From: a virus
DNA: 64,000 nucleotides
UHGV virus genome: UHGV-1455077
Reading direction: 5' to 3' (one strand)
A program made the translations under genes and the position numbers. This document shows positions 1 through 64,000 of this stretch, in pieces. Within the stretch, counting starts at the first letter, position 1, and each line of letters opens with the position of its first letter. The notes under the pieces are model-generated. The model worked only from the letters and a program-made list of their open reading frames with translations. It searched no databases and was not told the DNA's origin.

Positions 1-610
1 TATTAAAAAGAATGAAAATGAAAAATTATCTAATCAAGAAGCATTTAAAAAAGTTCTTGATGAATATTCATCTTACCAAAATTTAAGAAATGTTAGATAT
101 TTGGCTTCAGATAAAAGATTATATATGGATGATATATATCATTGCTTGAGTAATAAAGAAAAGATGAAGTTATTAGGTACACGAAACATTACTGTAATGA
201 ATGACCCATTTGGTACAGCTACAACAGCTTCAAAAACAGGTTCAATTGATTATAACTGTGCAAAAGCAGGTTTTGCAAATTTATATAATACAGGAAATTT
301 AATTCAACTTAAAATTAAAATTTTAGGAGACCCATATTGGTTAGATTTATTTTCTGAAAAAAACATTAATGGTGATATTAAAACAATGATGAATTTGTCA
401 AATGCTAAATATTTTGTATTTGATATGAAAACAGCCGTTGAACAAAATTCTAATGGAAATGGTTTATATGATTTAGAAAATGCTGTTGATATTTCTGGAA
501 TATATCAAGTTTTATATGTAACAAGTTATTTTGAAAATGGTAAATTTACTCAAACTATTGAAGGTGCAATACACGCATCATTTATGCATAGTAATTTTAT
601 GAAGGTTTAA
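1..610 (+). CDS. C-terminal part of a larger protein that continues upstream of the window (structural or baseplate neighbourhood)
   Basis: The reading frame is open from base 2 through the listed ORF 101..610 with no stop. It is adjacent to the tail lysin gene. Confidence 0.5.
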   Translation, partial: IKKNENEKLSNQEAFKKVLDEYSSYQNLRNVRYLASDKRLYMDDIYHCLSNKEKMKLLGTRNITVMNDPFGTATTASKTGSIDYNCAKAGFANLYNTGNLIQLKIKILGDPYWLDLFSEKNINGDIKTMMNLSNAKYFVFDMKTAVEQNSNGNGLYDLENAVDISGIYQVLYVTSYFENGKFTQTIEGAIHASFMHSNFMKV

Positions 611-612
611 TA

Positions 613-2577
613 ATGGCAAGATTAGATACTCATTTAACACAATCTGAAAAACAATCTCGTGATAGAACTTTTGATAAAAGTCGTATTTATATGGCAGAAG
701 TTATGGATACACGTTCTATTTTACGAGGTGGAGAAATTAAAGTATGGATTTTAAGTTCTAATAATGATAAAACAAATCCAACAAATTGGATTACAGCATA
801 TTATGCTTCTCCTTCATATGGAACAACGCCTGTTAGACCAAATCAAACAAATATTGATGCTCCAGTTAGTTTTGGTTGGTGGAATCCAATGCCATATGTT
901 GGTAACTATGTTTTTATTTTTTATGCTTGTATTTCTGGTGAAAACTCAAATCCTTATTGGTTTTCTTGTCCAGTTAATCCTAATATGAATTTTATGTTAC
1001 CAGGTATTCCAGGTGCATACACTTCTGATAATCACGATGCATTATGTGAAGTAAATATGAAATCAACCAATCCTGATGTTAATTCAGATGTTTTAGCATA
1101 TAGAAAAGAACAATATCAAGCACCTTATAAACCAATAATTGATGCGTTAAAAAGACAAGGATTAGATAAAGATAAATTAAGAGGTATCTCAACAGCAGGT
1201 TCAAAACGTGAATCTCCAAGTATGTGTTCTGGATATACATCTCCAACAGGACATTCATTTGTTATTGATGATGGCTGGCTGGAAACAGATAATAAAACAA
1301 ATTGGCTTACTGAAACAACTGACCCAAATATTTTGGGATTAAAAGGAGATAATGGTAAAGACCCATCTCATATTGAAAATTCTTATAGATATGATTCTGG
1401 ATTTCGTTTTAGAACAAGAAATGGAACTCAAATATTAATATTAGACAATGGTAATATCTATATGATTAATAGAGATGGAACTGCTTGGGTAGAATTATCA
1501 GATGATGGTTATATTGATTGTTATTCTAAACGAGGAATTTCAGCTAATACAGATGGAGATATAAATTTTCATTCTGGTGGAAGAATAAAAATGGAAGCTA
1601 AACAAGGTTTTACTTTTAAAACAGATGGTGATATATCAGTAGAATCTGCGGGTAATATAAATGTATCTGCTCCACGCATTGATACCGATAGTATTATTAC
1701 TGCTCCTGAAATAGATACAAATATTGGTAATATTGAATCATTTATATCTGCATCTGCACAAATTAATGGTACATTTTCTGGTACATTACAAGGTATTGCT
1801 GAATATGCAACTAATGCTGGTATAACTCCTGCACCACAACCTATACCTTTAACACCTTCACCAGAAGTTCCTTACCCTGTTATTGAGCAACCACAAGAAC
1901 AAGTTGGAAAAATTGGTGAAACAATTAGTACAATTGTTTCAAGAATACCTACTGCTGAACCTTATGGTGGACACGATAGAAATAATACAATACCTGAATT
2001 AGATACTTCATTTAAAGTACCGACAACAGAATATTATACATCTACACCAACTATTATTTCAAATCAAATTGAAACAACACCATTACCAACTGTATCAACA
2101 GAAAATTCACCAATTCCATCATTGCAATTATCTGAACATTTTACATTGCAAGATTTATGTTACTCATCAACTGCATCTAAATTAGGTATAAATAATACAC
2201 CACCAAGTGATATTATTGAAAAATTAAGATATTTAGCAATTAATGGTTTAGAGCCTATTTATAAACAATTTGGTAAATTAACAATTAATAGTGGATATAG
2301 AGGAACAGCTCTAAATGTTGCTGTTGGTGGAGCAAGTACAAGTCAGCATTGTAAAGGTGAAGCGGCAGATATTGAGGTTTTAGGTGTAAATAATTATGAT
2401 TTAGCTGTTTGGATTAGAGATAATTTAGAATTTGACCAGTTAATTCTTGAATTTGCAACTAATTTATCTTCTGACCCAAATAGTGGCTGGGTTCATTTAA
2501 GTTTGAAATCAGCAAATAATAGACATCAATTATTAACAATTGATAGTTCTGGAACAAAATCAGGATTATTAAAATAA
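613..2577 (+). CDS. Tail-associated lysin or baseplate hub protein with a C-terminal peptidase M15 (D-Ala-D-Ala carboxypeptidase-like) domain
   Basis: 654 aa. The C-terminus LQDLCYSSTASKLGINN...INSGYRG...SQHCKGEAADIEV matches the H-x-D / metallopeptidase M15_3 fold of phage lysins. The gene starts 3 nt after the previous ORF. Confidence 0.6.
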   Translation: MARLDTHLTQSEKQSRDRTFDKSRIYMAEVMDTRSILRGGEIKVWILSSNNDKTNPTNWITAYYASPSYGTTPVRPNQTNIDAPVSFGWWNPMPYVGNYVFIFYACISGENSNPYWFSCPVNPNMNFMLPGIPGAYTSDNHDALCEVNMKSTNPDVNSDVLAYRKEQYQAPYKPIIDALKRQGLDKDKLRGISTAGSKRESPSMCSGYTSPTGHSFVIDDGWLETDNKTNWLTETTDPNILGLKGDNGKDPSHIENSYRYDSGFRFRTRNGTQILILDNGNIYMINRDGTAWVELSDDGYIDCYSKRGISANTDGDINFHSGGRIKMEAKQGFTFKTDGDISVESAGNINVSAPRIDTDSIITAPEIDTNIGNIESFISASAQINGTFSGTLQGIAEYATNAGITPAPQPIPLTPSPEVPYPVIEQPQEQVGKIGETISTIVSRIPTAEPYGGHDRNNTIPELDTSFKVPTTEYYTSTPTIISNQIETTPLPTVSTENSPIPSLQLSEHFTLQDLCYSSTASKLGINNTPPSDIIEKLRYLAINGLEPIYKQFGKLTINSGYRGTALNVAVGGASTSQHCKGEAADIEVLGVNNYDLAVWIRDNLEFDQLILEFATNLSSDPNSGWVHLSLKSANNRHQLLTIDSSGTKSGLLK

Positions 2578-2587
2578 GGATTTAAAA

Positions 2588-3526
2588 ATGGCAAATGGAG
2601 ATGATTCATTAATTTTTGAAGAAGGAAATGAAAAAGATACTGATACATTTAGTGATATTCAACTAATTGATAAGTCGGTATATGATAATTTTGATGATTC
2701 TGAAAAGCCAAATTGGGTAAGATATTCACCTTCATTGCAAAGTCAAGCCTATGCTCAATGGATTGCGGCTCAAAATCAAATGATAAAATTATTTGGAGAA
2801 TTAGGGCCAGTATTTGATAAATTAATGCCATTTACAAAAGGTGGAATGACACTTCAACCAATCCCTTTAACTTCTTTAATTAATTCTATAAAAACGGTAA
2901 CATCAGTTGCAGAAACAATGGGAGACGTTGTTAATACAATTGCAAGTACAGCAATTGTAAATATTGTTGCTGAACCATTAAAAAATTTATTTGGCTTAAT
3001 TGGAGCATTGGGTGGACTAATTTATGCATTATATATGAATCCTTATCAATTTATTGAACCTTATACATCCGCTATTAAAGCAGTTGATTTAACAAATTTA
3101 AAAGAACAATTTAATGCTGAAACAACTCCTAATTTAGATTTATATACAACTAAAGTTGAAGAAATTCCAATTCCAGACCCAGATATTAAAGGAGAAATTG
3201 AAACTGCTAAAAATCAAATAAAAAATTTAAAGCCAACTGCTGAAGATATGCTTGCAACTGCTGATGCATTAAATGAAACAGCAAAAACGTTAGAAGGAAT
3301 TCCTGAAACTTTACAAGCTGTATCTACAATGGGTTGTTCTTGGGCATTTAATGCCGCATTAGATGAATTTAATATTAAATTTGACCAAACAAAATTGCCA
3401 AATGTTGACCCTAATAATCAAGCTAAACAATGGGCGGAAAACGTTAATAATTTAGTTAACAAATTACCAGTTAAATATATTAAAGTTTCAGATTTAGAAA
3501 AATTAAAACAACTTGACAAATCTTAA
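2588..3526 (+). CDS. hypothetical structural protein
   Basis: 312 aa ORF. A GGA SD lies upstream. The middle is hydrophobic and Gly/Ala-rich, and the tail is coiled-coil-like. Confidence 0.5.
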   Translation: MANGDDSLIFEEGNEKDTDTFSDIQLIDKSVYDNFDDSEKPNWVRYSPSLQSQAYAQWIAAQNQMIKLFGELGPVFDKLMPFTKGGMTLQPIPLTSLINSIKTVTSVAETMGDVVNTIASTAIVNIVAEPLKNLFGLIGALGGLIYALYMNPYQFIEPYTSAIKAVDLTNLKEQFNAETTPNLDLYTTKVEEIPIPDPDIKGEIETAKNQIKNLKPTAEDMLATADALNETAKTLEGIPETLQAVSTMGCSWAFNAALDEFNIKFDQTKLPNVDPNNQAKQWAENVNNLVNKLPVKYIKVSDLEKLKQLDKS

Positions 3527-3568
3527 AATATATTATAATATAAGCATAAATGTTTATAGAGTAATGCA

Positions 3569-4009
3569 ATGGTAAAAGAATACAAAAATAATATTTTTGA
3601 TGTAATTAAACAAATTGATAAAAAGAATTATCAATATTTTGATTCTTTAAATGAAGAACAAAAAAAAGAAATTCAACCATACACATTAGCAAGATGGATG
3701 TCAACAGTTGCTGATGAGTATGACCATAAGAAATATAATATGGATATTAATAATAATGTGAATATGTATTTCTGGAATTTATCAAAATATAAAGATTTAC
3801 AATTTAAATTATTATGTACTTGTGGTCAAACAGGTTTTAATAAACATCAATGGATTCCTATTTCTAAATCATCAACAGATAAAATTTTAAATTCAATTAA
3901 AGATTATTTTTTTGGATTAACTGAAAAAGAAATTCAAATGAAATATGGAAGAATGACAAAAGAAGAAATTAAAAATATTCAAAATTTTTTAGGTTCAACT
4001 ATAAAATAA
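3569..4009 (+). CDS. hypothetical protein
   Basis: 146 aa ORF with usage typical of the phage coding strand. Confidence 0.45.
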   Translation: MVKEYKNNIFDVIKQIDKKNYQYFDSLNEEQKKEIQPYTLARWMSTVADEYDHKKYNMDINNNVNMYFWNLSKYKDLQFKLLCTCGQTGFNKHQWIPISKSSTDKILNSIKDYFFGLTEKEIQMKYGRMTKEEIKNIQNFLGSTIK

Positions 4010-4038
4010 ATACTTATATATAATACAAAGGACTTATT

Positions 4039-4539
4039 ATGGAAATATTCACCGATGGTAGTCACTCTTTAAAACCAAGGATGAGTGGAGTCGGTGCGGT
4101 TATTTTGAATAATGGTCACGAGCATCAAATAGGTGCATATACTGATAAATGTGTGGATAATAATGTGGCAGAAGTTGTAGCAATAGCTTTTGCCATTAAA
4201 TATATTAAAGACCATAAAATTATTGATAATTCAAAAGATAAAAATTTAATAATTTATTCTGATTCTGCCAATGCTTTAAGAAAAATTCGTCAATTATCAC
4301 CAGGTAAAGATGAATTTGAACAAACTGCGTTAGATTTTATTCAAGATTTTTTACAAACAACATCAAAAAAAGTTACATTTTTTCAAATTAAAGGTCACGT
4401 TCACGATGGAACAAAATTATCTCACTATAATAATATAGCTGATAGTTTAGCATCTGATTATCGTTATCTTGGTTTAGTTAAATTACAAAATAGATTATAT
4501 AATCAATCTTTAAAACATAAAAAATCTAAATATAGATAA
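4039..4539 (+). CDS. rnh: Ribonuclease H (RNase HI-like)
   Basis: The catalytic D-E-D-D/H pattern is present: TDGS near the N-terminus, AEVVA, YSDSANAL, KGHVHDG and NIADSLA. Confidence 0.75.
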   Translation: MEIFTDGSHSLKPRMSGVGAVILNNGHEHQIGAYTDKCVDNNVAEVVAIAFAIKYIKDHKIIDNSKDKNLIIYSDSANALRKIRQLSPGKDEFEQTALDFIQDFLQTTSKKVTFFQIKGHVHDGTKLSHYNNIADSLASDYRYLGLVKLQNRLYNQSLKHKKSKYR

Positions 4540-4603
4540 AAACTATTGACATTTATTTTTATTCTGTTATATTGTTGCTAACATATATCATAAGGAAAAA
4601 TAA

Positions 4604-5092
4604 ATGTTAAAAATGATTTTATATATTTTAATGAGAAATGATTTGCCATCAATGAATGTTGGTAAAGCAATAGCACAGGCATCCCACGCTTCTGCACAAT
4701 TTGTAGAAAATTGTTCTAATAATTCAAATAAAGCATTTGATATTTGGAAAAATGAAGGTATTGGGTTTGGAACAACTATTGTATTAGAAGGTTCAAAAGA
4801 TTCAATTGATAAACTTATTGATAATGTTAAAACTAAACATTATTGTTTTTATAATGGAGTAATTGTAGATTTTACATATCCATTTAAAGCACAGAAAGAG
4901 TTACTTGATATTGCATCTTTTGAAGCAAAGTATAATATTCAAATTGTTGATGATACAATTGATAAATTTGGTATGGTTTCTTGTACAAGAAACGAACATA
5001 CTTGTTCATATATATTCTTGTCAATAACAGATGAAGAACAAGAAGAATTTAAAAAATTGTGTGAAGAATATAATATATATCTTCATAGATAA
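4604..5092 (+). CDS. Peptidyl-tRNA hydrolase, PTH2 family-like
   Basis: The N-terminus MRNDLPSMNVGKAIAQASHAS resembles the PTH2 motif (R.DL.MG.GKIAAQCSHA). The -10/-35 promoter at 4549 and an SD precede it. Confidence 0.55.
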   Translation: MLKMILYILMRNDLPSMNVGKAIAQASHASAQFVENCSNNSNKAFDIWKNEGIGFGTTIVLEGSKDSIDKLIDNVKTKHYCFYNGVIVDFTYPFKAQKELLDIASFEAKYNIQIVDDTIDKFGMVSCTRNEHTCSYIFLSITDEEQEEFKKLCEEYNIYLHR

Positions 5093-5106
5093 GAGGAGAA
5101 ATAAAA

Positions 5107-5544
5107 ATGTCCAATATAACAATTGAAGATTTTAAAATTTTTAATTATTTATATGAAAAATTTGATAAAAAAATTGATTTGCTTTGGGAAATATTTTATC
5201 ATCCACATATTGATGAAGATGGTGAAGAAAAAGATGATGAATTTGAATATTGGTATCCAGTTTGTAATATTAATAAACATATTAATTCAGATGGAACTTT
5301 AACAGATACAATTGAAATTACAGGAAGTGCTGAAGATGGTTGGCACGATACTTATTATCACTCTATCTATTTGCCTTCGGAGTACATATTTAAAAATGAG
5401 CAAGAATTAAGAGATATTCGTCAAAAACAAATTGAAGAATATAATAAAAGAAAAGAAAAAGAAGAACAAAAATTAGAAAAAGAACAATTAACTAAAGAGT
5501 ATGAAGAATATATCAAGTTAAAAAATAAATTTGAAAAGGAATAG
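5107..5544 (+). CDS. hypothetical protein with an acidic and K/E-rich tail
   Basis: 145 aa ORF with a GAGGAG SD. Confidence 0.45.
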   Translation: MSNITIEDFKIFNYLYEKFDKKIDLLWEIFYHPHIDEDGEEKDDEFEYWYPVCNINKHINSDGTLTDTIEITGSAEDGWHDTYYHSIYLPSEYIFKNEQELRDIRQKQIEEYNKRKEKEEQKLEKEQLTKEYEEYIKLKNKFEKE

Positions 5545-5863
5545 TATGAAAAATATAGCTGATTTAAGAGAAATATATAATAATCATACTGATTTAAATC
5601 ATAAAGTGGAACAAATTTATGAGATATTTAAAAATTGTTCTCATTTTTATGTAGGAATAAGTCAGCCTATTAAAACAGAAAAGCATACATTTGCATTTTT
5701 TGAAATTGCACCAATTGCACCTTTGTTACATATATGGGTTAATTATATAGATGATAAAGGTGAATTAAATTGTTCACCTTTATTAAGAGTGCCATTGGAT
5801 TTTTTATTAAAAAGTAAAGAAGATTTATTAAAAATTAAGGAAGAAAATGAAAGACAAATATGA
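5531..5863 (+). CDS. hypothetical protein
   Basis: 110 aa ORF that overlaps both neighbours by a few nt, as in operon-style translational coupling. Confidence 0.45.
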   Translation: MKRNSMKNIADLREIYNNHTDLNHKVEQIYEIFKNCSHFYVGISQPIKTEKHTFAFFEIAPIAPLLHIWVNYIDDKGELNCSPLLRVPLDFLLKSKEDLLKIKEENERQI

Positions 5864-6035
5864 ATATGAAGAAGTTGAAGAATTTCAAGATGAAATTTTA
5901 AAAAAGCAAAAAGGAGAGTTTGATTTAAAACAAGAAAGACTTAATGCAATTTATAAAAATAAGGAGCAATATAAAAGTTTAAAAATTGCTGAAAGATTAA
6001 GACAGGAAGTATTAAGAGAGAAATCAAGAAAATGA
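5847..6035 (+). CDS. small hypothetical K/E-rich protein
   Basis: 62 aa ORF. It is coupled to the next ORF by an ATGA overlap. Confidence 0.4.
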   Translation: MKDKYEYEEVEEFQDEILKKQKGEFDLKQERLNAIYKNKEQYKSLKIAERLRQEVLREKSRK

Positions 6036-6241
6036 CGAGATATGATGAAAATAAAAAAATAGTTTCAAAAATTTCTGAATTTATTGAACGATGTCCAGAT
6101 ATGAGGTTTATTCAACTTTTATGGGCATTAGGAATTGTAAATTCAGAAGATAGATTTTATGAAGAATCTGAAACAACGTACAAAATTGTGGAAAAATATT
6201 GTAATAAAGTAATTGGAATTGATGAAGATGCAAATATATAA
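6032..6241 (+). CDS. small hypothetical protein
   Basis: 69 aa ORF. Confidence 0.4.
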   Translation: MTRYDENKKIVSKISEFIERCPDMRFIQLLWALGIVNSEDRFYEESETTYKIVEKYCNKVIGIDEDANI

Positions 6242-6521
6242 ATGTATGAAAAATCGTTACATTGATAAACACGGAAGTATCAGGGAATATGTTAGTTTTA
6301 TTCATCAAAAGAAAATGTCAACAAATGAGAAAGAAGATTGCTTTTTTAATGTTAATGATTTAATTGAAAAAACAAATGGTGGGCAATATATTCAATTACC
6401 TGAAAATCAAAAACAATATCAATATTATAAATTGGTATATGATTTGATTAAAGTTTCGGAAGATGGGTTAACAGTATATGAAGTACCAATTAATTTACGT
6501 TTAGAGGAATATAGTGAATAA
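6213..6521 (+). CDS. hypothetical protein
   Basis: 102 aa ORF. It overlaps the previous ORF by 29 nt, so the true start is uncertain. Confidence 0.4.
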   Translation: MELMKMQIYKCMKNRYIDKHGSIREYVSFIHQKKMSTNEKEDCFFNVNDLIEKTNGGQYIQLPENQKQYQYYKLVYDLIKVSEDGLTVYEVPINLRLEEYSE

Positions 6522-6960
6522 TAGATTTAAATATAGATTATGGGATGAACTTGAACAGAAATTTAATTATTATGATTTATTAAATTCTGAAAGTGTATTC
6601 AATTTTGGATATGATATTGAAGAAGATATGATTAATTATAATGGAAGAGTTTCTCTTAAAGATACTGATAAAAGCTTTGTTCGTTTAGAACAAGGTTGTT
6701 CACTTATTGATGAGGATAATAAAAATCTTTATGAAGGCGATATTGTAAGTGTAACAAGATATATCAATGAATGGTCGGATGAAAAAACAGAATATATTGG
6801 TATTATTAAATATTTTTCTGATTTTAATTCATTAGGAATTGAAACTATTGATAAACAATTTAATACAGCATTTGCCATTGATAAATTAATAACAAATATT
6901 AAATTACTGGGAGATATTCATCAAAATAAAGATATTTTAAAGGATTATAATTATGAGTAA
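6514..6960 (+). CDS. hypothetical protein
   Basis: 148 aa ORF with coupled stop/start on both sides. Confidence 0.45.
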   Translation: MNNRFKYRLWDELEQKFNYYDLLNSESVFNFGYDIEEDMINYNGRVSLKDTDKSFVRLEQGCSLIDEDNKNLYEGDIVSVTRYINEWSDEKTEYIGIIKYFSDFNSLGIETIDKQFNTAFAIDKLITNIKLLGDIHQNKDILKDYNYE

Positions 6961-7660
6961 TGAATATAAAGATTGGTTATATGATATTCAATACGATGAA
7001 GCATTTGAATATGCTTATTTTAAGCATTTAAACCAACGAAGAAAATATACAGATGAAAATTATATTAATCATCCAATCAGAGTACAACAAATTTTTTATG
7101 ACCATATGAATACTGCTGAAACTTATGGATATTTTGACCGTAGTGAAGAATTAGCATTATCTTGTGCCTGTATTTTACACGATGTGGTTGAAGATACAGA
7201 TGCAACATTTGTTGAAATTGAAGAAAAATTTGGAATATATGTTAGAAATTTGGTATATTGGTTAACAAATGTTTCAACACCAGAAATGGGTAATAGAGCA
7301 TATAGGAAAAAAATTGATTTACAACATACTTTACAAGCTCCAATTGAAGCAATTTGTATTAAGTTAGCAGATGTTATTGATAATTGCTCAAATATTGTCG
7401 AATCTGAACGATTTTATAATGATAACTTACGATTGGTAACAGAACTTCCTTCAAATTTTGCTGAAAAATATCTTAATGAAAAGAAAACATTTTTAAAAGC
7501 ATTATGGAAACTTAAAAAAGATAAATTTGATAAAATACCATCTACTATTGATTCTAATAGTATGTTTTATTGGAATAGATGGCTAATAGTATTTGAAAAA
7601 TTATATAATGATTGCTATAAAATTATTGAAGAACAATTAAAATTATTAAATAATTCGTAA
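6953..7660 (+). CDS. HD-domain (p)ppGpp hydrolase, a small alarmone hydrolase of the RelA/SpoT hydrolase family
   Basis: HPIRVQQ is followed about 40 aa later by ACILHDVVEDTDAT. This is the His...HD...LHDxxEDT signature of SpoT/Mesh1-type hydrolase domains. No synthetase domain is present. Confidence 0.6.
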   Translation: MSNEYKDWLYDIQYDEAFEYAYFKHLNQRRKYTDENYINHPIRVQQIFYDHMNTAETYGYFDRSEELALSCACILHDVVEDTDATFVEIEEKFGIYVRNLVYWLTNVSTPEMGNRAYRKKIDLQHTLQAPIEAICIKLADVIDNCSNIVESERFYNDNLRLVTELPSNFAEKYLNEKKTFLKALWKLKKDKFDKIPSTIDSNSMFYWNRWLIVFEKLYNDCYKIIEEQLKLLNNS

Positions 7661-7963
7661 ACCGTTTTTCCAATAAAATTCTAAATCATCATCTGAATCA
7701 TACCGAATTTTAGCAAATTGTAAATGGGATATTGCATCTTGTGGAGATATATTAAACCATTCGCCACAAGATTTTTTATCTTTTAAATCTCTATGAATTA
7801 AATGTTCAATAATTCTTACTTTAGAATCTTGAACTTCTTCTTTATAAAATAATTGTAACTTATTCATATTTCCTGTTTGTAGTTGTTTTAATCTTTTTTC
7901 AGGAGTTTTTGAAAAGCCAATTTTAACTTGATTTTCTGTGCCGATTACATATATATAACTCAT
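7646..7963 (-). CDS. T5orf172/MUG113-type domain protein (GIY-YIG-like)
   Basis: MSYIYVIGTENQVKIGFSKTPEKRLKQLQTGN matches the YVYxxG..KIG.T.n...RlkqL signature. It is the only minus-strand gene in this block. Confidence 0.5.
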   Translation of the reverse strand: MSYIYVIGTENQVKIGFSKTPEKRLKQLQTGNMNKLQLFYKEEVQDSKVRIIEHLIHRDLKDKKSCGEWFNISPQDAISHLQFAKIRYDSDDDLEFYWKNGLRII

Positions 7964-7998
7964 AAAAATATTTATTTTTGTATTTTTTGTAAAAAAGG

Positions 7999-8031
7999 TA
8001 TTGACAAATGATTTTATATATAATATAAATA
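7999..8031 (+). promoter_or_regulatory. sigma70-like promoter (TTGACA, 17 nt spacer, TATAAA)
   Basis: TTGACA at 8001-8006 and TATAAA at 8024-8029. Confidence 0.55.
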
Positions 8032-8035
8032 TGAT

Positions 8036-8226
8036 TGTAAAGAGGTTATGGAAAAGAGTTCGCTTGATAGACGATTATTTGTATTTTTCAATTTTTAAAG
8101 CAAATAATACAAGAGGAGATTAAAATTGATGTTCATAACAGGGTGTTAATAAATCCCTAATGCCAGAGGACATAGCGTCTGGATATTTTTAAAGGAGATG
8201 ATTACCTTTCGTCATCTCCTTTTTCT
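8036..8226 (+). ncRNA. Candidate small RNA of about 190 nt, bounded by a promoter and a terminator
   Basis: The consensus promoter at 8001-8029 and the strong terminator at 8192-8226 enclose no ORF above 17 codons. Internal hairpin CCAGAGGACATAGCGTCTGG at 8163-8182. Confidence 0.4.
8192..8226 (+). terminator. rho-independent terminator
   Basis: Stem AAGGAGATGA / TCATCTCCTT with a 10-nt loop, followed by TTTTT. It covers the ATG listed at 8198, so that start is unlikely. Confidence 0.6.
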
Positions 8227-8239
8227 TATAAATAATAAT

Positions 8240-8734
8240 ATGAAATTGAATGAACTTATACATAATACTTTATTAGATTTTTTATTGGAAGCAGAACGAA
8301 GCCATCCGAAAACTTCGTTTGATACTTATAAACAGTTACAAACTTTAAAACGTTATGGTTTTGATTTAAGTAAAGATATTCTCCAAAACCAAATGGATAA
8401 TGATTATGTTGCTCGTGTATATCAAATCATTCATAATCATTGTAAACTACTTAATATTGAAATATATAATTGGTTAAAACAAAACTATCATTTTAGAAAA
8501 ATAAGTTGGCAAGAATCTAAAACAACTATTTCACAATATATTCATATTATTTTAATGAATGGAAAACATATTGATATTCGTATATCTGACCATCGTGGTC
8601 AATTAAATGATAGTAGTAGAATTAATACATTAAACATTTATTATAATACACCATTTAATGATATTCTTAAAAATAAAATTAAATATTTTATTGAAACACA
8701 CTCTGAAAAATCCAAATTTCAAAAAACTGCTTGA
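8240..8734 (+). CDS. hypothetical protein; start moved to the internal ATG
   Basis: The ORF track begins at 8198 inside the terminator hairpin. The ATG at 8240 (MKLNELIH...) is the plausible start. Confidence 0.4.
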   Translation: MKLNELIHNTLLDFLLEAERSHPKTSFDTYKQLQTLKRYGFDLSKDILQNQMDNDYVARVYQIIHNHCKLLNIEIYNWLKQNYHFRKISWQESKTTISQYIHIILMNGKHIDIRISDHRGQLNDSSRINTLNIYYNTPFNDILKNKIKYFIETHSEKSKFQKTA

Positions 8735-8762
8735 CAAATAATTTATCTGTTTTAATATACGA
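8735..8762 (+). promoter_or_regulatory. sigma70-like promoter
   Basis: TTGACA, a 16-17 nt spacer and TAATAT lie upstream of 8777. Confidence 0.4.
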
Positions 8763-8776
8763 TTAGTATTAACTTT

Positions 8777-9505
8777 ATGAAAGAAAAAATTATGTATATT
8801 AAAACAGTTTATGATTTGATTGAGTATTCTAAAAATCATCCAAATTATGAATATACCTATTATGATGGCGATTGGATTGTTTATGATGATAAAGATAATT
8901 TGATTGATGAAAAAGAAGTTAAACTGAACAGTATAATGATGCGACAACTTGCAGATATGAATGTTATATCTTTTAAAGGTTATGTTATTTCACATAGAGC
9001 CGTTAGAAGGTATTGTGTTGATGAAAGTTTTGAAGAAAAAATTGCAATTATCAAAAAAATGCTAACCGATATTATTGTTACTGTTAAAGATGTTAAAATT
9101 AAATCATTAAAACACATTTCACAAATATTTGAAGATAGATATAAAATTTTTGCCGATACTGAAACAGAAGAAGGTTCTTATTGGGGTGGTTGCTATGAAG
9201 TTAGAAAACTTCATTTTTGTAATGATTTAAAATTTTGGGGCAGTAAAGTTGTATGGGAATATACTTACTATGTGGCTGGCAATTGCTTGGGGTCAAAGTT
9301 TTATAAAAATATGATTAATTTGTATTCTCAAGTATTTGGTGGTTGGGATGTATCCAGTAAAAATTATAAAAGATATATTGATGATAAACATAATTCATTT
9401 GTTACTGATGATGAATGGTTTAAACTAAGAGATGAAGCATTTGAAAAATCATATATTGAATGTTTAGAATATGTAAAAGGACATAAAAATGACACAAACG
9501 ATTAA
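8777..9505 (+). CDS. hypothetical protein
   Basis: 242 aa ORF. Confidence 0.5.
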   Translation: MKEKIMYIKTVYDLIEYSKNHPNYEYTYYDGDWIVYDDKDNLIDEKEVKLNSIMMRQLADMNVISFKGYVISHRAVRRYCVDESFEEKIAIIKKMLTDIIVTVKDVKIKSLKHISQIFEDRYKIFADTETEEGSYWGGCYEVRKLHFCNDLKFWGSKVVWEYTYYVAGNCLGSKFYKNMINLYSQVFGGWDVSSKNYKRYIDDKHNSFVTDDEWFKLRDEAFEKSYIECLEYVKGHKNDTND

Positions 9506-9788
9506 TACATTTACTTGGAAAACAGCATCAGGAGAAATTTATACTCTTGACGAACTTAGTACAGAACATATTTTGAATATTATTAAATTTTTGGAAAAAA
9601 GAATGACTATTCATAAAGAAAAATATATTGAAAAGTATGGTTTTACAGAACGTTCGTTAATACGAATGACTATTTCAGCAATTAGAGTTTTTGAAGATGA
9701 ATTATTTGATAGAGGAGTTGATTATTTAACTATACGAAATCACATTGAAGATACATCTTTTTTAAAAAATGTTAAAAATGCCTATTGA
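9489..9788 (+). CDS. hypothetical protein
   Basis: 99 aa ORF that overlaps the upstream gene. Confidence 0.45.
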   Translation: MTQTINTFTWKTASGEIYTLDELSTEHILNIIKFLEKRMTIHKEKYIEKYGFTERSLIRMTISAIRVFEDELFDRGVDYLTIRNHIEDTSFLKNVKNAY

Positions 9789-9812
9789 CAAGTAATTTTT
9801 ATATGTTATATT
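9785..9812 (+). promoter_or_regulatory. sigma70-like promoter; first of three identical 32-nt promoter copies (see 41559 and 61553)
   Basis: CCTATTGACAAGTAATTTTTATATGTTATATT, with TTGACA at 9785-9790 and TATATT at 9807-9812. Confidence 0.6.
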
Positions 9813-9843
9813 CATAATAGTTTTAATTTATTGGAGAAAATTA

Positions 9844-10053
9844 ATGCTTAATAATCATAATGAATATAACGAAAAATTAACAGAGTTATTTTGGAATGGA
9901 TTATTAGAAGATGGATTATATGAATGTAATCTAACCAATGGAACAACAGATGTATATATTTTACGAGATGGAAGTTTTTATAAAACTTCTATTTCTAGTG
10001 GTGAACCTATTGACTTATTTGAAATTATGTCAATTATAAGACAGTTTGATTAG
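9844..10053 (+). CDS. small hypothetical protein
   Basis: 69 aa ORF with a GGAG SD. Confidence 0.4.
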   Translation: MLNNHNEYNEKLTELFWNGLLEDGLYECNLTNGTTDVYILRDGSFYKTSISSGEPIDLFEIMSIIRQFD

Positions 10054-10064
10054 GAGAAATAAAA

Positions 10065-10181
10065 TGAAAAAGAAATTTGTTGTATGGAAAAACCAAGATT
10101 CATTGTGGAAACATATTCGCAAGGCTCGTAAAAAACAGTTTTGGAAAAAAGTTCGTCAATTTCTTAAAACTACTAATTAAT
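10065..10181 (+). CDS. very small basic protein (38 aa, K/R/W-rich)
   Basis: A GGAG SD precedes ATG at 10065 (MKKKFVVWKNQDSLWKHIRKARKKQFWKKVRQFLKTTN). It is below the cutoff of the ORF track. Confidence 0.3.
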
Positions 10182-10192
10182 GGAGAAAAATT

Positions 10193-10375
10193 ATGAGTAA
10201 TGAAAAGATTTTTGATTTATTAGTTTTAGAAGATGGTTGCAATTTTCAATTACCATATTCAATTTTAATTGAAGAAAAATCTAAAAATTTCATTAAAAAA
10301 TTAGATGAATTAGAAGTTTTTGAAAAAATTATGGATGAATCCAATCCATATTTAGAAATTAGACGTATTAAATAA
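10193..10375 (+). CDS. small hypothetical protein
   Basis: 60 aa ORF with a GGAG SD. Confidence 0.4.
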   Translation: MSNEKIFDLLVLEDGCNFQLPYSILIEEKSKNFIKKLDELEVFEKIMDESNPYLEIRRIK

Positions 10376-10394
10376 TTAAAAAGGAAATAATATT

Positions 10395-10814
10395 ATGGCA
10401 TTACATACTGATTATATTCATATAGTTTCTAATTCTGATAAAACTAAAGATGTATATTTTTTTGATGATAAATTAAAAGGAAAACAAAAAAATAATTGGC
10501 AAATATATTTTAATAAAGATTTTTTGAAATCTAAAAATATTGCAACTTTTAAAGTTGAAAATGAAAAATTATTTGCAAAATTTCATACAATTGTTAAAAT
10601 TGAAGAATGGCAAGAAATTGGTGATGCCATTACAAAAGAAAGTATTAAAGAACATCATTATATGAAAATTGAAAACGAAAAAACCAAAGAGGGAAAGGAT
10701 TTATTAAGCCAAAAAATTGCAGATGAAAAAAATGCTTATGATGTTATAATGTATGCTTATTGGAAATTTAAAGAACAATATCCTGAATTTGTAAGAATTA
10801 CTATGCAAGAATAA
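10395..10814 (+). CDS. hypothetical protein
   Basis: 139 aa ORF with an AAGGAAA SD. Confidence 0.45.
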   Translation: MALHTDYIHIVSNSDKTKDVYFFDDKLKGKQKNNWQIYFNKDFLKSKNIATFKVENEKLFAKFHTIVKIEEWQEIGDAITKESIKEHHYMKIENEKTKEGKDLLSQKIADEKNAYDVIMYAYWKFKEQYPEFVRITMQE

Positions 10815-10845
10815 TAAAAATTGTTTAAAATATAAGAGGAAACAA

Positions 10846-12111
10846 ATGAGAACTTATTTAGTTGGCGGAGCAGTAAGAGATATGCTACTTGGAAAAGAAC
10901 CACACGATAAAGATTATGTGGTTGTAGAATCATCAGTAGATGAAATGTTATCATTAGGTTATCAACAAGTAGGTAAAGATTTTCCTGTTTTTCTTCATCC
11001 AATAACAGGTGAAGAATATGCACTTGCAAGAACTGAAAGAAAAACTGGAAATAAACATACTGATTTTGAATTTTTTGCTGATTATGCTGTTACCTTATTT
11101 GAAGATTTAGGTCGCCGTGATTTTACTATGAATGCTATTGCTTTTAATATTGAAAATGAAAGTTGTTGGAGTTGTTGCTTAAATGACCCTTTTAAAGGCG
11201 TAAATGATATTAGAAATAAAATTATTCGTCATATTAGTGATTCATTTAAAGAAGACCCACTTCGTGTTTTACGAGCTTGTAGATTTTCAGCACAACTTGG
11301 ATTTGAAATTGCTTCTGAAACTATGGAATTAATGTCAAATATGGTAAATGATGGAATGTTAAATCATTTAACTGTTGAAAGAGTTTGGAAAGAAACTGAA
11401 AAAGCATTATCTTCTGGCTATGATTCTGAAAAATATTTTGAAACTCTTAATCAATGTGGTGCATTGAAAGTATTGTTTCCAGAAATATATAGACTTGTTA
11501 ATACACCTGAACAAGTAAAATATCATCCTTCTGGAAATACTTTTAAACATACAATGATTGCTTTATCAAGAGTTAAAAATGAAAATTCTTTAACAAAATT
11601 TGCCGTTGTTTGCCACGATTTAGGAAAAGGTACAACTCCTGTTGATATTTTACCTAAGCATAGCGGACACGATGAAAGAGGATTAACAGAAATTGATTCT
11701 TTGTGTGATAGACTAAAAGTTCCAAATAATTATAGAAATTGTGCAAAAACATTTTGTAAAAATCATATGCGTATGGCTCGTTTTAATGAAATGAATGTTA
11801 AAAAACAATATGATATGATTAAAGAATTATCAAATAATTTTAAAGAACAAATGCTTTTGGAATTATATATTGATTGTTTTTATGCTGATTGGACAGGTGA
11901 AAATGAACAAACAGCTTGGAATAATTTAGATGAAGCAGATGCAATTACGACAAAAATGAGAAAAATATTTTCTTTAATGGAAAGAATTACTTTAAAAGAT
12001 TTACCAGAAAAAACACAAGAAGATTTAAGTAAACAAAAAGGTGAAAAATTTGGTAAACTTTATCGTGATGCAATGATAAGTTATTTAAAATATAAATTGA
12101 AAAATTCTTAA
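10846..12111 (+). CDS. cca: tRNA nucleotidyltransferase (CCA-adding enzyme) with an HD domain
   Basis: MRTYLVGGAVRDMLLG...DKDYVV is the canonical class II Pol-beta head motif. RRDFTMNA and a later HD region (CHDLGKG) are also present. Confidence 0.85.
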   Translation: MRTYLVGGAVRDMLLGKEPHDKDYVVVESSVDEMLSLGYQQVGKDFPVFLHPITGEEYALARTERKTGNKHTDFEFFADYAVTLFEDLGRRDFTMNAIAFNIENESCWSCCLNDPFKGVNDIRNKIIRHISDSFKEDPLRVLRACRFSAQLGFEIASETMELMSNMVNDGMLNHLTVERVWKETEKALSSGYDSEKYFETLNQCGALKVLFPEIYRLVNTPEQVKYHPSGNTFKHTMIALSRVKNENSLTKFAVVCHDLGKGTTPVDILPKHSGHDERGLTEIDSLCDRLKVPNNYRNCAKTFCKNHMRMARFNEMNVKKQYDMIKELSNNFKEQMLLELYIDCFYADWTGENEQTAWNNLDEADAITTKMRKIFSLMERITLKDLPEKTQEDLSKQKGEKFGKLYRDAMISYLKYKLKNS

Positions 12112-12192
12112 AAATGTGCAATAAATAGTTCTTGTAAGGATGCCTTATGGGTCTTTACAAGAACTTAACTTGCTTTTTATAAGGAGATAAAA

Positions 12193-12684
12193 ATGACAAA
12201 TAATTTAATGTCAATTTATGATAATTTTTTTAATAACAAAAATTCTTTTGTTGGTTTCAATGATTTTTTTAAAGATTTAAATATGTTTGATTTAATGCTT
12301 GATGAAAGAGGTATTAAAGATTCTTTCCCTGCATATAATGTTTATACAAAGGCAATTAATGTTGCCGCAGAAAATGAAGACCCAATTCTCATTGACCATA
12401 CATTTATTGAAGTTGCCTGTGCTGGATATGGAAAAGATAATTTAGAACTTAATTATGATGAAGATTTCCATATTTTAACAATTGAAGGTAATAAAGTTGC
12501 AAATGATTCAAAAGAACAGAATTATAATTATAAAGGAATTGCAACTCGTTCATTTAAACGTATGTGGAAATTAAATGAAAAATTGAAATTTGTTAAAGCT
12601 AAATATGAAGATGGTATTTTAACAATTGAATTTGAACCAGAAATAAAAGCAACAAGTGAAATTAAATCACTTCCAATTGAATAA
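12193..12684 (+). CDS. Small heat-shock protein (Hsp20/alpha-crystallin family)
   Basis: It has an alpha-crystallin-like beta-sandwich: PAYNVY...DPILIDHTF.EVA.AGY.KDNLEL.YD.D.L.I.G, ending with ILTIEFE. Confidence 0.7.
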   Translation: MTNNLMSIYDNFFNNKNSFVGFNDFFKDLNMFDLMLDERGIKDSFPAYNVYTKAINVAAENEDPILIDHTFIEVACAGYGKDNLELNYDEDFHILTIEGNKVANDSKEQNYNYKGIATRSFKRMWKLNEKLKFVKAKYEDGILTIEFEPEIKATSEIKSLPIE

Positions 12685-12711
12685 AAAAGAGGAGCATTTG
12701 CTCCTCTTTCT
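12685..12711. terminator. bidirectional rho-independent terminator
   Basis: AGAGGAGCA tt TGCTCCTCT lies between convergent genes. Confidence 0.7.
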
Positions 12712-15700
12712 AATCATTCGCACCCCATTTAATTGTATCAATATTTCCATAAATTTCTTTTAAAAACCAACCAAATTTTTCTTTTGTAATTTCTATTGCA
12801 TCATCAATATCGTCATCTTCTGAAATATAGGGCCAAACTAAAACTTCATTGTTATCTCCTAATGTACCAACAATATCACCATCAACATCAGCATATTCCA
12901 TAACTGCACCGTGCATAGCAACGCCAGCATCCCATACATATAATGTTTTTGATTGAGAATTATATACAAATCTAAAAGCTCCATATTCTGTTTTACTAAA
13001 AGTATTTCTTATCCATTCTGCCGAAGGATTTTTCCAAACTTTTAATTGAATATAATTTTCACTATATTCATCATAAACTTCTTCATTAAAATATAATGAT
13101 TCATTTAAATTAAATCTTTTAACATCCAGAACTTGAACATCTTTAGGATTAAATATAACAAAACATCTTCCATCTTGTTCACCAACATAAGTAATACCTT
13201 TAATACCATATTTTAGTAATACCATAGATGCTTTTTTAGAAGTTTCAAAAGCGTAAACCATTTTAGAATAAATTTCTTGACCTGTATCTGTATCTTCAAA
13301 TTCTAAATTAAATATGTTATTAATTTTATACAATTTATCTTTGATAGATGGAAATTGTTGATTTAAAGTTCTGTCTTCATATAAGTACCCATTTTCAGGT
13401 ATATCGCAAGTATAAACATAAGAAGGTTCTTGTTTAATATAATCTAATAATTTTAATTGAATTTTCTTTTGTTTAATTCTTTTTTTGATATTCTCAAGCA
13501 TTTGTGAGTTATTGTTACCCATAGAATTCCAATGTTTTAAACTTAATTCGTAATCTTTTATTAAATAATTCAATTCTTCTCTATAATCTGGAATAGTATA
13601 AGATGTAACATTAGCAAAAAAATTATATAATGTTTCATTATCTTTTTGATTTATTTTTTTATTTCCAAGATAAACACCAGTATCATTCCATTTTATTAAT
13701 TGACCTTTAAAATATGTTTTTTTGTTTACAGAAAATGTTTTAGCATATTTTTCGCCAATTTTTCTATCTAATGCATAATATAATCCCCAACCGTGTGCTT
13801 GATTTCCTTCGCCTGAACCAATAGCAATCAAAGAAGGTTTTTCATACTGTGTTGGAGAACCAGCATAAACTCTCATTTCATTAATTTGATGTTTGCCATT
13901 ATATTTTTCAATAAGAAGTTTATATAATTTTGTATCTAAAAAGTCATCAGTTCTATAATAAACAACAAAATTTTTACAAATAATCATATCATCAAAATAA
14001 TCATTTTTTCTATCAAAAGAAAAATAATCATTTTCATCAATTAAAATAGCAGGAAGATTTTCCCAATATTCATCTTTTTCACGTTGATTTTTAAAATTAT
14101 AATAACCTGCTTGAATAGCATAATCAAATAATTGATTATGTATATTAAATAAAGAATTGCCAATAATATATAAATTTTTATTTGTATCAATTAAAACTCT
14201 CATAGAAGGAATTTTATTAGTTAATTTAATAACATCGTAAACATTATTTGTAATATAAATTGGTGTATGAATAGTTTCAATTGTTTGTAATGATTCTTTT
14301 ATAGTATTATTTGAATCCCACATTTTATGCAATGTATCGTAAATAACTTGTATTTGATGCTCATCAAATTTCCATAATTTACCAATGTTTTCATCAGCCC
14401 ATTCAAAAGGTGTATTTCCGTAATATTCTGACATAGCACACCAATCTGCACACATTTCATATAATGCTTCATCGGGCATTTTACCTCTTACATCTGGTGC
14501 TTTAAAATAACTATTTTTATCCCAATGTTGAGAATGATGAGCATTATTACGATAATGTAATTCTTGAGCTACTTTAAATGATTTCCATTCCTCATCAGTA
14601 CAATTCATTTTACCCCAAATAAAACCTTTAATGTAAGGAATTAATAATTCTTTTGAAAATTTATCAGCATCGTGATTTGGATATTGTTTGTTTATTTTAG
14701 AAGCATATTTATTAACTAAATTTTTATGATTTTCATAATGTTGTTTAAATTCTTTTACATCTTCTTCAGATATTTTTTTATTTTCAACATTTTCATTTAA
14801 ACATTCATCAACATTTTCTGAATAAGGAGACCATAATCCTTTATTATAAACAGATTTAATTTGTGAAGGATTCCAAACAATATATTCATCTATAATATTA
14901 TTTGAACCACCCATTGGTGTACAATTATCAAGTACATTTTTAAAAATTACTCCATCAAATGATTCTTGCTGTATATATTCATCATTTTCTTCATCATAAG
15001 TTTCTAATTTATTAATAATATCATAATATAAATCTTCATCAAATAAATCATTGTTAAAATCAACATTACCTTGTAATGTTGCAATGATGGTATGACGAAC
15101 AGAATGGTTAAGCATACCCCCCTCAAAATCATAAATATAAGGATTTTCAATTTGAAGAAATGATGGGTTAATAGTTGGATTTTCTAATTTCTTTTCTCTA
15201 ATTTCTTCAGCATAAGCATACCAATCTTTTTCTTTGTCTATACCTTTATCATAAAATTCACTTTCTTTTGCTCTTACTTCAGCTTCACCTGAATAATCAA
15301 GAGCGGCATCTTTATCTGATGTGAAATAAAATGCACCTTCTTCATTATTACCTGTGTTTAAACTACAATAATTTTTATCAAATCTTTTAATATTAACATT
15401 GCTTCCGTGATAACAAATTAATGGATTACCATTCACATCAACAACTTTGGAATTACCAAACCATTTCCAGAAATTATCATTTAATAAATATTCTTGTTTT
15501 AATTCTTTTGAATTATTTGAATTAATCTTTTTATTTTCAAAATCAATGTCATCTCCAACATTTACTTTATTAAATGTTCCTTCTCCAAACCAGTTATCTA
15601 TAATTTTTTGATGATACCATTGTCCATCATCTAATTTGATTTGATTTTTATATTTGTCTTCAACAACTGATTCATCTAATAAACCTAAATCGTCATCGGC

Positions 15701-17233
15701 ATATAATTCTTCCCATTTTTCTTTTGGAATAGTATTTGTAGAATTATCTTTTGAATTATATCCTAATTTATTAAACCAATCACTAAATGTAAAACCCCAA
15801 ATATCATAATCATTTTTTCTAAACATTACATTAGCAAAACCATCTCTGAATTTTTTATCAACTGGATAAATGTATCTTCTAAAAATATCATCGTGAGTTC
15901 CGTAATATGCATCCCAAACATAAATATCATCATTAAAATGAGGACCAACAATTGCTCTTAATTGTTTATTCTTGGAATTTTTTAATAAATCATTAAATTC
16001 TTTTTTAGTAGGATTTTTTAAAATAGTGAAAAAAACGTCATCACCTTGTTCATCTTTCCATTGAGATGCGTGATGAATACTTTCTTCTAAGAAACCATTT
16101 TTTATTAAATATTGTGGAACTAATGCATTATAAAAATTAAATTTACTTGTAAAATCTTTTATTGCATCAAGTTTATTACATTCATATATTTTTGTATATT
16201 TTTTATCATTTGTATAGATAATAATTTCAGAATGTTCAGAAATATTATTAGCTTTTTTAATATCTTCCTGTTTAAAATATTTTTCATCAAATACTGGTTT
16301 TTTTGTATCTAAATCAAACATATCAATATTTAAAATTAACGCTGATATTCTATCATATCTTCCATCTTCACTTTCAACAATACATATTTGGTCGCCATCA
16401 GCATCAGTTTTAATATCAGTAATTGTCCATTTAATATTATTTTCATCAATGTAAGACATTCCAACTTCAAATTCAATATAATCATCATCAAACATAACAC
16501 CTGTATTTGCAAATTCAGATTTTCGTTGAACATATCCTTCATCTAAATTTCTTGGAGTCGCATTGCCTATTAATTTAATTTGTTTATTTTCAAATACAGC
16601 ATAATTCTTTGTTCCATTTTCAGTAACTTGCATAGAATTATAAGCTGTTTTAATAATATCTGTATAATCTTCAACAATTTCCCAGTTATTATCTTTTAAT
16701 GGTGATTTTATATATTCATTATAATTAGTAAAATATTGTTCATTACCATTTGCATCTTCATAAGAAAATTTACCAACTTTTTTTAGAAGCCAATTAAAAT
16801 GTGAACGTTCATTAAAAATAAAACATTTACCAATATCTAATTGTGCTTTATAAATGTATTTCCCCCAATTTTTAGCAAATTCAATTTCTGATGTCCAAAA
16901 AATAGATTTTGTATTGAATTCTTTAATGTTTTTTTTATCTGAACCGTGGTAATATATAGAAGCACCAAAACCTTCAAATATTGGACGAGCAATAATTTTA
17001 ACATAATCATTTTCATATACTAATGAAACATTAAGTTTTTCATTTAATAATTTAAATGATTCAGTTAAATTACTTGGTTTTTTAAAAGAAATTTTTTGAA
17101 GATTATTCTTTAATTCTTCTTTTGAAATGCAATTAACAATATTATTATTTTCAATTAAAATATCATCATTTTTAATTTTTAATACATTATAAATTTGATG
17201 TCCGAAACGTATTTTATTACCGATGTTCAACAT
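12710..17233 (-). CDS. Giant 1507-aa multidomain hypothetical protein
   Basis: One uninterrupted minus-strand ORF, rich in N/K/Y/D. It is the only long antisense gene in the region. No diagnostic catalytic motif is recognised. Confidence 0.6.
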   Translation of the reverse strand: MLNIGNKIRFGHQIYNVLKIKNDDILIENNNIVNCISKEELKNNLQKISFKKPSNLTESFKLLNEKLNVSLVYENDYVKIIARPIFEGFGASIYYHGSDKKNIKEFNTKSIFWTSEIEFAKNWGKYIYKAQLDIGKCFIFNERSHFNWLLKKVGKFSYEDANGNEQYFTNYNEYIKSPLKDNNWEIVEDYTDIIKTAYNSMQVTENGTKNYAVFENKQIKLIGNATPRNLDEGYVQRKSEFANTGVMFDDDYIEFEVGMSYIDENNIKWTITDIKTDADGDQICIVESEDGRYDRISALILNIDMFDLDTKKPVFDEKYFKQEDIKKANNISEHSEIIIYTNDKKYTKIYECNKLDAIKDFTSKFNFYNALVPQYLIKNGFLEESIHHASQWKDEQGDDVFFTILKNPTKKEFNDLLKNSKNKQLRAIVGPHFNDDIYVWDAYYGTHDDIFRRYIYPVDKKFRDGFANVMFRKNDYDIWGFTFSDWFNKLGYNSKDNSTNTIPKEKWEELYADDDLGLLDESVVEDKYKNQIKLDDGQWYHQKIIDNWFGEGTFNKVNVGDDIDFENKKINSNNSKELKQEYLLNDNFWKWFGNSKVVDVNGNPLICYHGSNVNIKRFDKNYCSLNTGNNEEGAFYFTSDKDAALDYSGEAEVRAKESEFYDKGIDKEKDWYAYAEEIREKKLENPTINPSFLQIENPYIYDFEGGMLNHSVRHTIIATLQGNVDFNNDLFDEDLYYDIINKLETYDEENDEYIQQESFDGVIFKNVLDNCTPMGGSNNIIDEYIVWNPSQIKSVYNKGLWSPYSENVDECLNENVENKKISEEDVKEFKQHYENHKNLVNKYASKINKQYPNHDADKFSKELLIPYIKGFIWGKMNCTDEEWKSFKVAQELHYRNNAHHSQHWDKNSYFKAPDVRGKMPDEALYEMCADWCAMSEYYGNTPFEWADENIGKLWKFDEHQIQVIYDTLHKMWDSNNTIKESLQTIETIHTPIYITNNVYDVIKLTNKIPSMRVLIDTNKNLYIIGNSLFNIHNQLFDYAIQAGYYNFKNQREKDEYWENLPAILIDENDYFSFDRKNDYFDDMIICKNFVVYYRTDDFLDTKLYKLLIEKYNGKHQINEMRVYAGSPTQYEKPSLIAIGSGEGNQAHGWGLYYALDRKIGEKYAKTFSVNKKTYFKGQLIKWNDTGVYLGNKKINQKDNETLYNFFANVTSYTIPDYREELNYLIKDYELSLKHWNSMGNNNSQMLENIKKRIKQKKIQLKLLDYIKQEPSYVYTCDIPENGYLYEDRTLNQQFPSIKDKLYKINNIFNLEFEDTDTGQEIYSKMVYAFETSKKASMVLLKYGIKGITYVGEQDGRCFVIFNPKDVQVLDVKRFNLNESLYFNEEVYDEYSENYIQLKVWKNPSAEWIRNTFSKTEYGAFRFVYNSQSKTLYVWDAGVAMHGAVMEYADVDGDIVGTLGDNNEVLVWPYISEDDDIDDAIEITKEKFGWFLKEIYGNIDTIKWGAND

Positions 17234-17297
17234 AATACTTGACTTTTCCTAAAAATTGTTATATACAATATTTATAGAAATAAATTTAGGAGATTAT

Positions 17298-17501
17298 ATG
17301 ACATTAAAAGAAATTCTTGAGAAAACGAAAAATGATAATTCTGGTTATGTTCAAAGAAAATCAGCGGCAAAATATGATTATATTGTTATTGATAAACATA
17401 ATTCTATTTTAGATAATAATGGATTTTTAAAACCATTGACAGAAGAAGAAATTAAAGCAACAGATTGGGAAATTAAAAGCTGGGATAATTTAAATGTTTA
17501 A
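17298..17501 (+). CDS. small hypothetical protein; start set to the ATG after the AGGAG SD
   Basis: The ORF track starts at 17256, but an AGGAGATTAT SD precedes the ATG at 17298. Confidence 0.4.
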   Translation: MTLKEILEKTKNDNSGYVQRKSAAKYDYIVIDKHNSILDNNGFLKPLTEEEIKATDWEIKSWDNLNV

Positions 17502-18066
17502 ATGTGAATATTGCGGGAAGGTATTAAAAACTGAAACAGGATTTCAGAAACATATGTGCGAAAAAAAGAAACGCATATTTAATTTTAATTATGGTGCATT
17601 TAATTGCTATATTGATTATATGTGTTTTTCACGAACAAGAATTTCAAAAGACCCTGAAAAACAAAAATTAACTTTTATTAATTCACCACTTTATAAAACA
17701 TTTGTAACAGTTAATGAGTATTTAAAAACTATTGATACTTTATTTCCACATCAATATATTCAATGGCTTGCAAATAATATGATAGAAAGTAAAAAATGGG
17801 CTGATGACCATACATATCATTGCTTTTTATATGATTATTTGCATAGTGAAGAACAAGAGAGAGCAATTCAAAGAAGTGAAGAATTTCTTAAAAAAATAAA
17901 TGAAAATCTTGAAACAATTTCTCCCTATGATTTATATGTTGCGTTATATAATGGAAAAATTAGTTACAAGTATATTCAATATTTAAATTTTGATTATGTA
18001 AATAAAATTGATATTGTGTTATCATCTACTGAATTAAATCAACTTAAATTTTTCTTGGAGTGTTAA
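17494..18066 (+). CDS. hypothetical protein with an N-terminal C2H2-like zinc finger
   Basis: CEYCGKVLKTETGFQKHMC. Confidence 0.5.
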   Translation: MFKCEYCGKVLKTETGFQKHMCEKKKRIFNFNYGAFNCYIDYMCFSRTRISKDPEKQKLTFINSPLYKTFVTVNEYLKTIDTLFPHQYIQWLANNMIESKKWADDHTYHCFLYDYLHSEEQERAIQRSEEFLKKINENLETISPYDLYVALYNGKISYKYIQYLNFDYVNKIDIVLSSTELNQLKFFLEC

Positions 18067-18302
18067 CAATGAGTTTGGAATTATTAAATTTTATTTTTTC
18101 AACTGTTATGTATTGTGCGTGTTCCTATTTAGCAATGGCATTACTTACAGTTGATTGTTTAGATTCTAATTATTCAGATAATTTTTTATTTAAAAATGAA
18201 AAAAGAATAAATTTAGCATTGAAACTATCTCCGATTGCATTACCTTTATTTTTTATATATGGAAGTTTACTTGGATTGAGAGATTGGTTATGGAAAAAAT
18301 AA
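18060..18302 (+). CDS. small membrane protein
   Basis: 80 aa ORF with two hydrophobic helices. Confidence 0.4.
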   Translation: MLTMSLELLNFIFSTVMYCACSYLAMALLTVDCLDSNYSDNFLFKNEKRINLALKLSPIALPLFFIYGSLLGLRDWLWKK

Positions 18303-18886
18303 AATACAATATTCCAGATTTAGACGTTGATATGAGCCAAAAAACACGTGATACAATTATTAAAAAATTGTATCACATTCCTGCATCTAAAATAAATGAT
18401 AAAGGAATCAATCCTCACGGCGTTGGCGTTTATTTTTGTAATATTCCTTATGATAGATTAACAGGATTAGCATCTTTAGATTATAAACACGCCGAAGAAG
18501 ATTTAGGATATATAAAAATAGATTTTTTACATAATTCCATTTATGATTCTTTTGATGATAGACAACAACTTTTTAATGTTATGGAACAAGAACCAAATTG
18601 GAATTTATTATATAAAAAAGATATTGTTGAACAACTACCACATATCAATAATTATTTTACATTATTAAATCAATTACCAAAAATTGATTCTGTTGATAAA
18701 TTAGCAATGTTTATTGCTATTATTCGTCCTGCTAAAAAATATTTAATTTCTGAAGTTACAAACAATGGGTGGGATTCAATTATTGATAAAATATGGATTA
18801 AAGAAGATACTGGATATATGTATAAAAAATCACACGCTGTTGCGTATGCATTATCTATTACTGTTGCAATGAGTAAATTTATTTAG
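18284..18886 (+). CDS. hypothetical protein
   Basis: 200 aa ORF. Confidence 0.45.
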   Translation: MVMEKIKYNIPDLDVDMSQKTRDTIIKKLYHIPASKINDKGINPHGVGVYFCNIPYDRLTGLASLDYKHAEEDLGYIKIDFLHNSIYDSFDDRQQLFNVMEQEPNWNLLYKKDIVEQLPHINNYFTLLNQLPKIDSVDKLAMFIAIIRPAKKYLISEVTNNGWDSIIDKIWIKEDTGYMYKKSHAVAYALSITVAMSKFI

Positions 18887-19284
18887 TAGCCGCAGGCATA
18901 CCAATCAAAACCATCTGTCCACGAATATTTTCCAATAATAATAGAGGTGTTGTTTTTAGTAAAAATAAATGGCGGATAAGCAGTACCTAAACCGTTTTCA
19001 GTTGAATATTTATTTGCACACGAAGTAAATGTATAATTTGTATTTGTAAATGATTTTTTAAATGTAATTGTTTTAGAATTATAGGAATCTCCTGATGTTA
19101 TTAATCCAGTTGTTCCGCCTTGTTCAATCCAGCCATCTGACCAAATACGATACCATTCAGTTCCTTCATTCCAAGTTTCAATTATTCTTTTTGAATTTTC
19201 TAAATTAATTAAACGGTTATTTATTTCATCTAATTTTGAAATTAATTCATCTACTCGTGATATAGGTAATTTACTTGTATCCAT
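18883..19284 (-). CDS. Paralog family member 1: coiled-coil N-terminus with a variable beta-rich C-terminus (possible fibre/adhesin-like protein)
   Basis: MDTSKLPISRVDELISKLDEINNRLINLEN...WYRIWSDGWIEQGG is shared with the genes at 19344 and 36590. The C-terminal 70 aa are unique. Confidence 0.55.
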   Translation of the reverse strand: MDTSKLPISRVDELISKLDEINNRLINLENSKRIIETWNEGTEWYRIWSDGWIEQGGTTGLITSGDSYNSKTITFKKSFTNTNYTFTSCANKYSTENGLGTAYPPFIFTKNNTSIIIGKYSWTDGFDWYACGY

Positions 19285-19325
19285 TTGAATTATCCCCTTT
19301 GTCTGTATTTAATAAATACAGACAA
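19110..19325. repeat. ~215-bp direct repeat copy A (paralog N-terminus plus upstream palindrome), >90% identical to 36820-37035
   Basis: Both copies run from CC(G/A)CCTTGTTCAATCCAGCCATCTGACCAAA through GTCTGTATTTA.TAAATACAGACAAACT. Confidence 0.7.
19291..19313. promoter_or_regulatory. perfect palindrome (operator-like or hairpin) upstream of the paralog gene
   Basis: GTCTGTATTTAATAAATACAGAC, located 6 nt upstream of the minus-strand RBS AAGGGGA. Confidence 0.5.
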
Positions 19326-19343
19326 ACTACACAGATGAATAAT

Positions 19344-19808
19344 TTATGCTTTAAATCCAGCAACAAACCATTTAAAATTACTTGTGTTTGGATTAAGATA
19401 ATGAGAAAATATTGTTATTTGAGAAACTGATGTTGGAATGCCACCAATACCCATTTCAGTATCACCAATAGCACGACCAGAAGATTGTGAAACAAGAACT
19501 AAATAGTTTGTATTTAACATTGTAATATGTAAATTAACTGCTTTTGTTGAGTTTTCATCAATTGTATTTTGTCCACCCTGTTCTATCCAACCATCACTCC
19601 AAATTCTATACCAATCATCTCCATTGGAATATGTTTCAGTTATATATCTTCTTGATTCTAATGTTAATAAACGACTATCTAATTGTAATAAAGAAGAATT
19701 TATATTGGTGATATTTGTATTAATATTAACAATACTATTATTAATTTCTGATAATTTATCAATCAATTCATCAACACGAGAAATAGGTAATTTACTTGTA
19801 TCAACCAT
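19344..19808 (-). CDS. Paralog family member 2
   Basis: MVDTSKLPISRVDELIDKLSEINN...WYRIWSDGWIEQGG, followed by a divergent C-terminus. Confidence 0.55.
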   Translation of the reverse strand: MVDTSKLPISRVDELIDKLSEINNSIVNINTNITNINSSLLQLDSRLLTLESRRYITETYSNGDDWYRIWSDGWIEQGGQNTIDENSTKAVNLHITMLNTNYLVLVSQSSGRAIGDTEMGIGGIPTSVSQITIFSHYLNPNTSNFKWFVAGFKA

Positions 19809-19820
19809 AATATAATCCTT

Positions 19821-19845
19821 TATGGATATTTAATAAATATCCATA
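19821..19845. promoter_or_regulatory. palindrome upstream of paralog 2
   Basis: TATGGATATTTAATAAATATCCATA. It has the same ATTTAATAAAT core as the other two sites. Confidence 0.45.
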
Positions 19846-19867
19846 AACTGTTTAATTCAGCAGATAC

Positions 19868-20179
19868 TTACTTAGATTTTGTTAAATCCAAAAGATTCAT
19901 AAATTTTTGTTTATAGGCTTTATCACCATCTGATAATTCATCATCAGATTTAGATAAAAATTCATCAAAAACATAATTTAAATAAGTTTTAATTTCTTTA
20001 TCGTGGTCTTTAATTGGTTCTTTGGTTGAATAACCATCCCAAATAGATGGAATACTAAATTCTGAAAATAAAGTTTTGCAGTCGTTTGCCAGAACATCAT
20101 TTATATAAATTTTTAAAGGTTCTTTAAATTTGTAAGTTTTTCGTTTATATATAAATTTTTTTATAGGATATACAGCCAT
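19868..20179 (-). CDS. hypothetical protein
   Basis: 103 aa ORF on the minus strand within the minus-strand cluster. Confidence 0.4.
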   Translation of the reverse strand: MAVYPIKKFIYKRKTYKFKEPLKIYINDVLANDCKTLFSEFSIPSIWDGYSTKEPIKDHDKEIKTYLNYVFDEFLSKSDDELSDGDKAYKQKFMNLLDLTKSK

Positions 20180-20186
20180 TTTAACC

Positions 20187-20528
20187 TCAATCTAAATGTA
20201 TTATTTTTCTCTTTATACGCTTTTCTGAAAGATTTTTCAATTTGATTCCTTCAAAGCCATTTGATATAATATAATCATTATTAGAAAGATGCTGTTTACA
20301 ATAGTCAAATTGGTCAAAAATTTGTTGATAATATAAGGAGATAGGAATATTTGGAGAGTTTTTCCACCAGTTATCTGCTAAACGAATAAATTTTTCAACA
20401 TCCATTGGTTTTAATTCTTTAACATTATAAAATGAAATATAATTTTTAGATACTGATTGGATTAAACAGATAATTGATGTTTCAAATTTTTTATTAAATA
20501 ATTCAGTTAAATATGGATATTTTAACAT
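20187..20528 (-). CDS. hypothetical protein
   Basis: 113 aa ORF. Confidence 0.4.
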   Translation of the reverse strand: MLKYPYLTELFNKKFETSIICLIQSVSKNYISFYNVKELKPMDVEKFIRLADNWWKNSPNIPISLYYQQIFDQFDYCKQHLSNNDYIISNGFEGIKLKNLSEKRIKRKIIHLD

Positions 20529-20607
20529 TTTTTCTCCTTAATATGAAAATATTTATAGCCTTCAAACAGTAATTTTTTAATAGAAAAGTTTTTTATAAAG
20601 GATTTTT

Positions 20608-21234
20608 ATGAAATGGAATATAGAAAGAAATGAAAATAAAATAACTTTAGATTATGAATCTTATTTAAAAAATATTAGTGAAAAAGTAATTAAAAAATTG
20701 GCGGTAAAATCAATTTATAGAATTAGTGAAATATTTAAAGTTTCTATTAAGCAAATAATATTTGACAAACATTTAATTTATGTTATCTTAGATGAGGATA
20801 ATGTACCTGTTTTATTTGAGTTTTTATATTCAATTAAGACAGCATTAGATTTATATATTATTGAAAGAGAGGAAAAAATGAAAAATTTGTATCAGTTTAA
20901 ATCTATGTCTGATATGGAAAAGGTTTTTGATAAAATGCGTATTAATTATGACGATGAAGATGAACCCGTATTGACAAATGATTTTATTATTGAAGGAAAT
21001 TCGTCAACTACGTATGGTTGGCTAAAAAATGTTGCAACAAATATTGGTGTAACTAATGTGTATATTCTACAAGAAGATTATGATGGAATTATGGATAGTG
21101 ATTATCAATTTATTGATACTATTTTTTTGGATATTAAGAATATTGATTGGTTATCTTTTAAAAATGAAATTGATATTGCGGCAGATAGAGTAACATTGGA
21201 TAAAAATGGAATGTTATTGCTGTGGTGGGATTAA
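20608..21234 (+). CDS. hypothetical protein
   Basis: 208 aa ORF. Confidence 0.5.
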   Translation: MKWNIERNENKITLDYESYLKNISEKVIKKLAVKSIYRISEIFKVSIKQIIFDKHLIYVILDEDNVPVLFEFLYSIKTALDLYIIEREEKMKNLYQFKSMSDMEKVFDKMRINYDDEDEPVLTNDFIIEGNSSTTYGWLKNVATNIGVTNVYILQEDYDGIMDSDYQFIDTIFLDIKNIDWLSFKNEIDIAADRVTLDKNGMLLLWWD

Positions 21235-21256
21235 ATTAATCCCACTTCTTTTTTAT
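21226..21256 (+). terminator. rho-independent terminator
   Basis: GTGGGATTAA att TTAATCCCAC followed by TTCTTTTTT. Confidence 0.6.
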
Positions 21257-21288
21257 AAATATTATTATAATTTAAGGATGGTAAACAT

Positions 21289-22107
21289 ATGCAAAAAATT
21301 TATTTATTTGTAAAAAAAGGATATTATTATAATTTATCATCTGGTCAAACAGGAGAAACACGTATGTTCAATGTTCCAATGTATAATACTGATTTTAAAT
21401 TATGGAAAGGTATTGATAATAAAATACAATTTTCAATTCGTGACCACGACCGTAAAGCATATCCTTTAAGAGATAGAGAAATATTTTTAAATATTATTAA
21501 TACAAAATTAAATACTAAATTAGTTAAAAAATTATGGTGCTTGGATGCATATAAAGGATTATATGAAACAACTATTACAGAAGTTGAATTAAGAGATTTT
21601 GAGCCAACATCATATCAGGCATCAGTAATTACAAAAGACCCAGAAGGTCAAGAAGATATGTTATATACTGGTGTTGATTGGAATCCATTATTTAATATTA
21701 TTGTTGAAGAAGGTTTTAGAGATGTATTTAAACCATCTGTTGAATTAGACCCATCAACATTTTTACATAATTTTTATATAGATAGAGTTGATGGACAGCG
21801 TTATGATTATTATGTTTCTTCACGTATAAAAGCTGATGAAACAGATTCTCATACATCATCTATTACTGTTAAAGATTATTTTTTAGGTACTATTACAATG
21901 GAAGGTTCAGTTGAAGTTAATCCACAAGAAAATGGAGATACAGATTGGTTTCCAATTGAAACTAAAGAATATACTGATGAAACAAAAGTTGAAGCTGAAA
22001 CATTTCAATTCAATAAACAATTAAGTTGTATGTGGGTACGTTTTAAATATACAATTAAAGCCGCAAATCATAAAGGTATTATTTCTGAAATTCTTTATAG
22101 AAATTAA
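21289..22107 (+). CDS. hypothetical structural protein
   Basis: 272 aa ORF with an AAGGATGG SD. Confidence 0.5.
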   Translation: MQKIYLFVKKGYYYNLSSGQTGETRMFNVPMYNTDFKLWKGIDNKIQFSIRDHDRKAYPLRDREIFLNIINTKLNTKLVKKLWCLDAYKGLYETTITEVELRDFEPTSYQASVITKDPEGQEDMLYTGVDWNPLFNIIVEEGFRDVFKPSVELDPSTFLHNFYIDRVDGQRYDYYVSSRIKADETDSHTSSITVKDYFLGTITMEGSVEVNPQENGDTDWFPIETKEYTDETKVEAETFQFNKQLSCMWVRFKYTIKAANHKGIISEILYRN

Positions 22108-22136
22108 AAAAGAGGATATTTAATATCCTCTTTTAA
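22108..22136. terminator. bidirectional terminator
   Basis: AGAGGATAT ttaa ATATCCTCT between convergent genes. Confidence 0.65.
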
Positions 22137-23310
22137 ATTCACTTCCCCAAAAATTATAATTACCGCCTGAATTATATCCTTTAAAGAAAGAAGCTCTACC
22201 ATATTGGTTATAAGTTTGATAAGTTTTTTGAGATAAACTTATAGCCATCGAAACATCGTGAGTTTTATTTTTTGGATATTTATATACTAAATAATAATTA
22301 CCTTTTTTAGTACGGACATATACCCTATTATTTTTTTCATCATAAAATAATGTTCCGTTTGGTTTTTGAGAATCTTTTACATTTTCACTATTTCCTACAC
22401 GAAATGTTGGAGAAATAGTTATTAATGCATCTCGTAATGCAATATCTCCAATTGTACCCATTCCATCTTTTGGATTTTCATCAAAATAATATATAATATT
22501 TGGAGTTGATTGCCAAGTATTATTAACTTTTTTATATAATGTTTGTAAAATAGCTACACTTGAATACATTCCATTTGTAAATGTATATTGAGATAAACTA
22601 TCAGATTTTGTTAATTGAGCGGCATTAATAAATAAGCCATATGAATCATTAATAGTTGAAAAAACAGGATTATTATTTTTATCTAATAATTTAATAATAC
22701 CTTTTAAAATTAAAGATGTTTTAAATTTAGCAGTAACATAAACTCTATAAATATCATCACTAATTTTTACAATTCCACCATTATTAATTTGAATTTCACC
22801 AAAATCAGTATCTATTTTTTGTATATCAGCAGTATTATTACTAATATTACATAAAACATTTACGCCAAATGTTTCTTTATTGTCCATTAAACATATTGCG
22901 ATATTTGTTAACTCAACAGTTTTAACATATAAACTAAATGTATATGTTGAATTTAAATCATTATAAAAAATATATTCTGCACGATGTTCAGCATTAGTTG
23001 TTGATGCTGTCATTTTTGAACATTGATTATATGGAAATAAAACTAATGGTTCTTTTGTTATTTTTGTATTAGATTTAATCCAATTTGGAGCATTAAAATT
23101 TTCTGAATATTTAATATAATTATATAATCTTAAATATTTCGCATAATAATCACCATTTTCACCAATATCATCTGTTGGTAATTTTTTCTCATTTTTATAT
23201 AAATGCTGGTTAATTCTATCCCATTTAGTTGAATTTTTGACCCATAATGTACCGTCAAATGAAGGGGATATTAAGTCAGTTTTATGGTTAATATTAATTG
23301 AATTTTGCAT
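22120..23310 (-). CDS. hypothetical structural protein (396 aa, beta-rich; possible tail/receptor-binding protein)
   Basis: Long minus-strand ORF ending in the shared terminator. Confidence 0.5.
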   Translation of the reverse strand: MQNSININHKTDLISPSFDGTLWVKNSTKWDRINQHLYKNEKKLPTDDIGENGDYYAKYLRLYNYIKYSENFNAPNWIKSNTKITKEPLVLFPYNQCSKMTASTTNAEHRAEYIFYNDLNSTYTFSLYVKTVELTNIAICLMDNKETFGVNVLCNISNNTADIQKIDTDFGEIQINNGGIVKISDDIYRVYVTAKFKTSLILKGIIKLLDKNNNPVFSTINDSYGLFINAAQLTKSDSLSQYTFTNGMYSSVAILQTLYKKVNNTWQSTPNIIYYFDENPKDGMGTIGDIALRDALITISPTFRVGNSENVKDSQKPNGTLFYDEKNNRVYVRTKKGNYYLVYKYPKNKTHDVSMAISLSQKTYQTYNQYGRASFFKGYNSGGNYNFWGSEFKRGY

Positions 23311-23436
23311 ATTTTTCCTATATTTAAACTAATTATAATAATATTTACCCTTGTATTAAAATAAATTTGTTATTGACATTTTATCTTTTTTCATATAAAT
23401 TGGGTAAATAAAAATACAACAACTTAAAAAGGTTAT

Positions 23437-24141
23437 ATGAAAATATTGAAAAATATTGGGTTTGTTGTTTTGTTTTTATGTATCTTTACATCTCCAATAT
23501 GTTATTCTCATACATTTGCGAATAATTTATTTGGAACAAAGGTGGAAAGTAATATTCAAACAAGTGACCTTCAAACTCAAAAGAAGATAACAATATTAGA
23601 TACCCTTGCAAAAGAGAATTTAATATTAACCGAAGTAAAGAAGTTGAGGAAAAATGAGCAAGAAGATGTGGTGTGTCTTGCTTTAAATATGTACCACGAA
23701 AATAGGGGTTCCTCAATTGAAGATAGAATTGCATCAACATATGTGGTTTTTAATAGGCAATTTGATAAGCCAAATAAATCGCTATGTGATGTTATTTTTG
23801 AGAAATGGCAATTTTGTTGGACAAATAATACAAAAATTTCTGTTCCTAGAGAACTTAAAATATGGAATGAGATACAACAAGATGCTTATAAAATGTACAA
23901 AAATCCTAAATTTAAAACTTTGGCATCACAATTTCGCTTAAAACATTATGTAGCAACATATATGATACCAATGAAAACGAAGCCAAAATGGATTGATAAA
24001 AGATATTTTAAAATAGATATTGGTAAACATTCTTATATTTCATTAAATAAAGATGATGTTAAATATCAACAAACATTAATGAAATATGTTATCCAAGGCG
24101 AAAAATTAATTCACAACAAAATATTTGTTCAAAAGAGATAA
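23437..24141 (+). CDS. Secreted cell-wall hydrolase, SleB/Hydrolase_2-like
   Basis: An N-terminal signal peptide is followed by CLALNMYHENRGSS...STYVVFNR......QFCW. This matches the Hydrolase_2 motif (N.Y.EARGE...V...V.NR...QF..W). Confidence 0.55.
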   Translation: MKILKNIGFVVLFLCIFTSPICYSHTFANNLFGTKVESNIQTSDLQTQKKITILDTLAKENLILTEVKKLRKNEQEDVVCLALNMYHENRGSSIEDRIASTYVVFNRQFDKPNKSLCDVIFEKWQFCWTNNTKISVPRELKIWNEIQQDAYKMYKNPKFKTLASQFRLKHYVATYMIPMKTKPKWIDKRYFKIDIGKHSYISLNKDDVKYQQTLMKYVIQGEKLIHNKIFVQKR

Positions 24142-24160
24142 AGAAATTTATCTCTTTTTT
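24134..24160 (+). terminator. rho-independent terminator
   Basis: AGAGATAAA gaa TTTATCTCT followed by TTTTTT. Confidence 0.65.
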
Positions 24161-24241
24161 GATATAATACTTTATGCTTATACTTTTATAACACTTTATT
24201 TTTAAGTAAATATTTAAAGATATACTTAAAGGATAATTTGG

Positions 24242-24556
24242 ATGAGTTTACAGCAGTATCAATGGAAGATTAAACCAAATCATTTATACATTGTTCGAAA
24301 ATTAAACAGTTTAGTTTCTAATCAGCAAATTGAACCTAATATTATGGTTAATGGAAAAGTTAATGTATATGGTTTAAATTCAGATGTAAAACCAACATTA
24401 ATAGATGAAATGTGTTTGCCTGTTGTTAATCATAATGTTTCTGGTTTTGCGGCGTTTGAAATTATTCCAACATATCTTTATTGTCGTGGAGAAGCAGTTG
24501 AAATTATTCTTACAGGTATTGAAGTATTAGAAGATTTAGGTGAATTACAAGGATAA
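24242..24556 (+). CDS. hypothetical protein
   Basis: 104 aa ORF. Confidence 0.4.
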   Translation: MSLQQYQWKIKPNHLYIVRKLNSLVSNQQIEPNIMVNGKVNVYGLNSDVKPTLIDEMCLPVVNHNVSGFAAFEIIPTYLYCRGEAVEIILTGIEVLEDLGELQG

Positions 24557-24559
24557 TAA

Positions 24560-25684
24560 ATGGTAAAATTATTCCAATATATAAATTACATTGATTATAA
24601 TGAGTTAATCAATAAACCTTTAATTAATAAAGTTATAGTTGAAGGGGATAAATCATTAGCTGATTATGGTATTCAGCCAGCAGGAAATTATGCTCATTTA
24701 AATGAAAATGGAAAAGTTCCATTGGAAGAACTTGATGATTCATTATTAGGTAATTTACAATTTCAAACTTTATGGGATGCTGAAAATAATAATCCTCAAT
24801 TACCATTAGTTCCAACTCAAAAAGGACAATATTGGATTGTTTCAAATGGTGGAGAAAGATTTGGTTTAACATTTAATACAGGTGATTGGTTAGTAGCTGG
24901 TGATGGAGTATGGCAAAAAGTTGATAATTCAGATGCAGTAACATCAGTTAATGGTAAAATTGGTAATGTTATTTTAACTTCAAATGATATTTCTCATAAT
25001 AATGAAACAGTTGCATCTGCTATTGAATCTAAACAGGATAAATTAACCGCAGGAAAAAATATTACCATTAAAAATGATGTTATTTCCGCAGAATTTAATA
25101 CAGCTATTATAGATTATAATTTAACTTATAATAAACCATCAATTAATGGAGTTGAATTAATTAATGCGAAAACTTTAGAAGATTTTGATATACAAAGAAC
25201 TATTAAAGCAGGTGAAAATGTATATTTAACACAAAGTGAAGCTAATAAAATGTCTGATACTGTTAATGTGTATGATGCTTCTGAAACCAGAAAAGGTGTT
25301 TCAGAAATAGCTACACAGGAAGAAGTTAATACAGGTACAGATGATTTTAGATATGTAACTCCAAAAAAATTAAAAATTGTAACAAATGAAATTAATACAA
25401 CAATTCAAAATAATTATGAAACATTAGATACAAAAATTGATGATGAAATATCCAGAGCTAAAAATAAAGAAACAGAAATCAATAATGATTTAACAACACA
25501 TAAAAATTCAACGAATAATCCACATAATGTTACACCAGCACAATTAAATGTTTATACAAAAACTGAAGTTGATAATTTAATACTCGAGTTAACAAAAAAT
25601 TATAATCAAATATCTGAAACTATAATAAAATTAAATGAAAGATTAACAAAATTAGAAAACAATATTGATGGTGGTAACGCTTAA
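24560..25684 (+). CDS. Tail fibre protein
   Basis: It shares the N-terminal module Y(N/D)..INKP.IN.V.L.G.KSL.(E/D)(L/Y)GIQ..G.Y with 26330 and 27457, and has a C-terminal coiled coil. Confidence 0.6.
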   Translation: MVKLFQYINYIDYNELINKPLINKVIVEGDKSLADYGIQPAGNYAHLNENGKVPLEELDDSLLGNLQFQTLWDAENNNPQLPLVPTQKGQYWIVSNGGERFGLTFNTGDWLVAGDGVWQKVDNSDAVTSVNGKIGNVILTSNDISHNNETVASAIESKQDKLTAGKNITIKNDVISAEFNTAIIDYNLTYNKPSINGVELINAKTLEDFDIQRTIKAGENVYLTQSEANKMSDTVNVYDASETRKGVSEIATQEEVNTGTDDFRYVTPKKLKIVTNEINTTIQNNYETLDTKIDDEISRAKNKETEINNDLTTHKNSTNNPHNVTPAQLNVYTKTEVDNLILELTKNYNQISETIIKLNERLTKLENNIDGGNA

Positions 25685-25731
25685 GTTTTAATAAATATTT
25701 TTATAAAATATATTTTATAAGGAAAAATAAA

Positions 25732-26319
25732 ATGATTCAAGGAACAAAAATTTATAGTGTGTCAGTAGCAAATGCCGCTGGAGCTTCAAATGAAGAAAAA
25801 GGATTTTTAGATAATAAAAAAGTTTCTGATTATTCAGATTTTGATATTTCATTACAACCAATTGATGGTGAAACTTTAGAGCAATATAAAATTAAAGCTC
25901 GTGGTTTAGTTCGTTACAATCAAATGTGCTTAAACTTACAAAGAGGTTTAGATTATTTGGGTGAAGTTGTTACAACTGGTGCTAATCATATTACACCACC
26001 AACAAAAATTGAATTTAAATTATCTTACACTCAACCAGATGGTTTAGTTGTTGAAGTTGACAGTTCTGAATTTGCAGAAGATGATGAAATTTTTAAAACA
26101 AGAGATGGCAGAGTATTTTTCAAAGGAACAAAAGCTATTAAAAGATTAATTGCAATGGCATTGGTTGATGATTATATAGTAATTGCAAATTATTTTGATA
26201 ATACTAAAACACCATCTGGAAACCCATTGGGTTGGCAATTAAAAGAATTAGTTGTTAAAGGCCCAAGTGCAAATTTAACTACTGCCGAAGCATTAGTAAC
26301 TGTAACTGAATTATTATAA
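25732..26319 (+). CDS. hypothetical structural protein
   Basis: 195 aa ORF between the fibre genes. Confidence 0.45.
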   Translation: MIQGTKIYSVSVANAAGASNEEKGFLDNKKVSDYSDFDISLQPIDGETLEQYKIKARGLVRYNQMCLNLQRGLDYLGEVVTTGANHITPPTKIEFKLSYTQPDGLVVEVDSSEFAEDDEIFKTRDGRVFFKGTKAIKRLIAMALVDDYIVIANYFDNTKTPSGNPLGWQLKELVVKGPSANLTTAEALVTVTELL

Positions 26320-26329
26320 GGAGTAATAA

Positions 26330-27439
26330 ATGGCAACTGATACTGCTACAAAAATACAATTAAGACGTGATTCTTCTGCAAATTGGTTTGCTAATAATCC
26401 AGTTTTAGCTGAAGGTGAAATTGGTATTGAATTAGATAAAAATAGAATGAAAGTCGGAAATGGGGTTAATGCTTATAATGATTTAGAATACTTTTCTGAT
26501 ACAGTTGACTATAACAAAATGATTAATAAACCTCAAATTAATAGTGTAGGTTTAATAGGTAATTTATCTTTACACGAATTAGGTATTCAGGCTGAAGGTG
26601 AGTATGCAACATCTTTAATGTTAACAGAAGGTTTAGCTAAAAAAGCTGATAAAGAAGATACATATACAAAAACTGAAATTGATACTGAATTTTCATCAAT
26701 TGTTAGATTACCATCAATTGATGGTCACGATGGTGAGTGGTTACACGTTAAAAATGGTACTATTTTATGGGAAAGTCTTTCAAATACTGTTGTTACAAAT
26801 GAAGATTTAGCAAAAACTTTAGAAACTTATGCATTAAAAACAGATATTCCAACAAAAACTTCTGAATTAACTAATGATTCAGGATTTTTAACAAGTATTC
26901 CAGAAGAATATGTAACAGAAACTGAACTTGCATCAAAAGGATATGCAACTGTTGATTCTGTTAATAATAAAGCTGATAAAGCAACAACATTATCAGGTTA
27001 CGGAATTACAGATGTATATACAAAAACTGAATCTGATAGTAAATATGCATTACAATCTTCATTGAATACATATGCAACTAAAGAAGAATTAAATAATAAA
27101 GCTGATGAAACAGAATTATCTAATTATTTAACTAAAACAGATGCATCTTCAACTTATGCAACACAATCTAGTATGACAACAGAATTAGCTAAAAAAGCAG
27201 ATACATCTACATTATCTAATTATTTAACTAAAACAGATGCATCTTCAACTTATGCAACAAAAGCAGAATTGTCATCTAAAGCAGATACATCAGCTTTACC
27301 AGCATCAACTTCTTTAATGAATGGTTCAGCACCAACTGTTTCAGATATTAGTACAGAAACAGTTACAGATATAGCAGGTTTAATTAATGCAATTAATGCA
27401 ATTTTAGCTCAATTAAGAACACGAAATGTTATTGAATAA
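26330..27439 (+). CDS. Tail fibre protein with T(K/S)(S/T)(D/E)LTNDSGFLT and LSGYGI(T/S)D.YTKTE.D.KYA repeats
   Basis: It has the typical phage tail-fibre repeat. The tail LSNYLTKTDASSTYAT is duplicated. The C-terminal ...LAQLRTRNVIE is shared with 27457. Confidence 0.65.
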   Translation: MATDTATKIQLRRDSSANWFANNPVLAEGEIGIELDKNRMKVGNGVNAYNDLEYFSDTVDYNKMINKPQINSVGLIGNLSLHELGIQAEGEYATSLMLTEGLAKKADKEDTYTKTEIDTEFSSIVRLPSIDGHDGEWLHVKNGTILWESLSNTVVTNEDLAKTLETYALKTDIPTKTSELTNDSGFLTSIPEEYVTETELASKGYATVDSVNNKADKATTLSGYGITDVYTKTESDSKYALQSSLNTYATKEELNNKADETELSNYLTKTDASSTYATQSSMTTELAKKADTSTLSNYLTKTDASSTYATKAELSSKADTSALPASTSLMNGSAPTVSDISTETVTDIAGLINAINAILAQLRTRNVIE

Positions 27440-27456
27440 ATTAAAGGAATAATTTT

Positions 27457-28146
27457 ATGACAGAAAGAATTGATATTAAATATGTATTAAAAGATACAAA
27501 AGCAAATTGGGTAAGTTTTAATCCAACTTTGTCAAAAGGTATTATAATTTATGAAACTGATACTAATTTAATTAAGTTATGTGATGGAATTTCTGATTAT
27601 AATTCATTATCATATATTGGTGGAACAGGTGGTTCATCTACAACAGTAGATTATACATCTTTATCTAATAAACCACAAATTAATTCAATTGAATTAACAG
27701 GAAATAAAACGTTAGACCAGTTAGGTATTCAAGCTAAAGGAAATTATTTAGTTTCAACTGATTTAAATAATTATGCTTTAAAGACTGAATTGCCAACAAA
27801 AACAAGTGATTTAACAAATGATTCAGGATTTTTAACAAATATTCCTTCAGAATATGTAACAGAAACTGAATTAAATAATGAATTGCAAGATAAAGCTGAT
27901 AAAGCAACAACTTTATCTGGCTATGGCATTTCTGATGCATATACTAAAACAGAAACTGATGGTAAATATGCAACAAAAACTGAATTAGCAACTAAAGCAG
28001 ATTCAAGTGCTTTACCTGCATCTACATCATTAATGAATGGAAATGCTCCATCAATTGCTGATTTTACAGGAACTGATGCAGAAGAATTAAAAACTGAATT
28101 GAATGCATTATTAGCTCAATTAAAAACTCGTGGTGTAATTGCTTAA
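27457..28146 (+). CDS. Tail fibre protein (short paralog of 26330)
   Basis: It has the same repeat modules and C-terminal LLAQLKTRGVIA. Confidence 0.65.
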   Translation: MTERIDIKYVLKDTKANWVSFNPTLSKGIIIYETDTNLIKLCDGISDYNSLSYIGGTGGSSTTVDYTSLSNKPQINSIELTGNKTLDQLGIQAKGNYLVSTDLNNYALKTELPTKTSDLTNDSGFLTNIPSEYVTETELNNELQDKADKATTLSGYGISDAYTKTETDGKYATKTELATKADSSALPASTSLMNGNAPSIADFTGTDAEELKTELNALLAQLKTRGVIA

Positions 28147-28171
28147 TCAAATTTTTAATTTGTATAAATAA

Positions 28172-28206
28172 AAACACTTGTGATATATTTCATAAGTGTT
28201 TTTTTA
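28172..28206 (+). terminator. rho-independent terminator
   Basis: AAACACTTGTGA...TCATAAGTGTTT followed by TTTTT. Confidence 0.55.
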
Positions 28207-28218
28207 TTGGAGAAAATA

Positions 28219-29496
28219 ATGAAAAAAATTAAATGGTCTGCAATAATTACAATGATTGTTTCATTGTTAATATCAATTGTATCAGGTTATTGTACAGTTG
28301 TTGGTATGGGAAAAGTTTTTGTTTCTGCGGCGGCTGTAACTATGTTTATTGCATCAGTTATTGAATTAGGACGAGTCGTTTTAATTTATGACTTACACCA
28401 TTATTGGGAACAAATGAAATTACATCAAAAAATACCAGGTATTTTAATGTTATTAATTGCAATTACTTTATCAGCTATGGGTATTTTTGGTTTTATGTCT
28501 AATGCTCATTCTCAAAGAACTCAAGAAGTTATTCCAATTGAAATGGAAATTAAACAAAAACAATCAGAAATTAAAATATTAAACGATGCTATTATTGTAA
28601 ATAATCAACAATTAGAACAATTTAATGGAAAAGCATTTGAAAAATATACAGAAATGGGATATGTAACAAAAGCTGTAAATTTACAAAAAGAACAACAAAA
28701 AGTTACAAATAAATTATATGATGATAATCGTTCAAAGCAACAAGAAATTACCAAATTAAATCAAGAAATATTAAATTTACAACTAACAGCAGAACAAAAA
28801 GCTCCCACATTGGCACATTTAAAATATTATGCTAAATTATTTAATGTTGATAATGATACTGCTATTATTATTTTTATTGTAATGATTATGACTGTATTTG
28901 ATACTTTAGCAATGTATTTAATGATAACATCTGATTGGATTTCAAAATTAGATTATAAAAAAGAAGATGAATATGTTAATGATGAACCAGTAAATAATAA
29001 TTTAGTAAATTATAATAATAATGATATTATTGAAAGAATTGAAAATTTACTTAATAATTATAAATCTGAATTGAATGTTGAACAACAGAATGTTGATTTT
29101 TCTCCCGTATTCAATGCCATAAAACAAGATTCAGATTATCAAGTTGAATCATTAAAAAAGGTTGTAAATGAAAATAACAAATATGTATTAAATAAATTAA
29201 ATGAAGAATTTATTAAATTACAACATAATATGAAATCTGATGGTGATTTAGCAGATAAATTACAAGCTATTGAAAAATCATTACAACAAATAAAAAGTAA
29301 AGAAACTTCTGAAAATAATAATGTTATTTTTGACAATGATACCTTAAGAGTGATAAACTTGATTAACAATGGTGAAATATCTATTAGTTCGCCACAATTT
29401 AGGAATTATGTTTTAGCTAATCCATCTGTATTGGAAGATTTAAAAACATATTTCAAAGATAATAAAAAAATATTAACACAACTTAATAAATTATAG
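28219..29496 (+). CDS. Membrane-anchored coiled-coil protein
   Basis: The ATG at 28219 follows a GGAG SD. It has an N-terminal TM helix and a second TM segment near residue 230, with long coiled-coil segments. Confidence 0.45.
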   Translation: MKKIKWSAIITMIVSLLISIVSGYCTVVGMGKVFVSAAAVTMFIASVIELGRVVLIYDLHHYWEQMKLHQKIPGILMLLIAITLSAMGIFGFMSNAHSQRTQEVIPIEMEIKQKQSEIKILNDAIIVNNQQLEQFNGKAFEKYTEMGYVTKAVNLQKEQQKVTNKLYDDNRSKQQEITKLNQEILNLQLTAEQKAPTLAHLKYYAKLFNVDNDTAIIIFIVMIMTVFDTLAMYLMITSDWISKLDYKKEDEYVNDEPVNNNLVNYNNNDIIERIENLLNNYKSELNVEQQNVDFSPVFNAIKQDSDYQVESLKKVVNENNKYVLNKLNEEFIKLQHNMKSDGDLADKLQAIEKSLQQIKSKETSENNNVIFDNDTLRVINLINNGEISISSPQFRNYVLANPSVLEDLKTYFKDNKKILTQLNKL

Positions 29497-29505
29497 TGAG
29501 GAAAA

Positions 29506-29727
29506 ATGAAAACTTATAATCCAAAAAAATCTGGAAATATTATATATGTTATTGATAATGATATTGGAAAAGCATTAAATCGTTTAAGACACGAAACTGC
29601 TCCATTATTGAAAGAATTAAAAATGAAACGTTTTTTTGAATCTAATTCTGAAAAGAAAAGACGTAAAAGAAAAGAAGCAATTACTCGTGAAAAAATGAGA
29701 CAGCGTAAGGCAGAAATGTTTTTTTAA
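29506..29727 (+). CDS. small basic protein
   Basis: 73 aa with a K/R-rich C-terminus. Confidence 0.4.
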   Translation: MKTYNPKKSGNIIYVIDNDIGKALNRLRHETAPLLKELKMKRFFESNSEKKRRKRKEAITREKMRQRKAEMFF

Positions 29728-29734
29728 AAAAGTC

Positions 29735-29770
29735 AAAATGATTCTTTTATTAAGAATCATTTTTTATTTT
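29735..29770 (+). terminator. rho-independent terminator
   Basis: AAAATGATTCTT ttat AAGAATCATTTT followed by TTATTTTT. Confidence 0.6.
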
Positions 29771-29918
29771 TGCGTAAACAATTTGTATTGTGTTATTCTC
29801 ATTTTATCAAAGAAATTTTGATAAATATTTGTTGTGGGAATTTAGAAAAGCTTAATAGAATTTTTTTAGAAACGCACAATAGAATCGCAATTAGACAAGC
29901 ATTTAGGAGAGTAAAAAT

Positions 29919-31070
29919 ATGAGTACAATTGAAGAATTAAGAAAAAAAATTAACGCAAAAATTGCAAAAGCAGAATCAAATTCATCAAGTATTGGTGGCA
30001 CAATTTTTCCATTTAACAGTTTAAAAGCAGGTGATACAGTTGCTATTCGTTTTATTAACGATGGTGAACCTAATGATGTATTCTGGAGAGAAAGACGTAC
30101 CAGAACTTTTGAATTTCCAGCAGTTAGACAAGCTAATGGAATGGTTATTAATAATCGTTGTTTTGTAGATGTTCCAGCTTTTAATTTAAAAAGAGATGAA
30201 GTAATTTATAGTGATTTACCAGAAAGTTATCTTTATAAATCTGATGAAGATGTAATTCAAAAAAGAATTAAAAATTTCTGGGGTGAATCTGATGAAGAAA
30301 AAGCTTTATATTATAAGTTTGCAAGAAGAAAATCTTATGTTTTCCAAGGTTTTGTAAGAAGTGGTTTTGAAAATAATAAAGCATTAGAACCTAATAAACT
30401 TTATCGTTTTTATATTGGTGAAGATTTATTTAATGCTATTAAAACATTTTTGAATCCAACAATGGGTATTAATTGTATGCCAACTGACCCTGATAATGGT
30501 TTAGATTTTATTCTTTCAGTAACCAGTAAGAAATCAGGTAATAAAGAATTTAAGGATTATTCTATTTCTCAATGGGCAAGAACTAATTCAGCATTAACTG
30601 CTTCTGAAAGAGAAACATTAGAAATTACTAAACCTTTTGTTTTGAAGAACTTTATTTATGAACGTCCTTCACCTGAACAAGAAGAAGTAATGATTGAAAT
30701 GTTTGAAGCATCTTATAATTCTGAACCTTATGATGTTGTTAAATGGGGAAAATATTTTAAACCAAATAATATTTTCTTTGATGCTGATGGAAATATTAAA
30801 GATTTAAAATCAACTCCAAATGCAACTCCAGCACAGACAAGAGAAATTCCTGAATCAACTTGGAATGTTCATACTCCGCAACATACATATGAACAACCAG
30901 TTGCACAACCTGCTGTTCAGTATGAACAACCTGTTTCACAATTAGTTGCACAACCTGCTGTTCAGACAGCTCCACAAATTATTTCACAACATACTGAAAA
31001 TGTAAGTGGAGATAATCCAAAAGATGTTATAAATTCTATCTTGGGAAAATATAATATTCAAACAAATTAA
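29919..31070 (+). CDS. Putative ssDNA-binding protein (distant gp32-like) with a Q/P-rich C-terminal linker
   Basis: There is weak local resemblance to T4 gp32 around VAIRFINDGEPN. It lies immediately before a RecA-like ATPase. Confidence 0.3.
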   Translation: MSTIEELRKKINAKIAKAESNSSSIGGTIFPFNSLKAGDTVAIRFINDGEPNDVFWRERRTRTFEFPAVRQANGMVINNRCFVDVPAFNLKRDEVIYSDLPESYLYKSDEDVIQKRIKNFWGESDEEKALYYKFARRKSYVFQGFVRSGFENNKALEPNKLYRFYIGEDLFNAIKTFLNPTMGINCMPTDPDNGLDFILSVTSKKSGNKEFKDYSISQWARTNSALTASERETLEITKPFVLKNFIYERPSPEQEEVMIEMFEASYNSEPYDVVKWGKYFKPNNIFFDADGNIKDLKSTPNATPAQTREIPESTWNVHTPQHTYEQPVAQPAVQYEQPVSQLVAQPAVQTAPQIISQHTENVSGDNPKDVINSILGKYNIQTN

Positions 31071-31150
31071 TAATAAAAAATGGGAAAATAATATTGTTTT
31101 ATTTTCCCAACATAATTTATAATTTAATTGTATATTAAGGAGAATATTAT

Positions 31151-32248
31151 ATGAAACCTATTGATTTAACTAAATTTCAAAAAACAATTACAAAAAGTTT
31201 AGATACCATTTCTGTTGGTTTTACAAATCCAAAAGTTTGGATTCATACTGGTAATTACGCTTTAAATTATCGTATTTCAGGAGATTTCTTTAAAGGATTT
31301 CCGTTAGAAGGTAAAATGACACTATTAGCTGGTGATTCAGGTACTGGAAAATCATTTTTAGCTTCTGGTAATGTTGTTAAATGGTGTCAAGATAATGGTG
31401 TATTGCCAATTATTATTGATACTGAAAATGCATTAGACGAAGAATGGATGAAAAATTTTGGAATTGACCCTCACGGTTATGTAATGAAAATATCTGCGGC
31501 AATGCTTGATGATATTGCAAAAATTATGTCTGAATTCTTATCATCTTATAAGTCTGAATATGGAGATAAAGACTTTGATGACAGACCAAAAGTTTTGTTT
31601 ATTATAGATAGTCTTGGTATGGCAATAACAACAACAGAAGAAGACCAATTTAATAAAGGTGATATGAAGGGCGACCTTGGTCGTAAGCAAAAACAAATTT
31701 ACTCAATTTGCAGAAACTTCATATCTAGTTGTGCGAATGAACCTATTGGTTTGCTTTGTACACAACACACTTATGCATCTCAAGATATGTTCAATCCAGA
31801 TGCAGTTATTGCGGGTGGAAAAGGATTAGAATTTACTCCATCAGTAATTATCGCAATGACAAAAAGAAAACTTAAAGAAGATGAAAATGGTACAAAAACT
31901 AAAGATGTTAAAGGTATAAAGGTATCAGCAATGGTACGTAAAACCAGATATACACAGCCATTTCAGCAAGTTGATTTTACAATTCCTTGGGATACTGGTA
32001 TGAATCCTTATTCAGGTTTATTTGAATTATTTGCTGAACAATTAATGTGCAATGGTAAATTTGTTCTTTCAAAAGAAGGTTCTTGGGTTGCATATTATTC
32101 ACTTTTAACAGGTGAACAAATTTTCAAAAAATATCGTAAAGATATTACAAATGAAGATTATGATATGATTATGAAAGATTATGTTAATTTTCAAAATAAT
32201 AAATTTGATTTAAAACCTGTTGAAAAAAATCCATTAGAATTTGAATAA
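31151..32248 (+). CDS. RecA-superfamily ATPase, putative recombinase (UvsX/Sak4-like)
   Basis: Walker A LLAGDSGTGKSFLA and Walker B-like LFIIDSLG are present. It is 365 aa. Confidence 0.45.
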   Translation: MKPIDLTKFQKTITKSLDTISVGFTNPKVWIHTGNYALNYRISGDFFKGFPLEGKMTLLAGDSGTGKSFLASGNVVKWCQDNGVLPIIIDTENALDEEWMKNFGIDPHGYVMKISAAMLDDIAKIMSEFLSSYKSEYGDKDFDDRPKVLFIIDSLGMAITTTEEDQFNKGDMKGDLGRKQKQIYSICRNFISSCANEPIGLLCTQHTYASQDMFNPDAVIAGGKGLEFTPSVIIAMTKRKLKEDENGTKTKDVKGIKVSAMVRKTRYTQPFQQVDFTIPWDTGMNPYSGLFELFAEQLMCNGKFVLSKEGSWVAYYSLLTGEQIFKKYRKDITNEDYDMIMKDYVNFQNNKFDLKPVEKNPLEFE

Positions 32249-32326
32249 AAAACTCTTGACAATTCTATTTTATATGATAAGTTAATATCCGTAAGTGGTT
32301 ATTAACTTATTTTTTAGGAGAAAATA

Positions 32327-32548
32327 ATGACAGTTAGTATTTTTTGTATTTTAATTGTTTTGGGTATTGTATGTTGTTCATATCTAAAATATAAAAGTTG
32401 GGTTTCTCACGAAGATTTCCGTGAAAAACTTAAAAATGATAAGGGTTTTATGAAATTGTATGAAGAATACAAAAATTTTGTAGAACAGAATCCTGATTTT
32501 AATAAACATAAAACTGAAATTGAAAACTTTATGAAAGGAAAAAATTAA
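32327..32548 (+). CDS. small membrane protein
   Basis: 73 aa with an N-terminal TM helix. Confidence 0.4.
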   Translation: MTVSIFCILIVLGIVCCSYLKYKSWVSHEDFREKLKNDKGFMKLYEEYKNFVEQNPDFNKHKTEIENFMKGKN

Positions 32549-33702
32549 TGATTAAACAATTTGTGGGTATTTTTGGTCTTATTGCTGTTGTCGTATTGGT
32601 TTGGCTATCTGGCTCGTTGTTTGAAACAAATAAATTTGGTAATTATCAGATTAAACAAGCCGCAATGACTGGTACAATTTCTGTAAGAAATGAACCTGGT
32701 TTCTATTGGCAGGGTGGTGGTTCAATTGTAACGTATCCTGTATCAGAAGATGTTAATTTTGAAACAGAAAATTTGAAAGTAAGATTTAATGATGGTTCAG
32801 TTGCAAGTGTAGTTGGTACTGTAAAATTTAAGTTGCCAACTGACCCTGAAAAGCAGAAAGAATTGCATAGAGATTATGGAAATTATGATAATGTTGAAAA
32901 GAACTTGATTGTTCGTAATGTTAGTGAAGCTTTGTCTAATACTGCAACTTATATGGTAGCTGAAGATTCTTATGCATCAGGACGTGCTGTATTCTCTGAT
33001 TTGGCAATGCAACAGTTGAAAGATGGTATTTTTAAGACATCAACTAAAACTGTTGAAGTAATTGATACTGATGGAACTAAATTTAAAAAGAAAGAAATTA
33101 GAGTAGTTTATGATGAAAATGGTAATCCTGTAATTCAGAAACCTTCTTTGCTTAAACATTATGGTATTGAAATCTTGCAGTTTGTTGTAAATGACTTTGA
33201 ATATGATGAAAAAATTAAGGATTTGATTGCTCGTAAAAAAGATGCTGAACAGAATAAAGTTGTAGCTATGGCAAATGCTGAAAAAGCAAAGCAGGATGCT
33301 ATTACTGCCGAAGAACAAGGTAAAGCTCGTGTAGCAGAAGCTCGTGCTAATGCAGAAGTTGAAAAAATTACTGCGGTAGTTGAAGCCCAGAAGAAAGCAG
33401 AAGTTGCAGAATTGGAAGCAAAACAGGCAAAATTTGAAGCCCAGAAAATTGCTGAAAAGGGTAAGGCTGAAGCAGAAGTTGCACGGCAGAAGGTTGCCGC
33501 TGGTTTGACACCATTGGAAAAAGCAACTCTTGAAAAAGAAACAGCTATTGGTGTAGCACAGCAGTTGGCTAATGTTAAATTCCCAGACACTATGGTTATT
33601 AGTGGTGGTTCAGATGGAAAAGCTAATCCTTGGGATGCTGTTGGTTTGAATCAGATGATGGAAATTACAGCAAAAATTAAAAACGCTAAAATGATTCAGT
33701 AA
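32548..33702 (+). CDS. SPFH/band-7 (flotillin/HflK-like) membrane protein
   Basis: An N-terminal TM helix and an SPFH-like core are followed by a long Ala/Glu/Lys-rich coiled coil (AEARANAEVEKITAVVEAQKKAEVAELEAKQAKFEAQKIAEKGKAEAEVARQKVAAG). Local GC is noticeably higher than in the neighbours. Confidence 0.6.
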   Translation: MIKQFVGIFGLIAVVVLVWLSGSLFETNKFGNYQIKQAAMTGTISVRNEPGFYWQGGGSIVTYPVSEDVNFETENLKVRFNDGSVASVVGTVKFKLPTDPEKQKELHRDYGNYDNVEKNLIVRNVSEALSNTATYMVAEDSYASGRAVFSDLAMQQLKDGIFKTSTKTVEVIDTDGTKFKKKEIRVVYDENGNPVIQKPSLLKHYGIEILQFVVNDFEYDEKIKDLIARKKDAEQNKVVAMANAEKAKQDAITAEEQGKARVAEARANAEVEKITAVVEAQKKAEVAELEAKQAKFEAQKIAEKGKAEAEVARQKVAAGLTPLEKATLEKETAIGVAQQLANVKFPDTMVISGGSDGKANPWDAVGLNQMMEITAKIKNAKMIQ

Positions 33703-33704
33703 TA

Positions 33705-33730
33705 AAAAGGTGGGAAAACCCACCTTTTTT
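33705..33730 (+). terminator. rho-independent terminator
   Basis: GGTGGG aaaa CCCACC followed by TTTTTT. Confidence 0.75.
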
Positions 33731-33808
33731 ACAAATAAAATTTTAATATTTGATTTTAAGATAATAAAATGATAAATTCTTTATGTAAAAAATATTAGGA
33801 GATTTTTA

Positions 33809-34045
33809 ATGACTGATGAAGATATTTACTACATATGGAATATATTAAAAGAATTTATTCAATCTAAAGATAGAGAAGAAGCATCATTGGCAATGCTAGA
33901 ATACGTTTATAATAATGATGGTTGCGTTGCTTCAATTAGAGATGCCGCTCAAGAAGAAGATGATGAATTTATAGTTAATTTAATTGATAAACATCAAGAA
34001 GATTTATTAGATGCTTATGATGATGGATATGAGGAAGATTGGTAA
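33809..34045 (+). CDS. small acidic protein
   Basis: 78 aa ORF with a GGAG SD. Confidence 0.4.
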   Translation: MTDEDIYYIWNILKEFIQSKDREEASLAMLEYVYNNDGCVASIRDAAQEEDDEFIVNLIDKHQEDLLDAYDDGYEEDW

Positions 34046-34500
34046 TGCAATATTTTCAATTTATTAAAAAAGATGAAACAAAATTAGAAGAAGTTTTAAA
34101 TTATTTTAATGATGAATATGAATTAGCCCGTGAAGAAATTAAAATTAAAGGAAGATTAAATAAATGTATTGCAGAATTACCTTCCTTATTTGAAATTAGA
34201 TTTTCTCAATTACAAGAATTAGAAGCAATTTTAGCTTATTTTAATAATAAATTAAATGGATTAAGAGGTTCAATTTATAGACAATTACAAGAACATTCAA
34301 AAAGACAGTTAAATTCAACTGATATTAAACAATATGTTGATAGTGATGAAAAAGTTCTTGCAATGCAAACAATTATTAATGAAATTGCATTAGTTAGAAA
34401 TAAATTTATTTCATTGTCAAAAGGATTTGAAACTAAAAATTGGCAGTTAAGTAATTTAACAAAATTACAATGTGCAGGCTTAGATGATATTCAAATTTAA
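34039..34500 (+). CDS. hypothetical protein
   Basis: 153 aa ORF. Confidence 0.4.
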   Translation: MVMQYFQFIKKDETKLEEVLNYFNDEYELAREEIKIKGRLNKCIAELPSLFEIRFSQLQELEAILAYFNNKLNGLRGSIYRQLQEHSKRQLNSTDIKQYVDSDEKVLAMQTIINEIALVRNKFISLSKGFETKNWQLSNLTKLQCAGLDDIQI

Positions 34501-34518
34501 CTAATTTTGTGAGGAATA

Positions 34519-34929
34519 ATGAAAGTTTATACAACTGTTAAAACACATCAAAATTTTAGTAATATTGGTGTTGTTTTGTTAAGTGATAAAAATGACATAT
34601 ATATGATGAATAATTTTCAAGTTTCTGAAAAAGATAATGTCAAATCTCATATTTATGGAATTAAAAGAGCATTGAGTTTTGTTAAAAATATGAAGCTTTT
34701 ATATGCCAAAAATGATATGGAAATATTAATTCCAGAAGACATTGAATTAAAAAAATTTCAAGAAAGTATTGCAAATGATGAATATATTGTAATGGTTTCA
34801 AAACAATTAGATATTAATGTAGTATCAAAAGAAAATTTATTGCCTAATGATGATTACTTTAAAATGATTGCAAAACATCAATTAAAAAATATTATAAATC
34901 CTATTTTTAATATTAAAGAACGAGAGTAA
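34519..34929 (+). CDS. hypothetical protein
   Basis: 136 aa ORF with a GAGGAATAATG SD. Confidence 0.4.
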   Translation: MKVYTTVKTHQNFSNIGVVLLSDKNDIYMMNNFQVSEKDNVKSHIYGIKRALSFVKNMKLLYAKNDMEILIPEDIELKKFQESIANDEYIVMVSKQLDINVVSKENLLPNDDYFKMIAKHQLKNIINPIFNIKERE

Positions 34930-34950
34930 ATAATTAAAAAGGATATTTTT

Positions 34951-35187
34951 ATGAATAAAGAACAAGCATATTTAAGTATTATTAATGCAACTATTCGAAC
35001 ATTGAATGAATGTATTCAAAGAATAGATTCTCACGTCAGAAATTATTCTCAAACTCATCCAGTTTCTTCTAAAGAAAGTGATGAACATATGAATTATGTT
35101 GAAAATGTTATTAAAGTTTTAACTCGTATTGCTAAAGTTGTTAGTTCAAGAGCAAATACTGTATATAAAGCAGGAAAATATGATTAG
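34951..35187 (+). CDS. small hypothetical protein
   Basis: 78 aa ORF. Confidence 0.4.
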   Translation: MNKEQAYLSIINATIRTLNECIQRIDSHVRNYSQTHPVSSKESDEHMNYVENVIKVLTRIAKVVSSRANTVYKAGKYD

Positions 35188-35253
35188 ACTTAATAAATAT
35201 TTAAAGATAATGAAATAAATTGTTATCTGTATAATTTATTTAAGGAGAAATTT

Positions 35254-35985
35254 ATGGGAAGACCTCTTGCTGGTTTTGGATTTTTTAATGCCGAAAAAAG
35301 ATTTGATGCTGAAGCAGAAAACTTTGAAAAAGTTAAAATTCACGCATTTTTAGAACAAGATGCTGAACCTGCTGTATGGGTAAAAAATACTCAATATGAA
35401 GTTGGTGATAAAGTTAAAAATGGTTCAAAATATTATATTTGCACAACAGCTAATTCACAAGCAACATTTAAAGCAAAAGAAACTGCTCCTGCCGCTTGGG
35501 TTGCCGCAACTGCATATAATGTTGGTGATAAAGTAACAAATAGTGGTTTATATTATATTTGTAAAACTGCTCATACTTCAAGTGATGACTTTGCAACTGA
35601 TTCAGCAAATTGGGATTCATACACATTAATTACCTACTGGACAGAATATACTTTAGGTGGTGGTGCAATTGAAGATGCAAAAATTATTAAACAAACAGGA
35701 TATAACAAATATTTAGTATCTGCTTCTGCTGATGTAAATCGTCAAGGTATTGTTATGTTAGTTGATAAAACTGATGCAACTGTTGCTGGAACTGCTTATA
35801 TTTCAGTAACTAAGTTAGCTGATTCATCAACTAAATATGCAAGTAAAATCGTTCGTAATGTTATTGAAACATTTGATGGTGAAGTTTTAACTTATCAATA
35901 TGATTTAACCGAAGAAGATGGCGAATTTTCAGGTGCATTTAATAAAGATAAAACAGTTGTTGAATGTTATCCAGAAGTATTTTAA
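35254..35985 (+). CDS. Structural protein with two tandem CBM5/12-like (chitin-binding-type) carbohydrate-binding motifs
   Basis: The two repeats are AVWVKNTQYEVGDKVKNGSKYYICTTANSQ and AAWVAATAYNVGDKVTNSGLYYICKTAHTSS. Both fit the W..aYttG..V.y.G..Y.C pattern. Confidence 0.5.
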   Translation: MGRPLAGFGFFNAEKRFDAEAENFEKVKIHAFLEQDAEPAVWVKNTQYEVGDKVKNGSKYYICTTANSQATFKAKETAPAAWVAATAYNVGDKVTNSGLYYICKTAHTSSDDFATDSANWDSYTLITYWTEYTLGGGAIEDAKIIKQTGYNKYLVSASADVNRQGIVMLVDKTDATVAGTAYISVTKLADSSTKYASKIVRNVIETFDGEVLTYQYDLTEEDGEFSGAFNKDKTVVECYPEVF

Positions 35986-36060
35986 TTAATATTTGACATT
36001 TAATCTAATTAAACCTATCATTAATTTGATAGGTTTAATTTTTAATATAAGGAAAAAATA

Positions 36061-36564
36061 ATGACAGTTAGAGTTGGTAAATTTGAAAAAATTAGTTTAG
36101 AACAATGGCATAAAGATTTTGACAACGATTCATCTAAAATTGTTGATAAAATGTTAAATGAAATTATTAAAATTCCAACCAGAGCTACAAAAGGGTCGGC
36201 AGGTTATGATATTGTTACACCATTTGATATAGATTTGCAACCAGGTGAATCAAGAAAAATCCCGACAGGATTAAAATGTCAAGTAGATAATGGTTGGTTT
36301 CTTGGTATTTTTCCAAAATCTGGTCTTGGTTTTAAATATTCGTTAAGATTAGGTAATTCAGTTGGTATTATTGATGAAGATTATCATAATAATGAAAACA
36401 ATGAAGGTCATATTTGGGTTAAAATTCAAAATGATGGATATAAAGAAGTTCATATAGATGCTGGTAAGGCATTTTGTCAAGGTATTTTTTTGCCATATGG
36501 TATTACTTATGATGATAAAACAGAAGGTGTTAGACAAGGCGGATTAGGTTCTACTAATTCATAA
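36061..36564 (+). CDS. dut: dUTP diphosphatase (dUTPase)
   Basis: The conserved dUTPase motifs are present: ATKGSAGYDI, PGESRKIPTGL, GIFPKSG, LGNSVGIIDEDY and RQGGLGSTN. Confidence 0.85.
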   Translation: MTVRVGKFEKISLEQWHKDFDNDSSKIVDKMLNEIIKIPTRATKGSAGYDIVTPFDIDLQPGESRKIPTGLKCQVDNGWFLGIFPKSGLGFKYSLRLGNSVGIIDEDYHNNENNEGHIWVKIQNDGYKEVHIDAGKAFCQGIFLPYGITYDDKTEGVRQGGLGSTNS

Positions 36565-36591
36565 AAAGAGGGTTTAATAACCCTCTTTTTT
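36564..36591. terminator. bidirectional terminator
   Basis: AGAGGGTT taat AACCCTCT followed by TTTTT. Confidence 0.7.
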
Positions 36592-36991
36592 AATATCCAC
36601 AAGTGTACCATCTTCTTATATTTAAACCGTTACCAGAATAGAAATGAATTACAAATGAAGAATTAGTTACACTTACTATTGTTGCAGGAATATGCCAACC
36701 TGTAACAGTTTGTGACCAAGCACCATTAAATCCAGTTGTTTGAGTTATAAAATAATCAGAATTTGTATAAGGTTTGTGTAATTGAATTGTAATTTCAGAA
36801 TCAACTGCATTATAAGATTGTCCACCTTGTTCAATCCAGCCATCTGACCAAACACGATACCATTCAGTTCCTTCATTCCAAGTTTCAATGATATATTTTC
36901 TATTTTCTAAATTAATTAATCGGTTATTTATTTCATCTAATTTTGAAATTAATTCATCTACTCGTGATATAGGTAATTTACTTGTATCCAT
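36590..36991 (-). CDS. Paralog family member 3 (N-terminus identical to 18883)
   Basis: MDTSKLPISRVDELISKLDEINNRLINLEN...WYRVWSDGWIEQGG. The first ~170 nt of the gene are nearly identical to 19110-19284 at the DNA level. Confidence 0.55.
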   Translation of the reverse strand: MDTSKLPISRVDELISKLDEINNRLINLENRKYIIETWNEGTEWYRVWSDGWIEQGGQSYNAVDSEITIQLHKPYTNSDYFITQTTGFNGAWSQTVTGWHIPATIVSVTNSSFVIHFYSGNGLNIRRWYTCGY

Positions 36992-37035
36992 TTGAATTAT
37001 CCCCTTTGTCTGTATTTATTAAATACAGACAAACT
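36820..37035. repeat. ~215-bp direct repeat copy B
   Basis: See copy A. The copies are 17.7 kb apart, in the same orientation, and flank the fibre/structural block. Confidence 0.7.
37008..37030. promoter_or_regulatory. palindrome upstream of paralog 3 (same site as 19291)
   Basis: GTCTGTATTTATTAAATACAGAC. Confidence 0.5.
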
Positions 37036-37090
37036 TTATAAAGAAAAAATTATACAATAAATATTATTATATTGATAGGAGAATATACTA

Positions 37091-37609
37091 ATGTTTAATG
37101 AAATAGTTACTCAATATGGTTCATCTGAACCTATTAAATCCTCTGTAACAACTTCTGAAAGTTCGGATAAAAAAATTGTTATTTCTTTTCCTTTATTGAT
37201 GAGAATTATGGAGTGGTGTCACGAAGATGCTAAAGATGATGTTGAAATGCACAAAGTAATGGAAAAATTAATAGCATTTAATGATGGTATGAATCCATTA
37301 ACTATTGATGTTTATGATTGCTTAATTGCAGATGTATCAGAAAATAATTGTCAAGATATGGTAGAACCTATGCAAACAGGTTGTTTTTCTGAATATGATA
37401 TGACTGATGCCGTTAGTGCTGTAAAAAAATCATATGATGAAATGATACCTTTAGATACCAAATCTTTTTCTTGGGAAAAAGGTTTAGATGATAATTCTAC
37501 AACAATTACATTAAATGGTGATGAAGAATGTTCTTCTGAACAACCACAAGAAGTTGATGCAGAATTAGAAGAAGAAATTCAAAATTTAATTAATTTAAGT
37601 AAATTATAA
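37091..37609 (+). CDS. acidic hypothetical protein
   Basis: 172 aa ORF, strongly acidic (D/E-rich). Confidence 0.45.
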   Translation: MFNEIVTQYGSSEPIKSSVTTSESSDKKIVISFPLLMRIMEWCHEDAKDDVEMHKVMEKLIAFNDGMNPLTIDVYDCLIADVSENNCQDMVEPMQTGCFSEYDMTDAVSAVKKSYDEMIPLDTKSFSWEKGLDDNSTTITLNGDEECSSEQPQEVDAELEEEIQNLINLSKL

Positions 37610-37621
37610 TTAGGAATATTA

Positions 37622-40360
37622 ATGGCAATTAATTGGATAACACCTCAAGGAATATTAATAAATGATTATGAAGAAACACCTGTAAATAATTTATTCATAC
37701 AGGTTGAGCCAACTAATGCAATTATTGAAAAAATTGCTGGGGAATATCCAATGAATATGGATTTAAACTACGTTGAACCAGGAAAATATCAATTAGTCAG
37801 TTCAACAGGCAAATTACCAATTGTAAATGAAGAAACAAATTATTATTTCACATTAAGAGCATCTGTTGATGATGAATATTCTGACAGATGGTTTGGAATA
37901 ACAATTTTAAATAAAACAACCGATTGGAATATGCCTGAAACGGCATTTGAATATTCTGAAACATCATACGTTTCATTACAATTAAAATTATTAAATGCTC
38001 AAGGTAATGAAGAATTTTTTAAAATATCTGGTGAATTGCCACCAAATTTATTAATTAATAAAACTGGTTTAATTTATGGAATTGTAAATGAACAAGAAAA
38101 AGAAAAAACATTTTATTTTACAATTGGGGTTAGAAGAAATGATGAAGTTATTTTAACAAAAGATTTTAGTATAAAAGTTGTAAAATTATCTTCATTAAAT
38201 GAACCAATATGGATTACTGAAGCAGGTTTTTTAGGTGTATTAAATTATGATGAAGTTTCAACATTATTTGTAAAAGCATATGACCCTAATAATTTGCCAA
38301 TTACCTATACATTATCAACATCAGGAAATGATAATTTACCACCAGGTTTAACATTAGATACAAATACTGGAAAAATTAATGGTCGTTTGTCAACAAGATA
38401 TACTGATACTTGGAATTTTTCTGTTAATGTAAACAATGGAGAATATACAGTTTCCAGAGATTTTTATATTAATACAAATGTGATTTCTGAAAATAATAAA
38501 ATTGAATGGGTTTCTGAATCATTATTAGGAAATATTGCAATTGGTAATAACGTTTATATACAATTAGAAACTAATTCTAAAAAAACAGTTAATTATACTA
38601 TTGTAAGTGGTCAATTACCAGATGGATTAACATTTTCTTCAACTGGTTCAATAAACGGCGTATTATCATATCAAGATATTAAATCATATTCATTTATTGT
38701 TGAAGCATCAAATGGTTCAAATGTTATTCAAAAAGAATTTACTATTAATGTAGTTAAAGGCTTAGGTCAAAATGCATTAAAATGCTTTTATTATATTAAT
38801 AATGAATATATGGTTGAATATAATGAAATGAAAAATTCTTTTGATGTTGAAACAGCTTATCAACCATTAAATATTAAATATGATATTGCTACAAAACCTC
38901 GTATTGATATTTGTACTTTGAATTGTTTTGATAAAATTTTATTAAAACATTTATTAAACTTTAATACAACTGATACTTATCATTGGAAAAGAACAGTAAA
39001 ACAAAATTTTAATAATGAATATTCTGTATATTATAAAGAATTACAAGAAGATAATAGCGATTCTAATACATATCATATTGCTGGAAATAAAACATTTATT
39101 AAACCATCAGAAACTTCACCAACAGGTTGGGTTACAGAATATAATGATACACCAATTCAACCAAATGATACTTTAGGAAATGATTGGATTGATGGAAAAA
39201 CATATTATATTAACTCATTTAATGAAAAAATTTATATAGAATACTTAAATGATTCTATGTATTATGAAACTGAATCATTAAAAATTGTACCAAGTGGAAC
39301 ACCAATTTTTAAAGAACAAGTATTATTTCAAAATGAATTAATAGAATATCTTTATATATTAAAAGATGGTGTAAAATATTTTGTTACTAATGCGGCTGAT
39401 AATCAATTGTTAAATGTAGAAACACAAACTGTTTTAGCGGATACCCGTGAAAATATTGAACCATTAAAAGATGAAAAAACTCGTAGATGGTTCTTTATTC
39501 CAAATAGTTCATTAAGTATTGTACCAGCATCAGTATCTGGAATTCGAGATATATTGAATACTCAAATATTTGTTGAAAAAAATAATAATGAAAATGTTGT
39601 ATATGATGTTGCAACTCAAGTTATTATTGATGGAATTGATACAAGTAAGAAATTCATTATTAAATGGGATGAAAAAAGAAAAACATATTATACTGAATTT
39701 AATGGGGAAGAAGTATATTTAGATGTTTATGCAATTCTTGATACCGACCCAACAAAAACTCCAATTCAAGTTGAAGGTTTTATCAATGGAACAAATTATC
39801 AATTAGTTCGTGTATGGCAACAATTTAATAATACAGATGTTGATTATTTAAATTATTTAATATATGAAAAAGGAACTAATAAATTAGAAGAAAATATAAT
39901 TTTTGAATTAGATTGGAATCGTGGTAATGAGTTTGTGATTCAAAATGGTGTTGTTCATTTTATTAGTTACATAGATAATCCTTGGATGTATAAACCTGAA
40001 TTAAATGAATCTGTTGGTTATGGAGAAGAAATCGTATTACCTTATATTTTAGATTATGATGTAAGAGATATTGATAGTAAACCGTATATATATTTCTTTG
40101 ATAAAGCCAACGAGTCATTAATTGAATGGAAAGAAAGATATTTTCCAACTCTTGATTTATTTTATTCAAATCTTAATACAAATGTGGTATCATTATCTGA
40201 ATTAAATCAAAAAGAAAGAAAAGGTGAATATTGGACTGGTAAAAAATTTGTATTTTTTGAAGTAACATTTGAACCAATTTATAATAAAAATATTGACATA
40301 TTTGGGATTCAATTTTATAATCATAATCAACCTAATTCACCAGAATTTCAATTAATTTAG
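37622..40360 (+). CDS. Large structural protein with repeated putative Ig-like (dystroglycan/cadherin-type) domains; baseplate or fibre candidate
   Basis: It has three repeated ~90-aa modules, each ending in ...TGxINGxLS...F.V.(A/V).N.......F.I.V (near residues 140, 240 and 340). It is 912 aa. Confidence 0.55.
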   Translation: MAINWITPQGILINDYEETPVNNLFIQVEPTNAIIEKIAGEYPMNMDLNYVEPGKYQLVSSTGKLPIVNEETNYYFTLRASVDDEYSDRWFGITILNKTTDWNMPETAFEYSETSYVSLQLKLLNAQGNEEFFKISGELPPNLLINKTGLIYGIVNEQEKEKTFYFTIGVRRNDEVILTKDFSIKVVKLSSLNEPIWITEAGFLGVLNYDEVSTLFVKAYDPNNLPITYTLSTSGNDNLPPGLTLDTNTGKINGRLSTRYTDTWNFSVNVNNGEYTVSRDFYINTNVISENNKIEWVSESLLGNIAIGNNVYIQLETNSKKTVNYTIVSGQLPDGLTFSSTGSINGVLSYQDIKSYSFIVEASNGSNVIQKEFTINVVKGLGQNALKCFYYINNEYMVEYNEMKNSFDVETAYQPLNIKYDIATKPRIDICTLNCFDKILLKHLLNFNTTDTYHWKRTVKQNFNNEYSVYYKELQEDNSDSNTYHIAGNKTFIKPSETSPTGWVTEYNDTPIQPNDTLGNDWIDGKTYYINSFNEKIYIEYLNDSMYYETESLKIVPSGTPIFKEQVLFQNELIEYLYILKDGVKYFVTNAADNQLLNVETQTVLADTRENIEPLKDEKTRRWFFIPNSSLSIVPASVSGIRDILNTQIFVEKNNNENVVYDVATQVIIDGIDTSKKFIIKWDEKRKTYYTEFNGEEVYLDVYAILDTDPTKTPIQVEGFINGTNYQLVRVWQQFNNTDVDYLNYLIYEKGTNKLEENIIFELDWNRGNEFVIQNGVVHFISYIDNPWMYKPELNESVGYGEEIVLPYILDYDVRDIDSKPYIYFFDKANESLIEWKERYFPTLDLFYSNLNTNVVSLSELNQKERKGEYWTGKKFVFFEVTFEPIYNKNIDIFGIQFYNHNQPNSPEFQLI

Positions 40361-40369
40361 GAGAATGAA

Positions 40370-40642
40370 ATGCCTATGATTTTTTTTGAAGCTGATAAAT
40401 TGAAAGATTTATCAAACATTGACCTTATACATAAACAACAAGAAATAGAAGAAAAACTATCTAATATTAAAAAGAATTTAATTTCACCTGATATTTTAGC
40501 ATCTATGAATATGATGAATGAATATTATAATAATGAAATTGAAAGAAGAATTATTTCTGGTGATTTAGATATGGATGAAATTGAGGAAATTGAAGAAGAA
40601 AACTTTTTTAAGAATTTAAATAATGGAAAATCAAGTAATTAA
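40370..40642 (+). CDS. small acidic protein
   Basis: 90 aa ORF with a GGAGAATGAAATG SD. Confidence 0.4.
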   Translation: MPMIFFEADKLKDLSNIDLIHKQQEIEEKLSNIKKNLISPDILASMNMMNEYYNNEIERRIISGDLDMDEIEEIEEENFFKNLNNGKSSN

Positions 40643-41153
40643 TTTAGGAAATAGAATTATTGATACTGATGGTAATGTTGTCTATTGTATAGACGCATTG
40701 ATTGAATTATTATACAATGGAGAAATACCTTCGGAAATATTATTTCCATATAATAATGAGGATGTTTTATTATTTAATAAATTTTCATATGAAAACTTTG
40801 ATGATATTTTATATAAATTGCCTGAAAAATTATTAACAACAAAAGAAAGACAAAACGATTGGTTTTTTCCTGATTATTATAAAGAAATTAATTTAGAAGA
40901 TTATTTCTTAAATTTATGTCAAACGGATATTGAAAAACAAAGAGTTATTGAAGAAACAAAATTATATAATGAAAAAGGATTTGATAATTTTTTAAGATTT
41001 TGTATATTCTTTTCTGATAAAATTAAAGAAAATAATTGGGTAATTGGCGTTGGCAGAGGTTCATCTTGTGCATCATATCTATTGTATTTGCTAAAAATAC
41101 ATTTAGTTGATTCTATAAAATATAATTTAGATATTAAAGAATTTTTAAAATAA
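40623..41153 (+). CDS. hypothetical protein
   Basis: 176 aa ORF. Confidence 0.4.
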   Translation: MENQVINLGNRIIDTDGNVVYCIDALIELLYNGEIPSEILFPYNNEDVLLFNKFSYENFDDILYKLPEKLLTTKERQNDWFFPDYYKEINLEDYFLNLCQTDIEKQRVIEETKLYNEKGFDNFLRFCIFFSDKIKENNWVIGVGRGSSCASYLLYLLKIHLVDSIKYNLDIKEFLK

Positions 41154-41168
41154 TCAGGGAGAGAATAA

Positions 41169-41540
41169 ATGGATAAAGAATTTTTAAATAATTTATTTCT
41201 ATGGCTTCAAGAACTTTACAATAATACAACAGGCGGACAATTTGGTGAATATGATGAAATAGAAACATATGGTGATGTAAATGAAAATGGCTATCCTGAA
41301 ATAATTAAAATTGAAAAACGCCCAATAGAAGAATTATATGAAATTGTTGATAAGCCAGAAGGAACAAAACAAGAATTTGAGGATGAATGTTATGATGATA
41401 TTCCAACAGCTTATAAATTTTTAACTTATGAGTATTGCGACCAATGGAGAAATGGTGGTTATTCAGGAGATGATTATGCTGGACATATGTATTACCCATT
41501 GCCAGATGGTAAATTTATGAAAGTTTATTATTCCTGCTAA
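41169..41540 (+). CDS. hypothetical protein
   Basis: 123 aa ORF with a GGGAGAGAATAAATG SD. Confidence 0.4.
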   Translation: MDKEFLNNLFLWLQELYNNTTGGQFGEYDEIETYGDVNENGYPEIIKIEKRPIEELYEIVDKPEGTKQEFEDECYDDIPTAYKFLTYEYCDQWRNGGYSGDDYAGHMYYPLPDGKFMKVYYSC

Positions 41541-41558
41541 TTTTTTTTATTTTTCCTA

Positions 41559-41586
41559 TTGACAAGTAATTTTTATATGTTATATT
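41559..41586 (+). promoter_or_regulatory. sigma70-like promoter plus conserved leader (copy 2; an 80-nt block identical to 61539-61618)
   Basis: TTGACA at 41559-41564 and TATATT at 41581-41586. The leader AACCTTATCAAAAACAACAATGAAAGGTTAATAAGATG is identical up to the start codon. Confidence 0.6.
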
Positions 41587-41621
41587 AACCTTATCAAAAA
41601 CAACAATGAAAGGTTAATAAG

Positions 41622-42080
41622 ATGACATTATACATTAACAAAGCACTTTACACCGATGTTCAATCTTGGAAAGTTATTGAATTGGATGAAGAAAAAGGTG
41701 AAGCAACTGTTATTGAAGTTGAAAAAAAGCCTGAAAATTTGAATTATGAGCTTGGTGGTTTTGTAGCTCATTTTAGCAATCTTAATGAAGCTTTTAGAAA
41801 TGCTCCTATTGTTGAAGTTAAAAATGCCAAACCTTTTAAATTGTATCGCAGAAAAAATGGTTGGTTTAAAAAACAAAATGTTGGTTATTCTCTTGACAAA
41901 AGGATTGTTGATTTAAATAATCTTAAAAAAGAACCAAATACAACTATTGTTGTTGATGAATTTTCAGTTCATTTTTTGAAAACAACAAAAACAGGTAAAC
42001 TTAAAGAAACATTCACAAAATTTTGTGATTTAAATGCAATGTCTGAAAATTGCAATTACTTTTACGACTACAATTTTTAG
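41622..42080 (+). CDS. hypothetical protein
   Basis: 152 aa ORF behind the conserved leader. Confidence 0.45.
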   Translation: MTLYINKALYTDVQSWKVIELDEEKGEATVIEVEKKPENLNYELGGFVAHFSNLNEAFRNAPIVEVKNAKPFKLYRRKNGWFKKQNVGYSLDKRIVDLNNLKKEPNTTIVVDEFSVHFLKTTKTGKLKETFTKFCDLNAMSENCNYFYDYNF

Positions 42081-42094
42081 TAAGGATAAAAACA

Positions 42095-42499
42095 ATGCCA
42101 TTGACCGATGATATTTTGGAAATATTAAAAGACCAACTGCAAAAAACAAATGATAACATTGCAGTTCTTGAAAAAAAGAAATTTGAAATTCAAGAAGGAA
42201 TTCAAAAATATATTCTCCAAGCAAAATTATATGAAACAGATTTCGTACCATATAAAGGTCAATGGCTTGATGAAATTACTTTAATTATTGAAGATAATTC
42301 TGGTATTCATCATATACATTATGATGGTGCATCTGTTGATAATAATGCTCATATTTCAGCATATCATACTGGAGAATTTAGTCATTGGGGATATAGTTGG
42401 AGTGATAAAGACCAATCTTATGTATATGATACCTGCTTTGATAATACAAAATTCCCCGTTAAAATAATTGGTTTTTATGATGTTAAAATGGATGAATAA
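42095..42499 (+). CDS. hypothetical protein; start set to the internal ATG (MPLTDD)
   Basis: The ORF track starts at 42050 inside the upstream gene. An AAGGATAAAAACA SD precedes the ATG at 42095. Confidence 0.45.
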   Translation: MPLTDDILEILKDQLQKTNDNIAVLEKKKFEIQEGIQKYILQAKLYETDFVPYKGQWLDEITLIIEDNSGIHHIHYDGASVDNNAHISAYHTGEFSHWGYSWSDKDQSYVYDTCFDNTKFPVKIIGFYDVKMDE

Positions 42500-42844
42500 A
42501 TGCTAATAGAAGATGAAGAATTTTTTAAAAATAGTGCTAAAATTAATAGATTATATGCCGAAAATAAAAAAGGGTGCTGTAAATTTGTTAAAATAGATAC
42601 AGATTATCCAAAAATTATTGATGTTTTAGTTGAAGTTGGTATTGTAGAATCAAAAAGTCAATGCAGAAGATTAATTGAACAAAATGGTATAACAATTGAT
42701 GAATCTTGGGAATGTGAACAAAAACCAACAGATATTAATTGTATTGTTGACTTATCTATAGATGATTTTTTTGATGTTAGAATTGGGAAGAAAAAGCATT
42801 TTAGAATTTTTTGTTTAACTCCTAAAGAATTTTTAAAAAATTAA
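42500..42844 (+). CDS. hypothetical protein
   Basis: 114 aa ORF whose start abuts the stop of the previous gene. Confidence 0.4.
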   Translation: MLIEDEEFFKNSAKINRLYAENKKGCCKFVKIDTDYPKIIDVLVEVGIVESKSQCRRLIEQNGITIDESWECEQKPTDINCIVDLSIDDFFDVRIGKKKHFRIFCLTPKEFLKN

Positions 42845-42980
42845 AAAAGTTTTGGACTTGGAAAAATCTTAATAGAAATAGAATTACAATTAAATTTATT
42901 GATTTAATTTTTCTTAAATGTTATTGGAATATTAAATTATTTAATAAAATAAATATTATCATATTAATAGAGGAATTAAA

Positions 42981-43316
42981 ATGATTGTTGATATTAACTT
43001 AAATAAACCAAATGTTTTTCAAAGTGAAGATTTATTAAATGTTTTGATAATGGATTATAAAAAATTAAAAAATAAAATTAATAATGTTCAAATTTCTATG
43101 ACAGATAGAAATTTATATAAAACTTTACTGCAATATGAAACTTCCTATATGGATGGAGTAGATTTAGAATATTTAGGAGATGGCGGTAATAAACAAAGTA
43201 AAGAATTCTATGTTAATTTTATTGCTATGGTTTTAGAAGCTAAAAAAAGAAATTTGCCATTAAATTATGAAAAATTGATAAGAAATATTGAATATGTTTG
43301 GGCAAATTATTATTAA
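42981..43316 (+). CDS. hypothetical protein
   Basis: 111 aa ORF with a GAGGAATTAAAATG SD. Confidence 0.4.
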   Translation: MIVDINLNKPNVFQSEDLLNVLIMDYKKLKNKINNVQISMTDRNLYKTLLQYETSYMDGVDLEYLGDGGNKQSKEFYVNFIAMVLEAKKRNLPLNYEKLIRNIEYVWANYY

Positions 43317-43388
43317 TAACATTTTTTGTTATTTTTAGTGATATATAAATAGATTCTAAAAATTTTTTAAATTTTTTATAAAAAATTC

Positions 43389-43417
43389 TTGACAAGTAAA
43401 ATTATTTATATTATATA
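43389..43417 (+). promoter_or_regulatory. sigma70-like promoter P1 of a tandem cluster
   Basis: TTGACA at 43389-43394, a 17-nt spacer and TATATA. Confidence 0.55.
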
Positions 43418-43642
43418 TGAATGTACAGAGAGGAAATAAGGTGAAATACCTTATTGAGAGAATTTAGTAAGAAGTACAATGAAAAATTTTCGATGGTGTA
43501 TAAAAGCAACACTCTGACTGCTATAAAAGTATTTTACAATATTTTTAATAGAGATATTATAAAATATTTTTAAGGTTTTTAATTTATTATTATAAATATC
43601 TTATGAACAAATAAATATTTTATGAAAAAAGAAAAAAATTCT

Positions 43643-43670
43643 TGACAAGTAAAATAAATAAGTTTATAAG
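43643..43670 (+). promoter_or_regulatory. sigma70-like promoter P2
   Basis: TTGACA at 43643-43648 and TATAAG. Confidence 0.55.
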
Positions 43671-43867
43671 ATAGATATTGAAAAGGAAAAAAGTGATACA
43701 CAGTAATGTGGAAAATAATTCAAGAGATTATCAAATGTTTGCGATTAAACCTGCAAGCAAAAGGGCTTATATGTAACTATACAAAGGTATAAAATAGATA
43801 CAAAATAAGCTCTAAAAGAAAATCTTTAGAGCTTTTTCTTTTTAATAAAAATAAATTAAAAAAGTTC

Positions 43868-43896
43868 TTGACATTAAAAAATAAATGATGTATAAG
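43868..43896 (+). promoter_or_regulatory. sigma70-like promoter P3
   Basis: AAATAAATTAAAAAAGTTCTTGACA, a 17-nt spacer and TATAAG. Confidence 0.55.
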
Positions 43897-43963
43897 AACA
43901 AACATTGAAAGAAATTGAAAACATAAGTTGAAAAATCTTTCAAAAATAAATTAAAAAAGTTCT

Positions 43964-43991
43964 TGACAAACAAAATTAAATAGTTTATAAA
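43964..43991 (+). promoter_or_regulatory. sigma70-like promoter P4 (its upstream 25 nt duplicate P3)
   Basis: AAATAAATTAAAAAAGTTCTTGACA and TATAAA. Confidence 0.55.
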
Positions 43992-44438
43992 GAACACATA
44001 AAGAACGAAAGTTCTTGTTATAAAAGAAAAAATGGAGACCTTGCTCCTTGATAAACTTCAAATAATCTAAATCACCAAGGGATAACCTGACGACTATATG
44101 GTGTAACAGCAGATATAGAGAACGGTTAGAGGGAGATAGCAAAAACCCCTCAATTTATATAAGTGGTTAATAATGTGGAACTCATAAAAGTAATATTATA
44201 AGTATGCGATAAACGACATAGATGTAAGTGAAAGTAATATGAAATGAACGGAGTTTAAATTCCATAGACCATATGCGAAAAGATTAGGTATGGACACTTT
44301 TTAGTTTATTAACCATTTATATAAATTTATTTGAGCAACAAGATATTCGGGTCTCTACCGAATACGTTAGAACCTTCGGCGATTTTAGCAACAGTTCTTC
44401 ACGATAATTACGATAAGATTATCAAAGATTTTTTTAAT

Positions 44439-44524
44439 GCAGAGTTATACCGTAGGAGTAGCGGGACAGACTGTAAATCTGTTGCCTTTTGGCTCGGGTG
44501 GTGCGACTCCATCACTCTGCACCA
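44439..44524 (+). tRNA. tRNA-Tyr (anticodon GTA), class II, CCA encoded
   Basis: Acceptor GCAGAGT/ACTCTGC. Anticodon stem ACAGA/TCTGT with loop CTGTAAA. Long variable arm. ACCA at the 3' end. Confidence 0.75.
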
Positions 44525-44534
44525 TTATTTTAAT

Positions 44535-44610
44535 GGCACTCTAGCAACCACGGTTGATGCGTCTGTCTGAAGAACAGAATAACTCGGTTCGACTCCGAGG
44601 GGTGCCACCA
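44535..44610 (+). tRNA. tRNA-Phe (GAA)
   Basis: Acceptor GGCACTC/GGGTGCC. Anticodon stem TCTGT/ACAGA with loop CTGAAGA. T-loop GGTTCGACTCC. CCA encoded. Confidence 0.8.
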
Positions 44611-44618
44611 ATTTTATT

Positions 44619-44698
44619 CGGGTAGTTGGGGAGTTTGGTTACCCCGCTTGCTTTGGGAGCAAGAGAACTCGCAGGTTCGAATCCTGCCTACCCGACCA
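44619..44698 (+). tRNA. tRNA-Pro (TGG)
   Basis: Acceptor CGGGTAG/CTACCCG. Anticodon stem CTTGC/GCAAG with loop TTTGGGA. T-arm GCAGGTTCGAATCCTGC. CCA encoded. Confidence 0.7.
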
Positions 44699-44782
44699 TT
44701 TTTAATAAATTAAATGTTCCAATAGTTTCTAACTAGCTAGTAGAATAAAGGATAATAACCTTTTTGGAACGCCGAGTTTCTT

Positions 44783-44860
44783 GGGCCAGTAGTTCAGTTA
44801 GGGAGAACGCCTGCTTTGCAAGCAGGATGTCGTGGGTTCGATTCCCACCTGTGTCCACCA
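44783..44860 (+). tRNA. tRNA-Ala (TGC), possibly defective or pseudogene (acceptor stem mismatched)
   Basis: The D arm (GTTC/GAAC), anticodon arm (CCTGC TTTGCAA GCAGG) and T arm (GTGGG TTCGATT CCCAC) are perfect. The 5' GGGCCAG pairs with the 3' strand only with 2 mismatches. Confidence 0.45.
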
Positions 44861-45146
44861 ATTTTTAAAAAGATTTGTGATAGGTGAAAACTATCATAAA
44901 AATGGGTAAATGCATACCGTTAGTCACAAGCATTCGGAGTCAGCCGCTTCGTTAGATAAGGGTATCGCCGTTTGAGATTTTAAGCGTTATTAATAAATCT
45001 CACCAGTTAGGTAGACAACTCCTGATTTGACTAATCCAGAACATTAGGTGAAGATGTTTTTAATATATATTGAAAAGAGAAGCCGAGCGTCACTCGCTCT
45101 AAAGGAGTAATTGTAAATCGCTCACCAATTTATTTAAGTTTAAAAA

Positions 45147-45491
45147 ATGATAGAATTAAGAAATTGTAAAAAACACGGTTTAACAGAATTTTCATATCAT
45201 AAATCTGGTAATAGATGGAGATGTAAAAAATGTATGGTTGAAGCTGTTAAATTAAGAAGGAAAAAAATTAAAGAAAAAGCTGTCGAATATAAAGGTGGAA
45301 AATGCGAAATCTGTGGATATAATAAATGTATAGATGCATTAGAATTTCATCATTTAAATCCAAAAGAAAAAGATTTTGGAATTGGAGAAAAAGGTTATAC
45401 TCGCAGTTGGATAAAAATTCAAGAAGAACTTGATAAATGTATTATGGTGTGTGCAAATTGCCATAGAGAAATACATAATAAAGATACGTAA
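45147..45491 (+). CDS. HNH homing endonuclease
   Basis: CEICGYNKCIDALEFHHLNPKEK....CANCHREIH is the HNH/Zn motif. It lies inside the tRNA array and ends 2 nt into tRNA-Asn. Confidence 0.65.
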   Translation: MIELRNCKKHGLTEFSYHKSGNRWRCKKCMVEAVKLRRKKIKEKAVEYKGGKCEICGYNKCIDALEFHHLNPKEKDFGIGEKGYTRSWIKIQEELDKCIMVCANCHREIHNKDT

Positions 45492-45565
45492 TTTTTATTC
45501 TGACGTAGCTCAGTTGGTTAGAGCGTTCGCCTGTTAAGCGAAGGGTCATAGGTTCAAGTCCTATC
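45489..45565 (+). tRNA. tRNA-Asn (GTT)
   Basis: Acceptor TCTGACG/CGTCAGA. GTAGCTCAGTTGGTTAGAGC D arm. Anticodon stem TTCGC/GCGAA with loop CTGTTAA. CCA encoded. Confidence 0.85.
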
Positions 45566-45770
45566 GTCAGAGCCAATATTTAATAAAAAATTTGTATGAA
45601 AGCTAGTGAGTAATACAGATAGTTTAACCCATCTGTACTTCAACAGGGTTCTTGCCATAGAAATAAATGGTCGTTGGATAGAAAATGTCAATGTTATGAA
45701 AAGGAACATTCAAAGTTTTAGTTTTTGAGTGGTAGTTACTAAATTAACAAATAAACTACCATACTTTTAT

Positions 45771-45846
45771 GGTTCGGTGACAGAACGATTAATGTACCCG
45801 TCTGCAAAACGGTGTTTAGTGGGTTTGACTCCCACCCGAATCTCCA
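45771..45846 (+). tRNA. tRNA-Cys (GCA)
   Basis: Acceptor GGTTCGG/CCGAATC (one GU). Anticodon stem CCGT/ACGG with loop CTGCAAA. T arm GTGGGTTTGACTCCCAC. CCA encoded. Confidence 0.6.
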
Positions 45847-45875
45847 TTATTGTTTTTTCAAAATTTTTAAGAATG

Positions 45876-45942
45876 GTGAGAAATTGATTTACATAGACTG
45901 GAAATCCGTGTGTAGAAAGTTCGATTCTTTCCCCATCGACCA
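45876..45942 (+). ncRNA. tRNA-like 3'-half module (T arm, acceptor 3' strand and ACCA) preceded by the conserved GTGAG...TTTACATAG leader
   Basis: GTGAGAAATTGATTTACATAG...GAAAG TTCGATT CTTTC CCCATCG A CCA. No matching 5' acceptor lies upstream. The complementary strand CGGTGGG lies downstream at 45948. Confidence 0.4.
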
Positions 45943-45947
45943 TTTAA

Positions 45948-45975
45948 CGGTGGGTAGCTCATTGGTAGAGCAACG
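45948..45975 (+). ncRNA. tRNA 5'-half-like element (acceptor, D arm: CGGTGGG TA GCTCATTGGTAGAGCA ACG); duplicated at 55886
   Basis: It complements the upstream 3' half perfectly, with one GU. It is followed by A-rich sequence and TTATGTTCCTT, as in the second copy. Confidence 0.4.
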
Positions 45976-46652
45976 TAAAATGATAATCAATTGTTATGTT
46001 CCTTCTTAATTTTAAAAGTTTTGGTAGTTGGAAGTTAAGCTTTTGGGGCAGGAGCAACTTAACTTCCATCTATTGATGCGTGTCCTGATTTAATTAATTA
46101 CCTTCTCGTGGTTCAGGATGTAAGTAAGAATTGCAGTTTTTGACATAAGACAATTCTGAAACTAAAGATTAATATTAAAATGATTTAATTGAAGTATAGT
46201 AAATTAAATAAGTTGATTAAATAAGTGAGCAAGATAGAATCAACTAAAGGTAATAATATGCAGATTATATGCCGAACTACTAACGCTTAAGGTAGATGTA
46301 GGAAATAACCTCGGTAGGGCAATTTAATTGTTAATCTCTTAGAAGTCCTAAAAAAATAAACCGTTTTAAAAAACTGCGTTAAATTAAAATTTTGAAATTG
46401 TTGTTCTCCTTTCATTGTTTTTCATACAACAAGAGTAAAAATATTCTTAGTATCGGGAGAGGTAATATCTTATCTCTCTCTTTTTATAAAAATGCTGGCA
46501 ATATTGGTTCGAATCCAATATGTATATCTTATCCTAAAAATTACTATTATAGTATTAGATTTAAATAGTAATGATATGTCAAATTTAATAAGAACGTGTT
46601 ATTGAATTATATACATTAGTTTAATGGTAGAACCCCAGCATTTCTATAAGAA

Positions 46653-46738
46653 GATTTTTATGGGTGTATAAGTCAACGGTTAGACTAACAGCCTTTTAAG
46701 CTGTAGATTCGGGTTCGATTCCTTTATAATCAATAATG
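46653..46738 (+). pseudogene. degenerate tRNA-Lys(TTT)-like element
   Basis: The D arm AGTC AACGGTTA GACT and the anticodon arm ACAGC CTTTTAA GCTGT are perfect. The T stem and acceptor cannot be paired. Confidence 0.3.
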
Positions 46739-47219
46739 TATAAGAAAAATAACAAATTTCTTTCTTGATAATTAGGTAATGAAATTAATGCCTAATTATG
46801 ACAAGTATTTAACAAAATTTTCTGACTCTAATCAAAGAATTAGTGATTGATAGTTTAAGAATTATCTGTATACGTGAATGACACCCTTTATCAACGTTTG
46901 CATACATAACTGCATAAATCAAGATGGGTTAGGTGGTCGTTTATCCGTTTCACCTTTCATATGATAAACAAAACGAAAAACGGATTGCATTTTTTATAAT
47001 ATTCAAAATGGGTATTAGATAAGATATTGGTAGCTAGATAACCCAATATATGATAAAAACCATTATTGATAAGGTTTAAGATTTCGACCTTTAACCCAAT
47101 GGAAATCCAGTTTATCTATTGTACTTGGTTAACAATAGCGTAGAATTGGTCATTCTCAAAAAGGTACGTAAGCCTTTTTATATTAAATAAATATCTTATA
47201 TAATTTATGAGGTATTAAA

Positions 47220-47642
47220 ATGAAATTAATTGACATATTAGCATTATTTAAAGCTATAAAAAATACTGCTAAAAAATATCATTGGAAAACTGTTGGCACA
47301 ACATTTATGTCTGACCATTTATTATTTGATAGAATTTATGATGATATTGATGATGACCAAATTGATACAATTGTTGAACAATATTATATGGGTCTTGGAA
47401 GAAAAGATATTGATGATTTAGATAATTTAATTGCATTATCTGCTCAATATGAAGGACAGTCTTTTACTGCTTCTTCTGAAAATTTATTAATGATGTATCA
47501 AGAATTAGCAAGAATGATGAATACATTTTTAGTAAATGTTGAAAAATTAAATTTATTAAGAGGTATAAATTCTGAATTAGATAATATTGCATCAACAATT
47601 ACTCAATTATATGGTTTAGTAACTGCAAGATTAATTCAGTAA
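47220..47642 (+). CDS. hypothetical protein
   Basis: 140 aa ORF with a GAGGTATTAAAATG SD, inside the tRNA island. Confidence 0.45.
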   Translation: MKLIDILALFKAIKNTAKKYHWKTVGTTFMSDHLLFDRIYDDIDDDQIDTIVEQYYMGLGRKDIDDLDNLIALSAQYEGQSFTASSENLLMMYQELARMMNTFLVNVEKLNLLRGINSELDNIASTITQLYGLVTARLIQ

Positions 47643-47673
47643 TTTATAAATTTAATATTATAAACATTTAAAT

Positions 47674-47750
47674 GACCCCATCGTCTAAATGGTTAGGATA
47701 CCACCCTTTCAAGGTGAAGATTACGGGTTCAAATCCCGTTGGGGTCGCCA
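47674..47750 (+). tRNA. tRNA-Glu (TTC)
   Basis: Acceptor GACCCCA/TGGGGTC. Anticodon stem CACC/GGTG with loop CTTTCAA. T arm ACGGGTTCAAATCCCGT. GCCA at the 3' end. Confidence 0.75.
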
Positions 47751-47978
47751 ATTTTGGTTGCTATCGGAAATCAAGTGCGAATTTATGATATGATATATCG
47801 GATAAATCATATGGAAAAATGGTAACTTGTGGTACGCCAAACTTAATATGTACCGATAATGTATTAAGTTAAAAATAGCGTTTTAATATTCAATTTGTCC
47901 TTGCCTTTACTTTATAAAGGACTTACAGGCGAGGGGGTGGTCTGGAGTTTAAATAGAGGAAAGTCCCCCAACATTTTT

Positions 47979-48052
47979 GGTGTATTAGTTTAATGGTAAA
48001 ACTCCCGACTGTCTATCGGAAATCAAGGGTTCGATTCCCTTATACACCGCCA
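47979..48052 (+). tRNA. tRNA-Asp (GTC)
   Basis: Acceptor GGTGTAT/ATACACC. Anticodon stem CCGA/TCGG with loop CTGTCTA. T arm AAGGGTTCGATTCCCTT. GCCA at the 3' end. Confidence 0.75.
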
Positions 48053-48377
48053 TTTTTTATTTTATGGGAATATTATCATTCGATATTATATTTTTATCTA
48101 TCAAATAGTGATAAATCAACAGCTTAAGATTAGGACACTTAATAAATGAAACAATGTAATTTTTGTGTGTAGTAAAATTTATTGGTAGTAATTTATTAAT
48201 ATATGGAAAATCTAATGAATCATTAATGTAGAAATACACAACTTTAATGATAGTGAAAAATAATTGTCAATGGTATTTCAAACAATTGTTTGATTTGATA
48301 TATAACCACGATATAATTATATAATCAAGGTTTTACCTTGGTATTCCCCACCAAATTTATTAGAAGGATTTTTAATA

Positions 48378-48704
48378 ATGAAATATAAAAAGAAATATAT
48401 TGTAGTTGGTGCATACAAGATGAAAGATAATACAATTAATTATTCTTTTTATTATATGAATGAATGCTTTTTAAATACTTTTGCAACAACTTATTCATTA
48501 AATGAAGCTAAAGAAATTGTTAAACAGCTTTATAAAAATGTTAAAAAAGTTAATAAGCTAAAGAAAAATCGAAAAAGATATACATATTTCATTGTTAAAG
48601 CACATACATCAAAAACAAAATTATCTAATGGAAAATATTTATATATTAATAGAGATATACTTGATGAATTTAGTTCATATTGTATTAAATGTGAAATTAA
48701 ATAA
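48378..48704 (+). CDS. hypothetical basic protein
   Basis: 108 aa ORF with an AAGGATTTTTAATAATG SD. Confidence 0.4.
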   Translation: MKYKKKYIVVGAYKMKDNTINYSFYYMNECFLNTFATTYSLNEAKEIVKQLYKNVKKVNKLKKNRKRYTYFIVKAHTSKTKLSNGKYLYINRDILDEFSSYCIKCEIK

Positions 48705-49021
48705 AAATGAGATATATGCCTAATGTTTTCGGTAAAAAATCAAGAAAACAAATGCCTAAATGGTCAAGACATATATCAATAGTCTGTGGTACCAAATTCC
48801 GTAAGGTTCAGCGGGAACTCCTGTATTTATACTTTCCTGCTGGTAAAAAGTTCAGTCATCGAACATAGAATGACCAAACCAGCGATAAAGGTGGAAAGCC
48901 TTTAACAATATATGTGTAGATATGGCGAAAGTTGGTAAAAGCTCCGAGTGATATTGGTTTTAGGTTGTTTGAATTTTGAAGGTTAAAATTCAATTCCTTT
49001 TTCTATGTATATAATTAATTT

Positions 49022-49097
49022 GGGTGTGTAACTTAATTGGTAGAGAAACTGACTCTTAATCAGTATGATGAGGGTTCGAGTCCCTCTGCACCCACCA
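49022..49097 (+). tRNA. tRNA-Lys (CTT)
   Basis: Acceptor GGGTGTG/TGCACCC (two GU). Anticodon stem ACTGA/TCAGT with loop CTCTTAA. T arm GAGGGTTCGAGTCCCTC. ACCA at the 3' end. Confidence 0.7.
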
Positions 49098-49113
49098 ATA
49101 TGTAAATTTAATT

Positions 49114-49189
49114 GCACCCATAGGCTAATTGGACAAACCCAAAGTCTTCTAAACTTTTATTACAGGTTCGAGTCCTGTTGGGTGTGCCA
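49114..49189 (+). tRNA. tRNA-Arg (TCT)
   Basis: Acceptor GCACCCA/TGGGTGT. Anticodon stem AAAGT/ACTTT with loop CTTCTAA. T arm ACAGGTTCGAGTCCTGT. GCCA at the 3' end. Confidence 0.75.
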
Positions 49190-49201
49190 TTTATAAAAAA
49201 T

Positions 49202-49324
49202 GATGAAACGGTGTGGCGGTGTACACGTCTGAAAGTAATAGACCTAGACTTTTAGTTTGAAAGTGAAAGCTAAACAAAGGTATTACCGTTAGAGGAAGTA
49301 AGAAGTCATTGGTTCAACTCCAAT
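49202..49324 (+). ncRNA. Elongated (~123 nt) tRNA-like gene; a tRNA with a ~50-nt insertion, or a tRNA-like sRNA
   Basis: Acceptor GATGAAA/TTTCATC is perfect. D arm GTGT GGCGGTGT ACAC. T arm ATTGG TTCAACT CCAAT. The body is too long for class I or II tRNA. No CCA is encoded. Confidence 0.4.
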
Positions 49325-49329
49325 TTTCA

Positions 49330-49406
49330 TCACAAATGCTCGGTTAGTTCAGTTGGAAGAACACCGCTTTTACACAGCGGGGGTCGGCAGTTCGAACCTG
49401 TCACCG
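49330..49406 (+). tRNA. tRNA-Val (TAC)
   Basis: Acceptor GCTCGGT/ACCGAGT. D arm GTTC AGTTGGAA GAAC. Anticodon stem CCGCT/AGCGG with loop TTTACAC. ACCA at the 3' end. Confidence 0.75.
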
Positions 49407-49415
49407 AGTACCAAA

Positions 49416-49444
49416 AAATATCTTGACAATAAATAAAATAAATT
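49416..49444 (+). promoter_or_regulatory. consensus sigma70 promoter inside the tRNA array
   Basis: TTGACA, a 17-nt spacer and TATAAT, directly upstream of tRNA-Gln. Confidence 0.65.
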
Positions 49445-49449
49445 ATATA

Positions 49450-49525
49450 ATAAAGTTATATTGGAAAGTCATCTAAGGGTAGGATAGCGGACTTTGACTC
49501 CGTTCATACTGGTTCGAATCCAGTC
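49450..49525 (+). tRNA. tRNA-Gln (TTG)
   Basis: Acceptor TGGAAAG/CTTTCCA. Anticodon stem GCGGA/TCCGT with loop CTTTGAC. T arm ACTGGTTCGAATCCAGT. GCCA at the 3' end. Confidence 0.7.
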
Positions 49526-49820
49526 TTTCCAGCCATTTTTTAACTGGGGTTATGACTGTTATTCCCCATTCAGGTAAATGATACAGCTATTGTTATGAAG
49601 TAACACGTTGAGGAATACTATCGTGAAAAAGTATTGGTTTGTTGGTTATTTGTTAGATATGTCAAAGTTTTGGAATTCCCAAAAACCTGAAATCAACAGG
49701 GTATAATAAAACATCCTTGAGTTATATTAAGTTTGTCTTAAAGCATTTAATATAAACATTAAAGTTTTATTCGTGAATACTGAAACAATGTTAAGTACGT
49801 TAATCTTAACAATGTTAATG

Positions 49821-49911
49821 GAATGTTACCCAAGTCTGGTGAAGGGGACTGTTTGCTAAACAGTTAGGAGCAGTAATGTTCGCAGAGGTTCAAATCCTCT
49901 ACATTCCGCCA
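49821..49911 (+). tRNA. tRNA-Ser (GCT), class II
   Basis: Acceptor GGAATGT/ACATTCC. Ser-type D arm. Anticodon stem CTGT/ACAG with loop TTGCTAA. Long variable arm. T arm CAGAGGTTCAAATCCTCT. GCCA at the 3' end. Confidence 0.8.
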
Positions 49912-49942
49912 TTTTGAAAAATAATTTTTCAAAAAAAGTTCT

Positions 49943-49970
49943 TGACAATATAAATTAAATATATTATATT
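49943..49970 (+). promoter_or_regulatory. sigma70-like promoter
   Basis: AGTTCTTGACA, a 16-17 nt spacer and TATATT. Confidence 0.55.
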
Positions 49971-50363
49971 AAGTTCATAAGGAGTTACCATTAGTCCTTA
50001 AATCACAATCATAATGGCGTTAGAATATCACGAGACGATATTTGGTTTGTAGTTATCCAGAACTATAATGTCACAATACGGACATTTCGTAAATTTAAAA
50101 ACTGTATTGCGTGGCTGATTACCCATACCATTACGACAAGATGGTTAAAAAATTTAGGTTAAAATGTGATTCCTATAAATCAAAAAAGACATTCTTTTAC
50201 TATTTTAGAGTTAGAAAATAGCGTTCATAATTAGAGTGAAATTATCGGTGAATTTGATATTACATCGTGATAAAAAATATTGAAGGAAGGAAAACCGTGT
50301 TGAAACCTTATTTAATCATTGTTATAAATGATTCGTGGTGATTCAATAACTATTACGTGAATA

Positions 50364-50441
50364 TAGTTTTTAATAGGCTCGTGGTGTTAATGGTTGGCAC
50401 GTTCGCCTGATAAGCGAGAGGTTTGTGAGTTCGAATCTCAC
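50364..50441 (+). tRNA. tRNA-Ile (GAT)
   Basis: Acceptor AGGCTCG/CGAGCCT. Anticodon stem TTCGC/GCGAG with loop CTGATAA. T arm GTGAGTTCGAATCTCAC. ACCA at the 3' end. Confidence 0.75.
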
Positions 50442-50487
50442 CGAGCCTACCAAATTAAAATTAATTTTTTGTGGGAGTATAAAATAA

Positions 50488-50700
50488 ATGCCAATGGAAA
50501 AGAAAGTTCTTACACAGGAAGAAAAAGAACTTAAAAAGAAAGAACAAGAATTTAATAAACATATGAATCAAGTATGGAAGCTAAGACCATATAAAATTAA
50601 TGGAATTTCTAAGAATGTTGGTAAAGCTCCAAAATGTAATACAAAAGTTAAAACTGAAAGACCAGTTGAAATGGTAAATCAGAAAAAGAAAAAGAAGTAA
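50488..50700 (+). CDS. small lysine-rich protein
   Basis: 70 aa ORF, K-rich at the C-terminus. Confidence 0.35.
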   Translation: MPMEKKVLTQEEKELKKKEQEFNKHMNQVWKLRPYKINGISKNVGKAPKCNTKVKTERPVEMVNQKKKKK

Positions 50701-50841
50701 TTAAAAAATATTTTTAATCGAAATTGAGTAAATCTTGAATATTTTATATTTGCAAGATAAATGCGATAGAGTAGCGAGAATCGAACGCTTGTAACAAATG
50801 TTCGGCTGTTAGAGTTCAGTATAAAAACTCATTTTTCTTAT

Positions 50842-50921
50842 TCTCTGGTAGCTAAACTGGTTGTAGCGGCGGTCTTATAAACCGTGTCTTTATGTGAGTT
50901 CAAGTCTCATCCAGAGAACCA
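50842..50921 (+). tRNA. tRNA-Ile (TAT), reads AUA (possibly a modified Ile2-type or Met-like tRNA)
   Basis: Acceptor TCTCTGG/CCAGAGA. D arm GCTA AACTGGTTG TAGC. Anticodon stem GCGGT/ACCGT with loop CTTATAA. T arm GTGAGTTCAAGTCTCAT. ACCA at the 3' end. Confidence 0.6.
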
Positions 50922-51319
50922 TTTTAAAAAATTTTTCAGAAATATATAAAATGGAACAAATGCTAGATAGTTCAATTCTATCAATCTTGTTAAAGATAAA
51001 GGACGGTATTTGAAAAGGTTTGAAGCCCATTATATTACTGAAATTTGGTTCAGACAATATCCATACAGCCGTATAACGTGTGGTGAGCCAATTAATTTAT
51101 GGGTCGCTCCCAATTAACGAATGGGTCTGATGACTTTTATAATTTTTCAATAAGAAAAAGTGTTGCAACAACCATTGATATAAAATCGTTTGCTAACAAG
51201 TTCGTGTATATCATATATGGTTAATAATGTTAGAGGAATAATTTGATATTTTGACTATGTAGAAAATATCCGATAGATTGGATAATCTTCATAAATCATT
51301 CGTTAAGTGATTATTTTAA

Positions 51320-51392
51320 TGCGGAATAGAGCAGAGGTAGCTTAACTGGCTCATAACCAGGAGGTCGGGCGGTTCGAATCCCCCTTCCGCAA
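51320..51392 (+). tRNA. tRNA-Met/Ile2 type (CAT), no encoded CCA
   Basis: Acceptor TGCGGAA/TTCCGCA is perfect. Anticodon stem CTGG/CCAG with loop CTCATAA. T arm GGCGG TTCGAAT CCCCC with one C-C mismatch. It ends ...A ACA. Confidence 0.55.
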
Positions 51393-51497
51393 CATCTAAC
51401 AAAAGCAAAACCTTTACGTGGTGTTAGATATAAGTAATTCGATTTGAATGAAACCAATTTGCTTAATTATTGAAAAATAGATATTTAAGGTTCAATA

Positions 51498-52163
51498 ATG
51501 TATTACCTAATTTATAAAATAACTAATAATGTAAATAATAAAATCTATATTGGAAAACATCAAACGGAAAATAAAGATGATGATTATATGGGTTCTGGAA
51601 AAATAATAAAAAGAGCTATTGAAAAATATGGTATAGATAAATTTACAAAAGAAATATTATATGAATGTAATTCATTAGAAGAAATGAATGAAAAAGAAGC
51701 AGAAATTGTTGATGAAGAATTTGTTGTTCGTTTAGATACATATAATATTAAATTAGGTGGTCAAGGTGGATGGGATTATGTCCATAAATATACTGATTGG
51801 AATGGATTTAAATATATAAATTCACAAAAGTTAAATAATAAATCGAATCAGTATAAAATATCTGCTGAAAAACTTAAAAATGATGAAAAATATGCAAAAG
51901 AATTTTCTTTAAAAATTTCTAATGGATTAAAATTATATTACCAATTACATAATAATCCATTTAAAGGGAAAAAACATACAATTGAATCAAAAATAAAAAT
52001 TGGTAAAGCAAATGCTATTAAACAAGCTGGTGAAGGAAATTCCAATTATGGAAAATGTTGGATTTATAATGAAGAATTAAAAGAAAATAAATCTATTAAA
52101 AAAGAAAATTTACAATCTTGGTTAGAGAAAGGTTGGAAAAAAGGGAGAAAAATGAAATTTTAA
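51498..52163 (+). CDS. GIY-YIG homing endonuclease (I-TevI/Seg-like)
   Basis: MYYLIYKITNNVNNKIYIGKH...YMGSGKIIKRAIEKYG is the canonical GIY-(10)-YIG module followed by R and E. A basic, DNA-binding-like C-terminus follows. It is embedded between tRNA genes. Confidence 0.7.
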   Translation: MYYLIYKITNNVNNKIYIGKHQTENKDDDYMGSGKIIKRAIEKYGIDKFTKEILYECNSLEEMNEKEAEIVDEEFVVRLDTYNIKLGGQGGWDYVHKYTDWNGFKYINSQKLNNKSNQYKISAEKLKNDEKYAKEFSLKISNGLKLYYQLHNNPFKGKKHTIESKIKIGKANAIKQAGEGNSNYGKCWIYNEELKENKSIKKENLQSWLEKGWKKGRKMKF

Positions 52164-52284
52164 ATTATTTATATAATTTAATTTTTTACTGGTAGGTACG
52201 AAGATAGCTCAAATACCTCGTTAAACTAAATAGTCGTGCTATCCGCAAACCTTTAGGAAGTAAATGGCGTTATAAGTAACTTCC

Positions 52285-52359
52285 TGTTTATAATGGCAAT
52301 GTAGTGAAAAGGTTATCACGACTGACTCATATTCAGTAATTTCAAGTTCGATTCTTGAC
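52285..52359 (+). tRNA. tRNA-Met (CAT), second copy, different sequence
   Basis: Acceptor GGCAATG/CATTGCT. D arm GTGA AAAGGTTA TCAC. Anticodon stem ACTGA/TCAGT with loop CTCATAT. T arm TCAAGTTCGATTCTTGA. ACCA at the 3' end. Confidence 0.7.
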
Positions 52360-52399
52360 ATTGCTACCATTCATTATTAACTTGTGGGATATTAATTTA

Positions 52400-53563
52400 A
52401 TGACAAATTACATTATAAATAATAATATCGTCAGAATTTTTGGCGAAGATGAAATCAATATTAAACCAGAAATTCCATTAGGAACATATTTGGTTAAAGA
52501 AAATGAATTAACAGGTGAATTGTTTTTAGAAAGAACAGCAGATTTTGTAAAGCCTGAAAAAATATATGGAGAATGTGAATTCCAATCTGAACGAATTATT
52601 AAAACATTTAAAGACAGACCTAATAATACTGGAGTTCTTTTAAATGGTGCAAAAGGTTCAGGAAAAACATTTTTAACTAAGTATATTTCCTATAAGCTTT
52701 TAAAAGATAATTATCCAACAATAATTATTAATGATATATTTAGTCCAACAAAGTTATCTTTATTAATTCAAACAATTAGTGAACCTTGTGTCATTATTTT
52801 TGATGAATTTGAAAAAATTTATCAATCAAATAAAAAAGATGATTTGCAAAACCCACAGAATGGTTTACTTTCATTGCTTGATGGTTTATTTCAAACTAAA
52901 AAGCTATTCATCTTTACTTGTAATGATGATAGTAATATTTCAGATTTGATGAAGAATAGACCTGGTAGAATTTTTTATAAATTGGAATTTAAAGGAATTA
53001 CTGAAAAAACAATTGAAGAATATTGTGAAGAAAAATTAAATAATAAATCATATATTTCTCAAATTTTTAGTATTCGTAAAATGATTAAAGATTTTACCTT
53101 TGATATTTTACAAGCAATTGTTGAAGAAGTTAATCGTTATAATGAAACTCCTTTAGATGTTGTTAAAATGCTTAATGTAACTCCAGAATCTTTATATGCA
53201 AAATATACTGTATCAATTAAGCCATTAAAGAATCAACAAATTGTAAAATTTGAAAAATCTTTATGGGTAAATCCATTATCTTCAGAAGAAGAATCAGTAT
53301 GGATTTATAGAACTAAAACATCAAATGCAGATGATAATAAATATGTTGTTGAAGACGAGGATATTAAAATTTGTGAGCTTAGTTGTGAAACTGATGATGA
53401 TGAAGATAATAATGTTAAAACAGTTACTGATTATTTTCCAGTATCATTGCTTACAATGGTATCATCTAACAAAAATACTTATGTGTATCAGAATGAAGAA
53501 TATCAGGTTACTTTAACTAAAAAGATTATTGATACTGATGATATGTGGAAGTATGCATTTTAA
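52400..53563 (+). CDS. AAA+ family ATPase
   Basis: Walker A LLNGAKGSGKTFLT and Walker B IIFDEFEKI are present. The start is set to the ATG at 52400, because the 52355 start of the ORF track lies inside tRNA-Met. Confidence 0.5.
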   Translation: MTNYIINNNIVRIFGEDEINIKPEIPLGTYLVKENELTGELFLERTADFVKPEKIYGECEFQSERIIKTFKDRPNNTGVLLNGAKGSGKTFLTKYISYKLLKDNYPTIIINDIFSPTKLSLLIQTISEPCVIIFDEFEKIYQSNKKDDLQNPQNGLLSLLDGLFQTKKLFIFTCNDDSNISDLMKNRPGRIFYKLEFKGITEKTIEEYCEEKLNNKSYISQIFSIRKMIKDFTFDILQAIVEEVNRYNETPLDVVKMLNVTPESLYAKYTVSIKPLKNQQIVKFEKSLWVNPLSSEEESVWIYRTKTSNADDNKYVVEDEDIKICELSCETDDDEDNNVKTVTDYFPVSLLTMVSSNKNTYVYQNEEYQVTLTKKIIDTDDMWKYAF

Positions 53564-53743
53564 AAAATTATTGACATATAAAAAATATTATGTTAATTGT
53601 TATAACAAAAGGGAAAATAAAAAACGCCCCTCTGTTAGAAATATATGAGTAGAAATAACAAGTCGTTAAGAAGATTCGCCTTATCTAACAAGGTTAAAGA
53701 GTTTTTTCCTAAAGATGATTTAGGTTTGATGATAAATCAGTAA

Positions 53744-53772
53744 AAAATATATTGACATATGTTAATTATTAT
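53744..53772 (+). promoter_or_regulatory. sigma70-like promoter
   Basis: TATTGACA, a 17-nt spacer and TATATT. Confidence 0.4.
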
Positions 53773-54347
53773 GATATATTTAATTATATTTTAATTTTAA
53801 GTAATATATTAAAATCATTTAATAATTGGTTGGCAAGACCAATAGGATGCCTTTTTAAGGCAATGAAAGTAAAATCTTTCTTTTAATATATGAAGATAAA
53901 TTATGTCGTGAATGATTTAGTCGGAGAGATAAGCGACTAAGATAAAATAAAAAAATCTCAAATTCCATAGACGTATGGACGGCATAATAAATTAAATTGT
54001 TGTAACTCAAACAATGGGTAGCCTGCCCATAAGAGTATGCTGGATAATCTGAAAAGATTTGAAGGTAGTTGTGAGTAATACGAATCATAAGGTTGAAATA
54101 GCCACGGTTGGCTAACCGTGAGTGACGTAAGAACCAGACAAATCGTACAGATGAATAGGTCTGATGGCTGTATCTGGTTGGGAGTAGTCATTCTCCCCAT
54201 CCATTAAGCAAAGGAGTAATTAACCTTTGTGGGTGTGACTGAATAATGTGTCGTATGAGGGGCTTGTTGGTAGTCAGGAGTCCAACCAATAATTTAATTT
54301 TAACAGTTTGTGGCAGTCGTTCTGTTTAAAAACTCTGCCTTTTTAAA

Positions 54348-54380
54348 CAAACAGATAGTGATTATTAGATTTACATAGTT
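54348..54380 (+). ncRNA. minimal member of the ATAGTGA...TTTACATAG element family (leader plus T-hairpin only)
   Basis: AGATAGTGATTATTAGATTTACATAG TTCGATTC TAT. Confidence 0.3.
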
Positions 54381-54475
54381 CGATTCTATATTTTTTCATA
54401 TAAAAAGGAAAAATGCCAAAAGGGTGGCGTTTACAATCTAATGAATTTTCTTCTGTTTATTTAAAAATTTTCGAT

Positions 54476-54540
54476 AGTGAGTATAAGATTTACATAGACC
54501 AGACTTTTAATCTGACATTTACAAAATCTTATAGATTGTT
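54476..54540 (+). ncRNA. family member with a Lys-like anticodon hairpin (CAGA CTTTTAA TCTG) but no T arm
   Basis: CGATAGTGAGTATAAGATTTACATAGACCAGACTTTTAATCTGACATTTACAAAATCTTATAG. Confidence 0.3.
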
Positions 54541-54560
54541 CTTCGAATTAATACTTTTTT

Positions 54561-54678
54561 GTGAATAGTGAGATATTAGGTTTACATAGCTAAAGTGGTT
54601 AAAGCATTTGACTTGAAATCAAAGTATTGTAGGTTCGATTCCTACTGTAATTTTAACTTAATAAAATGTTCTTTCACA
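54561..54678 (+). ncRNA. Y-RNA-like candidate: leader GTGAATAGTGAG, an embedded cloverleaf tRNA mimic (54580-54653, anticodon-loop TGA, acceptor GTTTACA/TGTAATT, no CCA) and a 3' strand TTCTTTCAC that can pair with the leader
   Basis: D arm GCT AAAGTGGTTAA AGC. Anticodon stem TTTGA/TCAAA with loop CTTGAAA. T arm GTAGG TTCGATT CCTAC. A canonical tRNA-Ser(TGA) is present separately at 54728. Confidence 0.4.
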
Positions 54679-54727
54679 AATTTAATTATTTGACACTTTA
54701 TTATAAATGTTATATAAATAATAATAT

Positions 54728-54813
54728 GGAAGGTAACTGGCTGGATGAAGACACCGACTTGAAATCGGCTGGGCGTAACTGCTTTGGGGGTTCGAGTCCC
54801 TCACCTTCCGCCA
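54728..54813 (+). tRNA. tRNA-Ser (TGA), class II
   Basis: Acceptor GGAAGGT/ACCTTCC. Anticodon stem CCGA/TCGG with loop CTTGAAA. Long variable arm. T arm GGGGGTTCGAGTCCCTC. GCCA at the 3' end. Confidence 0.8.
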
Positions 54814-54820
54814 TTTTTAT

Positions 54821-55513
54821 TTGGTATTGTGGGATATGATAAAAGTAAGTAGAAAAGAATACGAAAATAATCCAGAAAAATATATTATATATTGTACAAA
54901 ATGTAAAAAACCAATAATATTTAAAGATTATAGACATTATTGTGATAGAGTTAATAAAATTAATATTAGACATCATCAACCATTTTGTTCAAAAGAATGC
55001 TCATATGAATATCATAGATTATTTACAAATAAAGGAATTTGTGATTTTTGTGGTAAAGAGTTTATTAGACAAAATGTTTATGGGGATAAAAGACAAAAAC
55101 ATACATTTTGTTCACAAAAATGTTCTGCAAAATATTTTAATAGTCATAAAAAATTTGGTTATAGAAAATCAAAAGCTGAAGAATATATTGTAAGTCAATT
55201 AAAAAAAAGATTATCCGTATTTAAATATTAAAGAAAATGATGTATCAACAATAGGTAAAGAACTTGATATTTATTTACCAGATTTAAATTTAGCATTTGA
55301 AATTAATGGTATAGTTCATTATAAACCTATATATGGAAAAGAAAAGTTAAATAAAATACAAAATAATGATTTTTTTAAAAAAGAATTATGTGAAAGTAAA
55401 AATATTTTATTGACAATAATTAATATAAGTGATATAAAAGTATTTAAAGAGAATTTAATTATAAATAAATATAATTACATTAAAGAAATTATAAGTAATA
55501 CAATGCCACGATA
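54821..55513 (+). pseudogene. Split homing-endonuclease-like gene: the 54821-55231 ORF (Cys/His-rich zinc-finger N-domain) and a +1-frame continuation 55203-55513 (DUF559/Vsr-like PD-(D/E)XK nuclease motif), joined at an A8 homopolymer
   Basis: Frame 0 ends ...QLKKRLSVFKY*. Frame +1 reads KKDYPYLNIKENDVSTIGKELDIYLPDLNLAFEINGIVHYKPIYGKEKL... The D.YLP...LA.E..G..H motif is typical of the endonuclease-domain (DUF559) family. The run AAAAAAAA at 55201-55208 is the junction. Confidence 0.5.
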
Positions 55514-55580
55514 GCTCAACTGGCAGAGCAACCGATTTGTAATCGGTAGGTTGGGGATTCGACTTCCTCTCGTGGCACCA
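55505..55580 (+). tRNA. tRNA-Thr (TGT)
   Basis: Acceptor GCCACGA/TCGTGGC. D arm GCTC AACTGGCA GAGC. Anticodon stem ACCGA/TCGGT with loop TTTGTAA. T arm GGGGATTCGACTTCCTC. ACCA at the 3' end. Confidence 0.8.
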
Positions 55581-55711
55581 GATTTTAATAAGCTCCCCCG
55601 CTAAAGATACTTTGTGTATACAGCGAATATGGGTCAAAGTTTAAACTTTGCATTAAATTATAATAATTGTACAATAAAAAATTATGTGAGCATTTTTTAA
55701 TTTTGTATGGT

Positions 55712-55745
55712 AATAGTGACTTAAAGAATTACATAGATAACTGAT
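55712..55745 (+). ncRNA. leader-motif copy (AATAGTGACTTAAAGAATTACATAG) with no recognisable tRNA body
   Basis: It matches the family consensus ATAGTGA-N(9-12)-TTACATAG. Confidence 0.25.
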
Positions 55746-55805
55746 TATTGTCTGCCAAAACAAGAAATTCTTTAAAATTATTCTTTACCATTTAAACTAT
55801 TTTAG

Positions 55806-55877
55806 CAATAGTGAGAAAAGGATTTACATAGGTTTGTAACCCGTTGGTAATTGGTTCGAATCCAATCAAGTAATTGA
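55806..55877 (+). ncRNA. tRNA-like 3'-half module with leader (GCAATAGTGAGAAAAGGATTTACATAG ... ATTGG TTCGAAT CCAAT CAAGTAA)
   Basis: It parallels the 45876 module: leader, mini-hairpin GGTT tgt AACC, T arm and acceptor 3' strand. The complementary TTATTTG strand follows at 55886. Confidence 0.35.
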
Positions 55878-55885
55878 AATATATT

Positions 55886-55910
55886 ATTTGTAGCTCATTG
55901 GTAGAGCAAC
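55886..55910 (+). ncRNA. second copy of the tRNA 5'-half-like element (TTATTTG TA GCTCATTGGTAGAGCA ACG)
   Basis: 21 nt are identical to 45955-45975. The downstream sequence is A-rich and contains TTATGTTCTTT, as in copy 1. Confidence 0.35.
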
Positions 55911-55954
55911 GATAAAAAATAATCCTTTATTATGTTCTTTGCTAACAAATATTT

Positions 55955-56070
55955 GGTGATAGTGATTAATTAGGTTTACATAGCTTAATGGTTAGAGCAT
56001 TGATTTAACACATCAAACGTTACAGGTTCAACTCCTGTTGTAATTAATACCTAATTTACTATTCTTCACC
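55955..56070 (+). ncRNA. Y-RNA-like candidate directly upstream of the Ro60/Rsr operon: a long terminal stem (5' GGTGA.TAGTGA.TTAATTAGG / 3' CCTAATT.ACTAT.TCACC with bulges) enclosing a cloverleaf tRNA mimic (55974-56046; acceptor GTTTACA/TGTAATT, anticodon-loop AAC, no CCA)
   Basis: D arm GCTT AATGGTTA GAGC. Anticodon stem TTGAT/ATCAA with loop TTAACAC. T arm ACAGG TTCAACT CCTGT. It is followed by the strong terminator at 56089. Confidence 0.45.
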
Positions 56071-56088
56071 AGTTCAATTTTGCACCCA

Positions 56089-56121
56089 AGAACATATGTT
56101 CTTGGGTATTTTTTTATATAA
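56089..56121 (+). terminator. rho-independent terminator
   Basis: ACCCAAGAACAT ATGTTCTTGGGT followed by ATTTTTTT. Confidence 0.7.
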
Positions 56122-56126
56122 GTTAT

Positions 56127-56156
56127 TGACAAATCATCTATAAATGAAGTATATTA
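56127..56156 (+). promoter_or_regulatory. sigma70-like promoter of the Ro60 operon
   Basis: GTTATTGACA, an 18-nt spacer and TATATT, upstream of 56182. Confidence 0.5.
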
Positions 56157-56181
56157 ATAAAAAACGTAAAAAGAGGTAAAA

Positions 56182-56481
56182 ATGAGCTATATTACAAATG
56201 AAGATGAACATCAACATATGACATTGTTTGTCTATTTTCCTTGTTCATTAGGTTATGAATGTGCAAAAATTATATTGCAACCTGGTGAGAAATTTTTTGC
56301 TAATGATGATGAAATTATTATGAAAATAGATAATAATAAAAATCCATTAAATAAAGATTTTGTAGGAATTAAAAACGGTGTTTTATATGCTGTTGGTCAA
56401 GAAATATATAAATTAGGAATGTTTAGAGAAAAACCTAAACAAATGACATTTGCCACGACAATGTTTAAATATACAGAATAA
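56182..56481 (+). CDS. hypothetical protein
   Basis: 99 aa ORF with an AAGAGGTAAAAATG SD. Confidence 0.4.
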   Translation: MSYITNEDEHQHMTLFVYFPCSLGYECAKIILQPGEKFFANDDEIIMKIDNNKNPLNKDFVGIKNGVLYAVGQEIYKLGMFREKPKQMTFATTMFKYTE

Positions 56482-56505
56482 ATTAATTATAAGGATTAAT
56501 AAATT

Positions 56506-56688
56506 ATGGATTATAATGAAGAATGGACTTTAGCTGATATTGATAATAATCACGATACACAGATGCTCAATGAATATTTTTCACAAAAAAGTATTAAAGA
56601 AAGAATATTAGAAAATAAAGAAAAATATCGTGCAGAACAAATACTTAAAACTAAAATGATTAAAGAAAATTTAGGTCAAAAAAGATAA
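56506..56688 (+). CDS. small hypothetical protein
   Basis: 60 aa ORF. Confidence 0.35.
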   Translation: MDYNEEWTLADIDNNHDTQMLNEYFSQKSIKERILENKEKYRAEQILKTKMIKENLGQKR

Positions 56689-56760
56689 AAAAAGTAGTTG
56701 ACTAATAAAACTAAAAATGTTATAAAAACAATGTAAAATTAACTTATGGAGTGTTGAAAA

Positions 56761-58047
56761 ATGAAAACAAATAAAGCTGAAAAGAAACCAGCAATTTACA
56801 CTAATGAAGGTGGTAAAGCATCTCATATTAGTGATTTAGAAGAATTGAAAAGAGCAACAATGTCTTGTTTGCTTTGGGAAGATAACTTCTATGAAGATGG
56901 TGTATCAATTGCTGACAGAATTACCTCTTTAGTTAAAAATTGTATTGATAAAGGTCATTATGATGATGTAATTGATATTTTGAAAACTGTAAAATTTGAT
57001 ATGAGATTACGTCATTGTCCATTGTGGATGATTGTTGCAATTTATAAAGCAGGTAAAACTATTGATAAGAATGTTATTGCATCTATTCTTACAAGACCAG
57101 ATGATATGGGAGAATTACTTTCTCTTTATCGTAAAGACCAAGCAAATGCACCTATTCCAAATGCTATGAAAAAAGCTATGGCTATTGCCATTACTAAATT
57201 TGATGAATATCAATTGGCTAAATGGAATCGTGATGCTAATTACAAATTGGTTGATATTGTAAACATTTGTCATCCACAAGTAACTGAAGCTATTGATAAG
57301 TTGGTTAAAGGAACTTTAGAAACTCCAAAAACTTGGGAAGTTCTTCTTTCTGCCGCTGGTTCTGATAAAGAAAAGAAAAAAGAAGCTTGGTTGGATTTGA
57401 TTGAAACTAATAAATTACCTGATATGGCTCTTTTGAAGAATATTCGTGGTATGTTGGATGTAGGTGTTTCTAAAAACACATTGGTTGACCGTATTAATAA
57501 TATTAAAAATGGTAGATTATTGCCAATTGATTATATTAGAGCGGCAAATACAAATCCATCATTGGAAAATGAAATTGAAAAGAAATTCTTAAATTGCTTT
57601 GAAAAACCTTCTTTGAATGGTAAGACTGCAATTTTAGTAGATGTGTCAGGTTCTATGGATGGAGAAAGATTAAATTATGCAAATGCATTAGCGATGATTG
57701 GTCGTGAAATGTGTGAAAATGTTGATATTTACTCATTCTCTAATGAAGTCAAATTCATTCCAAATCGTAGAGGATTTGCTTTAGCAGAAGCTATTGATAA
57801 ATCACAATACCATAATGGAACTTATATGTGGGATGCTATTAGTACAGTTGAAAAAGCTCATTACGATAGATTAATTGTTATTACTGATGAGCAAACAATG
57901 GGTATGCCACACAACGCAGTTATTAAAAATGCATACATTATTAATGTTGCACCATATAATAAAGGTGTTGGTTACAATAATGGTTACAAACATATTAATG
58001 GTTTTTCAGATAAAGTATTTAATTATATTACTGAAATTGAAAAATAA
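56761..58047 (+). CDS. rsr: Ro60/Rsr-like protein (TROVE-like N-terminal region plus C-terminal von Willebrand A domain)
   Basis: The vWA MIDAS motif is AILVDVSGSMDG, with downstream ...VITDEQT. The N-terminal segments LLWEDNFYEDG and DDVIDILKT...RLRHCPLWMIVAI resemble the Ro60 family (L.FGSEGGTYY ... EVI.EI ... P.LFALAIA). Confidence 0.55.
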   Translation: MKTNKAEKKPAIYTNEGGKASHISDLEELKRATMSCLLWEDNFYEDGVSIADRITSLVKNCIDKGHYDDVIDILKTVKFDMRLRHCPLWMIVAIYKAGKTIDKNVIASILTRPDDMGELLSLYRKDQANAPIPNAMKKAMAIAITKFDEYQLAKWNRDANYKLVDIVNICHPQVTEAIDKLVKGTLETPKTWEVLLSAAGSDKEKKKEAWLDLIETNKLPDMALLKNIRGMLDVGVSKNTLVDRINNIKNGRLLPIDYIRAANTNPSLENEIEKKFLNCFEKPSLNGKTAILVDVSGSMDGERLNYANALAMIGREMCENVDIYSFSNEVKFIPNRRGFALAEAIDKSQYHNGTYMWDAISTVEKAHYDRLIVITDEQTMGMPHNAVIKNAYIINVAPYNKGVGYNNGYKHINGFSDKVFNYITEIEK

Positions 58048-58416
58048 TTAAATAAATATAATAAACAAACCCGATAGGCTTCTTATTTAATGAGTAGTAT
58101 GGGTATATTGGTTAAAGTTAGACTTGCCCCCCTCTGCTACTCACATCAATAAATGCTTCTCGTTAGTCCACGAAGATTAACCGCCTAGATATTGATGAGT
58201 TTAAATACAGCACAATTATCTTTCTGGAATTGACCAGATAAGTTTATTAATATTCCTAGGTTCAATTAATAAATGGGTAGATTTATTTTTAACTTAATAA
58301 ATTCCAATCAAAAAATTTAATTATAAGTATTAAAATATAAGTTGGAGTTTAGTGTTAATTAATTTAACAAGAAGGATTGATTTCTTTCTTGTTAAATTAT
58401 TTTTGTGAAAAAGGAT

Positions 58417-58641
58417 ATGAAAATGTTAAATTTGAAAAGTATTTTAAATGATAATATGAGAGTTAAATTTGATTTTTATCGTGATGGTGCTTTATGGTAT
58501 TCAACAATGAATGGGTTTCAATTTCCTGTTCCTGTGAGAACTTTAGCCGCAACATCAATATTAAAAGCTAATGATAAAGCAACAGCATTCAGTTATTATA
58601 TTAAAAAATACTATAATGAATTAAATAAAAATAAGGAATAA
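58417..58641 (+). CDS. small hypothetical protein
   Basis: An AAAAAGGATATG SD precedes it. The ORF track start at 58405 is a GTG. Confidence 0.35.
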   Translation: MKMLNLKSILNDNMRVKFDFYRDGALWYSTMNGFQFPVPVRTLAATSILKANDKATAFSYYIKKYYNELNKNKE

Positions 58642-58646
58642 TTTTT

Positions 58647-59066
58647 ATGAAAATGCAATTTTATGTTAGTACAAAAGAAATAAGTGAAAATAATTATTTG
58701 TATGGTGTAATGTCAATGATTAATGATGAACCATTTGATTTTATTGTTGGTCAAATGAATGGAGAAAAGGATGATATTATTAATTTAATATCTAAAAATA
58801 CATTGATAAAAAATAAAACAGTATTGAAAAATAATTATTATACTTTTAAATATGAGGATTTATATACAACAAAAAAAATGTTATCAAAATTTCATACAGA
58901 TGATTTTTATAAATCATATTCAAAAGAACAGCAAACTGATTTAGATGCTTTGCCAGCATTATTTCTTTCGGATACAACAAAAATGATGCCATTAAATAAA
59001 AAGATGAATAATTATAAACAAATGCTTCAATATTATCAGATAACAAAAGAAAAAAATCGGAAATAA
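58647..59066 (+). CDS. hypothetical protein
   Basis: 139 aa ORF. Confidence 0.4.
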   Translation: MKMQFYVSTKEISENNYLYGVMSMINDEPFDFIVGQMNGEKDDIINLISKNTLIKNKTVLKNNYYTFKYEDLYTTKKMLSKFHTDDFYKSYSKEQQTDLDALPALFLSDTTKMMPLNKKMNNYKQMLQYYQITKEKNRK

Positions 59067-59083
59067 AAAATCCGATTTTTTTC
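59054..59083 (+). terminator. rho-independent terminator
   Basis: AAATCGGA aataaaaaa TCCGATTT followed by TTTTT. Confidence 0.65.
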
Positions 59084-59111
59084 TTGACAGTTAATTTTTT
59101 TATGTTATATT
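59084..59111 (+). promoter_or_regulatory. sigma70-like promoter related to the 9785/41559/61553 family
   Basis: TTCTTGACAGTTAATTTTTTTATGTTATATTGACCTTATC. Confidence 0.5.
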
Positions 59112-59219
59112 GACCTTATCTTAAACAATTAAAGGAATATAACAATGATTTATCTTTTCTTTGCCTGCGTAATTTTTTTCATTATTTTTAATGATTCTAT
59201 TGGTTAATGGAGAAAAATT

Positions 59220-59459
59220 ATGAAATGGTACACACAACAAGATATGCCTTATGGAAAAGACCCAATTGTGATTAAAACAATTGATAAACAAATATTTGTT
59301 GGTAATCATCAACATATCCATAATTCAAGTCTTAAGCATAAATTTAAGAATGAAGAACAATGGGTATTAACGACTAATCAAAATAAAATTGAATGGTCAA
59401 AGGTTAAAGAATGGCATTATGTTCGTAAATTTATTGAAGTAATAGAAAGGAATTTTTAA
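59220..59459 (+). CDS. hypothetical protein
   Basis: 79 aa ORF with a TGGAGAAAAATTATG SD. Confidence 0.4.
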   Translation: MKWYTQQDMPYGKDPIVIKTIDKQIFVGNHQHIHNSSLKHKFKNEEQWVLTTNQNKIEWSKVKEWHYVRKFIEVIERNF

Positions 59460-59460
59460 A

Positions 59461-59730
59461 ATGTCAAATTATCTAATAATGGTCTATGGTTTTTCTCATT
59501 GGACTTGGATTTACGATTTTAAAAATAAAAAATGGGATAGATTTAATTGGTGTAATAAAAACGCTAATGAAAAATTTATTGAAGTTGTTAAAACTCATCA
59601 TACTTTATTTTTTAATGCAACTGAAATGGAAGAAGCATATACAAAATTTGATGAAGATGAACTTGAATATATGGGTTTTGAAAATCCTAATTGGAAAGAT
59701 TTTGTAAAGGTTGTTAGTTATGTTTGTTAA
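59461..59730 (+). CDS. hypothetical protein
   Basis: 89 aa ORF. Confidence 0.4.
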   Translation: MSNYLIMVYGFSHWTWIYDFKNKKWDRFNWCNKNANEKFIEVVKTHHTLFFNATEMEEAYTKFDEDELEYMGFENPNWKDFVKVVSYVC

Positions 59731-60070
59731 AAAAATATTGATTTTTTGGATTACATTAATTACACTTGTTTTATGTATTTCTATAAGTGAAGCTAATGCA
59801 AAATATGTTATTGCATCAAGTTATCAATATTCAACTGATGATTTTGCAACACTTATAGAAATTTCTGAATTAAAAGGTTGCCAATTAAAAGGTAATATTT
59901 TTAATATTTCAAATAATGTAATTGGTATATTAATGGAATGTCCTCATAATTTTGATTATGATAAAATCTTTGAAAGATATATGGAAATTATGGATAATGA
60001 ACATATGGAAATTATGGATAATGAACATATTAAAATTGAAATGCCACGAGATATAGGAAGATTTCTATAA
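59711..60070 (+). CDS. secreted or membrane small protein with a tandem duplicated 9-aa unit
   Basis: An N-terminal signal/TM segment is present. The in-frame tandem DNA repeat ATATGGAAATTATGGATAATGAACAT occurs twice at 59981-60034, giving MEIMDNEH twice. Confidence 0.4.
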   Translation: MLVMFVKKILIFWITLITLVLCISISEANAKYVIASSYQYSTDDFATLIEISELKGCQLKGNIFNISNNVIGILMECPHNFDYDKIFERYMEIMDNEHMEIMDNEHIKIEMPRDIGRFL

Positions 60071-60084
60071 ATATTTTAACAATG

Positions 60085-60172
60085 GTGGACGTAGCCAAGT
60101 TGGTCGAAGGCGTTAGATTGTGGCTCTAATACATTAGAAACATCGTGGGTTCGAATCCCACCGTTCACCCCA
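60085..60172 (+). tRNA. class II (long variable arm) tRNA with anticodon loop TTGTGGC (GTG, nominally His; architecture is Leu/Ser/Tyr-like); identity uncertain
   Basis: Acceptor GTGGACG/CGTTCAC (one GU). D arm GCC AAGTTGGTCGAA GGC. Anticodon stem TTAGA/TCTAA. 15-nt variable arm. T arm GTGGGTTCGAATCCCAC. CCCA at the 3' end. Confidence 0.5.
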
Positions 60173-60175
60173 GAT

Positions 60176-60252
60176 GGCTCGTTAGGCGAATTGGCATAGC
60201 CGTCTGTCTTAGGTACAGATGTTTGGGGGTTCGAGTCCCTCACGAGCTACCA
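60176..60252 (+). tRNA. tRNA with anticodon TAG (Leu by anticodon) but class I architecture (short variable arm)
   Basis: Acceptor GGCTCGT/ACGAGCT. D arm GGC GAATTGGCATA GCC. Anticodon stem TCTGT/ACAGA with loop CTTAGGT (G37). T arm GGGGGTTCGAGTCCCTC. ACCA at the 3' end. Confidence 0.55.
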
Positions 60253-60285
60253 AAAATTAAATAATCTATTTTGAGAGTAATATAA

Positions 60286-60843
60286 ATGTCAGACATACAA
60301 AAAGTTAAACAAGAAGAAGTCATTTATTGTGATGATGAATCTAAATGGGATAAAATTAAAGAAAAGTTTGATGATATTCTTTATGAAATATTACCTCGTT
60401 TTTTATATAGATTTTTACATAATTTATTTAATTTATCTATGTGGAGAGGAAAAATTAGAAGATTTTTCCAAAGAATAATAAGAGGATGGGATGATTCTGA
60501 TACTTGGTCATTAGATACAACTTTTTATCAATGGTTTTTACCAAGATTTAAAAGATTTCAAGAATTAAATTGTGGTTATTCTTGTGGTTATGAAACATTT
60601 GAACAATGGGATAATGAGTTAAAAGAAAAAATTTATGAGTTGGAAATGCTTATTAAATATATGGATGATAATAAAAATTTTCCAATTAACAAATATTTAA
60701 CAAGTGAATTTATTAAAGAATTTGATATTGATAATAATAAAATTAAAAATGACAAATCTTATCATAATTTATGGGCATATACAGCTTGTTTAGAAAATTT
60801 TAATAATTGGTTTGGTAAAAAAATTAATCATTTGTGGTGGTAA
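60286..60843 (+). CDS. hypothetical protein
   Basis: 185 aa ORF. Confidence 0.45.
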   Translation: MSDIQKVKQEEVIYCDDESKWDKIKEKFDDILYEILPRFLYRFLHNLFNLSMWRGKIRRFFQRIIRGWDDSDTWSLDTTFYQWFLPRFKRFQELNCGYSCGYETFEQWDNELKEKIYELEMLIKYMDDNKNFPINKYLTSEFIKEFDIDNNKIKNDKSYHNLWAYTACLENFNNWFGKKINHLWW

Positions 60844-60960
60844 AAAATGTTTAAAGATTTATGGTTTGAAATTAAAGAATGGTTATATGCTATTTGTTGG
60901 CTATTTAAATAAAAGTTGGAAAAGAAATTATAAAGGAAAACATCAATAGAAGGAATCATA

Positions 60961-61134
60961 ATGGCAACATTAAGTAAAGATTCTAAATATTATGATATTT
61001 CCAATGGCTCAAGAAAATATATAAAATATATTACCAAAAGAAAAGCCAGAAGAAATTTTAAAAAAGGATTGATGGAAGTTAATTCTAAAAAATTAATTGG
61101 CTGTAAAGAATATTATTTCGATAGATATTGGTAA
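60961..61134 (+). CDS. small basic protein (57 aa)
   Basis: An AGGAATCATAATG SD precedes it. It is below the cutoff of the ORF track. Confidence 0.3.
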   Translation: MATLSKDSKYYDISNGSRKYIKYITKRKARRNFKKGLMEVNSKKLIGCKEYYFDRYW

Positions 61135-61186
61135 ATAAAAAAAGAATTAAAAATAATTATTATGTCAAACTTAATTACTATGTTTT

Positions 61187-61477
61187 ATGGAAAATAAAGA
61201 TAGTTTAATTTTTCAGATGTACCACGTTAATAACGGTAAGTCCTTTGATTCAAAAAATTGTGTGCTTCTAATGGATTCAAAAGTTCATAAGTACCCAGAA
61301 GAAAAGTGTCCGTTTTGTAATAGTGTTCTGGAAGAAGGTCATTCAAAGGATTGTATGATGTATGAATATCCAGAAATATCTATTTGGTGGTTTATTTTAC
61401 CCATATTACTGTTAATTATGACAGGTTATATGTGGTTAAAATTTAAAATAAATGAATATCGTAAGCGAAAAAAATAA
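61187..61477 (+). CDS. small protein with a C-terminal TM helix and a CPFC zinc-knuckle
   Basis: 96 aa ORF. Confidence 0.4.
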   Translation: MENKDSLIFQMYHVNNGKSFDSKNCVLLMDSKVHKYPEEKCPFCNSVLEEGHSKDCMMYEYPEISIWWFILPILLLIMTGYMWLKFKINEYRKRKK

Positions 61478-61552
61478 TTTTTGCAACTAATTTTTTCATT
61501 TTAAGTGTATTACTGCTTGTGAAAGTCGTATACACTTTTTTTATTTTTCCTA

Positions 61553-61580
61553 TTGACAAGTAATTTTTATATGTTATATT
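61553..61580 (+). promoter_or_regulatory. promoter plus leader cassette copy 3 (identical to 41545-41624)
   Basis: TTGACA at 61553-61558 and TATATT at 61575-61580. The leader is identical to the start codon at 61616. Confidence 0.6.
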
Positions 61581-61615
61581 AACCTTATCAAAAACAACAA
61601 TGAAAGGTTAATAAG

Positions 61616-61813
61616 ATGTCTAAAATTGCTAAATTTGTTTTAAGATTTGGTTACAAAGATAAATTTGTTTTAAAAACAGGTAATTTATATTCTGAACGTG
61701 GCGTTAACTCCATTGAAGAAGCTAATCAATTAGTTAAAGAAGCAAATATGAAAATGTTTGATGAGGTAACTTTATTTAATCAGCGTAATTGGAGCATCGT
61801 TAAAAAGTATTAA
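61616..61813 (+). CDS. small hypothetical protein
   Basis: 65 aa ORF behind the conserved leader. Confidence 0.4.
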   Translation: MSKIAKFVLRFGYKDKFVLKTGNLYSERGVNSIEEANQLVKEANMKMFDEVTLFNQRNWSIVKKY

Positions 61814-61816
61814 AAA

Positions 61817-61878
61817 AGACTTGACAATATTGCAACTCCTTGTATAATACCAGTTATACAAGGAGTTTTTTATTTATA
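61817..61878 (+). promoter_or_regulatory. promoter (TTGACA...TATAAT) overlapping a hairpin with a T-run (AACTCCTTGTATAA...TTATACAAGGAGTT TTTTAT)
   Basis: The -10 element lies in the 5' arm of a 14-bp hairpin. This may be a terminator or an attenuator. Confidence 0.4.
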
Positions 61879-61894
61879 AAAAGGAATAAAATAA

Positions 61895-62160
61895 TGTGTA
61901 ACTATGATATTGATGTTTTATATGTCAGATTAGAAAACGCTGAAAAGAAAATTGCAGAATTAACAAATACTTTAAATGAAGTTATTAGAATTAATAACTT
62001 ATTTACTAAAGAATATCCAATAACAGTACCAATGGTAACAAAATTAATGGAAAAAACAGGTGAATGTTATTATACCTGTGAAAAAGCATTAATTAAAAAT
62101 CACGGTGATATGGAAAAAGCATTAGCGGGATTGGTTCGTTATACAAAGGAAGATATATGA
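61895..62160 (+). CDS. hypothetical protein (start at the internal ATG after an AAAGGAATAAAATAATG SD)
   Basis: The ORF track start at 61840 lies inside the hairpin/promoter. Confidence 0.4.
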
Positions 62161-62423
62161 AAACACCAATTAAAATTAAACCCTGTTCTTGTGGTTGTAA
62201 ACATCCAAAATTTTATTCAGAAATGAATAAAGAGAAAACAACTGTCCATAATAATGAAGATGGTATAATGCTAGAAAAAGAAAACTGGTTTCCAGTAGGA
62301 ACAGCTTATTTTGGAACAGTAAAATGTAATGTTTGTGGTAAAACTAATGAAATGATTTCGTGGGGAACATCTTGGGAATCTTGTGCTAAAATTGCTATTG
62401 AAGATTGGAATAAAGACAAATGA
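62157..62423 (+). CDS. small Cys-rich (zinc-ribbon-like) protein
   Basis: CSCGC near the N-terminus, followed later by CNVCGK. Confidence 0.4.
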   Translation: MKTPIKIKPCSCGCKHPKFYSEMNKEKTTVHNNEDGIMLEKENWFPVGTAYFGTVKCNVCGKTNEMISWGTSWESCAKIAIEDWNKDK

Positions 62424-62638
62424 TAGGTATGGAAAAAATTCTTGCTGAAATATTAATTGATAAGCAAAAAGAAGTAATTGCTCAATATGAAGAAATAATT
62501 AAAAAGAAAAATGAACAATTAATAAAAGAAATGAAAAGAGCTAACGAATTGTTTCAATTATCATATAAGAGAAAATTAAGAATTCAAGAATTAGAAAATG
62601 AATTATCTCAACTTAAAAATGAAAGAAATAAATTATGA
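62420..62638 (+). CDS. small coiled-coil protein
   Basis: 72 aa ORF. Confidence 0.4.
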   Translation: MIGMEKILAEILIDKQKEVIAQYEEIIKKKNEQLIKEMKRANELFQLSYKRKLRIQELENELSQLKNERNKL

Positions 62639-63048
62639 AAAAATATAAATGTACTTGGGGAAGTATTGAACAAATAATATGTTGTAATTCAGAAGATGAA
62701 GCAAGAGAGGAATTTGTATCATCTCTTATTTCTGATGAAGAATTAAATAATTTTTATTTTTATGAAGATTTACGTTTTGAAACAAAAGTTCAAGAAATTT
62801 TAAATATTGAAGTTGGTAAATGTTATCTGTCAAGAGATGGTAGAAAATGCTTTGTTTATTCTAAACCAAAATGCTTAAATGATACTTTTTTATTTAGCCG
62901 TGAAGAATTTCCAGATGATGTATTTTGGGAAACAAAATTAGATACAAAATTTTATCAATGCGATTCATCAGGAAAGATTTATAAAGATTATTGTGATAAT
63001 GAATTAAAAGAAATATTTAAAAATTTTGATTTAGTAGAGGAAATTTAA
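62635..63048 (+). CDS. hypothetical protein
   Basis: 137 aa ORF. Confidence 0.4.
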   Translation: MKKYKCTWGSIEQIICCNSEDEAREEFVSSLISDEELNNFYFYEDLRFETKVQEILNIEVGKCYLSRDGRKCFVYSKPKCLNDTFLFSREEFPDDVFWETKLDTKFYQCDSSGKIYKDYCDNELKEIFKNFDLVEEI

Positions 63049-63050
63049 TT

Positions 63051-63293
63051 ATGACAAAAACAGAAATAACTAATAGTGGTATATATGGATTTGGATTATT
63101 AATTATTATATTTTTATTTACACTTACATTAGCAATACCTGGTTGTATAGCTTATGACCAACAAAAAAGTAATCTTCGGTCAGAGGTTATAAATGATTTA
63201 TGCAATCAAAATAATGGAAAATATGATTTTTATGTATTAGATAAAACAACTTATCATTATATTGAAAAGGTCAATGAAAATGGCAGAAAATAA
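63051..63293 (+). CDS. small membrane protein
   Basis: 80 aa ORF with an N-terminal TM helix. Confidence 0.4.
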   Translation: MTKTEITNSGIYGFGLLIIIFLFTLTLAIPGCIAYDQQKSNLRSEVINDLCNQNNGKYDFYVLDKTTYHYIEKVNENGRK

Positions 63294-64000
63294 TAATTAT
63301 ATAAATTTTGATGGTAGTTATCCTCTTGTTAAAGAAGATGATACAGGTATAAGACCTGCGGGAAAACCTGATGAATGTTTTTATTGTGGTAGTAAAGTTG
63401 GTGAACCTCATAAACACGGATGTGTTACAGTTGTAAAAAAAGTTAAGTTAAAAGCAACAATTGAATATGAAAAAGAAGTTCCCGCCGATTGGGATGATGA
63501 ACAAATTTATTATCATTACAATTTAGGCACTTGGTGTGCAAATAATATTGTTGATGATTTAAAAGATTACATTGATGAATTAAATGAATATAATGATTGT
63601 TTATGTCATTATTCTGAAATAGAAGTTATTGAGGAACAAAAAATGAATGATATAAAAATTGAAAAGATAGATGTTAATTGTCCAGCAAGACCATTAAGTG
63701 AAGATTTTCAAGAATATTTTGATAAGTTATATGGTCGTCCTTGTACAGATATGTATGATTTTGAATTTCTTACTCTTGAAGAATGTGAAGAAAAAGGTTT
63801 AGATTGGGGTTGGAAATCTAAAAAGAAAGAAAATATTACAGAAGACCAAAAGATTAAAAAACAACGTGAAAAATATTCATATTTAGATATGAAACCTCTC
63901 ATTGTTACAGAAGAAATGACTAATATATCAACAGGTATAACTGAACAAGTTACAAATGAATTAAAAAAAGTTATTGATGAAGCAATTTTGGAAAGGCTAT
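63280..64000 (+). CDS. hypothetical protein, 3'-truncated by the window end
   Basis: The ATG at 63280 (MAENNNYINFDG...) is open to the end of the window. It carries Cys pairs CFYCG...HKHGC. Confidence 0.4.
   Translation, partial: MAENNNYINFDGSYPLVKEDDTGIRPAGKPDECFYCGSKVGEPHKHGCVTVVKKVKLKATIEYEKEVPADWDDEQIYYHYNLGTWCANNIVDDLKDYIDELNEYNDCLCHYSEIEVIEEQKMNDIKIEKIDVNCPARPLSEDFQEYFDKLYGRPCTDMYDFEFLTLEECEEKGLDWGWKSKKKENITEDQKIKKQREKYSYLDMKPLIVTEEMTNISTGITEQVTNELKKVIDEAILERL

What the first reader, a model, noticed from the sequence alone, without database searches (positions are those of the whole stretch)
45876..45975. Permuted arrangement: tRNA 3' half precedes a complementary tRNA 5' half (two loci)
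At 45915-45942 a T arm plus acceptor 3' strand CCCATCG-A-CCA has no upstream partner. Six nt downstream, CGGTGGG-TA-GCTCATTGGTAGAGCA pairs perfectly with it. The same pattern recurs at 55839-55910 (CAAGTAA upstream, TTATTTG-TA-GCTCATTGGTAGAGCAACG downstream), with 21 identical nt in the 5'-half element. This is the layout of circularly permuted tRNA genes. It could also be a split tRNA, or paired ends of a Y-RNA-like stem.
Basis: seen in the sequence. Interest (0 to 1): 0.6.

Follow-up and report, generated by a model that had tools for sequence, protein, structure and literature searches.

The report
Phage Y RNAs that mimic tRNA
The two "back-to-front tRNA" stretches are the tRNA-like cores of Y RNAs, small non-coding RNAs that dock onto a Ro60 (Rsr) protein this phage encodes; such RNA-protein pairs are already known from bacteria and other phages, so this is a new example, not a new kind of gene.

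Summary
At 45915-45975 and 55850-55911 (+ strand), a T arm and a 3' acceptor strand come first. A short loop follows, then the matching 5' acceptor strand and a D arm. Both cores sit inside longer units, Y1 (45867-46009) and Y6 (55802-55945). In each unit the two ends pair into a two-part stem with a bulged U and a conserved RGUGAG motif.

Both units match Rfam YrlA (Y RNA-like) over the full model but below its threshold (42.5 and 35.4 bits; threshold 69). A TROVE+vWA Ro60/Rsr gene lies at 56761-58047, 816 nt downstream of Y6 on the same strand. A model built from these units found full-length relatives next to the Rsr gene in dozens of viral contigs, always on the Rsr strand. It also hit Caulobacter phage CcrColossus, which the literature lists as carrying Y RNA-like RNAs. 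Compensatory changes support every helix, and the tRNA tertiary Levitt pair (15:48) also covaries.

The window holds seven such units. Two of them enclose normal-order tRNA-like bodies that ARAGORN calls tRNA-Ser(tga) and tRNA-Val(aac).

Its Y-RNA alternative is right. Verdict: new member of a known kind, modest interest.

The parts
45867..46009 (+). Y1: a complete YrlA-type Y RNA unit (finding locus 1). Layout: outer stem 45867-45873/46003-46009; bulged T 45874; GG 45875-76 paired with CC 46001-02; TGAGA 45877-81 opposite GTTATGTT 45993-46000; stem 2 45882-89/45985-92; TAC; anticodon-like strand, loop and strand 45893-97/45898-904/45905-09; variable region 45910-14; T arm 45915-31; acceptor hairpin 45932-38/45948-54 with loop ACCATTTAA; TA; D arm 45957-71; AACG 45972-75.
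   Evidence: Sequence. Rfam YrlA 42.5 bits, model positions 1-114 of 114. R1 170 bits. Covariation. Architecture scan.
55802..55945 (+). Y6: a complete YrlA-type Y RNA unit (finding locus 2). Layout: outer stem 55802-08/55939-45; bulged T 55809; AG 55810-11 paired with CT 55937-38; stem 2 55817-24/55921-28; anticodon-like hairpin 55828-32/55833-39/55840-44; variable region 55845-49; T arm 55850-66; acceptor hairpin 55867-73/55884-90; TA; D arm 55893-907; AACG 55908-11.
   Evidence: Sequence. Rfam YrlA 35.4 bits, full length. The minimum-free-energy fold reproduces the outer stem, stem 2, T arm, acceptor hairpin and D arm. R1 168 bits.
54349..54458 (+). Y2: a Y RNA-like unit with the same Ro-type stem. 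The inner part carries a T-arm-like hairpin (ATAG-TTCGATT-CTAT) and other hairpins, but no D arm or acceptor.
   Evidence: Sequence. Architecture scan score 16. Exact TTTACATAG.
54470..54547 (+). Y3: a short Y RNA-like unit. The inner part is an anticodon-arm-like hairpin (CAGA-CTTTTAA-TCTG).
54558..54680 (+). Y4: the same Ro-type stem enclosing a normal-order tRNA-like body (54579-54654). ARAGORN calls it tRNA-Ser(tga), but it has a short variable loop and no encoded CCA.
   Evidence: R1 34 bits.
55707..55791 (+). Y5: a minimal (YrlB-like) Y RNA unit. It has the stem and a 35-nt loop, with no tRNA-like arms.
   Evidence: R1 20 bits.
55953..56072 (+). Y7: the Ro-type stem enclosing a normal-order tRNA-like body (55974-56046). 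ARAGORN calls it tRNA-Val(aac). It has no CCA and a U.U mismatch in the acceptor stem.
   Evidence: R1 27.8 bits.
56084..56117 (+). Intrinsic terminator-like hairpin plus T tract, closing the Y5-Y6-Y7 stretch.
   Evidence: 10-bp stem, 5 G-C pairs, T run.
56761..58047 (+). Ro60/Rsr ortholog (428 aa, TROVE plus vWA), the presumed protein partner of the Y RNA units.
   Evidence: Pfam TROVE E 2.5e-17 plus weak vWA. The family profile hits Thermus phage phiLo phiRo60 (PDB 9KOP/9L5Y) at E 1.5e-44, X. laevis Ro60 at 1.5e-7 and D. radiodurans Rsr at 3.8e-7. It is 31-41% identical to TROVE proteins of CcrColossus, crAss001 and others.
10846..12111 (+). CCA-adding tRNA nucleotidyltransferase. This is context only. 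It could service tRNAs and any Y RNA nicked by RNase P.
   Evidence: Pfam PolyA_pol head E 7e-20. NCBIfam multifunctional CCA addition/repair protein E 1e-124.

Best explanation
Both loci are genes for YrlA-class Y RNAs, non-coding RNAs built in two parts.

Part 1 is a stem formed by the RNA's own 5' and 3' ends. It consists of a 7-bp outer helix, a bulged U, an RG:CY pair step, a conserved internal loop (YGAG opposite WUDUU) and an 8-bp second helix. By analogy with the GNCGAA/GGUCCGA site of other Y RNAs, this stem is where the phage's Ro60/Rsr ring protein (56761-58047) docks.

Part 2 is a tRNA-shaped head in which the acceptor stem is closed by a loop and the chain enters and leaves between the D arm and the anticodon side. 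That is why it reads as a circularly permuted tRNA.

What is shown here:
- the sequence and structure family
- covariation of all helices and of the 15:48 tertiary pair
- constant linkage to the Rsr gene, on the same strand

What is inferred from characterised relatives (D. radiodurans and S. Typhimurium RYPER; Thermus phage phiLo phiRo60-Yrl-PNPase):
- The RNA tethers Rsr to a tRNA-elbow-binding effector. Host PNPase is the likeliest candidate.
- The RNA gates the Rsr cavity. During infection this redirects or damps host RNA decay and quality control, plausibly to the benefit of the phage's own large tRNA set.

Y1 has a 7-bp acceptor stem followed by ACCA in a 9-nt loop. It may additionally be nicked by RNase P, as M. 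smegmatis YrlA is. That step is inferred.

Confidence is about 0.87 for the identity and about 0.4 for the PNPase-tether mechanism.
For: - Rfam YrlA matches over the full model at both loci: 42.5 and 35.4 bits, E 1.8e-6 and 2e-4.
- A TROVE+vWA protein lies 816 nt downstream of Y6 on the same strand. The closest solved relative is phage phiLo phiRo60, at E 1.5e-44.
- Model R1 was built from the window units with no pairs imposed on the anticodon side. It finds 63 hits with E<=1e-4 in 83 sources. All are on the Rsr strand, and most lie 100-900 nt upstream of Rsr.
- R1 also finds three hits upstream of the TROVE gene of CcrColossus (46-61 bits). One of them has the same sub-threshold Rfam YrlA score, 42.3 bits. 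Hu et al. 2025 cite Chen et al. 2014 for Y RNA-like RNAs in that phage.
- On 11 distinct sequences, 94-97% of cells pair, against 40-48% when partners are slid. Pairs with changes on both sides: acceptor hairpin 7/7, T arm 4/5, outer stem 8/9, stem 2 8/8.
- RNAalifold recovers the same helices on its own, with 28 of 32 pairs compensatory.
- tRNA tertiary signature in 54 distinct sequences: 15:48 is G:C 32, A:U 12, U:A 6, other 4. The UA linker is present in 52/54, A14 and A21 in 54/54, and GG in the D loop in 50/54.
- The shared stem architecture occurs 179 times on the Rsr strand against 28 on the opposite strand. The exact motif TTTACATAG occurs 6 times in the window against 1.2 expected, every time inside a unit.
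- Literature: YrlA RNAs lie within 4 kb of Ro60 on the same strand in 254 bacteria and 22 phages, and show Levitt-pair compensation (PMC4201824). [quoted passage not shown]
- phiRo60 binds two upstream Yrl RNAs and host PNPase (PMC12135203).
Against: - Both loci score below Rfam's gathering threshold (69 bits), and so did every relative in the 20 loci searched at that threshold.
- The 5' motif here is GGUGAGA or AGUGAGA, not the published GNCGAAN0-1G.
- The middle helix of the Rfam model is absent.
- Y1 lies 10.75 kb from Rsr, outside the 4-kb criterion of Chen et al.
- No expression, binding or processing data exist for this phage.
- The effector is unknown, and no PNPase was noticed among the window proteins I scanned.
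- The anticodon side is unresolved. The same 3' strand can form either a 5-bp hairpin with a 7-nt loop or a 3-bp stem with the strand after the D arm.
Confidence: 0.87

Rival explanations
1. These are true circularly permuted tRNA genes of the Cyanidioschyzon type. The transcript would be circularised at its ends and reopened in the acceptor loop to give a working tRNA.
For: - The order of arms is a clean permutation, and the arm lengths match tRNA exactly: 7-bp acceptor, UA linker, 4-bp D stem, 5-bp T stem, 5-nt variable region and a possible 5-bp/7-nt anticodon arm.
- Y1 encodes A-CCA directly after the acceptor 3' strand.
Against: - Most relatives close the acceptor stem with UUCG or GNRA tetraloops, which leaves nothing to open.
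- The flanks form a conserved bulged stem of about 17 bp shared with units that have no tRNA-like part at all (Y2, Y3, Y5). By reading the sequence, this is not a bulge-helix-bulge motif.
- The anticodon-like triplets are scattered: GUU 8, UGU 7 and about 25 others. GGA in Y1 would mean Ser, but there is no long variable arm.
- The Rfam tRNA model and ARAGORN give no call.
- The elements are tightly linked to Rsr.
- From established knowledge, the splicing endonuclease pathway these genes need is archaeal and eukaryotic.
Confidence: 0.02
2. Y1, but not Y6, is a two-piece Y RNA. RNase P cuts 5' of C45948, the upstream piece is trimmed back to ...CCCAUCG-ACCA, and the nicked RNA exposes a free tRNA-like CCA end. 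That end could be repaired by the phage CCA-adding enzyme or even charged.
For: - Y1 has a 7-bp acceptor stem, a discriminator A plus CCA, and a 5-nt spacer before the 5' strand.
- N-CCA at this exact position occurs in 8 of 55 distinct relatives, about 1 being expected by chance. Those relatives have long loops rather than tetraloops.
- M. smegmatis YrlA, which has a 7-bp acceptor stem, is cut by RNase P and receives CCA in vivo (PMC4201824).
- The phage encodes a CCA-adding enzyme.
Against: - There are no transcript data.
- The loop is short, so only 5 nt would serve as a leader.
- S. Typhimurium YrlA and D. radiodurans Yrn1 are not cleaved.
- The CCA may simply be a relic of a dimeric-tRNA origin (model cited).
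- This is an extension of the best explanation, not a replacement for it.
Confidence: 0.25
3. They are decaying leftovers of tandem tRNA genes, namely the 3' part of one gene and the 5' part of the next. Recombination or homing-endonuclease activity in the tRNA cluster would have produced them, and they have no function.
For: - They sit in a cluster of more than 20 tRNA genes interspersed with HNH and GIY-YIG endonuclease-like ORFs.
- A dimeric-tRNA origin has been proposed for YrlA.
Against: - The structure is conserved with compensatory changes across Rsr proteins down to 34-45% identity, at GC contents from 29 to 61%.
- The tertiary pair covaries.
- Strand and position relative to Rsr are constant.
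Confidence: 0.03
4. The long flanking stems are processing stalks for the polycistronic tRNA transcript (RNase III or RNase E type). The enclosed tRNA-like bodies would then be unusual tRNAs or processing by-products unrelated to Rsr.
For: - Y4 and Y7 enclose bodies that score as good tRNAs, at 61 and 59 bits.
- The units lie between real tRNAs and ahead of a terminator.
Against: - The stem carries a conserved bulge and motif resembling the Ro60 site.
- The same stem encloses non-tRNA loops (Y3, Y5).
- In distant phages the units track the Rsr gene even where ARAGORN found no tRNA genes in the locus (L007 and L011).
- Y4 and Y7 lack the CCA that 18 of about 20 real tRNAs here encode.
Confidence: 0.05

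Closest known systems
YrlA (Y RNA-like A; Rfam RF02553; Chen et al. 2014, RNA 20:1715; crystal structure of the S. Typhimurium tRNA-like domain, PDB 6CU1)
   Same: - Encoded beside a Ro60/Rsr gene on the same strand.
- The 5' and 3' ends pair into a protein-binding stem with a purine-rich 5' motif.
- The head has a T arm, then a loop-closed acceptor stem, then a UA linker, then a D arm.
- T-loop and D-loop nucleotides are conserved, and the 15:48 pair covaries.
- Several Y RNAs can occur per locus, some without the full tRNA-like head (YrlB).
   Different: - Scores fall below the Rfam threshold.
- The motif is RGUGAG, with a bulged U and a GG:CC step, instead of GNCGAAN0-1G.
- The middle helix of the Rfam model is missing.
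- The strand that forms the anticodon-stem mimic can instead fold back into a 5-bp hairpin with a tRNA-like 7-nt loop. Published YrlA 'lacks the anticodon loop'.
- One copy (Y1) lies 10.75 kb from Rsr.
Phage Ro60-Y RNA systems: Thermus phage phiLo phiRo60 with Yrl1 and Yrl2 (Hu et al. [quoted passage not shown]
   Same: - The Rsr here belongs to the same short TROVE+vWA family (profile E 1.5e-44 to phiRo60; 37% identity to the CcrColossus protein).
- The Y RNA genes lie in tandem upstream of the gene.
- The CcrColossus units match my model at 46-61 bits.
   Different: - Seven units here, against the two described for phiLo.
- As described, Yrl1 and Yrl2 are stem-bulge-stem RNAs with a CGAA motif, and no tRNA-like head is mentioned.
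- Binding to Rsr and to PNPase is shown for phiLo and only inferred here.
D. radiodurans Yrn1
   Same: It is a Y RNA whose tRNA-like part runs in the normal order (D-like arm, anticodon-like arm, T arm), with the Ro-binding stem in place of the acceptor end. Units Y4 and Y7 of this window are built the same way.
   Different: - Yrn1 has only partial D-loop features and a 6-nt 'anticodon loop'.
- Y4 and Y7 are near-perfect cloverleaves that tRNA finders call as tRNAs.
- There is no sequence relationship between Yrn1 and these units.
Circularly permuted tRNA genes of Cyanidioschyzon merolae, and split tRNAs of Nanoarchaeum
   Same: The 3' portion of the cloverleaf is encoded upstream of the 5' portion.
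   Different: - Those genes yield working tRNAs through bulge-helix-bulge cleavage and ligation.
- Here the acceptor end is closed by a loop or tetraloop, the flanks are a Ro60-type stem, the context is a bacteriophage, and the anticodon-like loops are not conserved.

Membership tests
YrlA-class Y RNA (Chen et al. 2014; Rfam RF02553) | Reaches the Rfam gathering score (69 bits) | tested here: not met
   Scores are 42.5 and 35.4 bits with full-length alignments. Relatives are also below threshold. One of the three CcrColossus units scores the same, 42.3 bits. The shortfall is therefore a property of this phage clade.
YrlA-class Y RNA (Chen et al. 2014; Rfam RF02553) | Encoded within about 4 kb of a Ro60/Rsr (TROVE) gene, on the same strand | tested here: met
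   Y6 ends 816 nt upstream of Rsr (56761) on the same strand. All 63 hits in relatives are on the Rsr strand. Y1 is on the same strand but 10.75 kb away, so it does not meet the criterion itself. Its position is conserved in L002-L004.
YrlA-class Y RNA (Chen et al. 2014; Rfam RF02553) | T arm, then loop-closed acceptor-like stem, then UA linker, then D arm, supported by covariation | tested here: met
   Pairs with changes on both sides: acceptor 7/7, T arm 4/5, D arm 2/4. The UA linker is present in 52/54 sequences.
YrlA-class Y RNA (Chen et al. 2014; Rfam RF02553) | tRNA tertiary-interaction nucleotides, including a compensating 15:48 Levitt pair | tested here: met
   15:48 is G:C 32, A:U 12, U:A 6, other 4. 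A14 and A21 are present in 54/54. GG occurs in the D loop in 50/54. The T loop is mostly TTCRANT.
YrlA-class Y RNA (Chen et al. 2014; Rfam RF02553) | 5' motif GNCGAAN0-1G in a stem formed by the 5' and 3' ends (the putative Rsr site) | tested here: inconclusive
   The terminal stem is present and covaries (outer 8/9, stem 2 8/8). The motif here is GGUGAGA or AGUGAGA. Relatives show GGCGAAG, GGUGAAG and GGYGUAG. It is a close variant, not an exact match.
YrlA-class Y RNA (Chen et al. 2014; Rfam RF02553) | Anticodon-stem mimic made by pairing the 5' and 3' strands, with no anticodon loop | tested here: inconclusive
   A 3-bp version is possible (92% of cells paired). The same strand can also form a 5-bp hairpin with a 7-nt loop (78% paired). 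Of 54 relatives, 31 have at least 4 of 5 hairpin pairs, and 5 have a 4-5 bp junction stem instead.
YrlA-class Y RNA (Chen et al. 2014; Rfam RF02553) | Bound by Rsr in vivo; modified by TruB and DusA | not testable with these tools
   This needs RIP or CLIP, EMSA and modification mapping.
Circularly permuted tRNA gene (C. merolae type) | 3' half encoded upstream of the 5' half in one transcript | tested here: met
   This concerns the layout only.
Circularly permuted tRNA gene (C. merolae type) | Termini form a bulge-helix-bulge motif for the splicing endonuclease, and the acceptor end is opened by processing | tested here: not met
   By reading the sequence, the flanks form 7+2+8 bp helices with a 1-nt bulge and an asymmetric 5/8-nt internal loop. 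Most relatives have tetraloop-closed acceptor stems.
Circularly permuted tRNA gene (C. merolae type) | Encodes a decodable, chargeable tRNA with a conserved anticodon and identity elements | tested here: not met
   Anticodon-like triplets are scattered across relatives. GGA in Y1 lacks the long variable arm of Ser tRNAs. No tRNA call was made.
Split tRNA (Nanoarchaeum type) | Halves at separate loci, joined in trans through complementary leader and trailer sequences | tested here: not met
   The halves are contiguous and joined by a 9-10 nt loop.
Ro60/Rsr protein (TROVE + vWA ring) | TROVE HEAT-repeat domain followed by a vWA domain, with homology to solved Ro60 proteins | tested here: met
   Pfam TROVE E 2.5e-17 and a weak vWA match. 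PDB hits: phiRo60 1.5e-44, Ro60 1.5e-10 and 1.5e-7, Rsr 3.8e-7. The protein is short (428 aa) and has no NCBIfam hit.

The most novel reading that the evidence does not exclude
The phage carries a modular set of seven Ro60-docking RNAs. Each presents a different piece or permutation of a tRNA on the same Rsr-binding stem:
- a whole cloverleaf in normal order (Y4, Y7)
- a permuted cloverleaf with a closed acceptor (Y6)
- a permuted cloverleaf with an RNase P/CCA-ready acceptor (Y1)
- an anticodon arm alone (Y3)
- a T arm alone (Y2)
- a bare loop (Y5)

The set would work as decoys or sensors for host tRNA-targeting defence nucleases, or as adaptors that bring damaged phage tRNAs to Rsr, rather than as one generic PNPase tether.

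The fast turnover of the anticodon-like loops between phages with 86% identical Rsr (UGA, UUU, GUU at the same unit) would then reflect an arms race.
Probability: 0.12. Interest if true: 0.7.

Novelty: new member of a known kind. Interest (0 to 1): 0.3.

Why it matters
It removes a false lead. These are not permuted or split tRNA genes in a bacteriophage, which would have been remarkable.

It also has practical consequences for annotation:
- This large clade of phage Y RNAs scores below Rfam's YrlA threshold, so pipelines leave it blank. At least 535 IMG/VR stretches encode the partner Rsr.
- Pipelines can also mislabel parts of these units as tRNAs. Examples are tRNA-Ser(tga) and tRNA-Val(aac) here, and the annotated tRNA-Gln of CcrColossus. 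That inflates phage tRNA counts and produces odd anticodons.

Biologically, it adds a jumbo phage that has seven tandem Y RNA units beside its Ro60 gene and also encodes a CCA-adding enzyme (about 45 kb away in the window). This is a convenient system for asking what the tRNA-like head of bacterial and phage Y RNAs recruits, a question still open for YrlA.

Tried and rejected
1. Near-identity search of the tRNA region against 50,697 phage genomes. The only match was an 89-nt tRNA-Tyr-like stretch in Enterococcus and Klebsiella phages. It gave no help with the elements.

2. Pairing of the conserved ACATAG (5') with TTATGT (3'), as Rfam's alignment of locus 1 suggested. Rejected, because L005 and the wider family do not keep it, and it conflicts with the covarying stem 2.

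3. MAFFT alone could not align the distant copies L005c and L007c. I replaced it with a covariance model.

4. Single-sequence minimum-free-energy folding of Y1 mispairs the T arm. The z-scores are only about -2, so they are weak evidence on their own.

5. Deciding between the anticodon-like hairpin and the 3-bp junction stem. Both have compensatory support, and relatives split into two subclasses. RNAalifold predicts neither. This is left open.

6. R1 found nothing in L009, L012 or Ralstonia phage RsoM2USA, and only weak partial hits downstream of the crAss001 TROVE gene. Their Y RNAs, if any, differ.

7. Searching for normal-order tRNA-in-Y-stem units outside the window's own clade gave only two likely chance cases, both with CCA.

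8. The supplementary tables of Chen et al. 2014 and two Wolin-lab reviews are not held in the library. I therefore could not check which phage YrlAs were listed.

9. NCBIfam gave no name for the Rsr protein.
Full report
**1. The observation**

Locus 1 reads, in order:
- T arm GAAAG-TTCGATT-CTTTC (45915-45931)
- CCCATCG (45932-45938)
- A-CCA
- a 5-nt spacer, TTTAA
- CGGTGGG (45948-45954)
- TA
- D arm GCTCATTGGTAGAGC (45957-45971)

Locus 2 has the same order:
- T arm at 55850-55866
- CAAGTAA
- a 10-nt loop
- TTATTTG
- TA
- the identical D arm

Each 7-bp acceptor pairing includes one G.U. The identical run is 22 nt long. The 19-mer GCTCATTGGTAGAGCAACG occurs exactly twice in the window and never in 100 shuffles. 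ARAGORN finds 21 ordinary tRNAs in the 44.5-60.3 kb cluster but none at these two places.

**2. What it is**

*Rfam match.* A scan of 40-64 kb against Rfam matched both loci to RF02553 YrlA ("Y RNA-like") over the whole model (positions 1-114 of 114). The scores were 42.5 and 35.4 bits, with E 1.8e-6 and 2e-4, below the curated threshold of 69. The alignments place the T arm, the loop-closed acceptor stem, the UA linker and the D arm exactly on the model. The model's middle helix is unmatched.

*Partner protein.* The ORF at 56761-58047, 816 nt downstream of locus 2 on the same strand, is a TROVE+vWA protein (Pfam TROVE E 2.5e-17). A profile of this protein family hits:
- the Ro60 homolog of Thermus phage phiLo (PDB 9KOP/9L5Y) at E 1.5e-44
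- RO60 (9NEN) at E 1.5e-10
- X. laevis Ro60 at E 1.5e-7
- D. radiodurans Rsr at E 3.8e-7

*Full units.* The cores sit inside longer units, Y1 (45867-46009) and Y6 (55802-55945). From the outside in, each unit has:
- a 7-bp outer helix
- a bulged U
- a two-pair step (GG:CC in Y1, AG:CU in Y6, itself a compensatory change)
- a conserved internal loop (UGAGA opposite RUUAUGUU)
- an 8-bp second helix that differs between the two copies by two compensated positions (AATTGATT/AATCAATT versus AAAGGATT/AATCCTTT)
- the conserved UUACAUAG
- the tRNA-like head

**3. Relatives**

The window is nearly identical to IMG/VR contig 3300045988_152892 (216.8 kb). Its Rsr protein is 100% identical, with a few nucleotide differences elsewhere.

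Using Rsr as bait, I fetched 12 viral loci and then 80 more. In all, 535 stretches in IMG/VR encode a relative.

I built covariance model R1 from four copies, with pairs only for the outer stem, the second helix, the T arm, the acceptor hairpin and the D arm. Its results:
- It found 63 matches with E<=1e-4 in 83 sources.
- Every match was on the Rsr strand.
- Most lay 100-900 nt upstream of Rsr, and a few just downstream.
- It also found three units upstream of the TROVE gene of Caulobacter phage CcrColossus, at 61, 46 and 60 bits.

Hu et al. 2025 cite Chen et al. 2014 for Y RNA-like RNAs in CcrColossus. One of the CcrColossus units has the same sub-threshold Rfam YrlA score, 42.3 bits. None of the 20 relatives searched at Rfam's own threshold was called YrlA.

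**4. Structure support**

On 11 distinct sequences, 94-97% of cells form standard pairs, against 40-48% when the partners are slid by one to three columns. Changes on both sides occur at 7/7 acceptor pairs, 4/5 T-arm pairs, 8/9 outer-stem pairs, 8/8 second-helix pairs and 2/4 D-arm pairs. That alignment is fitted to the model, so it leans toward the model's structure. RNAalifold on the same alignment independently predicts the same helices, with 28 of 32 pairs compensatory and a covariation term of -11.8 kcal/mol.

The tertiary signature of a tRNA L-shape is present in 54 distinct sequences:
- UA linker in 52
- A14 and A21 in all 54
- GG in the D loop in 50
- the 15:48 Levitt pair as G:C in 32, A:U in 12, U:A in 6 (the window copies are U:A), and other in only 4

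Chen et al. reported this same compensation for YrlA.

**5. The anticodon side**

The strand at tRNA positions 39-43 (UCCGU in Y1, CCCGU in Y6) has two mutually exclusive partners.

- *Option (i).* It pairs with AUAGR upstream. This gives a 5-bp stem (with one A x C mismatch), a 7-nt loop (CUGGAAA, UUUGUAA) and a 5-nt variable region. That is exact tRNA geometry.
- *Option (ii).* It pairs with ACG just after the D arm. This gives the top 3 bp of an anticodon stem that continues toward the Rsr stem, as in published YrlA.

Both options show compensatory changes.

A geometry test that does not depend on the alignment gave the following for 54 relatives:
- 31 have at least 4 of 5 hairpin pairs. 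The rate is 57%, against 23% in shifted controls. For 5 of 5 pairs the rates are 20% and 1%.
- The loops follow the pattern Y-U-N-N-N-A-A.
- 5 relatives have no hairpin but a 4-5 bp junction stem.

I leave this undecided for the window copies. Published YrlA "lacks the anticodon loop", so a hairpin form would be a variant feature.

**6. More units in the window**

The exact motif TTTACATAG occurs six times, against 1.2 expected, always on the + strand. A scan for the stem architecture finds seven units, scoring 15-17. The other hits in the window score 11-13.

| Unit | Coordinates | Inner part |
|---|---|---|
| Y1 | 45867-46009 | permuted tRNA-like head |
| Y2 | 54349-54458 | T-arm-like hairpin only |
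| Y3 | 54470-54547 | anticodon-arm-like hairpin |
| Y4 | 54558-54680 | normal-order tRNA-like body |
| Y5 | 55707-55791 | bare loop |
| Y6 | 55802-55945 | permuted tRNA-like head |
| Y7 | 55953-56072 | normal-order tRNA-like body |

A terminator-like hairpin follows at 56084-56117.

Across all loci, the architecture occurs 179 times on the Rsr strand and 28 times on the other strand.

ARAGORN calls Y4 and Y7 tRNA-Ser(tga) and tRNA-Val(aac). Three things argue against that:
- They lack the CCA that 18 of about 20 real tRNAs here encode.
- Y4 has no long variable arm.
- A better tRNA-Ser(UGA) candidate, with a long arm, lies at 54728-54812.

This normal-order type was seen only in the window's own clade. 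It recalls D. radiodurans Yrn1.

**7. Mechanism**

*Shown here:*
- membership of the sequence and structure family
- selection for a tRNA-like fold
- fixed linkage to Rsr

*Inferred from characterised systems:*
- Y RNA stems bind Ro60 through a bulged helix.
- The second module tethers an effector.
- In D. radiodurans and S. Typhimurium, the Rsr-Y RNA-PNPase complex degrades structured RNA.
- In phage phiLo, phiRo60 and its two upstream Yrl RNAs bind host PNPase and attenuate it.

I therefore take the window units to be Rsr-docking RNAs whose tRNA-shaped heads recruit a tRNA-elbow-binding factor, most likely PNPase. Their role would be to reshape host RNA decay or quality control during infection.

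Y1's 7-bp acceptor stem followed by ACCA makes RNase P nicking plausible:
- There is a precedent in M. smegmatis YrlA.
- N-CCA occurs at that exact position in 8 of 55 relatives, about one being expected by chance.
- Most other relatives close the stem with UUCG or GNRA tetraloops.
- The phage encodes a CCA-adding enzyme.

**8. Comparison and verdict**

The permuted-tRNA-gene and split-tRNA readings fail their defining tests: there is no openable end in most relatives, no bulge-helix-bulge motif, no conserved anticodon, and the halves are contiguous.

The elements meet the structural, tertiary and genomic-context criteria of YrlA. They miss the Rfam score and carry a variant 5' motif (RGUGAG rather than GNCGAA).

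Three facts place this within a known kind:
- The same clade includes CcrColossus, a phage the literature already lists as carrying Y RNA-like RNAs.
- Phage Ro60-Y RNA complexes have been solved.
- The literature already describes YrlA as resembling a circularly permuted tRNA.

This is therefore a new member of a known kind.

The points of some interest are:
- the seven-unit array with different tRNA pieces on one docking stem
- the possible full anticodon arm
- the blind spot and mislabelling in annotation

Interest: 0.3.

Noticed in passing
window 54579-54654 and 55974-56046: ARAGORN's tRNA-Ser(tga) and tRNA-Val(aac) lie inside Y-RNA-type stems (units Y4 and Y7). They lack the encoded CCA that nearly all other tRNAs here have. 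The 'Ser' call has a short variable loop. They are probably Rsr-docked tRNA mimics, not decoders. At the equivalent units in L002-L004 the anticodon-like triplet changes to ttt or gtt.
   Followed up: partly
window 54728-54812: A likely genuine tRNA-Ser(UGA): long variable arm, acceptor GGAAGGT/ACCTTCC, G-CCA end. ARAGORN misses it, and in Rfam it appears only as a weak tRNA-Sec hit (30.7 bits).
   Followed up: no
window 45771-45843: A tRNA-Cys(GCA) with an encoded CCA, found by the Rfam tRNA model (46.8 bits) but not by ARAGORN. It ends 24 nt before unit Y1.
   Followed up: no
L093 (Caulobacter phage CcrColossus JX100810.1) 1951-2920: At least six tandem Y RNA-like units lie upstream of the TROVE gene. 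The GenBank-annotated tRNA-Gln (locus 2128-2195) lies inside one of them (2123-2289), so it is probably a mis-annotation.
   Followed up: partly
acceptor-loop position 73-76 in alignment A7 (e.g. window 45939-45942; L008, L019, L031, L052, L067): N-CCA directly after the 7-bp acceptor 3' strand occurs in 8 of 55 distinct Y RNA copies, about 1 being expected by chance, and always with long loops. The remaining copies mostly end in UUCG or GNRA tetraloops. This suggests either a relic of a dimeric-tRNA origin or a subclass processed by RNase P.
   Followed up: partly
window 10846-12111: The phage encodes a CCA-adding tRNA nucleotidyltransferase (NCBIfam E 1e-124, just under the equivalog cut-off).
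   Followed up: partly
window 45147-45491 and 51498-52163: HNH and GIY-YIG/NUMOD3 (SegE-like) homing-endonuclease-like ORFs are interspersed in the tRNA cluster. The Pfam matches are weak.
   Followed up: no
window 52355-53563: A 402-aa AAA/STAND-like ATPase ORF begins inside the 3' end of tRNA-Met (52295-52369). Its function is unknown.
   Followed up: no
window 12710-17233 (- strand): A 1507-aa polyvalent protein with an ADP-ribosyltransferase (ART-PolyVal) domain and DUF5662.
   Followed up: no
window 46661-46733 and 51320-51393: Two further tRNA calls, Lys(ttt) at 44.5 bits and Met(cat), lack an encoded CCA, unlike the rest of the cluster. They are not flanked by the Y-type stem. Their status is unclear.
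   Followed up: no
L020 2109-2181: A 73-nt element next to the Rsr/Y RNA locus of another phage scores as tmRNA (65 bits, above threshold). It consists only of a tRNA-like domain (GGGGACG...TCTCCACCA) with no mRNA-like part.
   Followed up: no
window versus L001 (IMGVR_UViG_3300045988_152892): The window is not base-identical to the IMG/VR contig that has the 100% identical Rsr. There are scattered substitutions and a 1-nt homopolymer difference in Y6, so it comes from a very close variant.
   Followed up: no
window 44441-44519: A weak tRNA hit (29.8 bits) overlaps the only stretch of the region with DNA similarity to known phages, 85-88% to tRNA-Tyr regions of Enterococcus and Klebsiella phages.
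   Followed up: no

What the first reader, a model, noticed from the sequence alone, without database searches (positions are those of the whole stretch)
53564..54350. An ~800-nt ORF-free, GC-elevated structured tract inside the tRNA island, and two similar tracts: candidate large ncRNAs
Region 53564-54350 has no plus-strand ORF, carries promoters at 53560 and 53744, has locally higher GC, and contains many stem-forming segments such as GCCACGGTTGGCTAACCGTGAGTG and GGTCTGATGGCTGTATCTGGTT. Regions 45990-47220 and 43990-44430 are likewise ORF-free and rich in long hairpins (GGAAGTTAAG...CTTAACTTCC at 46040; ATAATTAGG...CCTAATTAT at 46768). Large ornate phage ncRNAs such as GOLLD and ROOL characteristically sit next to tRNA clusters.
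Basis: inference. Interest (0 to 1): 0.55.

Follow-up and report, generated by a model that had tools for sequence, protein, structure and literature searches.

The report
Self-pairing manA-like RNA in phage tRNA island
Part of the flagged tract (about 53996-54291) encodes a real, roughly 300-base folded RNA that is conserved in giant gut and rumen phages, sits among their tRNA genes, distantly resembles the cage-forming manA RNA, and carries two self-complementary loops that suggest it also assembles with copies of itself.

Summary
The finding is partly right. Only about 296 nt of the 787-nt tract (window 53996-54291, + strand, 42% GC against 27%) is a conserved structured RNA. The AT-rich 5' part is a promoter and leader.

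Homologues occur once per genome in all 15 Lak megaphages, in a 735-kb phage, and in about 90 metagenomic contigs. They are always co-oriented with tRNA/tmRNA genes and often abut them.

Across 42 distinct sequences, 49 base pairs are 98.7% paired and 37 show compensatory changes. A 4-bp pseudoknot also covaries. No reading frame is conserved.

It is not GOLLD, ROOL, an intron, RNase P or tmRNA. The only Rfam family that touches it is manA (two adjacent hits per element, 15-28 bits, threshold 55.2). A reverse model search recovers cyanophage manA loci.

Two hairpin loops are self-complementary in essentially every member (GNN'C, and 6-nt palindromes such as UAAUUA, UCAUGA and UAGCUA). This predicts homotypic kissing contacts. 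A 2026 preprint shows that manA RNAs form kissing-loop cages.

Best reading: a new, expanded manA-like RNA, processed from the tRNA array, that self-assembles.

The other two tracts are unsupported.

The parts
53996..54291 (+). The whole structured RNA element (about 296 nt): an expanded manA-like RNA.
   Evidence: Conserved in Lak phages, in LR756501 and in about 90 contigs. Covariation is shown. The boundaries come from closing helix P1 and from the end of conservation in alignments A2 and A3. G-U pairs (for example U-G in 40-42 of 42 sequences at three pairs) and tRNA co-orientation assign the + strand.
53752..53780 (+). Sigma-70-like promoter, TTGACA-17-TATATT with an extended-10 TG. It lies about 215 nt upstream of the element.
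   Evidence: Best promoter-like match in 53400-54900, 11/12. It is conserved in relative L096. Its function is inferred.
53996..53999 (+). P1 5' strand (AUUG). It pairs with 54287-54290 (CAAU) and closes the molecule next to P9.
   Evidence: P1 covaries in A2 and partly in A3. The register in the window itself is inferred.
54006..54035 (+). Module 1. P2 (54006-08/54033-35) encloses the strand CAAACAAU (UGAAUAAU in most members), hairpin P2a (54015-19/54025-29) and UAAG. Loop L2a (54020-24, AGCCU) forms pseudoknot PK1.
   Evidence: Covariation of P2 and P2a is shown. The module aligns to the manA 'CUGAAUAA-hairpin-UAAGG' module.
54046..54059 (+). Hairpin with a conserved GAAA tetraloop (AAUCU GAAA AGAUU).
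   Evidence: CUGAAAAG is nearly invariant and its stem covaries in A2. It matches the GNRA hairpin of manA.
54078..54095 (+). 5' strand of long-range helix P4 (P4a AUACG, P4b UCAU, P4c GGUUG) with internal-loop strand AUAA. It pairs with 54236-54256.
   Evidence: Covariation of P4b and P4c is shown. P4a is seen in individual sequences, but its alignment register is uncertain.
54101..54123 (+). Hairpin P5. Its loop L5 (54109-54114, UGGCUA) has a self-complementary core GNN'C.
   Evidence: The stem covaries. The loop core is GGCC, GCGC, GUAC, GAUC, GGCU or GGUC in 42/42 sequences.
54120..54133 (+). Near-invariant junction block GAGUGACGUAAGAA.
   Evidence: Its 13-nt core AGUGACGUAAGAA is invariant in all BLAST-found homologues and in the three newly found, fully covered loci from the independent 3'-anchor scan; the first G of the block is replaced by U in many members.
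54132..54179 (+). P6 (54132-38/54173-79) with a large apical region. CAAAUCGU lies at 54139-46, followed by a variable segment, then CUGA (54161-64, candidate PK2 strand), UGGC (54165-68, PK1 strand) and UGUA.
   Evidence: The stem covaries. PK1 is shown, and PK2.
54180..54197 (+). Hairpin P7 (GGGAG UAGUCAUU CUCCC).
   Evidence: Covariation is shown. It aligns to the manA terminal hairpin in the 5' Rfam hit.
54198..54235 (+). Long hairpin P8: outer helix 54198-202/54231-235 and inner helix 54208-214/54224-230. The 9-nt loop L8 (54215-54223, AGUAAUUAA) contains the 6-nt palindrome UAAUUA.
   Evidence: Covariation is shown. The loop palindromes are UAAUUA, UCAUGA, UAGCUA, UCGCGA and GCUAGC, perfect in 34/42.
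54236..54256 (+). 3' strand of P4, including the signature UGACUGAAUAAUGU.
   Evidence: GUGACUGAAUAA is identical to the manA consensus. Pairing is shown.
54266..54286 (+). Terminal hairpin P9 (GUUGG UAGUCAGGAGU CCAAC). The loop UCAG (54274-77) is complementary to CUGA in P6.
   Evidence: Covariation is shown. It matches the manA terminal hairpin. PK2 compensations are shown.
54303..54345 (+). Downstream hairpin or pseudoknot plus U-run (AACAG..GGCAG..CUGUU..CUGCC UUUUU). A possible terminator of the RNA in this clade.
   Evidence: GGCAG/CUGCC changes to GGCAA/UUGCC (L096) and to GAUAA/UUAUC (L062) in alignment A3. It is absent in Lak phages, where a tRNA follows within 13-14 nt. Its function is inferred.

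Best explanation
Window 53996-54291 (+) is a gene for a stable, independently folding RNA of about 296 nt.

Family. It belongs to a family not in Rfam that occurs once per genome in Lak megaphages and other huge phages of gut and rumen. It is a distant, expanded relative of the manA RNA motif, with two sets of manA signatures in one molecule.

Biogenesis. It is transcribed on the same strand as the phage tRNA array, here probably from the promoter at 53752-53780. Where tRNAs abut it, it is freed by the enzymes that cut out the tRNAs (RNase P at the 5' end of the tRNA that follows, and 3'-end processing of the tRNA that precedes).

Fold. It forms a multi-helix junction closed by P1 and by the long-range helix P4. 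An 8-nt segment in the P6 apical region pairs with two hairpin loops: L2a (PK1) and probably L9 (PK2).

Assembly. Two further loops, L5 and L8, are self-complementary. I propose that they make homotypic kissing contacts between copies. The RNA would then act as an RNA-only homo-oligomer (dimer, ring or cage), as shown for manA, ROOL and GOLLD.

Shown versus inferred. Shown: conservation, secondary structure, PK1, loop self-complementarity, tRNA-array context, absence of coding potential, and sub-threshold similarity to manA. Inferred: processing, oligomerisation and any cargo. What the assembly does is unknown; enclosing or concentrating translation components such as tRNAs is a guess.
For: Conservation. 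blastn finds one copy in each of 15 Lak genomes and in LR756501 and LR756503. Pattern scans add 20 viral, 3 genome-bin and about 68 metagenome loci, on contigs of up to 553 kb. An independent 3' anchor recovers the full element in 13 of 15 loci (all contain the family); the other two (L112, L114) are truncated at the locus edge.

Structure. With 42 sequences below 93% identity, 49 pairs are 98.7% paired. Thirty-seven pairs show double changes, giving 498 compensatory cells against 125 in shuffles. Controls with the 3' partner of each pair slid by 1-3 columns are about 40% paired. An extra helix is seen.

Pseudoknots. PK1 is 97.6% paired, with 8 or more complementary combinations. PK2 is fully complementary in 38/42, with compensations AUGA/UCAU, GUGA/UCAC and AGGA/UCCU.

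Not coding. No frame stays open across members.

Context. Of 88 copies, 77 lie in loci that hold tRNA/tmRNA genes. All 717 such genes are on the element's strand and none on the other. In 63 of 88 a tRNA lies within 300 nt, and many lie 0-30 nt away on both sides.

manA link. manA is the only Rfam family hitting the element, as two adjacent hits per copy. It shares GUGACUGAAUAA, the GAAUAA-hairpin-UAAG module, a GNRA hairpin and the terminal UUG-GGUA..CAGGAAUCC hairpin. In a model of the 3' domain, the five best non-self hits across 90 kb all fall in cyanophage manA elements. nhmmer gives the same result.

Self-complementary loops. The palindrome positions are 95.2% complementary against 77.8% in shuffles (0/500), with 34 compensatory cells against 8.9. 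All four possible GNN'C cores are used, as are five different 6-nt palindromes.

Precedent. manA RNAs form 8-, 10- and 60-mers through kissing loops and a GNRA-receptor contact (bioRxiv 10.64898/2026.07.01.735769). ROOL and GOLLD form cages and lie near phage tRNA islands (PMC12286853).
Against: - All manA hits are far below the curated threshold (15-28 bits against 55.2). The similarity rests on two short blocks plus shared helices, so convergence or motif sharing is not excluded.
- In solved manA assemblies the kissing loops are heterotypic (L5-L7', L8-L9'). Here they would be homotypic.
- The cyanophage manA hairpin that aligns with P8 has a GACG tetraloop, not a palindrome.
- Self-complementary loops are indirect evidence. 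No expression, end-mapping or biophysical data exist for this RNA.
- PK1 and PK2 could each be intra- or intermolecular.
- Homologues were partly collected with patterns built from the conserved blocks, which inflates apparent invariance.
- Alignments are MAFFT alignments, not structure-based. The registers of P1, the GAAA hairpin and P4a are uncertain.
- In the window the nearest tRNAs are 1.6 kb upstream and 274 nt downstream, so processing by tRNA enzymes is less direct here.
- The manA cage work is an unreviewed preprint.
Confidence: 0.6

Rival explanations
1. A cis-regulatory element or riboswitch, as manA was first classed. It would bind a metabolite and control transcription or processing of the tRNAs or genes downstream. 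The tandem manA-like halves would act as cooperative aptamers.
For: Rfam types manA as cis-regulatory, and Weinberg 2010 listed it as a riboswitch candidate (PMC2864571). The junction nucleotides are highly conserved, as in ligand pockets. In the window clade, a covarying hairpin plus U-run follows the element at 54303-54345 and could be a regulated terminator.
Against: In Lak and many other phages, complete tRNAs lie 13-27 nt upstream and 0-14 nt downstream, which leaves no room for an expression platform. What lies downstream differs between clades (tRNA-Met, Ile, Ser, Asn, tmRNA or ORFs). manA RNAs themselves are now reported to be cage-forming. Self-complementary loops have no role in a monomeric aptamer.
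Confidence: 0.12
2. A stable RNA that works as a monomer and binds a phage or host protein, as a scaffold or decoy in the manner of 6S or Y RNAs. The loop palindromes would then reflect protein recognition or intramolecular contacts, not self-assembly.
For: The precedent of T4 rnaC and rnaD shows stable RNAs of unknown function encoded in a phage tRNA cluster. Y-RNA-like elements occur in the same arrays. No direct evidence of oligomers exists.
Against: The central loop bases change freely while staying self-complementary: four GNN'C cores and five hexamer palindromes. That pattern is expected for RNA-RNA pairing and not for a sequence-specific protein site. No conserved neighbouring protein gene was found.
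Confidence: 0.2
3. A member of a known large RNA class that the models missed: GOLLD, ROOL, a group I/II intron, RNase P RNA or tmRNA.
For: The location in a phage tRNA island is typical of GOLLD and ROOL. tmRNAs lie next to the element in L043 and L098. Rfam's intron model is known to be insensitive (my own knowledge).
Against: No hit to any of these models, even at E<=10 on 331-1501 nt or in 40 related loci. The helix order does not fit the group I topology, because P3' would follow P4' directly (sequence reading). The P4 motifs of RNase P and the tRNA-like ends of tmRNA are absent. Flanking tRNAs are complete, so the element is not a tRNA intron.
Confidence: 0.03
4. No functional RNA at all: a GC-rich spacer, a decayed tRNA remnant, or a small antisense protein gene (80-aa ORF at 53958-54200 on the minus strand).
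For: Minus-strand ORFs of 70-140 aa overlap the element in many loci. tRNA-derived fragments are common in this island.
Against: No frame stays open across members (minimum 8-26 aa). Compensatory changes keep 98.7% pairing, including G-U pairs that would be A-C on the other strand. Conservation spans phages whose flanks are unalignable.
Confidence: 0.02

Closest known systems
manA RNA motif (Rfam RF01745; Weinberg et al. 2010, PMC2864571; cryo-EM preprint 10.64898/2026.07.01.735769)
   Same: - Phage-borne.
- A closing helix P1 lies next to a terminal hairpin, UUG-NNGGUAnnCAGGAAUCCNN.
- It has the exact block GUGACUGAAUAA.
- It has the internal-loop module 'GAAUAA strand - hairpin - UAAG strand'.
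- It has a GNRA hairpin, and a stem with internal loops that contains CUGUA.
- Loop-loop complementarity is a conserved theme.
- It is the only Rfam family that hits the element, and reverse searches return manA loci.
   Different: - About 296 nt against about 190 nt.
- Two adjacent sub-threshold manA hits per molecule, 15-28 bits against a gathering score of 55.2.
- An added four-hairpin domain (P5-P8) closed by a long-range helix, in which the GAAUAA/UAAG loop is used in inverted order.
- The invariant blocks GAGUGACGUAAGAA and CAAAUCGU are absent from manA.
- The loops are self-complementary (homotypic). The kissing pairs reported for manA are heterotypic.
- It is found in tRNA arrays of huge gut and rumen phages, whereas manA lies in intergenic regions after gp23, pstS or regA of marine T4-like cyanophages.
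GOLLD and ROOL RNAs (Kretsch et al. 2025, PMC12286853)
   Same: They are ornate phage or prophage RNAs of unknown function, often beside tRNA islands. GOLLD env-38 lies downstream of a tRNA-Met. They work as RNA-only homo-oligomers held by kissing loops. Here the element is embedded in tRNA arrays, often next to tRNA-Met, and has self-complementary loops.
   Different: There is no sequence or structure match to either Rfam model. The element is much smaller (about 300 nt against about 580 to more than 800 nt). Its helices and conserved blocks differ. Oligomerisation here is predicted, not observed.
Phage T4 rnaC and rnaD (species 1 and 2 stable RNAs)
   Same: They are small stable RNAs of unknown function, encoded directly after a tRNA in the phage tRNA cluster on the same strand (annotation of NC_000866). 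From my own knowledge, they are matured with the tRNAs.
   Different: There is no detectable sequence similarity (nhmmer). They are 139 and 119 nt long and have tRNA-like 3' ends. A resemblance of the rnaD 5' hairpin (GAAA-CCGGGUCGCUACCGG-UAAG) to module 1 is only visual.
HIV-1 dimerisation initiation site type kissing loop (motif level; my own knowledge)
   Same: L8 is a 9-nt hairpin loop made of two 5' bases, a 6-nt self-complementary sequence and one 3' base. This is the layout that drives homodimer kissing in HIV-1 genomic RNA. Variants keep the palindrome while changing it.
   Different: The molecule and its biology are unrelated. The flanking loop bases are not always purines. Dimerisation was not tested.

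Membership tests
manA RNA (RF01745) | Score at or above Rfam's gathering threshold (55.2 bits) with the curated covariance model | tested here: not met
   The window scores 23.5 bits. The best score in the family is 28.4 + 28.0 bits, as two adjacent hits in L085. No manA hit appeared at the gathering threshold in the window or in the 20 related loci scanned at that threshold.
manA RNA (RF01745) | Signature sequence and structure modules: GUGACUGAAUAA, GAAUAA-hairpin-UAAGG, a GNRA hairpin, and the terminal hairpin UUG-GGUA..CAGGAAUCC next to closing helix P1 | tested here: met
   The alignments to the manA consensus show them. The reverse CM and nhmmer searches hit exactly these blocks in four cyanophage manA loci.
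manA RNA (RF01745) | Single unit of about 190 nt with the manA helix order (hp0, P1, P2, P3 with three hairpins, P4, P5) | tested here: not met
   The element is about 296 nt. It gives two manA-like halves, a long-range helix P4 and extra hairpins P5 and P8.
manA RNA (RF01745) | Location in putative 5' UTRs of cyanophage or marine bacterial genes | tested here: not met
   The element lies inside tRNA/tmRNA arrays of huge gut and rumen phages. Cyanophage manA loci hold no adjacent tRNA.
manA RNA (RF01745) | Assembly into pentamer-based closed homo-oligomers through intermolecular kissing loops (preprint) | not testable with these tools
   The support is only indirect: two self-complementary loops and a conserved GAAA tetraloop.
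GOLLD / ROOL | Match to the Rfam covariance model of the family | tested here: not met
   There is no hit at the gathering threshold or at E<=10. Both profiles are in Rfam according to PMC12286853.
GOLLD / ROOL | Phage-encoded and close to tRNA islands | tested here: met
   All 717 neighbouring tRNA/tmRNA genes are co-oriented with the element. In 63 of 88 copies a tRNA lies within 300 nt.
Group I / group II intron, RNase P RNA, tmRNA | Covariance-model match and family-specific core (P3-P9 topology; domain V; P4 pseudoknot motifs; tRNA-like ends plus a tag ORF) | tested here: not met
   There are no Rfam hits. ARAGORN finds no tmRNA in the window. Flanking tRNAs are intact.
Riboswitch / cis-regulator | An expression platform (terminator or RBS-sequestering stem) between the aptamer and the regulated gene, plus a consistent downstream gene class | tested here: not met
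   tRNAs abut within 0-30 nt in many clades, and the downstream neighbours vary. A hairpin plus U-run follows the element only in the window clade and in L062.
Stable RNAs of phage tRNA clusters (T4 rnaC/rnaD type) | Encoded in the tRNA cluster on the tRNA strand and matured as a stable RNA | tested here: inconclusive
   The position and strand criteria are met. Maturation and stability cannot be tested here. There is no sequence similarity to rnaC or rnaD.

The most novel reading that the evidence does not exclude
This would be a third lineage of self-assembling phage RNA tied to tRNA islands, alongside GOLLD and ROOL. It would be a huge-phage-specific, doubled manA-like RNA that is cut out of the tRNA precursor and builds a closed RNA-only particle. 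Two homotypic two-fold kissing contacts (L5-L5' and L8-L8') would hold the particle together, with PK1 and PK2 possibly also acting between copies. That geometry differs from the pentamer-based manA cages. The particle might enclose or organise phage tRNAs or other translation components during infection by Lak-type megaphages.
Probability: 0.4. Interest if true: 0.85.

Novelty: new variant of a known kind. Interest (0 to 1): 0.72.

Why it matters
It adds a well-supported new RNA gene to Lak megaphages and other huge phages. Their intergenic regions are largely unexplained, and the papers that described them do not report this RNA.

It links the manA motif, long filed as a cyanophage 5'-UTR element and only in 2026 reported to form RNA cages, to the tRNA-island context already known for GOLLD and ROOL. 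This suggests that cage-forming or multimeric RNAs are a recurrent accessory of phage tRNA arrays.

The self-complementary loops give a direct, cheap experimental test: transcribe 296 nt, then run native gels, SEC-MALS or cryo-EM. They also offer a natural series of orthogonal kissing sequences that could serve RNA nanostructure design.

Rfam's manA model misses the family, so it is currently invisible to annotation pipelines.

Tried and rejected
- Rfam. I ran the gathering threshold on the whole window and permissive scans on the region and on 44 related loci. Nothing but tRNAs, tmRNAs, sub-threshold manA and sub-threshold YrlA/6A appeared.
- Protein coding. ORFs in six frames, and openness of each frame across 42 homologues under standard, TAG-sense, TGA-sense and TAA-only codes: no frame is conserved.
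- Conserved partner protein. All-against-all blastp of flanking ORFs in 17 loci, plus Pfam, found only HNH endonucleases, an AAA ATPase, zinc-finger proteins and unknowns. Nothing recurs next to the RNA across clades.
- T4 rnaC/rnaD homology: no nhmmer hit.
- Bacterial origin. A scan of one genome for each of 185,579 species gave only three metagenome-bin contigs that look like phage, plus one chance match.
- Cultured phages. Three divergent queries found only Lak records and LR756501/LR756503.
- Full-length covariance model. Not attempted, because about 300 positions exceeds the build limit. A 95-position 3'-domain model was used instead.
- The GAAA hairpin, P1 and P4a could not be scored cleanly because of MAFFT register shifts. 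A first regex extraction for P4a failed.
- A pairing between UGAU in P6 and AUCA in the P7 loop was considered and dropped, because no covariation supports it (reading).
- Literature. No description of this RNA was found. The supplements of the 10,006-candidate phage RNA catalogue are not held, so prior listing there cannot be excluded.
- The two other tracts have no distant homologues.
Full report
1. WHAT THE WINDOW IS

The window is 26.6% GC. Its 44.4-60.3 kb stretch carries 21 tRNA genes by ARAGORN, plus further tRNA matches by Rfam, all on the + strand. The DNA around the finding is identical to IMG/VR contig UViG_3300045988_152892 (216,815 bp) and to human-gut metagenome contigs. blastn against 50,697 phage records links one short piece of the flagged tract, and nothing else in it, to all 15 Lak megaphage genomes and to the 735-kb phage LR756501/LR756503.

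2. CHECKING THE OBSERVATION

The GC rise is real but covers only about 54000-54300. Window 53996-54291 is 42.2% GC, among the top 9 of 1275 windows of that size. The stretch 53564-53995 is 23.8%.

Both quoted stem segments exist and turn out to be parts of conserved helices.

The plus strand has only ORFs of 27-44 aa. The minus strand has ORFs of 77 and 80 aa.

A strong sigma-70-like promoter match lies at 53752-53780.

Folding the single sequence gives z = -2.5 on both strands, which proves little by itself.

3. A CONSERVED ELEMENT

The Lak and LR756501 matches cover window 54047-54302 at 69-86% identity, while the flanks do not align.

Exact-pattern scans built on the invariant block (A)GTGACGTAAGAA-N3-14-CAAATCG found three sets of loci:
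- 20 loci in IMG/VR, most on contigs of 180-553 kb;
- 3 real loci among 185,579 species genomes, all metagenome bins, one on a 283-kb contig;
- about 68 real loci in metagenomes, largely rumen and gut.

A scan with an unrelated anchor (GTGACTGAATAA...GGTAGTCAGGA) returned 15 loci. Thirteen carry the complete element and two are truncated at the locus edge; all belong to the family. This shows that the central blocks are not conserved merely because I selected for them.

In all there are 88 copies carrying the 5′ and 3′ signature motifs (86 of them full-length), 62 distinct sequences among the full-length copies and 42 representatives below 93% identity. There is one copy per complete genome.

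4. IT IS A STRUCTURED RNA, READ FROM THE + STRAND

RNAalifold on 14 sequences and then on 42 sequences predicts the same helices. On the 42-sequence alignment:
- 49 pairs are 98.7% paired;
- 37 pairs show changes on both sides;
- 498 cells are compensatory, against 125 +/- 10 in shuffles;
- sliding the partners by 1-3 columns drops pairing to 38-45%.

A further helix (54198-202/54231-235) covaries. Closing helix P1 and an extension of the long-range helix are seen, but with alignment-register noise.

Near-invariant G-U and U-G pairs would be A-C on the other strand. All 717 neighbouring tRNA/tmRNA genes share the element's strand.

No reading frame stays open across members under the standard code, or with TAG and/or TGA read as sense. 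The recurrent antisense ORFs are therefore by-products of the GC-rich conserved sequence.

5. ANATOMY IN THE WINDOW

- P1: 53996-99 with 54287-90.
- Module 1: P2 54006-08/54033-35 enclosing CAAACAAU, hairpin P2a 54015-29 and UAAG.
- GAAA-tetraloop hairpin: 54046-59.
- Long-range helix P4: 54078-95 with 54236-56. Its internal loop pairs AUAA opposite GAAUA.
- Inside P4: hairpin P5 (54101-23), the near-invariant GAGUGACGUAAGAA, P6 (54132-38/54173-79) with a large apical region, hairpin P7 (54180-97) and long hairpin P8 (54198-235).
- Terminal hairpin P9: 54266-86.

A search for covarying column pairs outside the nested structure found a pseudoknot. The P2a loop (54021-24) pairs with UGGC (54165-68) in the P6 apical region. 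It is 97.6% paired, with combinations such as GCCA/UGGC, GACA/UGUC, AGCA/UGCU, GAUG/CAUC, GAUA/UAUC, GCUA/UAGC and GCCG/CGGC.

The four bases just upstream (CUGA, 54161-64) are complementary to UCAG in the P9 loop in 38 of 42 sequences. Compensations are AUGA/UCAU (three sequences), GUGA/UCAC and AGGA/UCCU; four sequences carry single mismatches. One 8-nt strand therefore appears to bind two loops.

6. WHAT IT IS NOT, AND WHAT IT RESEMBLES

GOLLD, ROOL, introns, RNase P and tmRNA give nothing, even at E<=10 on the element alone.

The single family that matches is manA (RF01745):
- 23.5 bits (E = 3e-4) on window 54209-54296;
- in other members, two adjacent hits: a 5' hit of about 190-220 nt and a 3' hit of about 90 nt;
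- the best scores are 28.4 + 28.0 bits, always under the 55.2-bit threshold.

The alignments show what is shared: the exact GUGACUGAAUAA, the 'GAAUAA strand - hairpin - UAAG strand' module, a GNRA hairpin, a stem with internal loops containing CUGUA, and a terminal hairpin UUG-NNGGUAnnCAGGAAUCCNN next to the closing helix.

I located real manA RNAs in T4-like cyanophages by blastn with the consensus. I then ran the test in reverse. A covariance model of this family's 3' domain was searched over 90 kb (four cyanophage loci, the T4 tRNA region and the whole window). It gave the self hit at 97 bits, and then five hits that all lie inside the four manA elements (E 0.09-1.5). nhmmer gave the same collinear pair of blocks in 4 of 4 loci.

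I take this as a probable distant relationship (about 0.75), or at least shared building blocks, but not as membership.

The differences are substantial. The size, the doubled signatures, the P5-P8 domain and the blocks GAGUGACGUAAGAA and CAAAUCGU all differ, as does the context. Cyanophage manA follows gp23, pstS or regA and has its own -10 box just upstream, with no tRNAs nearby.

7. CONTEXT

Of the 88 copies, 77 lie in loci that also hold tRNA or tmRNA genes. All 717 of those genes are co-oriented with the element. In 63 copies a tRNA lies within 300 nt. In Lak and several rumen clades, complete tRNAs sit 13-27 nt upstream and 0-14 nt downstream. A tmRNA follows the element in L043, and a permuted tmRNA lies nearby in L098.

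This leaves no room for a riboswitch expression platform. It argues for a stable RNA released together with the tRNAs, as for T4 rnaC and rnaD, which the T4 record annotates directly after tRNA-Arg. T4 rnaC and rnaD show no sequence similarity to this family.

In the window itself the element is less tightly packed. The promoter lies at 53752, followed by a leader of about 215 nt with small hairpins that covary only against a close relative. Then comes the element, then a covarying hairpin plus U-run at 54303-45, then tRNA-like fragments, and the next tRNA at 54579.

No conserved protein neighbour was found.

8. THE CLUE TO MECHANISM

Two hairpin loops are self-complementary in every member.

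- L5 has the form U-N-GNN'C-A-A. Its core is GGCC (22 sequences), GCGC (8), GUAC (6), GAUC (1), or the wobble forms GGCU (2) and GGUC (2). All four possible GNN'C palindromes are therefore used.
- L8 is a 9-nt loop holding a 6-nt palindrome: UAAUUA, UCAUGA, UAGCUA, UCGCGA or GCUAGC. The palindrome is perfect in 34 of 42. Six of the rest keep a 4-nt palindrome or wobble core, and two have an imperfect core.

When scored as 'pairs', these positions are 95.2% complementary, against 77.8% in shuffles (0 of 500). They give 34 compensatory cells against 8.9, and 5-52% when slid.

A 4- or 6-nt palindrome inside a hairpin loop cannot pair within the loop. The simplest reading is pairing with the same loop of a second copy. 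The L8 layout is that of the HIV-1 dimerisation loop (my own knowledge).

[quoted passage not shown] These are built from pentamers held by intermolecular kissing loops and a GNRA loop-receptor contact (10.64898/2026.07.01.735769). ROOL and GOLLD, also phage RNAs 'often near tRNA islands', form RNA-only cages (PMC12286853).

I therefore propose that this RNA acts as a homo-oligomer. Two distinct two-fold contacts per protomer would favour rings, dihedral particles or cages. This step is an inference. The function of the assembly is unknown.

9. THE OTHER TWO TRACTS

Tracts 43990-44430 and 45990-47220 have no blastn match among phage records. A relative at about 89% coding identity conserves them in rearranged blocks at 86-92%, which is no better than neighbouring genes. 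A relative at about 79% identity keeps only the tRNAs.

The permissive Rfam scan shows tRNAs and one notable sub-threshold hit: YrlA (Y-RNA-like) at 45890-46003, 42.5 bits against 69, E = 2.5e-7. By eye its sequence is a tRNA-like module with the acceptor stem closed by a loop.

These tracts are not shown to be large ncRNAs.

10. NOVELTY AND CAVEATS

Neither the Lak paper nor the huge-phage paper mentions this RNA. Rfam 15 lacks it. Literature searches found no description. An unnamed entry in the 10,006-candidate phage catalogue cannot be excluded.

Caveats:
- the manA link is sub-threshold;
- homologue collection used conserved blocks;
- the alignments are not structure-based;
- there are no expression or biophysical data;
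- the manA cage work is a preprint.

VERDICT

This is a real, previously undescribed, expanded manA-like RNA of huge phages, embedded in tRNA arrays and probably self-assembling.

Noticed in passing
window 45885-46003 (+): There is a sub-threshold Y-RNA-like (YrlA, RF02553) match: 42.5 bits against a gathering score of 69, E = 2.5e-7. The sequence reads as a tRNA-like module in permuted order: T-arm GAAAG-UUCGAUU-CUUUC, then CCCAUCGACCA, a short loop, then GGUGGGUAGCUCAUUGGUAGAGC. Neither ARAGORN nor the Rfam tRNA model calls a tRNA there. Similar YrlA-like hits occur in related loci (L054, 45.7 bits).
   Followed up: partly
window 45885, 46557, 54367, 54486, 54578, 55725, 55820, 55972 (+): The 12-mer RGRTTTACATAG recurs eight times with at most one mismatch. 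Two copies are the 5' ends of called tRNAs (54579-54654 and 55974-56046). The others head tRNA-like fragments, for example 54367-54392, where the motif runs straight into TTCGATTCTAT. These may be decayed or unconventional tRNA copies in the island.
   Followed up: partly
window 54728-54809 (+) and 54579-54654 (+): A long-arm tRNA-like gene ending in GCCA has anticodon loop CUUGAAA (anticodon UGA). ARAGORN and the Rfam tRNA model both miss it; it appears only as a 30.7-bit tRNA-Sec hit. The 76-nt tRNA just upstream carries the same UGA anticodon but lacks the long variable arm expected of a serine tRNA.
   Followed up: no
window 54303-54345 (+): Interleaved stems AACAG..GGCAG..CUGUU..CUGCC are followed by UUUUU, directly after the RNA. 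The second stem covaries: GGCAA/UUGCC in L096 and GAUAA/UUAUC in L062. It could be a terminator with a long loop, a small pseudoknot, or a pair of alternative structures.
   Followed up: partly
window 53700-53745 and 53826-53977 (+): Upstream of the promoter lies a conserved CCUAAAGAUGAUUUAGG hairpin (CCUAAU..AUUAGG in L012). Its DNA can also be read as the conserved C-terminus (..DLGLMINQ*) of a 32-aa ORF at 53645-53743. In the leader, three small hairpins covary between the window and L096. One of them gives a sub-threshold '6A RNA' hit at 53913-53967 (29 bits against 41.2).
   Followed up: partly
L100 3034-3119 (-), a related rumen locus: An 86-nt stretch in the phage tRNA array matches bacterial 23S rRNA positions 2128-2213 above Rfam's threshold (53.8 bits, E = 7e-13). 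No other rRNA sequence lies around it.
   Followed up: no
L042, L045, L065, L077, L094 (60-120 nt downstream of the element): The motif UACCGAGAUGCCNCUAUGUGCAA recurs, preceded by a short hairpin. It is conserved across several rumen clades and may be another small RNA or a processing signal.
   Followed up: no
window 45147-45491 (+) and 54821-55231 (+); L036 2666-3379; L100 5481-6308: HNH-endonuclease and FCS-type zinc-finger ORFs are scattered through the tRNA islands. The window ORF at 54821-55231 looks like the N-terminal zinc-finger part of the longer HNH proteins found in relatives. This fits homing-endonuclease traffic shaping these arrays.
   Followed up: partly
L105-L108 (cyanophage manA loci, about 2470-2720): Each cyanophage manA RNA begins 6-8 nt after a TATAAT-like box (in two loci with a TTGACA at -35) and ends in a U-rich run. 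It therefore looks like a self-contained transcription unit and not a 5' UTR.
   Followed up: no
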